A stretch of 64,000 nucleotides of DNA. Source: Tubulanus polymorphus (taxonomy: Eukaryota > Animalia > Nemertea). Made by a program: the position numbers and the translations under genes. The stretch spans positions 12,474,962 through 12,538,961 of the forward strand of contig NC_134034.1 in the NCBI RefSeq assembly GCF_964204645.1. The letters run 5' to 3'. Shown piece by piece: positions 1 through 64,000 of the stretch (positions are counted from its first letter, which is position 1; every line of letters begins with the position of its first letter). Under the pieces are notes generated by a model. That model ran no database searches. It saw only the letters and a program-made list of their open reading frames with translations, and had not been told where the DNA came from.

Positions 1-350
1 TAACGTCATCTCTTCATCATTTTAATGTGAACCAGCGTTAAAATATTGTGCTCACATTATTGAAATATCTTTACGCCCATAATCTGTTTCCATGTTGATA
101 AAGACACTTGTCTCTCCTCTTGTTAAAAAAAAACAAAATACCCAAATAGATTTGCATTTGCTAACCTGTGACTGAGAATGGCAAAGCAGATCTGGGTTGT
201 CTCAGGTACCTCCTTGGTTAGTCGTAACATGTCTGTGGCGATCATATATTTTCACAAACCACAAAGCTCATGCAATTATAAAAGCTTACCACCAATGATT
301 AGGTTACTAACTACTCCTTGGCCTCAAAGTAACTAGGTACTACAACTACG

Positions 351-610
351 CAGGATCCGATCTAAGCACATTTCTGATTGCCTGGGACAGGTATATTCTC
401 ATCAAGGCTAGTAGTTTATCATTATCACTTGTCCCCCGGGCTAGTGAAATTTAATGACACAGAGCTTTTTTTCCCACTCGATACAACGGTGAATTGTGGC
501 CACAAATTTGAATGCCTGTGTAGGGCAAGTAGCTTTTGGAGGGGGCAAGCGAAATTTCAGATGTGCTTGCCCCTCGGACAAGTGGATTTCATTCCTTAGA
601 TCTGAACCTG
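351..610. mobile_element. MITE family A (TIR cagggtccgatctaag...cttagatcggaccctg); other copies at 5402-5571, 25355-25611, 34395-34640
   Basis: Terminal inverted repeats and a high-identity internal sequence shared among dispersed copies. Confidence 0.8.
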
Positions 611-731
611 CTATGACAAATTCTGATGTAGGGAATACTCCACCAGCTTGAGATGATGAGATCTACCATACGGTCTTAGGGGGAGGCGTTGACTAGAACC
701 GATAGTAATCTTGTCTATTCTTTGTGAATAG

Positions 732-2434
732 GTTGGGAAGGTGGTGAAGAATGGATACGAGTACAATTTAAAGTGTACCTCACATCACTGATCGCGACTG
801 TAGAATATTCAGGTAAGTCCGGTTGGACCACAGATGAAAATCTTTGGGCTCTAGAAGTTATGGCTAAACTCATTTTGGTTCTCGAGTCGATTTATAAAAG
901 TGGTTTAGGCTTAAGAAAAAAATGATAACTTGTTTCTCCGCAGTTGCTGGGTCATTTTTCGGAAACCGTGATAAAATTCATTTCTATAACTGTCGGGTCT
1001 GTTATTGTGAGCTTGATCATGTTTTTAGATAAAGTGTAGTAGGTGGCCGGCCGGGTCAACTTTCAGGCTTAGCAGACGGGGAAACAAGGAATTTATTTTT
1101 TCTTAGCCTTGAAGTAGTGCTATTACTGATTTGTTGCTTTGAAGATCCGAATAACTGTCGTTTGTTTTTACAGGTGATGAGAAATTGTGCGACGAGTTTA
1201 ATACGAATTTCGTCCGCGCTTGGAAAACTACGCATAATTATAGAGTATGGAAGAGCGGGCAGCAGAAGCACGGTGATATCAGTGAAATGGACTGCGGGTA
1301 AGCATGCACCGAGGGTCTGGTTAGTTTACTAAGTCTTTCATAATCTGAATGATGGACTCACACCATTGTGAAAATGACAGAGGCGCATTTGTTTGAAATC
1401 AGTTTGTAGGAAAATCGTCTTTATTCATACTGGTTTACAAACCGGTTCACATAAACCGGCGTCTTTGTTCAGGCGTAAAACCTAAACGGTTTGCGTAAAC
1501 CAAACCGGTTTACGAGCGGTTTGCAACATCAAACTGACTTTTCCAACATGGCCGAATATGGGAATTTCCGCTGTCATCTGACTCAAACCGACTTTTCGTT
1601 CTGTCGCATTTGTTCATTCTACGGCAACCGATATAAACAGGTTTATACAATCCGATTTCAAACAAATTCGCCTCAGGTTACTGACTAGGAAGGGGCGTAC
1701 ATAGTTAATACTACAATGGAACCTCTATACAACGAACTTCCCGGGACCAGAAAAATATGTTCGTTATAACCGATAGTTTGTTATGTCCAACAGAAAACAA
1801 TCAATTTGGGCTTATTATTCGTGACGAAATTTGTTTTATGCGACGAATGATTGTATCCGAGTTGGTTATAACTAGGTTCCACTGTATCGCTTAATAGCAA
1901 GGTGCATTTTGAGTTCAGTCAATGAATTCAAATTGTTTTTATACTTCAGACATCCGTGTCGCGGTCAAATAGGTATAGGAGATATGAAACTACGCATACA
2001 ACAGTAAGTACCTGTACTGGACCCAGTTCCACAGTTGTGAGTTAAGATTTGACACTAGAGTTTACTCACAACTCACGAGTTAACTCTTACTCGCAACTGT
2101 GGAACTGTATAGAGGTCCTTATTCACCTGCTAGAAATTTCTATAAAAATTATTGTCATTTTTTTCTTTCGTTTTGAAAGTTCGATGCAGTCGACAGAAAA
2201 AGGCCGCAAAATCATGCAATCAACAGAACAAGTCGTTAATAAAACGGGGAAAGCTGTCGGTAAGCTTATAACTTAAATCCTAATGGCTTAGATCTTATGT
2301 CTCACAACTAATGACTAATGTTTTCTTATTATTCAGAAAGCGCTTTCAGTCAAGCTAAATCTACATTCAGTGGTTGGTTCAATTATTTAAAACCACAACA
2401 ACAACAAGAGACGTTGGATGAAGCAGACGAATAA
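732..2434 (+). CDS. AVL9: AVL9 (late secretory pathway protein AVL9 homolog), last five coding exons; 5' part lies upstream of the window
   Basis: GT-AG exons 732-812, 1174-1297, 1950-2003, 2180-2259 and 2337-2434 splice in frame to GWEGGEEWIRVQFKVYL...DEFNTNFVRAWKTTHNYRVW...HPCRGQIGIGDMKLRIQHSMQSTEKGRKI...TGKAVESAFSQAKSTFSGWFNYL...DEADE*. This matches the recalled AVL9 C-terminus (WEGGDEWIR, WKNTHNYRVW, HPFQGQ..DMKLR). Confidence 0.9.
1712..1886. mobile_element. Tc1/mariner-type MITE (TA|CAGTGGAACCTC...GGTTCCACTG|TA); related copy at 24596-24969
   Basis: TIRs flanked by TA; ataacgaac/gttcgttat internal motifs shared with the 24.6-kb copy. Confidence 0.7.
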
Positions 2435-3260
2435 TGTTGCTGCGGGCGATACGTCGGATAAGGCAGATGACCGTATCGACTGTCGGACTGCGGATGTTGC
2501 AGGGGCGGATCTTGGAAAATTGAAAGGCTGTCGGGGTCCAGAAAGAAGAATCCACCCCTGTTTTTTGAAATTGAATATTATTACATTCGCGATGATTTTG
2601 TCTGGTGCACTTGACACACGTTCAGCTGTGATACTCACTATATATCAATGCATATTACTGTGGGCAGGGGTTGGGTGAGGAGGGCGCTGGGTGGGGTAGG
2701 GTTGGGGTGAAGGGGGCCTGGGATAGTTAATTTGTAAATAGAATATTTACTTTGTGAATACAACCGAATGGTTTAAGGGGGCTCCTAGGTGTTATATTTC
2801 TAAAATTTCCATTTTCAAGATATTGAATTGAGTGACATTAGTATGTTGTTTATTTTAGGAGCCCCCCTAAATTTGTCATTCTGCTTTGTATGTAACGCTA
2901 TTGGAACAAAGGGGCCGGGGTAAAAAGGGTTTAAAATCGTCAACTGTTTGCTTATTCTTTCAATTACCTTCCAGGACCCAGAACTGGGTCTAAAATTCTA
3001 CTTAATCAATTATATACTAATTAAGAAATTTATTTATTTAAATCCGATTCTTTGTTTGTTGATAGTTATAATGATGTAGTTTCGAGATCTTGTTTTCTCC
3101 CTAATAGATTTTATACGCCTAACTATTGTATCACTTGAAAAACCATTCCTCACCGGATTTGAATTATTTAATAAATTATGCAAATGAATTTTGTTTCTAT
3201 CACTGAAAAATAATTGTCTGTATTTCCCTTCAAGAGGTGATTAGATTTGGGACAGGGGTA

Positions 3261-3652
3261 TTCAGTCAGCCCCCCCGATAAACTGCCCACACATCGGGGC
3301 AGAACGATTTTGGCAGTATAGCGAATGTATCAGGGGGTGTTTTACAATGTATTTGCATAAAAGTATACAGGATCATTCATTACTTACGTACGGATGAAAT
3401 TAGAATTTTTAAACCCCCCTCCCCCTCTGTACACAAAATCGGCCATTTTATCATATACATTAAGCATTACAGTACGCAATTTCACTAACCCCCTCCCCTA
3501 ATGCATACGTAATAAATGAATGACCCCTGACATGTATTAAGAAAACCTGGCAGTAGGCGGGGGTGGCAGTATATCACTGGTTGACTCCAAGGTATTTTTT
3601 TAGTCCTTTTTTGAAATATTCAATTGTGGCAGTATATCGGGGGTTGATTGTA
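3261..3652. mobile_element. MITE (cagtcagccccccgata...tatcgggggttgattg) with a nested palindromic element at 3370-3527
   Basis: Outer TIRs match those at 52185-52825. The inner element (ggatcattcat...atgaatgacccc) recurs at 24761-24923. Confidence 0.7.
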
Positions 3653-3841
3653 GCACTACTAAAGTGCTACCTTTTGGAAAAACTTTCGTCAGTCTGATCA
3701 CGATTTCTTGGTTGATCCTGTTTCCAGATTTCCAAAAAACAACCAACAAACATGAGAACTCAGTTTTTTAAATCAACCATAAATATCTTCTCTTATTTTT
3801 TACACAAAATAAAAATCTACACAAAATAAATGCTTCAAGAA

Positions 3842-6800
3842 TCACACTTCAGGTGGCGCCACTTTATATTCCTCGTCGGTCTCGATACCGATTTCTTCCT
3901 GGAAAATATAAACCAACAAAACAGTTAAAGAGATTGATAGACATGATGAGGCATTGAGCTCATCAGCAGCCATTGACAGATTCCCTGAATAAATCTGAAG
4001 AATTTCTATTAAAATGTTATAATTCATTCATCTTTTTATGAATTATGTAGTGATGTAAGAAAAGTGTGGTAACTCATATCCAGATCCCCTGAATTTTCCA
4101 TTTTCCCTACGAGGGTATCAGTGATGGTGTCTTTGAGTTAGTCAAACGATGAGTGTATATCTAGTCATGGGTGCATTCGATGTAACATGAACCAGACAAC
4201 CACACATCACTCGACTACCCTCTAGAGGGCGCAGGGAGGACGAGTGAGAGCTCAGCTCGTCCTGGGGAAGGGGTAACACTATTGAGAACCAGGTAACAGT
4301 AAACTATCATACTAGAAATCCTTGTAATGAGTTGACTGGTCTCAAACAGCCAGGGATGAGTGTTCATCTAGTCATGACTAACTAAACATGGACTGAAATA
4401 GACGCTCATCAAAAGCCATCAGACATAGAAGGGATGGATTGAGAAATAGAGGTAAACCAGGGCTGGATGGAGAGATAGTTAAACCAGGGCTGAATGGAGA
4501 GAGATACAGTTAAACCAGGGATGAGTGTTCATCTAGTCATGAAACATTTATCAACATGGACTACGAATAACACACATCAACAGTGAAACTGCTGAGTGTC
4601 GCAGGTGTCAGCAGTGAGTGTTGTATGAGTCGGTGGGGAGTGTCGTAGGTGTCAGTGGTGAGTATACCTCTAGTCATGATTAAGTAATATTTAACATTAT
4701 CTAGAAATATAAACACAACCTCCACACGACTGCTTTATTTCAGGCTCCGCTCAGGCTGGTCCTCTCTCCTCACTGGCTTGTCCTCTCTCCTCACAGGCTG
4801 GTCAGGCTGCTGCTGCTGCTTTCTCGTGTCACAATGCGATTGTCTCGATACGGTCTGGATGAGTGTAACTCTAGTCATGATATCAATATTCGACATGGAC
4901 AAGAGAAACAACCATCAAAACAGAATCAGTAATATTACTCTACAGCAAACTCTGACCACCTTGCACTATTCAACCACTCTGTCCAACTAGGAGCAATTCT
5001 TCATATCCAAGTGTGGCTAATACATTTATCTACACAGACAGAGCTTATGTTGCACCCATAGCAGTAATTACTGTGTACACATCACAGTTAATCTAAGGCA
5101 GGATTAGACTGTCTAACACTTCATTAACGCGTTATTATAGCAAGTGATTTCATCCATTGTCAAATCATAAATCAAAGAAAGGAACCAAACCAACTGTGAA
5201 ATGGGTGTTGTATTCATTGTACTCTAACACAAGCTGACTGACACTTTAATTATCCACTTATCAATTAGTCACTAACTACTCATAATTGATCTAATAATCA
5301 CACACACACTAACTATAGTGTACTAACTATTACTTTTAATTGCGATAACAGTTTGACACTCGGATACCAATTCAGTTTCTGAGTCAAGAATACCCCCCTC
5401 CCAGGGTCCAACCACTTGCCCGGGGCAGGACTATATTAAATTCACTTGATCCCCCAAAAAGATTTTGGATTTAAAAATACACCTGCCCGGTGGACAAGCG
5501 AAAATGACCAACTTACTCAAATGAGAATAAACTTATACCGGGCAATTGGACAATGCTTAGATCGGACCCTGCGGCCCTATATCATCAGTAATACTTACGT
5601 AAAGTTGTTTTTTAGTTTTAGGGTAACCTTCTAATATCGCGTTGAGGATATCATTCGCGAGACGTTTTCGTTTCTTCCAGATTTTCACGTAATTCGCTCG
5701 TTGAGTCATGACTTCTTCGCGCTCTTCGGGAGTCACTAAATCGCCGGAGTCTTTTATCACTTTCAATTTCGTCTCCTTACTGTTTATCTATAATTATAGA
5801 ATCATCAGAATTAACAAACAATGATGTTTAAGAGTGGGATCTACAGTTTCACAGTTCAGGATCCAATCATTGCGGGAATCAACCCATTTAGTCTTCTGAC
5901 GGATGATTGTGAAACTAATATGACTGCTGCGTAGACGGCAAGTTCATTTTCGAGGGATTAACCTCTTCACTACCACAGATAATGTAACGTACCTCACCAG
6001 AATTCGAACCCAATTGCATCATTCAATTCTCATAAATTCGGTATTAGAGGAACTAATCCTCCATCTATGAGTAAAAATTTGAACTAAATAGAGGCAGACA
6101 AGCACATAGTACGGCTATACGCCGGCAGTGTAATGACTCACCTCGCCAGCGATTGCAGTAAACGCACATATCTGTGACGTAAATATACATCATGCATGGT
6201 GAGATTAGGTCATTATTTGCGATGTAAATATACGTCACAAGTGGTAATGAAGGGTTTAGCGAAATTTCATCCACGGGCAAGTGGCGTTTTGATCGAACCC
6301 TTTAGAGCGGTATTCCGTTTACCTGTTGTTCTAACTGTTTACACTGAGCGATCGCCTCCTCGGTGCCGATAGCGCTCGACAACGATTTCAACTCGCTGTC
6401 CATCTTTTTACACGCGTCGTGATAATCTCGTAAATTAGACGACATCTCGACGATCTCCTGGTCCATCTTCTTAATCTCGGCATCGTCGACATCGGCGAAC
6501 TGACTCTACAAACACAGCACACGTCAGATTTACAGTTTTAAGTCTTAAAACTAACTATCATGGTTCCCACAGTCTAGATGAATTCAATATTCCCAAGTAT
6601 TTCATGGGTGATTTTTCAATTTTCCCAAATGGAAATGAACACATATCGTCATGCAACAGTCAACATTTTTGCGGTGACTGGTTGATTAAGGTGATTTTCA
6701 AGGGAAATTGCTGAAGAAAATTGCCCTTGGCAAATGCAATATGTGAAATGTAATGAATTTCCCAAATATTTCCCTGATTTGAGGAAATTTTTTTCAAATT

Positions 6801-8229
6801 CCCAAATATTTCCAAACTATTATTTCCAGATTTCCAAGTTTTTCCCAATTTCCCTGTTCTGTGGGAACCATGTATAATCCTGTTTAAGTTTCTCGATATT
6901 TATTCCCGACGATGTGAGGCGTGTCTCGTACCTGATCAACGACGTAGACTTTTTGTTTCCCGTAAAGTTTCTCCCGGACTTTTCCCTCCTGCGTCAACTG
7001 TTCGCATGATTTCACCACTTGCTTAAACAGAAAATGTCAACTTACTTACAACAAGGTTCCTACAATTCCTGGTATCCAGAATTCAAAGACTTTTCAAGGA
7101 GTAATTTTCAAAATTCAAGGAGGTTTACGCGGTCATATATAAGGAAAAAAAGTCGAAAATACAAAAACAAAATCCATGTTTTTCTCAAATTTTGATCAGT
7201 TGTTGTGTGTGCCGTTTTGGTTTTACATGTTTAAAATCTCTAAGTGAAACAACTTTCACTCACAAGTCACACAATGAAGAACAATAGAATACACTGTCTT
7301 CTGAAAAGCACCTTTTGAAAGTTTTTAATAGGACTTTCCCAGAATTTAAGGAGTTTCAAGGAGTTTATGGATATTTCTCAAAATTAAAGGATTTTCAAGG
7401 ACCTTGAAAAATATATTCAAAAATCAAGGAGTTTTCAAGGATTCAAGGAGTTGTAGGGACCCTGTACAATTAATCTTTCGAGTCTGGTGCTGCCAGTTCT
7501 AGAGTAGAGTAGATCTAAAAAAGTTAGATTTGAATCTGTAGGTTAAGTTTGAAAGTTCAATTCAAGTCAGATCAGATCATTAGAAGTACACAAGTCCAAG
7601 ATCTTATTTAACTTAACTCTTTGGAGAACTTCAAAAACCCCGTTTGAACTTTGTTTTTTAAATTACGATTAACAACATATTTAGAAAAAAAACATAACCA
7701 AGAAGTTCTCACTCATTCACATAATAAGCCCGGTAATTCGAATATAGGTCAACAGAACTCATTTTCAAACTCTCCAACGACTTTGTGAACGTTTTCTAAA
7801 ACAAACAATTTGCTGCTTTAAAGATTATTAACCCTTTCAACTCAAAATCATCAAAATAAACTCATTTTCCCTTTTTCTGTGTAAATCGTTGATACGTACA
7901 GTTTTGCCATATTCTTTATGAAGGTTGCTGAATATGTCGATGGCGCTGTAAGGTCGATTCTGTCTGATCAAATATTCCAGCACGGCTTTAGTAGCTGCGA
8001 AATTAAAACAAGCAAACAATCAGCAGCCGTTAAAGGGTTAATTAAACTCCCGGGCAACAGGTACCCGTCCGTGTGACGTCATTACTCATTCATAAACTTT
8101 CCCGAGATATTTACATAAACTTTACGCCGAATTTAGCGGCGCATTCCACCGTTAAAATAACCCGATAAATTGAATAGAAGTTCTTAAAAACTATATTCGC
8201 CTACCTGACGCTTCTTTGCCCTTACTCAT
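3842..8229 (-). CDS. PSMC3IP: Homologous-pairing protein 2 (HOP2/TBPIP), meiotic recombination factor, 6 exons
   Basis: Minus-strand exons 8229-8205, 7994-7900, 7021-6932, 6505-6323, 5787-5599 and 3898-3842, all GT-AG. They give MSKGKEASATKAVLEYLIRQNRPYSAIDIFSNLHKEYGKTQVVK...KLYGKQKVYVVDQ...WKKRKRLANDILNAILEGYPKTKKQLYEEIGIETDE..*, carrying HOP2 signature motifs (NRPYS, YGKQKVY, WKKRKR, ILEGYPK, GIETDE). Confidence 0.95.
4146..4208 (-). ncRNA. mir-279: pre-miRNA, miR-279 family (copy at 4.15 kb)
   Basis: Predicted 3p arm 4167->4146 is UGACUAGAUAUACACUCAUCGU, with seed GACUAGA and close to the recalled miR-279 UGACUAGAUCCACACUCAUCCA. A complementary arm runs to ~4208 and there is a lower stem (tagtc/gacta). 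Confidence 0.8.
4353..4410 (-). ncRNA. mir-279: pre-miRNA, miR-279 family (copy at 4.35 kb)
   Basis: Minus strand reads GAUGAGCGUCUAUUUCAGUCCAUG-loop-UGACUAGAUGAACACUCAUCCC. The flanks pair with G:U wobbles on the minus strand. Confidence 0.85.
4518..4578 (-). ncRNA. mir-279: pre-miRNA, miR-279 family (copy at 4.52 kb)
   Basis: 3p arm UGACUAGAUGAACACUCAUCCC is identical to the 4353 copy, but the loop and 5p arm differ. Lower stem cagtt/aactg. Confidence 0.85.
4655..4720 (-). ncRNA. mir-279: pre-miRNA, miR-279 family (most diverged copy)
   Basis: 3p arm UGACUAGAGGUAUACUCACCAC with a complementary arm (..tctagaaatataaacacaacc on +) and lower stem gtcgt/acgac. Confidence 0.7.
4856..4916 (-). 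ncRNA. mir-279: pre-miRNA, miR-279 family (copy at 4.86 kb)
   Basis: 3p arm UGACUAGAGUUACACUCAUCCA; 5p arm GAUGGUUGUUUCUCUUGUCCAUG. Confidence 0.82.
6559..6872. mobile_element. MITE family B (TIR catggttcccacag); inverted copy at 33787-34081
   Basis: 14-bp TIR; the internal sequence is a close reverse complement of 33787-34081. Confidence 0.85.
7052..7464. mobile_element. MITE-like element with ttcaagga subrepeats
   Basis: Imperfect TIR caaggttcctacaattcc / ggagttgtagggaccctg. Confidence 0.55.
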
Positions 8230-8289
8230 AGTCGAATAGGCGCTAGGTTCATCTCAGAAAACAACGACATAAAACTTCTCAAACTTTCA

Positions 8290-8580
8290 ATCCACTCCGC
8301 CATTCCCGCACTATCGATCTAACGCGGCCGTTGATTGGTCGAAATACCCGCAGCGTCTATTGGTCTATTTCCCGCGCGGTCGATGTAACACCGGTTCCCA
8401 TTGGTAGACAATTCCCGTTAGGTGGCAGCACGTTTTGTTTAACTCGCTTACCGCAGACAAATTTAAGGAGAGTGAGGTGGAAGCACTGTACGGTACTCAC
8501 CTGCCAGGGCAACCGTATCTGCGTGACAGGGTATGACGCCGTAAATGCCAGGTCAAGGTCGGAGTCGCTAGAAGTAATTG
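8290..8580. promoter_or_regulatory. Putative promoter of HOP2, possibly bidirectional with TMEM198
   Basis: CpG-richer stretch upstream of the HOP2 ATG with three ATTGG (CCAAT box) motifs at 8334, 8359 and 8400, a CTCF-like ccgttaggtggcagca at ~8415-8430, and a possible + strand donor (gaa|gtaatt) at 8574. Confidence 0.5.
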
Positions 8581-10228
8581 TAACATGAAAATTGATGCCT
8601 TACTATCTGCTGAAAAGTTTACCTACCTTTCCTAAATTTTTCCAATCACATTCAATAATTCGAAAAAAGGAATATTTTTAGAGAAGAAATATAAATGTTA
8701 AAACGAAAAGGCTCTGAATAAGTTAGCACAACTACCACAAAAAAAGAATTTTAATTCGTTTTTGAACGACCTCGTCGTTCCACTATATACAAGATATATT
8801 TATTATTTTTCTCAAGTCCTCTCCGGGCATCACTGGCTCCGGATCCAATGATGCCATTTCAAACTCACAACTGCATACTGATGAGCTCTCTGACAGTCTA
8901 GTGATGCTGTGAAATGCGGATAATACGGATTATATCAGGAATATGTTTGAATCTCTGCTGAATTTTGGGAATAATACAGGAGGAGTCGACAGCAGAGACA
9001 GAGACAGGGTCGGACAGAAGAAGGAGAGAGAACAGGTGGTAAGTGAAGCATCCGAATTTCTCGCTTGTCGATTCGCTTGTCCGTCCTGCAGTTTTTTGTT
9101 TGTTTGACATCATCGATGACAATAACAACATTAGAGGAGTATGAGTAATGTATCGAATCAGCACAAGATCTATATGTCAACTGAAAATCAATTCCTTTCT
9201 ATCTATCTTTCTTGACTTTCTTGATGTTATTTTTTGGTTGCAGCCGCGTCCTTCAGGTCAGCAGGTCCTGCTGCCAAAAAAAACCGACCACGTCCACTAA
9301 TATTATTAATATCATTTTTGCCTTGTACGTCTTTGGAAGTTATCGTCAATGGGTGGAAGTGTACAGGGGATAGATAGGGGAAGGGCATTATGGGCAGAAT
9401 TAGGAACATGATGGAAATGGAAAATGTTCCAAAAAAGGAAGATATTTTTGTAATACAACAGCCTTGCCGAAGGCCACAAGAAGCTTTCTTCAGCGTTAGC
9501 ACGTATATAGAAATAAATGGAAAAAAGATTACAATTTTCTAGAAGATGATGTTAAATGTGCAGGTTTTAAGTCAATATGTCTTAATAAGGCATCATCAAC
9601 CGCGGGGATAGGAGGGTCGGGACCTCCAAACTATACTCCTACCCTACGGAAAACTGCCGCAGTCCCAAGATAATAACGACAAATTCATTATTGTTGAAGA
9701 TAACAAAAAGGATAGGCCTACAGTGCCGAAACCTTGAATAAGATACTAGCTTGAGGAAATGTTTGTCCTTTTCAGAATGTTTATTATGTTTCAACTAAAG
9801 ATTATTTATAGGAAGCTCTTTTGTTTCTTATCATCAAATTGTCAGTTTTCCTATTGATAGTCGTATGTCTGACAGTGTGACGCAGGGCATGATGAAATCA
9901 GTTAGAAAAATGCTACCCTGGCTAGAATTAATAACTAAACACTATAGACAGGTACCTGGATTAAACAGTATGTTACTGTTTGACTATATGCTGTTCTATG
10001 CTGAGGGTTTATTTACGGCGTCAAAAAATTGATTTATTATCTGTGTTTACTAGGAAATAAAGAAAAAAATGCGTTTATTTGTTCGTGGTGACGTAGATTA
10101 CGAAAAATGTCGAGCCGCTTAGAGACATTTTCAACCAGTTTCCTCGGATAGACCGAGAGAAGCACTCGGAAAAAGGGGAATCCATTTCTAATGAGTTCTT
10201 GGATAAAAGTCATTGAGTTTTGGTACGC

Positions 10229-10545
10229 GGTAATAATGCCAGAAGTAAAAATGTCAGAGGTAAAAATGCCAGGGGTGTAAAAATGCCAGAGGTAAAATGT
10301 GCATTCATTACGTAAAATCTAGTGAAAATAAGAATTTTCAGGTCCAATGATAATAAAATCTTCACTTAATTTTCCTCATATTTCCTTCTGGCATTTTTAC
10401 ATATGGTATGATTTTTCCTCTGGCATTTTTACTTCTGGCATTTTAACCTCTGGCATTTTTACCTATGGTATGATTTTTCCTCCGGCATTTTCACTTCTGG
10501 CATTATTACCGTACCTATGGCATTTTTACTTCTGGCATTATTACC
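10229..10545. mobile_element. Foldback/MITE with subterminal repeats (ggtaataatgccagaagtaaaaatg / catttttacttctggcattattacc)
   Basis: Long inverted termini with repeated tgccagag/ctctggca units. Confidence 0.65.
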
Positions 10546-11024
10546 TGGATTCTTGAGTTTTCTGTGATGTTCGATAGGTTTTCCTACCCTTTAAATTAGG
10601 TGACGGTCTCTTTGCTCGGCACCAGACCCGAGACCAATCCCTACTTGACGTAGATACCCGATTTCCAGTACCCAGGTCAATTGCTCTCAAGTTTGGTGAG
10701 GCAATTCCCCTGATTCTGAACTCAGTGAAATATTTTCTGCAGTCTCAACGCGATGGAGTATTAAGGCGCAAGAAGCCGGCTGCAATTTTGTTCCAGGTAG
10801 AATTGTAGTCGTTTCGAAGGAACTAAAAGGTCATTATGATACTAGCTGTATATTAAGTACCGCTGAAAGGTTATCTCACGATAGATAAAATGAATCCATG
10901 CCTAATATTTATGGATATATCTGGAACATGGTGGATATTCTTCATCATTCTACTCAACAACAGTTCACTTTGTTCCTCGTAGCTGATCTTTCAGTTTTAA
11001 ACCCATTTCTGTAGTAGGCTTATC

Positions 11025-11317
11025 GCCGCGATCACACGGAGACGATTTGATCCGTGCCAATTTGGCCCGGGCCTAATTAGAGAGCGCATTCACACGCAAA
11101 CCATGCACTCGATACTAAAAATGCTCAAAGTGGAGTGGATAATTTCCGGTACCAGTTGCAATTCAAACGCAATCATTAGTCTGGGCCTGGTCCGACGTTT
11201 TTGGTTGGGCCAAATTTGGCCCAGGCCAAATAGGCTCGGGCTCATTTGGCACCCGTGTGAACAGTTGATCCGGGCCAAATTTGGCCCCGGGGCCAAAAGT
11301 GCTCGTGTGATCGCGGC
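11025..11317. mobile_element. MITE (TIR gccgcgatcacacg)
   Basis: Perfect 14-bp inverted termini and ggccaaatttggccc internal palindromes. Confidence 0.65.
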
Positions 11318-11607
11318 TTACGTCTCACGGTAAAGACTGTGGATTATTACTGGTGACATAAAAGGTTTGTGTTTTGGTTTAGAGGTGTGTTGGTATGGCT
11401 GGTGATAAGAGGTTTTTGTTTTGGTTTACTAAGGCTAGGCTGTATTTCTTCTATAATTGCGTCGATATTGGTAATAACACTTCAGGCATACTGACAGCTG
11501 GTTACATATACATATCTACAAACACTGCACGTCTAAATATTCATATCAATATGAATGATTATTATTGTATCCTGGCGTGGAGAGTGGGGGCTATCTGTCC
11601 GTCATTC

Positions 11608-11719
11608 AGGGGCTGATTTTATAGACTGGTGTTATTTTTAATTCGGGGTTAACTAAATTGAAAATGAATTTAGTTTACCCCTGGGTTAAAAGTTAACACC
11701 AGCCTATAAAACCAGCCCC
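11608..11719. mobile_element. Short palindromic MITE (ggggc..ttttatagac...tataaaacc.gcccc); related copy at 58449-58560
   Basis: Inverted termini and a second dispersed copy. Confidence 0.65.
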
Positions 11720-12313
11720 TGAACTATCTATCATACTACATGAAAGTGCGGCCCAACTATCCAAAGGCCTAATACAACCGTCTCGGGGGCCCGGTTTCGT
11801 GGGCGGGAGTGGGCACCCTCGGCTCGTTTCAAATTCATTCCGTTTATAACATACGGGCTTGCTTTCGTTGGAACATGTTTTTTGAAAGAAAACAAATTAG
11901 AGAACTATTTTGTTTAATTTATTCATCCAGAAATGGTTTCAGTAAATTAAAATTTTGAAGTCAAGTGATCGATGTTGAATTATTTCAGAGTTTCGTTGAG
12001 GTGTTGAGTGTATTATATATAACTGCGTTGAGAATTTGCTGAAACGGTTTCTCTTTAGTTTGAAGGGAAATTGAATATTATCGGCGTTGCAGTTGTTGTG
12101 AAGTGAAGTGGTTTTGTTTTTACATTCCACAATCCACACTGATGCACAGTCTGTGTAATACTGACTGGTGTGTGGTTATACTAACGAGTAGGAGGTATTT
12201 CACTCAAATATCCTCCTCACCGCAGCTAATTCTCTTACAGAAACTAATATCTTCTGAATTTGATGGAAAAGATGCCTGAACCAGCTGGCCTTAACCACTG
12301 GCACTTAAAGTGT

Positions 12314-12644
12314 TCTCTGAAAATGGTTTACTGTCCCCTGATTGTCAGGAACAGTCTCTGAAAATGGTTTACTGTTCCCTGATTGTCGGGAACAGTCTCA
12401 GAAAATGGTTTACTGCCCCCTGATTGTCGGCAACAGTCTCTGAAAATGGTTTACTGTCCCCTGATTGTCGGGAACAGTCTCTGAAAATGGTTAACTGTCC
12501 CCTGATTGTCAGGAACAGTCTCAGAAAATGGTTTACTGTCCCCTGATTATCGGCAACAGTCTCTGAAAATGGTTTACTGTCCCCTGATTGTCAGGACAGT
12601 CTCTGAAAATGGTTTACTGTCCCCTGATTGTCAGGAAAAGTCTC
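12314..12644. repeat. 41-bp minisatellite, ~8 copies
   Basis: Unit aaatggtttactgtcccctgattgtcaggaacagtctctga. Confidence 0.9.
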
Positions 12645-13705
12645 CAATACTCAGACTTTTGACTTCTCTTTGATGTATTTTTTGAAAGACTTTTTGGTGA
12701 TACAGCATTCTAGATTGGGTATAGGTCTGATTGGTTGTTGTGTAGCCGGTCTGCAGTGTGCGTATTGTGGTTTACTTCTCTAATTATTCATTCATTATCA
12801 AATATTAGATTATAGATATAGGTTACACTTCCCTCTTATATCCATCTAAAACTATATCTTTCCAGCCCAGCCCCCTCTTCCTGCGTTCCTTTTCATCTTT
12901 AATCTAACAATCTTTATCCTGCTCAACAGGCCACCCCCTCCTCCCCTCCTCCCTCTCCCCACACGTGGGTCCAGATTCTTCAAGCTCAAAACGGTTAGGA
13001 TTGAATTGTTGTCCTATTGAAAACACCAAGTAACCAATAGCAATTAAACCAAAAAATTTAAACTTTTTGGACCCTTTAATTTATTCCTCCCTGTCTCTAC
13101 TCTTCTCTCATCGTTCTCTCTTGCCGCCAACAGTTTCTATCGCTTGATCTAAACATCACATTCATAGATCTCTGTCAGCTCCGCGTGACCTTCACAATGG
13201 TTTATCGTCGGGTATTTGTAGAATTAGCTATTCCCGGTCGGATGAACTGCTGATGGGGACTCTCGCAGTCATCGTTAACTCCTAGTTTATTGACTCTCGT
13301 AGTCACTTCACGGCTGTTTTAATATTGATCCGTCTGTTTTAATGGTAACAGTAAGAGGAGCAGCAGCAGCAGCAGCAGCTGACACAGTTTAATCTATCGA
13401 TCACTAATTAGACGATGCTAATTAAAAGAATCTAATAGAAAATCCTGGCTCACTCTACAACCTGTTTGTGTGTGTCATGCTTTCCATACAAGGCCCAGGG
13501 AATTCTGATACAAGGCCTCCCGACAGCCCTAGGACCGCCTACACGACCCGGGGAATACCGTCCTCGGGCCTACGAATGTTTATCTACACTTATTTAATCG
13601 TATCGTCCTTGCGTTTTTCAGATCGAATCCTCGTTGTTGCCATGGTAATGATGGTAAGCGATTACTGATCGTACGGATACGGCCGCATTGTTGCGTAGCG
13701 ACGGG

Positions 13706-23411
<9,706 letters not shown>

Positions 23412-23431
<20 letters not shown>

Positions 23432-23642
23432 TCGACATCGACCTGTCTTAACTAGTCAACATCGACCTGTCTTAACTAGTCGACATCAAACTGTATAAAC
23501 TACAGTAGTCAACATCGACCTGTCTTAACTGGTCAACAGCGACCTGTATAAACAAGTCGACATTGACCTGTATGAAATAGTCAACATTGACATAGACCTG
23601 TTAAAACTAGTCAACATCGACCTGTTTTAACTAGTTGACATC
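23412..23642 (+). repeat. 24-bp minisatellite spanning the TMEM198 stop codon and proximal 3'UTR
   Basis: Unit catcgacctgtcttaactagtcra, ~9 degenerate copies; the first contains the TAG at 23429-23431. Confidence 0.85.
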
Positions 23643-26600
23643 AATCACAAAAATCTATTCATCTAATATCTCAATGTTCTTGACCGATATGAAGGTTTAC
23701 TGCTGTCTGGGCCGGGTTACTTTACAAAAAAAACAAATTTAAGCCCATTTTCTGATGAGCCCTTAAACTTTTGTCTCATTTGAAGGGTTCTTTAGTTCAC
23801 AGATGAGTCGACCTAAAAATATTTGCATTTCTAGACTCTTAGCCTAAGTTCATGGGCAGTTCCTAAATTGAAGACCTGGCTCTAAACCCATTCCCATTAC
23901 TGCAATAGATCTAAAAAATCTATCTGTAAAAATGTAAAATAAGTGTCTCATTTCATTATTATGCTCACTCGAAATGGCAGTATTTTTGAAATGACCACTA
24001 GCGCCATCTCAGCAGACGTACGTGAATCAAAGTCAGTATTTTTCAACATCGAGCATTTTTGTTTCTTGATTCGAGAATACGATTTTGGATTTAGGCGTCT
24101 GGACGGCCAGTTCCACCGCTAGTCTTCGAGTTAGATATCAGTCAAAATCAATTCTTTGATTTTGACTCGAGAAGCAAATTTTGGAACTGGTGTATCTCAG
24201 TTGATGTAAATAGAACGAAAGGTGTGTTATTCCGTGTTTTGATCATTTGTTTTTCTGTGTGTAACGAATTTTGTGCCAAATTGGAAATTTATGTAACTCT
24301 CTTAACTTAACTAAGAAAAACGGAGGATGATCGGTAAAATGGCACGTCTATGCTCGATGAAGAGTTATGACGAATCACTTTTCCCTAAACCCTTAACATC
24401 TACGTTCGAAATTTGTGTAGCTACTGAATATTCAAGCGATATAAAGGATGTATTTAATTTGAAAGCATATACAGAACAAACTTGTCCAATTCGGATGAAG
24501 TCATCATCGAAGTCATCACTTTCTCGAAATACAATTTGTATTTCGGATTCAATCGACTATGGTAAGCGTAAGTCGGCATTTGGATGAGTCAACAATACAG
24601 TGGAACCTCGTTACAACGAACTCTGATACGACTATTCATCAGATAACAAATAAACAAATTGTGTCCTAAGTAAGAGAATTCAATGAATTTCATACAAGAT
24701 ATAACGAACTATCGGTTATAACGAACATATTTTCTGGTCCTGTGAAGTTTGTTGTAACGAGGGATCATTCATTTATTACGTACGCATAAAATTGGAATTT
24801 TTCAACCCCCCTCCCACTGTACACAAAATCGGCCATTCTTTCATATACATTAAGCATTACAGTACGCAATTGCACTGACCCCTCCCCCCTCCCCTAATGC
24901 GTACGTAATAAATGAATGACCCCATAGAACTATCGGTTATAACGAACAGATTATCGAGGTTCCGCTGTGTTATGATTGTCGCAGCTATGATGACTGAAGC
25001 ACTCTGCTATTGTTTTATCTTGTAGCTGGCAATGTTGTTATTGAAATTCACGAATATGGTTGCTATCTTTATAAAGGGTCCAATCGATGTATTTTCTAAG
25101 CATTCAATATAGAATAAAGCAAGTAAACAATGTACAATCTCTCTCTATTACGTATAAAACTGCCTTTTCGTTAAAATGGTGCTGTTTATTATGCGAATAT
25201 TCCTACGATGAACAAATATGAATTGGTTTACTAGGTTGAATAGTTATTTTGAACTATGATAACGAAGGTTTGGTTGAATCGTCTCACAATAATGCCATAG
25301 ATAGCTATTTGAGGGTTTGAGCTGGTCTTGTATCTAGCAGTTGTTCACATTCTACAGGGTCCGATCTAAGCACTTGTCCCATTGCCCGGGACAAGTATAT
25401 TCTCATCAGGGCAAGTAGGTTATCATCATCACTTGTCCGCCGGGCTAGTGCAATTTTATGTCACAAAGCTTTTTTCCCACTCGATACAACGGTGAATTGT
25501 GCCACCAATCGGACTGTCTGTGTAGGGCAAGTAGCTTTTGGAGGGGGCAAGCGAAATTTCAGATATGCTTGCCCCCGGGCGAGTGGCTTTCATTCCTTAG
25601 ATCGGACCCTGTTCTAGGGGGAGGACTTTTCTGAGTGATGTCTGGGTCAAGGGTTCGATCCTCTGGTATTCATACTGTTCTAGGGGTAAGCTGTAAAGAT
25701 CCTCTGGTATTCACACTGCTCTGGGGGGATGCCTGGGGCTAGGTGTTACCGGTACGATTATCCGGGCTGCCTCTAAGGCCCCAAATGGCGTATTTAATGT
25801 TGTTCATATCCCGTGTAATACTGATAATATTTGTATCTCTGAATTTCGGACCCATTTCCGCAGTTATTGTCGGTTAAATCAGACGAGCCAGTTCCACAGT
25901 TCTTCATTACTTTGAGTTAGAATTAGTTCGTTTTCAATGAGTTAACTCTGAGTCAAATCTTAACTCATGACTGGGAACTTGGTTGAGTCTGAAAATTGAT
26001 CGGTGATTTTCAATAATTTTTTTAACTCGAGAATCAGGATTTTAAACGAAAACCGATGAAACTGAGGTGTCCGAATTCGACGAGAACTATATCTGTAATT
26101 AATGTTAATATTTGTATAAATTGTGATTTTTCTATCTCAGAAATGATGCGGTAATTCAACGAATCGATGTCTAATGATAATTGTAGCTGATTGTTTTATG
26201 TTGTCGTCGTTATTTCGGTGTTCGTTTTTAATTGTTTGTTTTAAGAATTTACGGTTCGGAAATAATTAGAAAATCAATCTCTCTCTCTCGCGCTCTGCCT
26301 AGGCTTTAATTTCACTTGTTCGCGTCGGAGGAAAAATTGTTTGCAATAATAAATAAAGGAAATATTTGATACAACGAAATAAATCTTGATGTTATTTGGT
26401 TCGTTTGCTCAAGGATAAGGAAATTGACTCGCCCTTCGTCGTCACAAATTGGATAGTTCAGGGGAAGCAAAGGCTATGGAATTCTTTAATTGAAAAATAA
26501 TTTTTTTAAGGTACATTCACCGTAATAACCATAATTAAATTAATTTTTTAGTACCCGGCCCGCTAATTATTTTGTGAAAGGTTTTGTCGTCTAATGCTGC

Positions 26601-27101
26601 CCCCATGGTGAGGCGCTTAGTCTGTCTCAGTTTCTCCTAACTATTATGCAAAATAATATGTAAACTTATTTACAAGTGAGTGCAAAATATAGTGGAATTT
26701 TTCAGAGTTCATATAGTGGAATTTCTTTTATTTATAACAACTAGTAGTTATAAGAAGATTCAAAAGGATTTGTTTTAATTTAAGAAAAATATTGCCGTGC
26801 GGTGCTGCCACCTAGGATACGCGCGCGGAAGTAGTCTGTGTAACGTACTCTAAACTGCGATCTAACGAGCGTAAAGGTATTGAAATCATATTTCTTTTTT
26901 TAACTTAATTCGAAGGCCGTGGTGCGATGTCAGGACCCGCCCTGATCGCCTGAGTAGCAATCAGCCGATTGACGTTCCTTTCTGACAGCGATCGAGACGA
27001 GAATTTAAAATCTGGAGTCCTCTTTTAGTCTTAGTCTAGAGAAGTGATAAACAATGATTTCTTGATTTTTTGTTGAACAGGAATGGAATAACACACAAAG
27101 A

Positions 27102-30100
27102 ATGAAACCTAATCGCAGAAAAACAAAGAAACCGGATTTATTTAAATCTGCTGATGAAAGCGGATCTAAAGATGGCCGCCGCAGACGATTGGTCATGCGT
27201 AGAAGGATCGAATCTCACCTGAACGACACTTGCGACTCGCCGCGTCACGACAACAATCGAGAAACAAAACTACACATTCTACGCGACGGTGATACATCGC
27301 CATCGGCAACCGCGTCGAAAAATCGCGACAACAAACGTCGAAAATCGTTACTCGAGGAATTAAAAGACGTCGAAAAATATACGAAGGACGATCGGGAAGA
27401 TATCGAAGATGAGAAGAATGATGATGCTGAGGAGGATGTAAGCGTCGATGATGATATTGATTGGACCGATGTAAAACCCGCGAAAATAACATCGAAAAAT
27501 AAAAAATGGAAACGAGTGAAAAAACGAAAATTCAACAACGTGGACGATGATGAAAGCGATGATGATGTTACCTTGGAGACGATGAGGACGACGTCGGTGA
27601 GCGATGAAGACACGCCTCAACGTCGGTCGACGCGGACTCCGTCCGCCGTTGTCCGCGACTTCGGTGACAATCGGTTGAAAAACATGTTACGATCGCGAGT
27701 AAAATCGGGAAAAGGACATGTGAGTATTGTTGAGAATGGGGATGATGATAGCCCCGCCCCCAGAAGAGGACGTCAACAGTTGGAGAAGGATGATAGCCCC
27801 GCCCCCAGAAGAGCACGTCAACAGTTGGAGAAGGATGATAGCCCCGCCCCCAGAAGAGCACGTCAACAGTTGGAGAAGGATGATAGCCCCGCCCCCAGAA
27901 GAGCACGTCAACAGTTGGAGAAGGATGATAGCCCCGCCCCCAGGGGACGTCAACGGTTTGAGGAGGATGATAGCCCCGCCCCCAGAAGAGCACGTCAACA
28001 GTTGGAGAAGGATGATAGCCCCGCCCCCAGAAGAGCACGTCAACAGTTGGAGAAGGATGATAGCCCTGCCCCCAGAAGAGGACGTCAACAGTTGGAGAAG
28101 GATGATAGCCCCGCCCCCAGAAGAGGACGTCAACAGTTGGAGAAGGATGATAGCCCCGCCCCCAGGGGATGTCAACGGTTTGAGGAGGATGCTAGCCCCG
28201 TCCCTAGACTCCGTAAACGATCAGCATTTATAGAATTAAACGAGAATTCCGACTCGGAGACCGAATTGTACGTCCCGAGAAAATCCGTGCGGAGGAGTTC
28301 AGAGAACTCACAGAGTGACAGACGCATGGAGCTGAGGACTGGTCCAAGTAGAGGGGGTGGAAAAAGTAGCAGCAGACGCACGGAGCTGAGGACTGGTCCA
28401 AGTAGCGGGGGTGGAAGCAGTAGCAGCAGACGCACGGAGCTGAGGACTGGTCAAAGTAGCGGGGGTGGAAGCAGTAACAGCAGACGCACAGAGCTGAGGA
28501 ACGAGAGTGGCAGCCGCAGGAAGAGAAACGTCGCAAGAAGAAAATCGACGACGACTTCGGGATTTCGATCGAACAGTTCATTGGTCGTAGCGCGTAGAGC
28601 GGTCAAACGTAAACGAAGCGTCGACGATGAAAGCGACGATAAAAACGATGATGATTCCGTGAATCGAGGCGAATTACGCGAAATCGTAGTTTACATCGAC
28701 GAGTTCGAAAACAACGCGATTCTCGAGCCGTGGGACGACGTGCGTTCGTTATCGACGAGGTATTTCAGAGTTAACGAAGGGTTGGCGGGTAGAGTGAAGA
28801 GCGCCGAGTGCGGAAGAGTTCGTTTATCGTTCGAGGGGCGTAAGTCGTCTCGCCACGTCGGAGCGGACCACGACGACGGCGGGGGTGATAGCGTCGTCGT
28901 GAAGTGCGAAGACGACGAAACGATCGTTCGAATGGAAAAAGAAATTCCCGTCACGGTGAAAGTGGAGACAGACGAGGATGAGGAGAAGGATGTTGATGAT
29001 GATGAAATGAAGAAGTTGATGGAGGAGGCCGGTGTGAGTCTGATAGAGGCGGAACGAGGAGGAGAGGAGGTAGCAGACGCTTTGAAGGAGCCGATCCAGT
29101 CGTCGTCGTTACCCGAATCGTCCTCCTCCGTCGTCGATGACAACAATGAATCGGAATCGACGAATCGTGTATCTACGGTTTATGAGGTATCCGGGGATAC
29201 GTTGATACCATACGTATTGTTGACGATCGACGCAGCGTCGACGACGCGTGAACCGTTACGCGAACTCGTTAGTAAACTGACGGAAATTGCGGCGGATACC
29301 GAGATACCGGAGCGCCCCCTGGTGTGTAAAATATGTCCGTCTGCCGTCGCCGAGCAGACGTCGTTTAATACGTACGAATCGCTGGTGACGCACTACGAGA
29401 CTCACGCGAACAGCGCGTTAACGTGTAAACAATGCAGCGCCACCTACCCGACGTACTTCGACATGAGAGCGCACATGAAGTCCGAGCACGCGATGGTCGC
29501 GGTCGCCGATCACGCCGCGGTCCGCACTTGTCTCGGTTGCGAGGATCCGATATTGTTCGCGTCGGAACGCGATCTCGCGATTCATTATACGGCTCATTTC
29601 GAACGCGATCTGCCGTTTGTTTGTTCGATTTGTCAACTGGACGTAACGAGTTACGGCGAGTTCGTCGATCACATGAACTCGGACCACGGTCTGAGAAACC
29701 GTCGGTCCCATCTACGTTGCCTCGCGTGCCCGTCGGCCGTCAGGAACATCTTTGACAGCGTCGAGGAACTCTGCACGCATTACGCGACGCGACATTTCAC
29801 TCGCGGCGACGGAGATTTCAACTGTCGAATCTGTAACCGCGGCGACGCGTTTAAAACGTACAACGAACTGTCGCGTCACATGTTCGAGAATCACGATCGA
29901 GTTTCCCGAGCCGCCGTGAGATACCGAAAATGCGAGAAATTTTGTCGACAAGTCGTTCAACTGGAGACGGACTCCGATCTGGCGTTGCATTACGTGGCTC
30001 ATTGCCGCGGCGACCTGCCATTCGATTGTTGGTTCTGCGACGCGGAATCGTTCTCGACGATGTACGATTTGCAGAAACACATCACAGACGTTCATCTGAC

Positions 30101-33100
30101 GGTTCGAGTGATCGGGGATTCCCCAGATAAGAGGACGGAGGATTCCCCCGGAGAGAGGACGGCGGTGTCCGGTGAAAATTCAGCGATCGTAAAAACGAAA
30201 GAGGAGGAAAATATTGAAGCAGGCGTCGTTGAACTTAATGAAACTGCGGATAAAACTCCAGTAGACATAACGATGAATGAACTTATAACTGATGGATTTG
30301 TGAATGCTGATGTAGCTGTTTGTGGTGCTGTACCTGCTTCTGCTACAGCACCTGCTGATGCAGCTGTCGGTGATGCTGTACCCGCACCAGCTACAGCACC
30401 TGCTGATGCAGCTGTCAGTGATGCTGTACCCGCACCAGCTACAGCACCTGCTGATGCAGCTGTCGGTGATGCTGTACCCACACCAGCTACAGCACCTGCT
30501 GTTGCAGCTGTCAGTGATGCTGTACCCACACCAGTTACAGCACCTGCTGATGCAGCTGTCAGTGATCCTGTACCCGCACCAGCTACAGCACCTGCTGATG
30601 TTGAGAACATTGTCGGTTACATTCCTGATTCTCTTCATCAAAATACGGATGTAGAAATGGTTGTAGAGGGCGCAACAGTAAATGCTGATGATGTTAGTAT
30701 TCCTGTCTCTGACCAGATTCCTCTCACAGCTGAGGTTCCACTCCCTTCCACAGCTGAGGTTACACTCCCTTCCACAGCTGAGGTTCCACTCCCTTCCACA
30801 GCTGAGGTTACACCCAATTTTGCAGCTGAGGAGGTCAATCTCCCTTCTACAGCTGAGGTTCCTCTCTCACCCATACCTGAGGAGGCCCCTCTGCCCGATG
30901 TAAATCCAAAACTCAGTGAACCGATGGATACTACAGAAAACATCAACGACAAACATCCTGAATCGATGAAAGAACAAACAAATGTTACAACAGAACCAAC
31001 AGAGCGAGTTGTTACTACGGATACAACACCGGCAGACGGAGTTACAGCGACGTTATCGCTCGCTGAGAAGCTAGCGGAAGCCATCGAGAATGGACCCAGA
31101 TTCGAGATCGTCCCGGCTAGAAATTATCGAAGTGAAAAGTAAGTGTTAAGATTTATAATTTCTTTCCATATTTCCAATACAGCTTTAAAAAGAATTTTTA
31201 TCCATTTCTTGTGAAGTGGAAGAACTGCCAACTCCTACTGTGGCAAGCAAGGATCCACCAGGTGGCGCTAAGTAGTTACTCGGTCTTCGGCTGTTTTCCA
31301 TTTCGTCAGTTATAAATCTCTATCTAGATGATCGTTAAGCGATCATTAGCTCGTCGAGTGTATGTTGTCGTAGTGTCGGTGTATTTATTGATTATCGATT
31401 GATTGTAGGCAGGTGATCTACTCGCAGCAGACGTATCTAATGACGGCAGACGACATCGTTCAGTTCCGGTCTACGATACTCCCTGCGTCTGCTGCTCACA
31501 CGATGACACTCTCCTCGCAGATTACCGGAAATACCCGACTCATCGTTATCTCACGGAAAGGTAAATTCAGCTAATGAGTGATTGGGTAAAGCGTTGGACT
31601 CGGGGAAGCCAGATCGTGGGTCCGAACCCTGTATATTGTTATAGTGTCATCGGGCAAGACACTTATCCTCATTGCTTTACTCCACCCAGGAGGGAGTAAG
31701 TAGGTACCTGGTCTAATAGATGACTCCTCAGCGGCTAGTAGCTGCTCAGATGTAACTCACCCCCAGGGAGAGATGACTGATAGGCCTATATGGAATCGAG
31801 TTATAGGCTGGGGGGGGGGGGGTAATAATACCGCTTTTGAACATATTGTATCACAGTGAAAAGGGCGCTAAGGTAACTGGTATCACTACTTCATTCATTC
31901 TAATCTGACACAGATCGAGAATGAAATTAGTTTTAGATGATTTATTCAAGTTGAGAATTAGAATGCAATTGAAGAAATGGGGGATTATAGTGAAAGTCAA
32001 CATAGTTGTGATGGTCAGTCATTTTGAAATACAAATTGGGACTCAAAAATAGGGATGACTTCAGTAATATGATGACTTAACCAAATGACTTACATTTACT
32101 GAAATTGAATCAGGTAGCAAAAGTAGAGATAATTTCAGCATCTTCAGCTGAAGTGTGTAATCTGTTGCTGCGGGTCTTTGTGAAATGCTCATTGTAATTG
32201 ATTATTTTCAGATGAAGATGACGGAGACGAAGAACAAACTCGTTTTGTTCTGCTGTGCACCGGTGAACGGATACCGATCGTATTCAGCGGTAACTCGTTG
32301 ATGTCGCGTCGAGCCGAGCACATGGAATACGACCCCGATCGGCCGCGGTGTCCGAAATGTCGGCGTCGTTTCAGCCGCGCGTCGTCGTTCGTCGCGCACC
32401 TGAAATCCGAAACGTGCTATAACCGAGTCGAGTTCACGTGCCCCGTCTGCGAACGCGAGTTTCCACGGAAACGACTGGTCGTTCACGTCAACGAGAACAA
32501 CTGCTCGAAACCGTTGCCGCCGGTGACGGTGACGCGCGCGGACGACGCGTGCGGGTATTGTCGCGCTTGCGTCGTAACCTTGACGACCGATGATGATATT
32601 CGTAAGCACCGTTGCCGTGGCGATGCGGCGGCCCGCGGGGTTTACCGGTGTCCGCGGTGTTTAGCCGCCTTCTCGACCCGAACTGCCGTCGCCAGTCACC
32701 TGATATCGTCGTCGCCGTGCCGACTGAAGAGCCGTCTGCCGCGTTGTAACCTAGCAACCAAATATTCGCCGATGAAATGTTTCGTGTGCGACGAATCGTT
32801 CAACGACGAACGCGACTTCTTGTCGCATAAACACGTAACCGCGGCGACGCGCGACGACGACGCGTCCGTAACCGAGGATACGACGATCGATTGTTCGAAA
32901 TGTAACTGCCGATTTACGACGTTTAAAAAACTGATTCAACACGAACGACGGAAGGGAAAGAATTTGCACCGTTGCTCGCGCTGTCCGAGGGTTTATATCT
33001 CGATCGCTCAGTTAAAACTGCACGTCTATATCGCGCACGCTCAAATCAAACTTCACAACTGCGCGCGCTGCTCCAAGTATTACAAATACGGATTGCAGCT

Positions 33101-33461
33101 TCGCCGGCACATACGCCGCGAACACGGTCGGTTCCGCGTCTCGCGCGCAGGTGGCGCTAGACGTCATCGATGTCCGAATTGTCGCAAGACGTTCGCGACG
33201 GCGACGCAGAAGTATACGCACGACGTTTTCAACGGCGCGTGCGGCGCGTTTCTGTGCGGTGCGTGCCACCGCGCGTTCCGTACGAAGGCCGCGTTTGTCT
33301 ATCACAACGTGCACGTCCACGAGAGGGCGCTGTATCGGTGCGCGACGTGCTCGTATCGGTTCGTCTCGGAGCGTCAGTTGCGTCGTCACCGGGCGGCGTC
33401 GCTGTGTCGCGAGCGTAAGAAATATCAGTCGCGACGCGGCCACAGGACGTCGACGAAATAA
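27102..33461 (+). CDS. Large multi-C2H2 zinc-finger protein (~1812 aa) with internal tandem peptide repeats
   Basis: Exons 27102-31138 (AA|gtaagt), 31409-31560 and 32212-33461 join with consistent phases (5439 nt). There is a central cluster of C2H2 fingers (e.g. CKQC..HMKSEH, CSIC..HMNSDH) and a C-terminal cluster (CSRC..HVYIAH, CARC..HIRREH). No orthologue recognised. Confidence 0.8.
27744..28206 (+). repeat. Coding 45-bp tandem repeat (DDSPAPRR[AG]RQQLEK), ~10 units, in the ZnF gene; further coding repeats of 54 bp (28320-28500), 48 bp (30345-30600) and 24 bp (30725-30860)
   Basis: Visible in both DNA and translation; all unit lengths are multiples of 3. Confidence 0.9.
31568..31870 (+). 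mobile_element. tRNA-headed CORE-like SINE in ZnF intron 2
   Basis: Degenerate A/B boxes (tgggtaaagcg...gggtccgaaccc) followed by gtgtcatcgggcaagacactta...ccacccagg...ggtacc, resembling the CORE-SINE domain. Confidence 0.55.
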
Positions 33462-36310
33462 TGATGGTAATCAACGAGCATCATCGAAAAGAACTGAGTT
33501 TGGAATCGACGGCGCCTCAGAAGAGTTCCAGAGATGAAAGTCGATCGAGTGAAATTAAACATTGCCGATTATGAATGCATTTATATGAAATCTTAAATGA
33601 TTTCTGATTTGACCTTCAGTCAGTGTTGGATCTAGATTATTTCTGATCCAACCGTTCTAGTTGTGTTCAAATCATTCGTCGTGCAAATAACTAAGAAGAG
33701 AAAAAAAAGGTTTTAACGTAAACCTGGCTTGAATTAAACATATCAAGAACCTTTTCCTCGCGGAGGTAAAGTGAGTCAACTATACGCATGGTTCCCACAG
33801 AACAGGGAAATTGGGAAAAACTTGGGAATTTTGAAATAATAATTCCCGGTTTTGAAATATTTGGGAATTTGAAAATTTTCCTCAAATCTGGGAAATATTT
33901 GGAAAATTCAATACATTTCACATATCGCATTTGCCAAGGGCAACTTCCCTTTAAAATCACCTTTATCAACAGGTCACCGCTAAAACGTTGGCTGTTGCAT
34001 GACGATATGTGTTCATTTCCATTTGGGAAAATTGAAAAATCACCCATGAAATACTTGGGAATTTTGAGAGTGGGAACCGTGTTAATATGGCGTTTAATTA
34101 TTATATTGGCTTATTGCATGTATTTATGTTTTAGTTACGTGTCTCTTTTTTGTTCCGGTGTCGGTTCCTAGTCTAATTGTCTCGTCTGATGTGTAACGTA
34201 CTCCGTAAATCCACCGATGACATCATCGTGAAAATCTATTGAAATTGTGAAATTATATATCTTCCGGAGAGACGGAAACGATCTATAGTCCGTATCGAGC
34301 AAGTCAAACAGAAATAGAAAATGTTAACATCTTTGACATTTCTTGATTATACTGTGGAACCTTGTTGCGGCGAACTTCACCGACTAGAGAATAATTTCAG
34401 ATGTGCTTGCCCCCGGGGACAAGTGGATTTCATTCCTTAGATCGGACCCTGCTACGACAAATTCTGATGTAGAGAATACTCCACCAGCCTGAGAGCCTTT
34501 TTTCCCACTCGATACAACGGATGATAGCGCCACCAATCGGACTGCCTGTGTAGGGCAAGTAGCTTTTGGAGGGGGCAAGCGAAATTTCAGATATGCTTGT
34601 CCCCCGGGCAAGTGGCTTTCATTCCTTAGATCGGACCCTGTATAATGATTTGATGTAAATACACTCGTGGGCAGGTTCGCTTTGCGATTCCTAGAGATTT
34701 CTGACTTGAAGTGATGTCAGATTTTACAGTGATGTCATAGGCAGATTTACGAGAAGGTTTCTTCGATTTTATATTTTGTTTTTAAATTCATGTCTCGTGT
34801 TGCTATCGAATAACGTTTGTATTGAGTTTTTCTCGATTCTGTTGTGATAGTGATTGAAATTATCGAAAATAATAAGTATTTTAATGTCGATGATGATTAT
34901 TGATCAAACTGATGTCTCAAAATGGTTTCATAATCTGTATATATAATATTGTCAATGGGTCAGTTTCATGAAAAAAAAAAGTTCAAATCTTATTTTTGCT
35001 TAAATTGTTTATTTCGTATTTTCAATGAGAATAACAGTTCAAGCTTTTAAGCTTAAACCGTTTTAAGTTTAAATTTTTTCGTGAAATTGGACCCGGGATC
35101 CAGTCCCAAAGTTGTCCGTTGCATTTTTCTGTAGATTTACGATTACCACAGTTCGGTAATAATTCTACAGTAAAATATAAACTCATAACTATAAAACGTT
35201 GACTGGTATCAGGGGCTGCAGTTGCCGAAGTTGGTTAGAGTTTTAACCGGTGGATAGTTGACGTAGTAATAATTTAAAAAAATTCATAGTTACTTCGGTA
35301 GCAACTGCAGCCCTGGCTTTGTAACGATTGAATTACGATTTTAGCATAATTAATAGATTGTTGATTATATTAGAAATATATTACGATAATGTACAAATAT
35401 ATTTTATCGAGAAAGTTAGAGAATGTTTGAAACCCGCTTTTTCGAAAACCTAAAAGGTTTTAAAACGAAATTTTAAACGAGAAATTAAATAAACGCTGCG
35501 TTTTATACTCTCCGCGGAGTCCATTGTCAGATCGGATTTCTATTGTTGTCGAATAACTCGTCTGTGTGTTGATGTGTTAATATGTTTTATTATGTGTGAA
35601 ATATTGATTTTCACCACTAACGCACGTTTTTGAAGAGATATCGTGTATGTTTTGATCTCACTTTGTGTGTGTATTGATATCTGGTTCACGCGCAGCTGAT
35701 GTAATGAAGCCGAGATGACAAAAGTTCAATTAGAGATTGCAGACGGTTTCTAGTTTTACTGTCAATGCGAGATGTAGAGTAGTCGCACGTGGTGGTGTTC
35801 ATTCAGTGAATCAAAAGACATATAATACAGCGTAGTAGATCTCACTGAATTTTTAAGCTCAGCAGAAATGAGAGACAAGGTTTTCAAGGATAATCATCGA
35901 TAACTGAAGACCCTATAAATTGTGATTATGAATAATTTTTTGCAATCAGCGATTCAAAATTTGGGTGGAAACCGATAGTTAGGGGGGTTGATAAATCATT
36001 GAATCGATGTGATTTTTAATTGATTTGCATTTAATTATTGTTCGTTCGGTAACTGTCTCTCTTACGATGTTCGTAATTTTTTGTGGGGCAATAAACTAAT
36101 TGTAATATTGTACACTGATCTAAGGCTCAGAACCTCTCCAACCCGGTTATCTTCAGCCATCTGTATACTGCCACTAATTTGTTTTACGTTCTATGTCTGT
36201 ATTGTAGGTATGAATAACTATTGTCTTCTACTGAATAAAAACAAATCGTCAAATATTATTTGCTTATGATATATACAAGTTGTTCTTGTTATTTTATCGT
36301 TAACGCTTTG

Positions 36311-36502
36311 GCTCGGGACAGGGCTATTCCATCAGGTGTAAGGGCTCGGGACTGGGCTATTCCATCAGGTGTAAGGGCTCGGGACTGGGCTATTCCATCA
36401 GGTGTAAGGGCTCGGGACAGGGCTATTCCATCAGGTGTAAGGGCTCGGACTGGGCTATTCCATCAGGTGTAAGGGCTCGGGACTGGGCTATTCCATCAGG
36501 TG
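36311..36502. repeat. 33-bp minisatellite, ~6 copies
   Basis: Unit gggctcgggactgggctattccatcaggtgtaa. Confidence 0.9.
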
Positions 36503-37472
36503 CAATATGCAACTATTGTGTATTAGTAATAGTGTGTTTAATTGATAATCGATTAGAACATTCTGGGTTACGTTTTCAGAAACCCTGTAGAATTCGAATG
36601 ATAAACTTTGGTCAAGTTTGAAAAAAACGAGTTTCTCAAATTCCTATTTGGGCGCCTCCGAGTATAGTCTGACCCTAGTAAGTAACCTGTCCGTGGCATC
36701 CCATTATAAAAGCTTATTGTAAATTGTATAACCCATCCGATTATATAAGCTTACCGGTACCAACGATTAGGTAACTAACTAAGTCTGACCCGGGATAGAC
36801 CTACCCCATATAGATATATGAGAGGCTCGGCCGGTTGTATTCAACAACAACGACTTCTCAACGATATCGAATGAACTTTCTTCCTGAAAGATGATGCACG
36901 TCGTGTTACGTCCTTTGAATCTCGTCGGGCGTACTATAATGACGTGTCCCTCAGGATGTCCAATCAGTATGGCACCACATCCATTAGCACAACCAGACGA
37001 CACTTGTCTAATCGATCATCGTCAATTTATTTTGCTTCGCATCTTAAAGTAGCTCTCAAAATCATTTACATCTCCGACCACAGCGGATCGGGAAGATCAA
37101 ACTCTGTTGAATTCGCAGTGCGTCTTCACTAAATACCAACTTTTCGGTCGCAATTCAAATAGAGTCGGGGTTTGTGAATTGGGTAAACTTCTTAAGACTC
37201 GGGAGAGAAATTCGAAACTCTCAAACTTGGGTCTCGACCTGTAAAAACACTGGATATCGGTTAATTCTACGGTTACAAATTTGAATATATAAATCAAATG
37301 AAGTGATTCATTTATAATCCTCACATCAAATTAAACGAAACGACTCGGAGAACTGTGGCAACTCGCTCCTCGGGAGAAATTCGATTCGTGGTTAAGAAGA
37401 AAACAGCGCAGACGTTAACGTAAATTTATTCGAAAATAGGATTTAAAACAAGGCGAACAAAACAGTCACAAC

Positions 37473-40400
37473 ATGAATGAAACTGCGGCTGATGTTTATG
37501 ACAATTCGACTGATGTCATCGTGACGTCTCTGAAACCTCATCTTAAACTGACCACAGGATTCGGTATATTCATCGGATGTTATCTAGCATTTACAGGTAA
37601 TCATTATTATTATTACAGGATATCATTTAGCGTCAACAGGCGGCAGGTGTAAATTGTACACTACTCCACCCCCGAGTTGGATCGGCTATCAACTCGGAGT
37701 TAACCGTACAACTCGGATGTTTGTTGGAATATTTCTTTTTTTGTGTGGCACGATTTTAGAAATAGATAACATCCAACCCTGAAATAAATATATGAATGAA
37801 TGATAAGCCTAGTTACACAGGTAGTGACTGAATTTGATTTTAATATTCAAAATGATTTGTCATAAGCAATTAACGAACCTAAGGGTCAAAATCTAACCAT
37901 AAACTGTGCGCAACGCGGCCCTATTATAATTTCTTTTGTCTCTATGTTATACAGGTGTGTTCGGGTTTAATTTGACTCGGAACCCAGTTCCACAGTTTTG
38001 TGGGGTTCATTCGACTCTGGATTCAGTTCCACAGTTGTGTGTGTGGGTTTGATGCGATTCTGAATCCAGTTTCCAGTTGTGTGGGTTTAACTTGACTGAA
38101 CTCAGTTCCACAGTTGTGAGCGAGGACTCAGTTATTTATACATTTGTCTCTTTGTCAGGTGTGTTCGGTTTTATTTCAAATGGCGTGTTCTTCGTCGCCT
38201 GGTTTAAAACGCCCTCTTTACGCACCCCGATGAACTTGTTTCTATTACACCTGGCTCTAGCCGATGCCATGATGTGCCTCGTGGCGTTTCCATTTTCGAC
38301 TATCGCCGCGTTCAAGGTAAGAGGTAACGGGTGAATGACGGCCTATATTTCTTAATTGCAAATAACTAAATAATATTCAACCCTTAATACGAAAGCGAAT
38401 GCTGTGGTCATAACTAAACCATATTCAACCCTAAATTAATACGAAAGCGAATGCTGGTCATGAATTGGGCGGATCCAGGATATCTACAATGGGTGCTCTG
38501 CTGCTGGTCATCCGCCAGAAACATTTCAAAACTTTTTGCAGTCTCATCTTAAGAGAATCTTGCGCTGCGAACAGCTGCTAGCTTGTTATGGGTGGAAAAA
38601 GTGCCCTAAAATGATGTCCATCGTATTTTTGAAAATGGCTACGGAAGCACGTGCTCATAGCGCTGTCGTCTGCGCCCTCGGATAATCCGTATATCGTCTG
38701 CTACTAATAAATTTGTCCCCGAGTTGATGATGAGTTCACTCTGATGTGCATTGATTTGTTACAGAACGAATGGACGTTCGGACAGATGGCCTGCGACGTC
38801 GACGGGTTTTTCGGGTTTCTAACCGGTAATACCAGCATCACGATGTTGTCAGTGATTAGTTTTGACCGGTATCTACACGTGTGGAAACCATTTAGTCGTG
38901 AGTATATATTACGTACTGTAATACTGTATAATAACTATATTTAAATGAAAAACATTTCTGCGAAAAAAACCCACAGTAAGATTTATAGATATTATTATAT
39001 ATTGCGGGTCTGGTGGCCCCCCCCCCCTAGAAAATTTAGAAAATCTAGTTACATTGTTATGCGCAATGTTAGTGCATATTACTGTTTTAAGAAGTAATGT
39101 AGACTTTTGCCATTGAGCAAAGTCGGGTGAAGATTTTCACCTGTGATTTTTCAAAAGGACCCCCGATTACCCCACTCTGGACCCGTGCCTGGAATCATTG
39201 GTTTTTCATTGAAACATCTTCTCGGATTTCAGCGTTTTGTATGGGATCCATGAAAAAAGTCTGGATAGTCAGTTGTAGTATATGGTTGTATTCGATCACG
39301 TGGTCTCTGTGCCCGATATTCGGCTGGAGTAGCTACGCGCTGGAACCGCACGGCGTAAGTTCATCAAAACTGATTTAGAAATATCTTTTTGGCTCATTGC
39401 AAAATAACACTTGATACATTGTTTACAATGGACCCGCGTTGGCGGCATTTAGATGACGTAGGCCTTCTATTGTATATTAATATATTGTCGACGCAGTGAT
39501 TGGTCTAAGCCGCCTGAACCTGGCCCTGTCGACCTAGAGTCCATCGGTTCGAACCTTCTCGGTCGCGACAGAGTTTATGGTCGCAGGGAGTGGTTCCCCT
39601 CTGGCCTTTCCATCGAACCGACTAATAACGCCCTGCGTGAAGCTCATTGGTTTGAGGGTATTAAAGAAGAGCCACGTTCGACACTGCCCTAAAGCCTTAC
39701 TGGGTAATATATTACATATGTTTGTGCATTTATTACTTTCAAAGCCGTCAAATCTTCTTGTTATTTACGGCACTGCTAGCATGACGTGAAAAACGTTGGT
39801 TTTTGATGAGTGAGTGTGAGACCTAATATGTGATTAGTTACTAATGAGTTTCTCATTAGCGTCCCCTGGGAGAGAGACTTATATATAACAGACAGGATTG
39901 ATCAGACAATTTTGCTATTACGCCATTGTATTTTCTTTATGCAAACGAACTGGGCGGAAATAAACATTATCGATCGATACGAATGGTCGAGAAAGTGCCC
40001 CCTGGTGGGTTCGTCGAACAACAACAATTTTAACGCGCCGGATTACGCGCGCACGCGGTGACGAAGTCTCCACAGAACGGATACAATTTCGCTCGGTCAT
40101 GCTTCTCATTATACGGAACCGCACGAAGACGTGCGAACTGTCGGAAGTTCGTTTCCCCATTCATTCAAACATTTGAAAGTTTGGTTTTATATGATAATAG
40201 TGAAAGATAGTCTTACTACGGGTCCATAGTGTAACTACGTATTGTTTATATCATATTTCATTTCCGCACACCGTAAAATGAACCCGGTCGTCTGCTCCTC
40301 CTCAATGAAAATGAATTATTACTGAATCGATGATGTTGGGAGATTATTGGTTATATAAAACTGTCGTTATGAGCAAAGCCAGTTCCATGGATTCCAAAGT

Positions 40401-41496
40401 ATACTCCGGCCTTCGACCCAGGAGCTACTGATTTTATCTTACGTTTAGTTTTAATAATTTTAGTCTCCTGCTCGACTGGGACACTCCCTTTTCTTTCAAT
40501 GAAAGTGAATAATCGCCGAATCGATGTAGGAAATTATCAATTGTCAAAACTGTCGATATATCCGATATATCCGATATATCCGATATATCCGATGTAAGCA
40601 GAATTTCTACTTTCGGACTCGAAAACATGTTCCGACCGCACGAAAAAAGACGACCATGCGCGTTAAAACGAAAAGTTGGTCGTAACGTGGCGTTAAAACG
40701 AAAAGTGAAAAATGTGAAATAAAATTGAAGGGGCTTGAATGACATGGACCACTAACTGGAAGCCAATGGGGGCCAGTAACTGGGCCCATTAACTGCAGCC
40801 CAACAAATGGAGTTCAATAACTGACCAATCATTTATAATTGCAGATTGTGCCAATTGGATTTGATATTTCAAATTTAAAAGAAATATATTTGACAAAGTC
40901 AAGATCGGTTTTAAATCTCATTGCAGACGTCCTGTACTGTAGACTGGTTTAGCGACGGAACCGGAAACCTGACTTTCATCGTCGCCATGTTTGTGTTCGT
41001 GTTTTTTATTCCGCTAATCGTCATGATCTTTTCGTACGGGTCGATCATGAAATGGACGCGCATGCGCACCAAGAAATTCAAAGAAAGCGCCACCATAACC
41101 GATTCGGAGAAGCAGCAAATCAAATCTGAACGCAAAATCATACTGGCAAGTTTCAATCGCAATTTGTCTGATAAAACCTGATTTTTGTTTATTCCTGAAA
41201 AAAAATTCACGAAGAATCTAATCTAATTACAGATGGGTGTAACTATGGTTTCAGCGTTTTTGTTTTGTTGGACGCCGTACGCCATTGTGTCGTTTATGGG
41301 CACGTTGGGCTTGTATGATCAGTACGGTGTACAGGGTTCAGCATTTGCCCCGGTGCTCGCTAAATCTGCCGTTATCGTCAACCCGATCATTTACTGCATC
41401 ACGAATAAAAACTTCCGTTCCGCTTATTACAAAATAATCTTCTGCCGAGCGCCGCCGATCGCTCAAGTTCATCCGGATTCGAATAGCTGCGGTTAA
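37473..41496 (+). CDS. Opsin A, group-4/tetraopsin (peropsin/Go-opsin-like), 339 aa, 6 exons
   Basis: Exons 37473-37596, 38159-38316, 38765-38897, 39233-39354, 40927-41145 (GC donor) and 41233-41496. Motifs: LRTPMN, LAxAD, DRY, GWSSYALEPHGTSCTVDW (E181), CWTPYA, APVLAKS with retinal-binding K296 (codon 41362-41364), NPIIY, NKNFR. Confidence 0.92.
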
Positions 41497-43066
41497 ACCC
41501 CGCTAGGGGACGCGCGAGTATATATAGCGCGTTGATTCGGCCGGTAACGTTCTAAGTGATCAACTTTAGTTGAAAATTCGGATTCTTAATCAATCTAAAC
41601 TTTACGATGTTTTAAAAAGTTTTTTTTTCGAATTCTTTATTGTGGGACTAATATATATTTTACTCGCCTTTCGCGATTCATTGCGAAATTTTGCCGCGTC
41701 GCTAAAAAACCGCGAAACCTACTAAAAAAGCCTACAACACGGGGGAGTTGAAAACCTGGCTAAATCTATCAAAATAGGTCTATATGTATATAGATCCTTC
41801 CAATAGCACATGTACACAGGGGCATTAGGGGGTTTAGCCCCCCCCCCACTACGTGTCCGGAAATTTTCTTATAGTGATTAGTGATATCAATTATGGTAAT
41901 GATCTGAGACTTATTCAAATCTTTATCGATGCTGTATCGACGTCTGCCTGAAATAACTGTACACACATTTTTATGAATGCCTTTTTTTCATCTAAATATA
42001 TCATGTAGAAAGATTTATATATCTGGTGAAAACACTGCGCTCGTTGCCAATTTGCACCACAGTCGCCCCTTCGGTTAAAACGGTCTTAGTTAACTTAAAA
42101 CGTTCTATCTCCTCGAACTGGCCTTAAGATCTTAGACCACGTTTGTATCAAAGCCTGACTGTGGCCTCGGGACTTTTTTAACTCGGTCCAGTATTTACAC
42201 TGGTTGGACGTGTTTTCTTTACGTTTATATATTATTGTCTAACTGCACACGTATTTTTGTTATTGTTACTTCCTGTTGTTCAGAAAATTGTGTCCATCCC
42301 TATCCGGCCACCGTGTTGATTGGTTATGTTGTTGGTTATTGCTTAACGGTGATTGGCTATTGTTTGATAAAGCGGTCAGATTCACCAATACCACGCGTGG
42401 CGCTGACCAAATTACCGATACACTTATACCACCATTCAGCATCTATCCAGAGAGAGAGAAAGAGGGAGAGAGAGAGAGCTGTATGAGATGTGAGGATTAA
42501 CATGTCGTGAGGAGTGAAACACCTCAGACGGTTGTGTAATCACAACCCACTTCATACGATTTTTTAAAAGATTCAAAAACGAAATTCTAAATTCATTAAA
42601 ACCAAAGACTGAAAAAGAAACGTCGTCTCGGAGTCGAGGGTGAAACAATCGTCTGCTATAAACAGAGAGAGAGAGAGTCCGAGAGTCCGCAACTTCGAGT
42701 ATCTTTCGATTCATTTCGTTACTATTCGTTTTGTATCAAAGTGTGTTTCAATTATATTTGACCGGAAGCTAGAATTAGGACTTCATCACTCATAACGAAT
42801 TTATAACGTGTTAATAATAATGTGAGGGGTTCGTTTAACGGATTACATTTCGAATAAAGAACGAATAAAAACCGATGCCATAAGTCTCAAATGGATTCCG
42901 GCTTTGAGCGGACGTTAATTCGGTCTAATTGCAATTACCTTCGCGGAAGTCGTTTCGGAATAAGCTTCGTCGAGGATTATTAAACCCCAGTCAAACTTTG
43001 ACGACGCGGGCAACAAAACGTTCTGAGAGATACAGACGAGAAAGATCTCGCGCAGAAGAAACAGCT

Positions 43067-46000
43067 ATGAATTCTACAGCCATCAACTTGACCGAATTTA
43101 CGTCTCCGATGAGACCCCACATCAAACTGACGACAGGTTTCAGCGCTTTTATCGGATACTATTTAGCGATTATCGGTAAGTTATAAACACCAGTTCCACA
43201 ATTCTGGGTCAAGTTCTGCTATTCTGGGTCCAGTTATGCTGTTCTTGATCCAGTTCCTCAGTTCTGCATCCAGTTCCACAGTTCTGGGTCCAGTTCCACA
43301 GTTCTGGGTCCAGTTCTGCTATTCTGGGTACAGTTATGCTGTTCTTGATCCAGTTCCTCAGTTCTGGGTCCAGTTCCTCAGTTCTGGATCCAGTTCCTCA
43401 GTTCTGCATCCAGTTCCACAGTTCTGGGTCCAGTTCCACAGTTCTGGATCCAGTTCCACAGTTCTGCATCCAGTTCCACAAATCTGGGTCCAGTTCCACA
43501 GTTCTGGGTCCAATTCCTCAGTTATGGATCCAGTTCCTCAGTTCTGGATCCAGTTCCACAGTTCTGGGTCCAGTTCCACAGTTCTGGATCCAGTTCCACA
43601 GTTCTGCATCCAGTTCCACAGTTCTGGGTCCAGTTCTGCTGCTCTGAAGAGTCATTCAAATTGTATAAATAAAATCTTAGTTTTTTTCAACATTGAGTCA
43701 AATTTTGTTTCACATCTGTAGAACCGTGTCTCCTGTAGTCACTGTCTGTAGAACCGTGTCTCTTATTGGTCACCGGTCACCACACCTGACTGGTCACCAG
43801 TCACCACACTGACCAGACAAACTTACAAACACAGGCAGTCGTCGCTGGTCCTATGGTCTAGTGGTTAGCATGTGCGGCTTGTGCGCTGGATGTCCTGGGT
43901 TCGAATCAAATCGGAACTGGTGATACGGTTACGAACCTGGGTTAGGGCAGTTTTAGTTTTCCCATACGTGGCAATATCTGATCTCGTCAATTTTGGCTTA
44001 AATCGAAAATGATTTTTCTTTCATCAGGATTTTGCTTTTGGCGATTTGCCGAATAACATGAAGGGAGTTTTGGGAGGTTTGTGATTGCAGGCGTCGTGTA
44101 AATGATGCACGGTATTGAACTAGTGAATGCTTCATGACTCTACGTGATATCCTATACACAGTACCCTTCATTAGCGTCTTTGTCGCGTCAATGAAACGCG
44201 TTAATAGAATTGCTAAAGGTTCCATCGTTAACTGTGATAGTGATAACTCCTAATCAACGACGCGGTCATAGCCAGTTCGTCGTGGTTCAGTATCTCAGCA
44301 TTCAGTTCGAGTTGTGCGGGTTTAATTTGACTCTGGACCCAGTTCCACAGTTGTGCGGGTTTAATTAGACTCTGGGCCCGGTTCCACAGTTGTGCGGGTT
44401 TAATTAGACTCTAGACCCAGTTCCACAGTAATGCGGATTTAATTTGACCCTGCGATCCAATTCCACAGTTATGTGGTTTTCATTCGACTCTGTACCCAGG
44501 TCCATGTAGTCGTGTGGGTTTGATTAGACTCTAGACCCAGTGTCGGCAAAACCAACTAACGGCAAAGAATTGAGAGGCGAAGAGTTGGTTGTCAAGCTGA
44601 AGTCTATATTTTAACTGCACCACATTTACAAATTACATGGGTTTATATAGTAAGGTAAGTTTACAAGAATAAAGTTTGGTATAGAAAAATAGTGCCAGAC
44701 ACTGACTTTGCACAATAACTTGGACCCGGGTGAACTATATTACAATACACATACTTGGAGTTCATGCAACCATAAACATACTGGGAATTAATACGGCGAA
44801 CAACAGATTGAAGAATCAATATAAAATAAACGACCGTGAAGCGGGCATAATAATGCGATAAATCTGTAACATTTCCTCCAGCTCAAAACATGATGCAGAA
44901 CAATATTTAAAAATACTATATCAAATTTTAACTTCGAATCAAGCGACGACGTCTACGACTACGATTTCAGTCTTTAACTGTCTACAGCACGACGCAAAAC
45001 GGTTCGTTTTTCAAATGTCCGACTTTTCGAGGACACAAAGCTTGCTGACAGGACGACGCAACAAACCTGTGGATAATTTGACCTCGGCGGATCGGACGAC
45101 TCCATCGGCTCCAGGAAAAACGTCTACTATGCGACCAAGCTTCCAGTAGCTGCGCGGGCACCTATCGTCTACGACGAGAACGACATCTCCAATTTCCAGG
45201 TTTCGCGTCTGACGAGTCCACTTGCTACGTCTGATCAGAGTCGGGACATACTCCTTTCTCCATCTCTGCCAGAAGTGATCAGCGAGAGTCTGTGCTTGCT
45301 TCCAGCGGCGTTGGTGACTAACAGCTACATCAGAAATCACCGGTGACAAATTAGGACTGGATCTCCCCAACAGAAAGTGACACGGTGTTAGCGCTGACGG
45401 ACAGATATCGTTCGCGTCGGTGTAGGTTAGCGGACGCGAGTTCAGCACGGCTTCGACCTCCACAAGAACAGTGTGTAGCACCTCATCTGTTGGAGTAAGG
45501 TTTCCGATGACAACCTTCAAGCACTTCTTAACGGATGAAACCAAGCGCTCCCAGACGCCTCCCATATGGCTGGCTGTCGGCGGGTTGTAGAACCATTGGA
45601 TCTGGCGTTGAGACATCTCATCATTGATACGCTGCTGGTTCAGAGCATCTAGCGAATGACGTAACTCTCTCTCCCCAGACTTTAGGTTGGTTCCGTTATC
45701 CGAGTATACAGTGGCTGGACGACCTCGACGGGCGATGAAGCGGCGAAAAGACATCAGGAAACTGTCTGTGTCCAGTGAATGGCTAACTTCAATGTGGACA
45801 GCTCTGGTTGACAGGCAGGTAACTAGGAGACCATATCTCTTCTCTGTCTTGCGTAAGCGGCGGACATCAAACGGACCAAAGTAGTCGATCCCAATACAGC
45901 TGAATGGGAAGCTTGTGTTGAAACGGGCAGCAGGCAAATCTGACATCAATGGAACTTCAGGCTGGACACGCCTCAACTTGCACTTCATGCACTGGCGCAC

Positions 46001-49000
46001 AATCTTCTTAACGGTAGAACGGGCTCTCGGAACGTAATACTCTTGACGGACTTCGTTTAAAGTATGCTCTGGACCTTCATGCATCAGGAGGACGTGGATA
46101 GCTGTGACAATCAGACGGGTGACATCATGACTTCTTGGCAGTATCATCGGGAACTTGACAGCGACATCAACATCAGCATTCTTCAACCGACCGCGTGCTC
46201 TCAGGATTCCATCTTCATCTATGGTAGGACACAGCTGTAGGAGTTTGCTGGAACGAGCGATCTTCTTCTGAGCTTTGATAGCAGAGTATTCTTCTGGAAA
46301 ACCATCTTCTTGGGCAGACTTTATGACTAACAACCTGGCAGCATCCATTTCGGTGGCAGTAAGCGGACCAATTCTGCAACTGGACTTCTTGATCTGCGAA
46401 CCAGCATTCCGGATGAACCTCAGGACACAAGCGACAACTCTGCGGTATCGAGTCCAGGACGAAAAACGAGAAGGATCTAGTACATGGTTGGCTTTCGTCC
46501 GAGCGGTGATGTTGACGGATCTTCTGATTTCCGGATCATTTGTATCCAGGTTGACAATAGGCAGCGACACATCTGGCCAACTATCTTCCGACTGGTACAG
46601 GAAAACTGGCGCTTGAAACCATCTCTCAGCAAGGGCAGCAGCTGGTATACCTCTGGAACAATCATCAGCCGGGTTTTGACTCCCCGGTACATGGCGCCAT
46701 TGTTTGGGAATGGTAGAGTCGTGGATTTCGGCAACCCGAACGGCAACAAACATGTGGAACCTCTTGCTTTCATTCGACACGTAGGACAGGACCACCTTAC
46801 TGTCTGACCAGTACAACGTTTCGTCAATGTGGCACGTAACTTCCTTCTTTATGGATTCACCAAGTCGTACAGCTAGGACTGCAGCCTGTAACTCCAGACG
46901 GACTATCGACATCTTCTTCAGAGGGGCAACTCTAGTTTTGCTCATGACAAAACAGCATCGGGTGGTACCATCTGGCATCATCATTCGGAAATAAGCGACA
47001 GCACCGAAGGCTTTTTCCGATGCGTCGCAGAACAGGTGGAGTTCTCTTCTTACAGGCTCAACATCTGTGGGCTTGAAGCATCTTGGGATCGTGACTTCTG
47101 ACAGCTTGGGCAGGTCTTGTAAGAGCTCTCTCCACTGGACAACATCTTCTTCTGGCAATTCAGCATCCCAGTGTAACTTCCTGGACCATGTAGCTTGCAT
47201 CTGGATTTTGGCTCTGATGATGACAGGTGCTATCATACCAAACGGGTCAAAAATCGAGGATATTAGCCTGAGTAGTTCTCGACGGGAAAATCTCTTCAGC
47301 TCCAGACTAGGCAGCTTGATACCAATTTCATCCGTCTCAGCATTCCACCAGACACCTAAGGCTCGCTCGGAGGGTAGACGATCAGTGGCGACATCTACGG
47401 ACAGCTCTCCTGGTGGAAGGGCTTGGATGACTTCTCTGCTGTTGCTTAGCAACTTGGTCAGTCGGAAACCTCCATGGCGTACAGTTCGAGTAACATCTTG
47501 TACCATTCTGGTTGCTTCGGGTGGCGTAGTCTCTGAGTGTAGAAAATCGTCCATATAGAAGTCTCGTAGAATGGCGTCTCGGACATCTGCAGCGACCCCT
47601 GGCTCGTCAGCGGTTTTCCGAAGGGCAAAACAAGCTATGGCTGCTGAGCACCGGGCACCAAAGATATTTACGACCATCTGGTATGCATCGGGCTCTCGGT
47701 CTTCAAGATCTCTCCACAGGAAACTTAAGGCAGGCTGGTCTTCTTCAGCAATCTTCACCTGGTGGTACATTGCCTCAATATCACCCATAACAGCAACAGG
47801 CTCTTGCCGAAATCTCAGCAAAATCCCTGGTAATCTTTGAAGGAAATCTGGACCGGACATCAACTGGTTGTTGAGGGAGACTCCCTGGTAACTGGATGCT
47901 GCATCAAAGACCACACGCAACTTCTTCTTCTTGGGGTTGCAGACAGCATGATGCGGTAGGAACCATCGCTTCGGGCTTGGAACATCGGCTTCTTTGGCAG
48001 TCAGTTTTCTGGCATAGCCCTTCTCTAGGTAGGTCTGAAAAGTCTTGCTGTAAGCGTCTGTCTTCTTAGCGTCATTCTTCAGCATCTTTTCCACACTTCG
48101 AAGTCGGTTGAGGGCACATGGTTTGTTGTCTGGTAACTTCACATCGGACCTTTGCCATAACAGCTTCGTCACATAATGACCATCCACGAGGTGAGTATTG
48201 TCTTCCAGCATCTTCTGAGCTCTCGTATCTTCAAGTGACTGAACTTCCATCTTGCTGTACTTCACACCAAACGACTCTGTTGACCACCATTCTCTGACAA
48301 GCGCCGTCAGTTCGTCATTTTCTTCGTTGGATTTCTTAAAGAGGTACACGCTTGGACTGGAGCCTGCTGGTGACAGGAAGTTACAGGTACGACCAGTAAG
48401 CGCCCAACCAAAATCTGTACGGACAGCTATGGGCTGATTTGGCTTCCCCACTCTTGATTCATGCTGGACTATGGCTTCGGTGACATTGGCTCCAAGGAGA
48501 ACTTGAACATCAGAGATATCTGGCGACGAGACTTCTATGTCATCAAGATGCGACCAGCTTTGCTTCGGTTTCAGTCGAGTGTGAGCAACAGGAATCTTCA
48601 GGGCAGGAACGGACCATACTTCGTCTACATTTATCAGCTTCTGTGTGCTACCACTTGCGAGCGGGGCGACATCTAGCTTCACCAACTTCACTGCTCTCTG
48701 GCATCCTTGACCTTCAACTGTATTCAGCCGCAGCATCTTGTCTTCACCATCTAGACCAAGTTGATCAACGATTTCTTGACTGCATAAAGACGTCTGCGAA
48801 CCAGGATCCAAGACAGCAAATGTGTCGACAAATTTACCATCGTCACCATGGAGACGGAGAGGAACGACTTGCAGAAGGACTTCGTCACTTACAGCAGGTT
48901 TCCTGGCTAAGGTGTAAACTAGCTTCTTAGGTGGATCTTCTTGCGGTTTCTTGTCTGCAACGGGCTGAGGCACGGTCCCCGTTGACGGCTGTGAGCTCCC

Positions 49001-52000
49001 TTCCGAGCTTGGACGACGCGGATATATGCGGCTGCTTCCATGTAGCAGTGGGTGATGTCTTTCTGAGCAACCTGCACTTGTACATACTTTCTTTGACCGA
49101 CACTGGCGTGAACGGTGACCCCAGCGGAGGCAGGAGAAACACCGGCCATTGCTTGCAGCAAACTTCGCTCTGTCATCTGGCAATAAGGACGTGAAGACTG
49201 GACAATTCGTCAGGACGTGGTCACCTTTACAGCTTGGGCAGACTTCGGGCTTAGACTGGCTGAGCTGTGAACTGCTGGAACCAGTGGCAAGTGAAGACAC
49301 ATCAACTTCAGTGTTGTTCACGGACTTGAACGGCGTGGACTTCGGGCCTCGGGATGAACGGTCATCTGGCTTTGCTACATCTGCATAGCTGAGTAGAATT
49401 CGAAGCTGCAGAGCTAACCATTCACTGAAGTCGAGTAAAGTCGAACGTTGAGCTCGGTTTTCCAATTCTAGGACCTGCTTCCCCCAGTCTCGTTTCAGAT
49501 CTAGTGGTAATTTTTGGACAGCGCGGCGCAGGTTTTCGGCACTGGCGAGGTCACCATGAAACCCAAGTGTCTGTAGCGTGGTTACGGCTGAATGAACTGC
49601 TCCTTGGTAACTTTCGAGGGCTGTGGCGTCATGTGCTTTCAGCTGGGGATGGTCAAACACGACTCTGAAACAGGCATGGACAACATCATCCTCTTTCCCG
49701 TAACGGTTCATCAGGGCTTCAAGGGCATGGTGGTACAGGCGTCCATCATACAGCATACCAGCAATCAGCTTTTGCGGTGGACCTTCTACGGAGTTCTGTA
49801 GGTGCGCCATCTTCTCATCGTCTGCTAGCGAGTCTTGGCGATGGATGATAGAACAGAACAAACCAAACCATCTTGGCCAGTCTGCAGAGTCACCTCGAAA
49901 AACGGGCAGTTTCAGCTTGGGTACGGATTTCGCAAACGTTGAACTGCGTGGTCTTGGCGCTGCTGGCTGGAACGGCGTTGGTGGTAACGGCTCTGGACGT
50001 GGCGAGGGCGTACGTCTAGGCGGTGTTGTCGGTGCTGGCGGCCATCTAGGTTGGTAACTATCAGTATACGTGGACATCTGTGGCAATCGTGATGGTGCAG
50101 GAATCGGACGTGGCATCGACAAGTATGGCATATGTGTCACTCTCGGTGGCGACGTCTGGTGTCTGAGGTCTTCTGAAGGCAGTTCATCGACGGTCTCAAC
50201 ATCAGTTGGTGTTGGTGTTCGGGCCTCGAGGACGGCCGTCGTGATCTTCTCGACAGCTACTCGGTGTTTCCTGTATACTTCGGCCATATAATCGTCGGCA
50301 TCTTGAACATCCGCGTCATCTACCAGTAAGGCTACCAACTCTTCATTAATCTCGTCGATGGCGTCAACATATTGGCCTATCTGCAACAGGACAGCTTTCA
50401 GATCTTTTCGGGTTGCAGTGATGGCTATCAAGTCTTCAGCCTTCTGGCATTGACGCGTGAAGATACCCTTCTTAACCCCACGGGCTCGCCGCAGTTTCTT
50501 CAGCTTACCAGCTAACTCTTCCTCCATCCGGCTCGAGGGACCAGAAAATGTCGGCAAAACCAACTAACGGCAAAGAATTGAGAGGCGAAGAGTTGGTTGT
50601 CAAGCTGAAGTCTATATTTTAACTGCACCACATTTACAAATTACATGGGTTTATATAGTAAGGTAAGTTTACAAGAATAAAGTTTGGTATAGAAAAATAG
50701 TGCCAGACACTGACTTTGCACAATAACTTGGACCCGGGTGAACTATATTACAATACACATACTTGGAGTTCATGCAACCATAAACATACTGGGAATTAAT
50801 ACGGCGAACAACAGATTGAAGAATCAATATAAAATAAACGACCGTGAAGCGGGCATAATAATGCGATAAATCTGTAACACCCAGTTCCACAGTTGTGCGG
50901 GTTTAATTAGACTCTGGACCCAGTTCCACAGTTGTGCGGGTTTAATTAGACTCTGGGCCCGGTTCCACAGTTGTGCGGGTTTAATTAGACTCTAGACCCA
51001 GTTCCACAGTTGTGCGGATTTAATTTGACCCTGCGATCCAATTCCACAGTTATGTGGTTTTCATTCGACTCTGTACCCAGGTCCATATAGTCGTGTGGGT
51101 TTGATTAGACTCTAGATCCAGTACCTAAAGTTAAGACTCGGTTATATTCTGTCTCTCTCTACTTCAGGTGTGTTAGGATTCATATCAAACTCCTTATTCT
51201 TCGTCGCCTGGATAAGAACGCCCTCTTTACGTACCCCGATGAACTTGTTTTTGTTACACCTGGCTGTAGCAGACGCTGCTATGTGCGTAGTGGCGTTCCC
51301 GTTTGCGACGATCGCCGCTTTTCAGGTACCGTATTTCGGGTTAACACAAAATGAAAAATACATTATCAATAATCTCAATCTGTTGGTAATGATGCAATAT
51401 GTTGATGATATACATTTTTCCTACTGCTTAGAAAACTATAAAACAAGGAGGTGTGACCAGAAGCGGATCCGAGGGGACGGTGCAGCACATACGGTGCAGG
51501 GGGGGGGGATGCAGAGCGATCGTTTTTAAAACAGCCAAGTTGCCTTGAAGTTTCAAAGGAAAATGAAAAATAATGAACTGAACGCAAATTCAAAGTTTCC
51601 ATTCACAAGCTCGTCCTCTGTATTTCCAAAAATGAGTCAATGTTTTGCGACGAGCAATCTTTCGGGTGCCTTTTAAATCATTTGTGCCCTATTTTGGGGG
51701 TCGACCCCTCCCCGAATCAGACCCTAGATCCGCCCCTGGGTGGCCTTTGTATATACTTTGTATAGACTATGTATGGGGATTGCTATCTTAACTACGATGA
51801 CTGTTTGACGCTTTTATGATATATAACGCTTTCTAATCAAGAGAGATGCTTTGATCTACCCTGTTTCCGCTGCTGCTATTGTCAGCAGAGACTAGCTATG
51901 GAAAAGTAAAAAGTTCAATTTGTTTAATCAGTAACTCACAGAGGTCGTCCTAAACCTCCTGTTTCTATCAAGCTACGAGCAATTATCTGAGTTAGATAAT

Positions 52001-54351
52001 TGTTCGTAGCATCAAGGGGGTAATTTGTTTAACGAGATAAAATAATGAATCAATCTAGCAGAGTCTATATTTTACCGACCGACCACACCCATTTAGATGA
52101 TCTACACGACTTTCTGTTGAGTTGAATGACTAAGAATCCTCCGTTCTTATGCGAATCAAATTTAGTAGAACCAAAATGCATAAATACAGTCAGAACCCCC
52201 GATATACCGCCCGCATCGGTGCAGAACGGTTTCGGCGGTATAGAGAGTATGGTGGTATATCGGGGGTGTTTAACTATGTATTTGTATAGAGATGTACATT
52301 GAGAAGGTGGGGTGGTGGTATATGGGAGGGCGGTATATCGGGGGTGTTAAACTATGTATTTGTATAGAGATGTACGGGAAGGTGGGGTGGTGGTATATGG
52401 GAGGGTGGTATATTGGGGGTGTTTAACTATGTATTTGTATATAGAGATGTACATTGAGAAGGCGGGAGTGGTGGTATATGGGAGGGTGGTATATTGGGGG
52501 TGTTTAACTCTGTATTTGTATAGAGATGTACATTGAGAAGGCGGGGGTGGTGGTATATGGGAGGGTGGTATATCGGGGGTGTTTAACTATGTATTTGTAT
52601 ATAGAGATGTACATTGAGAAGGCGGGAGTGGTGGTATATGGGAGGGTGGTATATCGGGGGTGTTTTACTATGTATTTGTATAGAGATGTACGGGAAGGTG
52701 GGGTGGTGGTATATGGGAGGGTGGTATATTGGGGGTGTTTAACTATGTATTTGTATATAGAGATGTACATTGAGACGGCGGGAGTGGTGGTATATGGGAG
52801 GGCGGTATATTGGGGGTTGACTGTAGGTCTTAATGTATTTTTGGTAATACGCGAGTAATATGTTTCAATGTTTGTAATATTTGCTGTACATACAGAACGA
52901 ATGGAGATTCGGCTCGGCTGCCTGTGATTGGTACGGGTTCATCGGGTTTCTAACCGGTAACGGAAGCATCACGATGTTAGCCGCGATCAGTTTCGACCGG
53001 TATCTACACGTGTGGAAACCGTTCAGCCGTAAGTACCGTAACCTGCCACCAGGGGGAGCTAACATTCATTGCGACCGATTTGATTCATATAGTTCTAGGG
53101 AATGTAGATAAAGTAGAAGAAAATTTACAGTATAATAAATCATATTTCATTTTACCGAACCTATAATGTCATAGTGACTAAGTCATGTAACTGTTTTATA
53201 TTGTGGTTACATCTTCTCGCATTTCAGCGTTTTGTATGGGATCCATGAGAAAAGTGTGGATAGTCAGTTGTAGTATATGGTTGTATTCGATCACGTGGTC
53301 TCTGTGCCCGATATTCGGCTGGAGTAGCTACGCGCTGGAACCCCACGGCGTAAGTTCATCTATAATCCAGAGTTTGGAATAATAACAATACATTGACTCT
53401 GCGCGAAACTGTTAATTATGTCACTTACTCAGTTCAGGGAGGTTCAAAACCTTTATAATAACCAAACTCATTTCAGTAACTGGGACAACTGGGGTCCAGT
53501 AACTGGTGGCTAAGACCTGCTGGGGCCGGTTGCATAGTCATGGCTTAGATTTAAGACCAATCTAAGACCAACTTCGTTCTATACTCGATCTAACAACTTA
53601 AGACCAGTCTTAAGATTTAAGACCACTTTTGGACTGTCACGACTGTGCAACTGGGCCCTGGGGCTAGTAACTGGGGTCCAATAACTGAGGTCCAATAACT
53701 GACCAATCATTTATAATTGCAGATTGTGCCAATTGGATTTGATAGATTCAAAGTTAGAAGAAATTGATTTGACAAAGTCAAGATCGGTTTTAAATTTCAT
53801 TGCAGACGTCCTGTACTGTAGACTGGTTTAGTGACGGAACCGGAAACCTGACTTTCATCGTCGCCATGTTTGTGTTCGTGTTTTTTATTCCGCTAATCGT
53901 CATGATCTTTTCGTACGGATCGATCATGAAATGGACGCGCATGCGCACCAAGAAATTCAAAGAAAGCGCCACCATAACCGATTCGGAGAAGCAGCAAATC
54001 AAATCTGAACGCAAAATCATACTGGCAAGTTTCAATCGCAATTTGTCTGATAAAACCTGATTTTTGTTTATTCCTGAAAAAAAATTCACGAAGAATCTAA
54101 TCTAATTACAGATGGGCGTAACTATGGTTTCAGCGTTTTTGTTCTGTTGGACGCCGTACGCCATTGTGTCGTTTATGGGCACGTTGGGCTTGTATGATCA
54201 GTATTCAATACAGTGGTCAGCATTTGCCCCGGTGCTCGCTAAATCTGCCGTTATCGTCAACCCGATCATTTACTGCGTCACGAATCAAAAATTTCGTTCC
54301 GCTTATTACAAAATAATCTTCTGTCGATCGCCGACTCAAGTTCACCCGTAA
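43067..54351 (+). CDS. Opsin B, tandem paralogue of opsin A, 326 aa, 6 exons; intron 1 hosts an LTR retrotransposon
   Basis: Exons 43067-43175, 51168-51325, 52896-53028, 53228-53349, 53806-54024 (GC donor) and 54112-54351. Intron positions and phases are the same as opsin A. K296 at 54241-54243; DRY, E181, NPIIY and NQKFR are intact. Confidence 0.92.
43190..43638. repeat. 20-bp minisatellite (ccagttccacagttctgggt), ~22 copies, at the start of opsin B intron 1
   Basis: Direct tandem units beginning ~15 nt after the donor. Confidence 0.9.
43847..43912 (+). other. tRNA-derived SINE head or pseudo-tRNA
   Basis: A box tggtctagtgg and B box ggttcgaatc at tRNA-like spacing, but no acceptor stem. 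Confidence 0.5.
44541..50879 (-). mobile_element. Full-length BEL/Pao LTR retrotransposon
   Basis: 331-bp LTRs at 44541-44871 and 50549-50879 (TG...CA), with no differences seen by eye. 5-bp TSD CCCAG at 44536-44540 and 50880-50884. PBS TGGTCCCTCGAGCCGGAT (50543->50526) resembles the complement of a tRNA-Tyr 3' end. Purine tract GGAGGAAA precedes the 3' LTR. Confidence 0.97.
45011..50527 (-). CDS. BEL/Pao gag-pol polyprotein (~1838 aa from ATG 50527), uninterrupted
   Basis: Gag (LPVFRGD..W..W..F; three Cys/His knuckles), aspartic protease LDPGS, RT (RVVFDA, YMDD), RNase H (FCDASEKAFG; RLEL), integrase (H..H..C..C, IGIDYFGP, SDNGTN, GVWERL) and the Pao-type C-terminal FWQRWRKEY..KW domain. 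Confidence 0.97.
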   Translation of the reverse strand: MEEELAGKLKKLRRARGVKKGIFTRQCQKAEDLIAITATRKDLKAVLLQIGQYVDAIDEINEELVALLVDDADVQDADDYMAEVYRKHRVAVEKITTAVLEARTPTPTDVETVDELPSEDLRHQTSPPRVTHMPYLSMPRPIPAPSRLPQMSTYTDSYQPRWPPAPTTPPRRTPSPRPEPLPPTPFQPAAPRPRSSTFAKSVPKLKLPVFRGDSADWPRWFGLFCSIIHRQDSLADDEKMAHLQNSVEGPPQKLIAGMLYDGRLYHHALEALMNRYGKEDDVVHACFRVVFDHPQLKAHDATALESYQGAVHSAVTTLQTLGFHGDLASAENLRRAVQKLPLDLKRDWGKQVLELENRAQRSTLLDFSEWLALQLRILLSYADVAKPDDRSSRGPKSTPFKSVNNTEVDVSSLATGSSSSQLSQSKPEVCPSCKGDHVLTNCPVFTSLLPDDRAKFAASNGRCFSCLRWGHRSRQCRSKKVCTSAGCSERHHPLLHGSSRIYPRRPSSEGSSQPSTGTVPQPVADKKPQEDPPKKLVYTLARKPAVSDEVLLQVVPLRLHGDDGKFVDTFAVLDPGSQTSLCSQEIVDQLGLDGEDKMLRLNTVEGQGCQRAVKLVKLDVAPLASGSTQKLINVDEVWSVPALKIPVAHTRLKPKQSWSHLDDIEVSSPDISDVQVLLGANVTEAIVQHESRVGKPNQPIAVRTDFGWALTGRTCNFLSPAGSSPSVYLFKKSNEENDELTALVREWWSTESFGVKYSKMEVQSLEDTRAQKMLEDNTHLVDGHYVTKLLWQRSDVKLPDNKPCALNRLRSVEKMLKNDAKKTDAYSKTFQTYLEKGYARKLTAKEADVPSPKRWFLPHHAVCNPKKKKLRVVFDAASSYQGVSLNNQLMSGPDFLQRLPGILLRFRQEPVAVMGDIEAMYHQVKIAEEDQPALSFLWRDLEDREPDAYQMVVNIFGARCSAAIACFALRKTADEPGVAADVRDAILRDFYMDDFLHSETTPPEATRMVQDVTRTVRHGGFRLTKLLSNSREVIQALPPGELSVDVATDRLPSERALGVWWNAETDEIGIKLPSLELKRFSRRELLRLISSIFDPFGMIAPVIIRAKIQMQATWSRKLHWDAELPEEDVVQWRELLQDLPKLSEVTIPRCFKPTDVEPVRRELHLFCDASEKAFGAVAYFRMMMPDGTTRCCFVMSKTRVAPLKKMSIVRLELQAAVLAVRLGESIKKEVTCHIDETLYWSDSKVVLSYVSNESKRFHMFVAVRVAEIHDSTIPKQWRHVPGSQNPADDCSRGIPAAALAERWFQAPVFLYQSEDSWPDVSLPIVNLDTNDPEIRRSVNITARTKANHVLDPSRFSSWTRYRRVVACVLRFIRNAGSQIKKSSCRIGPLTATEMDAARLLVIKSAQEDGFPEEYSAIKAQKKIARSSKLLQLCPTIDEDGILRARGRLKNADVDVAVKFPMILPRSHDVTRLIVTAIHVLLMHEGPEHTLNEVRQEYYVPRARSTVKKIVRQCMKCKLRRVQPEVPLMSDLPAARFNTSFPFSCIGIDYFGPFDVRRLRKTEKRYGLLVTCLSTRAVHIEVSHSLDTDSFLMSFRRFIARRGRPATVYSDNGTNLKSGERELRHSLDALNQQRINDEMSQRQIQWFYNPPTASHMGGVWERLVSSVKKCLKVVIGNLTPTDEVLHTVLVEVEAVLNSRPLTYTDANDICPSALTPCHFLLGRSSPNLSPVISDVAVSHQRRWKQAQTLADHFWQRWRKEYVPTLIRRSKWTRQTRNLEIGDVVLVVDDRCPRSYWKLGRIVDVFPGADGVVRSAEVKLSTGLLRRPVSKLCVLEKSDI
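52185..52825. mobile_element. TA-flanked MITE whose right subterminal ~85-bp segment is tandemly amplified ~6-7 times
   Basis: TA|CAGTCAGAACCCCCGATATACC ... GGTATATTGGGGGTTGACTG|TA termini; internal ggtggtatatgggaggg units. Confidence 0.75.
53522..53658. mobile_element. Short palindromic MITE (ggggccggttgcatagtc...gactgtgcaactgggccc)
   Basis: Inverted termini; internal ttaagacc repeats. Confidence 0.65.
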
Positions 54352-54433
54352 ATCGACATCATTCGATCGATTGAGTGGGCTCGAACCCCGGCGTCGAATA
54401 TGAATTCTGCTTTTGTTTTGTGCACAATATTTT

Positions 54434-54511
54434 AAGTTAAGTTAAGTTAAGTTAAGTTAAGTTAAGTTAAGTTAAGTTAAGTTAAGTTAAGTTAAGTTAA
54501 GTTAAGTTAAG
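54434..54511. repeat. (AAGTT)n pentanucleotide repeat in the opsin B 3'UTR
   Basis: Direct inspection. Confidence 0.95.
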
Positions 54512-57355
54512 TCCTAACCCCTCGTCCATTCACTCCCACATGCACACCCTCATTCACTCTCATGTGCACACGTTACCAAACATTTGGATACATACATATA
54601 TTCAAAATGGAATAGGTCGTAAACATGTTTATAGATATTAATCCCTCTTTTATATTTTCCTTTATGCCATAGAAACACGAGACGTACTGAAAGTATTTTA
54701 TTCCTGATGGTGGCGGCCCAGTCGGCTTGGATTTAGTTGGAAAACAAATTCATGCATTTTGTAGAATAGAATTATGATTACGATTCAAAATGAAGTAATA
54801 CGAACTCAGTTTAAGAAACACATGTTTGAATATAACGCAATAATTAGTGAATTATTAGTAAATAAATAAAGATTTGAAAAGAAAAAATCTTCTCTTATCT
54901 CTTCTTTTCGTTATTAGAATATGGGTAACGTCACATAGTGCGTCATTCTGGCCGTCGACTGGGACTTTTTATTTCAGCCATGAATTTATTCGGTGAAAAT
55001 TACGTGTTTTGCAAATGAGACCAAGATATTGTCATTATGATTATGTTTAAACACTGATTAAGACGGCTTGACCAGCCCCTCCCCCACTCCTCCAGCGTTT
55101 GTCGTGTCAGAACAGACCACACAACTCGTCCCTGTTCAATCTTAACAAGGTTCAGTTAACATAATTAACCTTATTAGTTTCGAGTTTGGACAGGTATTCG
55201 TTCCCTGGCTATATTTAAATCGACGCAAAACTGCTCTTGAATTCAGTAGTGACCGCCTGACCGCCACGAGAGGACCATTTCAGTCACGGATCTCAGAGAC
55301 GTTGTAGCAGTAAGTTTTCTTCATGATAATAGTTAAACACTATATACAGTCCACAGTTAACTAAACCTCAGTATCTTAGGATTAAGAGAGAGAGAGAGAG
55401 AGAGATAGGGGTCTGAAACTTTGAAACATTTTTGATCTCAATTCTTTATGATATGATTTCGTTTTTAATCTTTGAAATGTATTTCTAGTTGGTCTTGTTA
55501 TCTAGTTCTCCTCAGTAGGTACCGGTATTTTACTATTGCGAAATGGCTTTTTCGTACGCTATATTCTACTCAACTTTCTTGTCATGTTCATTCATTGTTC
55601 GACAAAAACAGATCATTTTCTGCACAGAATCATTCATTGTACCCTTTTGGGCCATAGTAACCTTTCCAAAAAATCATCGTTTTTTTTTTTTACTATACGA
55701 ATTACTCGATATTTCTGCAATGAAAACAACTTTTAAAATTGTTTAAATGAATCGGAACCGAATTTCCCAATTATGTATTTCGATTTAAACAAAATACTTT
55801 CGGAAACTCAACCGCCGATCACACAACTATGTCTGTACTTCGATTTCCGATTTCAAAATCAAACCCCCCGTTTCGCTCCCAGCAGGTGTGGTGGGTCTGT
55901 AAGGGACACTCAATCAGAAAATCAAACGAAATTTACAAACCAAATAAATAACAGGGACAATCCCTATTTTAAGATTAAAAAGATGTGTATTAAAGAGCGT
56001 GACCGTGACGTCAACAGGTTTAGACTCTATAGATAATGTGCGGTCGTTAGGAAATTTGGAATGGATTTGGACCTTTTTAAGAGAAATTCTACCCCTTTCT
56101 TTGAAAAATCCTAGGGACGCCCTTCAACGATTCAGTAAAATTATTTTTAGTTACTAATGACTGACGACCTTCTCATTATCGATAACTTCAACGATTCAGT
56201 AAAATTGTTAATAGTTGTTAATGACGACCTTCTCATTCTCAATAATTTCATCGATTCAGTAAAATTATGATGAATTACGATATGGTTTGGTTGTAATAAA
56301 GCTCTGAAACGGGTGATCATAATTTTCCTCGTGACTTCGTGCAATTGGGATTGGCTTTGACTCCTATTTATACTTTCTAAGAAATCTCGATTATGCTTTT
56401 GTTTCCATATTTTGGAAAATCCAACAAATAAATCTTTCAACCGATTCAATTTTAACGGAATTTTGAAATATGGTTCAATGCACTTTAAGCCGGGCGCACA
56501 CTAGGCACGTCTTTTCCAGCCCGGCTTTATCATAAAGAGGCCGTTTCGTATGGGCAAGTTCATTGATGTATTCCGTAACCAAAATAAATGGTCGTTATCG
56601 ATGTAATTAATATTCAATTCAACTGCAATCACTCACGCGATTAAAACTTGACTTTAATGAAGATTGTGTGTTCGGGCAGATTTACTCATTAAGGCGCGTC
56701 GATCTTAGGATTAGTAGTTGTCAGTTTGGTTTCGGCGAGCTTCTCACAGAGTCTCAACTCCGCTCACAATACGGTTTGTCTACTGAACGAATAGTTGATT
56801 TTCTATTAATTAATTTTTCATAAATAAACTAAACATTCTAGGCGACATATTAGCTCGTGAATAAAAGAAAACGAAATTTCTGAATTGATTTGATTCCTCG
56901 TTATTTCACTGCATTTAGGAATCTTGTAAAAAATTGTTCACTAATTGTTGTTTGTTGAAAATATTTCGACTCCTAAATGTTTCAGTTAATTTTTAAATCG
57001 ATTGAATAAGAGGAACTGCATCATTTCGTGAAAACGTAAAGCTAGCGACTAATTTACAGACTTGACCTTCATTTAGGAAAGTTCAAGGTTATTTTTTACC
57101 GGGATGTCGCCGGAAGTAATGATCAGGATGTACCGATTTTCCACCGGGAGAACAAATCGGTCGAAGTTAATTGCCGGATCAGATTTCATTTATAATTAAT
57201 TGCTTGTGACTGCACGTCCACCACCAGTGAATTCTTCACTCAAAAAACCTTTTTTTAGAAATATTGCCTTCAGCGTTTAAAATCGATGGCGACGAACGGA
57301 TATCAGACATGCGATAAACGATGAATGTTTTTTTTTTCCAGGGATAATTACAGAA

Positions 57356-62611
<5,256 letters not shown>

Positions 62612-64000
62612 AAGAAAAGTCTGTAAAATAATTCAAGAATACTTCACCCTAGAGTGTGACCGAAACATTTGAAACATAATTTGAAAACTCCGAAAGAACT
62701 ACCACCAAGGAGTGGGCCACCTGTTTTGTGGGTCATCTGTATTGTGGGTCACCTATCTTGTGGGGCACGTTTTGTGGGTCACCTTTCTTGTGGGTCACCT
62801 GTTTGTAATGGTCGGCTCAGGGAGAATTTTACTAAAACGTATTAATGGAAAATCGCTATACAAGATATTTCATATACTTTTATATCTTTATCATCTTTTC
62901 TATTCATACTAATAATTATCTATTTCAGTTTATTCACGTTAAAAAAAAACTATATTAGTTATTGGTGTGTCTATGGCGTGATGTATGAAACAATCAACAA
63001 AAATAATTAATAACTCATTCCTAGTTTAGTTGTCGTGTGTTTTTCTTACCTAAGTTTATAGAAATAACAAGTTTGTTAATGCATTGTCAAACATAAAACA
63101 AGATCTTACTACGATTGGCATACACCTCAACATAGAACATCAGATATCGAAATCCTAAAACAACTTACTGCAGATCGTGAGCAGTGGTGACATTAAGTAC
63201 ACGACATCTTGGCGCAGCGGCGCTTGCTGATGTAACCGGTGATGATGATGCATTATTTCTACTATATTGCATATTTTCTTTACTTTCTTTGTATCAATAT
63301 TTTTAGTTTTCTTCAGCTTTTCAATTGTGGTCGGATTTACTTTGCTTATATACATTGTTGTTCTTCGCCAAAAGATATTGTGTAATTTATAGAACTTATA
63401 TTCATATTTAAATTATAGAGTTCTTCGACATTTATTTTATGAAATTCAGTTGATCTAATTAAAAAAAACAATAAACTACATACACAATTTGAGTTAAGCT
63501 TTTCTTTATATGAGGCGTTGCGTGATTTTTTAGTTCAATAGTTTAGGAAGGGCAGAAGTAGCTAGAAATGGAACCAATGTATCCAAGAAAAATGAACTGG
63601 GGTTGGGGCTGGTTTTAACATCAATTTCACTGGTAGTAGTAGTTTGGGAACGACAGAAGCAGTTGGGCTTTTCAAGGAGCACGACTTAACAACAAACGCA
63701 TCCAAGCTTAATGAACCGGGGGTTGGAGTTCTATAAACTGGTTTCAACATCGATTTCACGGAAGAATGGAGGTCTCGATGCTGTTTTTGAATAACTATTG
63801 CTGGTTTTCCAGTTTGAACGGACTAGATCTCACCAGGCGCGGATACAGGGGGCCTTGGGTGCATATCCCTCTTGGAAAGTTTCCGTCATATGACTTATTT
63901 TCAGGTTTTCAACGCTACATTTAAGAATACATGGCAATAGTTATATTTGGGAGTACATCTTAAAATCATTATACTGCGAATTTTGTTAAACACAAAAAGA

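Follow-up and report, generated by a model that had tools for sequence, protein, structure and literature searches.

Five miR-279-family hairpins in the last intron of HOP2 in the palaeonemertean Tubulanus polymorphus

INTRODUCTION

The last intron of HOP2, a gene of meiotic recombination, in the palaeonemertean Tubulanus polymorphus holds five short foldbacks, and the question that they raise is whether they are microRNA genes of the miR-279 family and whether their expression is tied to that of the gene in which they lie. The family that shares the GACUAGA seed comprises mir-279, mir-996, mir-286 and cel-mir-44/45 (Mohammed, Siepel and Lai 2014, PMC4238352). Its ancestral miR-279 copy is described as one lone intergenic gene in both Capitella and Lottia, and arthropod members have repeatedly been duplicated and relocated to introns of protein-coding genes: mir-279 of the aphid and mir-279/996 of the Hymenoptera lie in POLA2, and further intronic clusters are known from honeybee GB18694 and Heliconius HMEL003294 (PMC4238352). 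Another member of the family belongs to an insect egg/early-embryo cluster (PMC4238352). Lineus longissimus is the sole nemertean in MirGeneDB 3.0 (PMC11701709), and its microRNA set was the one nemertean set that our literature search brought up. Our literature search found no paper linking miR-279 with HOP2 or PSMC3IP and none on miR-279 in Nemertea or on microRNAs of Tubulanus polymorphus, in agreement with the initial annotation, which was not aware of a described HOP2-intronic miR-279 cluster.

RESULTS

The hairpins lie in sense orientation in the last intron of HOP2

All positions given below without a chromosome label are those of the window, the whole 64,000-nt stretch of DNA that was analysed. 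The host was identified as HOP2/PSMC3IP, on the minus strand, by Pfam and by tblastn with the HOP2 protein of Tubulanus polymorphus at NCBI (P0146, [quoted passage not shown] 212 aa). The coding exons were placed by tblastn at 7998-7900, 7021-6932, 6505-6317, 5787-5599 and 3898-3845; they were searched singly, and the full-length comparison rests on the database protein P0146. The upstream coding exons (6317 to 7998) carry the TBPIP winged helix and coiled coil (PF07106, E = 1.7e-10 and 1.1e-6; 97 to 100% in tblastn). The penultimate coding exon (5599 to 5787, residues ~132 to 194) carries the LZ3wCH domain (PF18517, E = 1.9e-7) and is identical to the NCBI protein over residues 140 to 194, up to the splice site, while the last coding exon (3842 to 3898) encodes residues 195 to 212, matched at 100% over 18 residues, and the stop codon. 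Pfam also matched the TBPIP/Hop2 winged-helix domain to the minus-strand open reading frame pieces 7840-8019 and 6887-7018 and the LZ3wCH domain to the minus-strand pieces 5560-5766 and 3845-4027.

The last intron, on the same strand, spans 1,700 nt (3899 to 5598) between a GTAAGT donor at 5598 and a CCAG acceptor ending at 3899. The hairpins occupy 4930-4134 of this intron and have the same strand as the host, with 668 nt from the donor to the first hairpin and 235 nt from the last hairpin to the acceptor. Exon placement by tblastn and the GT-AG borders agree with the original assignment of the cluster to the host-sense strand of the last HOP2 intron, and this intron is presumed to be the primary transcript of the cluster. 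A bacterial-type promoter and terminator scan of the intron was disregarded, as such a scan is meaningless in an animal intron.

Three public sequencing runs, all from one study, contain the region. Run X1 is DNA and covers the cluster at a uniform, single-copy depth of ~38x. In the same DNA run, high-copy repeats downstream of the HOP2 stop codon (3294-3687) and in the middle introns of HOP2 (6446-7627) reach k-mer depths in the thousands, versus ~40 elsewhere. Runs X2 and X3 are patchy and cover 44% and 35% of the stretch, respectively, which is approximately their share of the whole genome; two of their contigs begin precisely at a GATC/GANTC site (4083 and 7966), preceded by 12 foreign letters, and their contigs cross exon-intron borders unspliced, with no GT-AG joints. 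Given the restriction-site starts, the unspliced contigs and the genome-like coverage, we rejected X2 and X3 as RNA and read them as Hi-C-type DNA. A joint in X1 from 4169 to 4518 was likewise rejected as an assembly-graph artefact, since its short side has 22 letters and it links two hairpins that share sequence. In a second sample, for which the data are scant (4083-4400, 4488-4681 and 4699-4888), differences were confined to 4629-4637, in a spacer minisatellite.

Five hairpins share the start of their 3' arm

The cluster consists of five miR-279-family hairpins on the minus strand between 4134 and 4930, with start-to-start spacings of 201, 137, 165 and 207 nt. On this strand, TGACTAGA occurs at 4167, 4374, 4539, 4676 and 4877, against a chance expectation of ~0.014 in ~800 nt of one strand, and a count over both strands of the 64-kb window found one further copy besides the five. 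In all five hairpins, UGACUAGA opens the 3' arm and is preceded by an invariant CA.

In the direction of transcription of the host, hairpin a (4844 to 4930) has a predicted 3p product at 4877-4856 (UGACUAGAGUUACACUCAUCCA) and a predicted 5p product at 4916-4895. Hairpin b (4643 to 4727), the most divergent copy, has its predicted 3p product at 4676-4655 (UGACUAGAGGUAUACUCACCAC) and its predicted 5p product at 4717-4695. For hairpin c (4506 to 4592) the corresponding predictions are 4539-4518 (UGACUAGAUGAACACUCAUCCC) and 4578-4555, and for hairpin d (4341 to 4424) they are 4374-4353, with the same 22-mer as hairpin c, and 4410-4387. Hairpin e (4134 to 4222) has its predicted 3p product at 4167-4146 (UGACUAGAUAUACACUCAUCGU) and its predicted 5p product at 4208-4186. 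The five predicted 3p matures thus amount to four distinct sequences, hairpins c (4539) and d (4374) sharing theirs, and none of the five equals the canonical UGACUAGAUCCACACUCAUCCA; comparison of the 22-mers therefore reproduced what had been noted at first sight.

The further copy of TGACTAGA lies on the plus strand at 690-697 and would appear in a minus-strand transcript as a perfect 8mer miR-279 site. This position is ~3.1 kb past the HOP2 stop codon and beyond three polyadenylation signals, so the site is probably in another transcript; as a single site, it is within chance expectation. A minisatellite at 23428-23613 contains two 7mer-A1 miR-279 sites (CTAGTCA) and two further 6-mers, with no 7mer-m8 or 8mer sites.

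Each precursor folds as a single hairpin

The hairpins are 84 to 89 nt long, with 16 to 19 of the 22 predicted mature nucleotides paired, a terminal loop of 12 to 18 nt and a basal stem of ~10 bp. Each of the five precursors folds as one single hairpin, at energies of -24 to -37 kcal/mol and z scores of -2.0 to -4.3 relative to dinucleotide shuffles, in line with the foldbacks noted in the initial annotation; the octamer count and the folding together agree with its account of five minus-strand foldbacks with 3p arms that start alike, every checkable detail of which was correct. The z scores were lowest for hairpin e (-37 kcal/mol, z = -4.28) and hairpin b (z = -4.26), followed by hairpins c (z = -2.82) and d (z = -2.49), while hairpin a, which has several bulges, was only modestly more stable than its shuffles (-25.5 kcal/mol, z = -2.05). 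The shapes agree with MirGeneDB-type criteria, which ask for an imperfect hairpin whose mature duplex has at least 16 paired nucleotides, whose loop is short and whose basal stem measures ~11 bp. A CNNC motif located 15 to 20 nt past the 3p end in four of the five hairpins, b included, lends weak support to a reading as microRNAs.

Sequence and structure models assign the hairpins to the miR-279 family

We scanned positions 3500-5600 against all Rfam families, among which mir-279 is RF00754, with a gathering score of 56 bits. On the minus strand, RF00754 matched hairpin a at 54.7 bits (E = 5e-10), hairpin e at 51.6 bits (E = 3.3e-9), hairpin c at 48.6 bits (E = 2.2e-8), hairpin d at 44.2 bits (E = 3.4e-7) and hairpin b at 24.3 bits (E = 0.077), so that all five scored under the gathering threshold and homology was statistically clear for four of them (E ≤ 3.4e-7). 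Plus-strand scores at the same five sites were about half of those on the minus strand, and a weak mir-44 match overlapped hairpin c. With R1, a model of our own made from the 18 miR-279-family hairpins that we found in the Tubulanus genome (see below), hairpin a scored 75.3 bits and hairpin b, by construction, 53.3 bits.

GACUAGA occupies nucleotides 2 to 8 of the 3p arm in all five hairpins, and an ACUCAUC block at approximately nucleotides 13 to 19 of the mature is found in four, hairpin b reading ACUCACC. Family membership, as first proposed, is thus backed by the Rfam matches, the seed, the fold and the covariation described next.

Conservation is concentrated in the mature arm and covariation in the basal stem

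Within the five hairpins, and likewise within all 18, identity was 0.81 to 0.82 in the mature arm, ~0.62 in the 5' arm, 0.34 to 0.38 in the loop and 0.26 to 0.29 in the flanks, the last being random level. This profile (0.81/0.62/0.38/0.28 for mature, 5' arm, loop and flanks) matches the initial description of an invariant 3p start alongside diverging loops, spacers and 5p arms. CAUGACUAGA and ACUCAUC show little or no variation among the 18 genomic paralogues, and hairpins c and d, with their identical 22-mers, are 77% identical over the whole precursor.

The RNAalifold consensus of the 18 precursors has 28 pairs, 15 of which show compensatory double changes, mostly in an 11-bp basal stem that itself lacks sequence conservation. 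On the consensus structure, 86.9% of cells were paired, versus 32 to 45% when the 3' partner was slid by 1 to 3 columns; the covariation score was 0.441, versus at most 0.138 when slid, and it was reached by none of 500 shuffles. Recognition by the Microprocessor requires a basal stem that is conserved in structure only. A conserved mature arm, random loops and flanks, and a compensated basal stem are what one expects of microRNA genes under selection, and to judge from the alignment the five hairpins would be such genes.

The inter-hairpin spacers (4430-4520, 4593-4663, 4745-4803 and 4806-4820) consist largely of short tandem repeats, with units of 27 to 29 nt (x3), 22 nt (x3.2), 21 nt (x2.8) and GCT (x5). 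Two of these arrays have their start within the 3' basal stem or flank of a hairpin (c and b), which looks as though the flank had been copied anew. The segment 4001-4109, a short way downstream of hairpin e, belongs to a dispersed repeat of ~110 nt that is unrelated to the microRNAs and has at least 26 copies, at 73 to 83% identity, on many chromosomes.

The genome holds at least 13 further miR-279-family hairpins

A search of the 268-Mb genome with the Rfam model brought the number of miR-279-family hairpins to at least 18, spread over five loci; at least 13 of them, at four loci, lie outside HOP2. They comprise a tandem cluster of seven on the plus strand at C1:23624176-23625101; a tandem of three plus one hairpin on the opposite strand at C10:11677477-11678120 and 11684270-11684351, ~0.8 Mb from the window on the same chromosome; a single hairpin on C7; and a canonical hairpin on the minus strand at C8:12583801-12583891. 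The C8 hairpin contains UGACUAGAUCCACACUCAUCCA exactly, has the top score in the genome (65.5 bits) and is probably the ancestral copy. Eight of the paralogues elsewhere in the genome score above 56 bits.

The mature shared by hairpins c and d is also that of the fifth hairpin in the C1 cluster. By BLAST, the HOP2 cluster resembles the other loci within the hairpins only (60 to 80 nt, 72 to 81%), to the exclusion of the spacers. A maximum-likelihood tree of the 18 precursors supported none of its 15 inner branches, so we claim neither a single origin of the five HOP2 hairpins nor an order of duplication nor orthology from cluster to cluster. A Pfam search of eight open reading frames around the C1 cluster gave no domain match.

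The placement in HOP2 is lineage-specific

HOP2 loci with their introns were compared from Ruditapes philippinarum, Mytilus galloprovincialis, Pecten maximus, Lingula anatina, Owenia fusiformis, Capitella teleta and the heteronemertean Lineus longissimus, and an eighth locus came from a Logan contig of a relative, which contains the penultimate HOP2 exon and 872 nt of intron. Searching all eight loci with R1 found no miR-279 hairpin at E values up to 1, and an Rfam search of the Ruditapes, Mytilus, Lineus and Logan loci gave no match at E values up to 0.5 to 1. Since the HOP2 of seven other spiralians holds no such hairpin, the placement in HOP2 is lineage-specific. The proposal of a lineage-specific expansion thus held up in this check of HOP2 synteny, in which the hairpin was absent from Lineus and from six other spiralians.

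In protein collections, the next-best HOP2 to that of Tubulanus is only 62% identical, so the comparison of placement extends to Lineus and other phyla and no closer. Accordingly, either the insertion took place after the split from Lineus, or Lineus has lost it; we give it no finer date. In a metagenome scan with CATGACTAGA-N5-ACTCATC, none of the 120 contigs listed contained a HOP2 exon or a Tubulanus-type mature. Lineus and Lingula have a HARP/SNF2 helicase gene (SMARCAL1-like) head-to-head with HOP2 (L029:1-928 and L031:1-110).

DISCUSSION

Family homology, hairpin geometry, selective conservation and a sense position in the intron together characterize the five foldbacks. In our view they are likely to be five paralogous microRNA genes of the protostome miR-279 family that are clustered in the last HOP2 intron as a polycistronic unit and would be transcribed with their host. 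Their processing, their co-transcription with HOP2 and any role in the germline are inferred. The hairpins would be transcribed within the HOP2 pre-mRNA and cut from the intron co-transcriptionally by the Microprocessor (Drosha/Pasha), after which Dicer would trim them. The 3' arms that start with UGACUAGA would then be loaded into Argonaute and repress mRNAs with matches to the GACUAGA seed, so that the expected products are 3p-arm microRNAs with one common seed that differ at positions 9 to 13 and 20 to 22. As for their origin, a miR-279 copy may have moved into the intron and then duplicated in tandem, as part of the genome-wide expansion to at least 18 copies; this duplication would have taken place long ago, because the spacers can no longer be aligned.

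The main rival to this reading is an internal promoter. The five would then be genuine miR-279 hairpins with an intronic promoter of their own, or a separate non-coding unit, and would be expressed independently of HOP2 and not necessarily in the germline; we regard this as a real, if clearly less probable, possibility. The 668 nt of intron upstream of the first hairpin could house a promoter, and the miR-279 family in model animals is mostly known from somatic tissues. Against this, microRNAs in introns are commonly co-transcribed with a host gene on the same strand, and direct evidence for an internal start site is absent. The sense orientation of one cluster is itself a 50% chance event and so does not prove co-transcription. 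A separation of this kind has happened in Drosophila, where the mir-279/996 cluster escaped from its host intron and has become a unit of its own (PMC4238352).

A minor rival, which we consider improbable, is partial decay, under which some or all of the five would be pseudo-hairpins, left over from the genome-wide expansion of miR-279 and no longer efficiently processed. It would account for all five scoring under the Rfam cut-off when eight paralogues elsewhere score above it, for the ACUCACC and the 24 bits of hairpin b, for the bulges and the z score of -2.05 of hairpin a, and for the minisatellites that have arisen from the flanks 3' of hairpins b and c. However, all five hairpins retain the seed and the greater part of the mature arm despite loops and flanks at random level, which neutral decay would not produce, and compensatory changes keep the basal stems, with each of the five still folding singly. 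A third reading, that of an inverted repeat of transposon or satellite origin in which the seed octamer occurs by chance, could point to the dispersed repeat at 4001-4109 and the short tandem repeats between the hairpins, but it is effectively refuted by covariance-model matches to mir-279 over whole precursors (E down to 5e-10), by the uniform single-copy DNA depth of ~38x across the cluster and by the fact that similar sequences in the genome are other miR-279 loci only, with the likeness confined to the hairpins.

The HOP2 copies share with the ancestral protostome mir-279 the seed, the ACUCAUC block and the length and shape of the precursor, along with a dominance of the 3p arm that their pattern of conservation implies. 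They differ from the canonical sequence at positions 9 to 13 and 20 to 22 and, unlike the single, intergenic ancestral gene, they are clustered and intronic and score just under the Rfam cut-off or, for hairpin b, well under it. The resemblance to the arthropod intronic loci lies in the move into the intron of a conserved gene, the local duplication, the diversity outside the seed and the clade-specific placement; the phylum (Nemertea), the host gene (HOP2/PSMC3IP) and the number of copies (five) set the Tubulanus cluster apart. Since the HOP2 of seven other spiralians lacks the hairpin, its origin is independent of those arthropod loci.

The cluster is less singular than was first claimed, given the known mobility of the family and the at least 13 further hairpins in the genome. 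Convincing as a lineage-specific microRNA cluster, it is nevertheless a fairly ordinary one, and the result is one at the level of annotation, with no new mechanism. The idea of a germline or maternal function derives from the role of HOP2 in other organisms and from nothing else, and that the cluster is made mainly in meiotic or germline cells, by processing from HOP2 pre-mRNA, appears to us doubtful. Were it so, Tubulanus would have a miR-279 module coupled to meiosis, with a loose parallel in the mir-286 cluster of the insect egg and early embryo, and the link to HOP2 leads to a simple, testable prediction, namely, germline expression. For the family, the locus adds an independent, non-arthropod case of miR-279 entering an intron and amplifying there, in a palaeonemertean that carries at least 18 miR-279-family copies.
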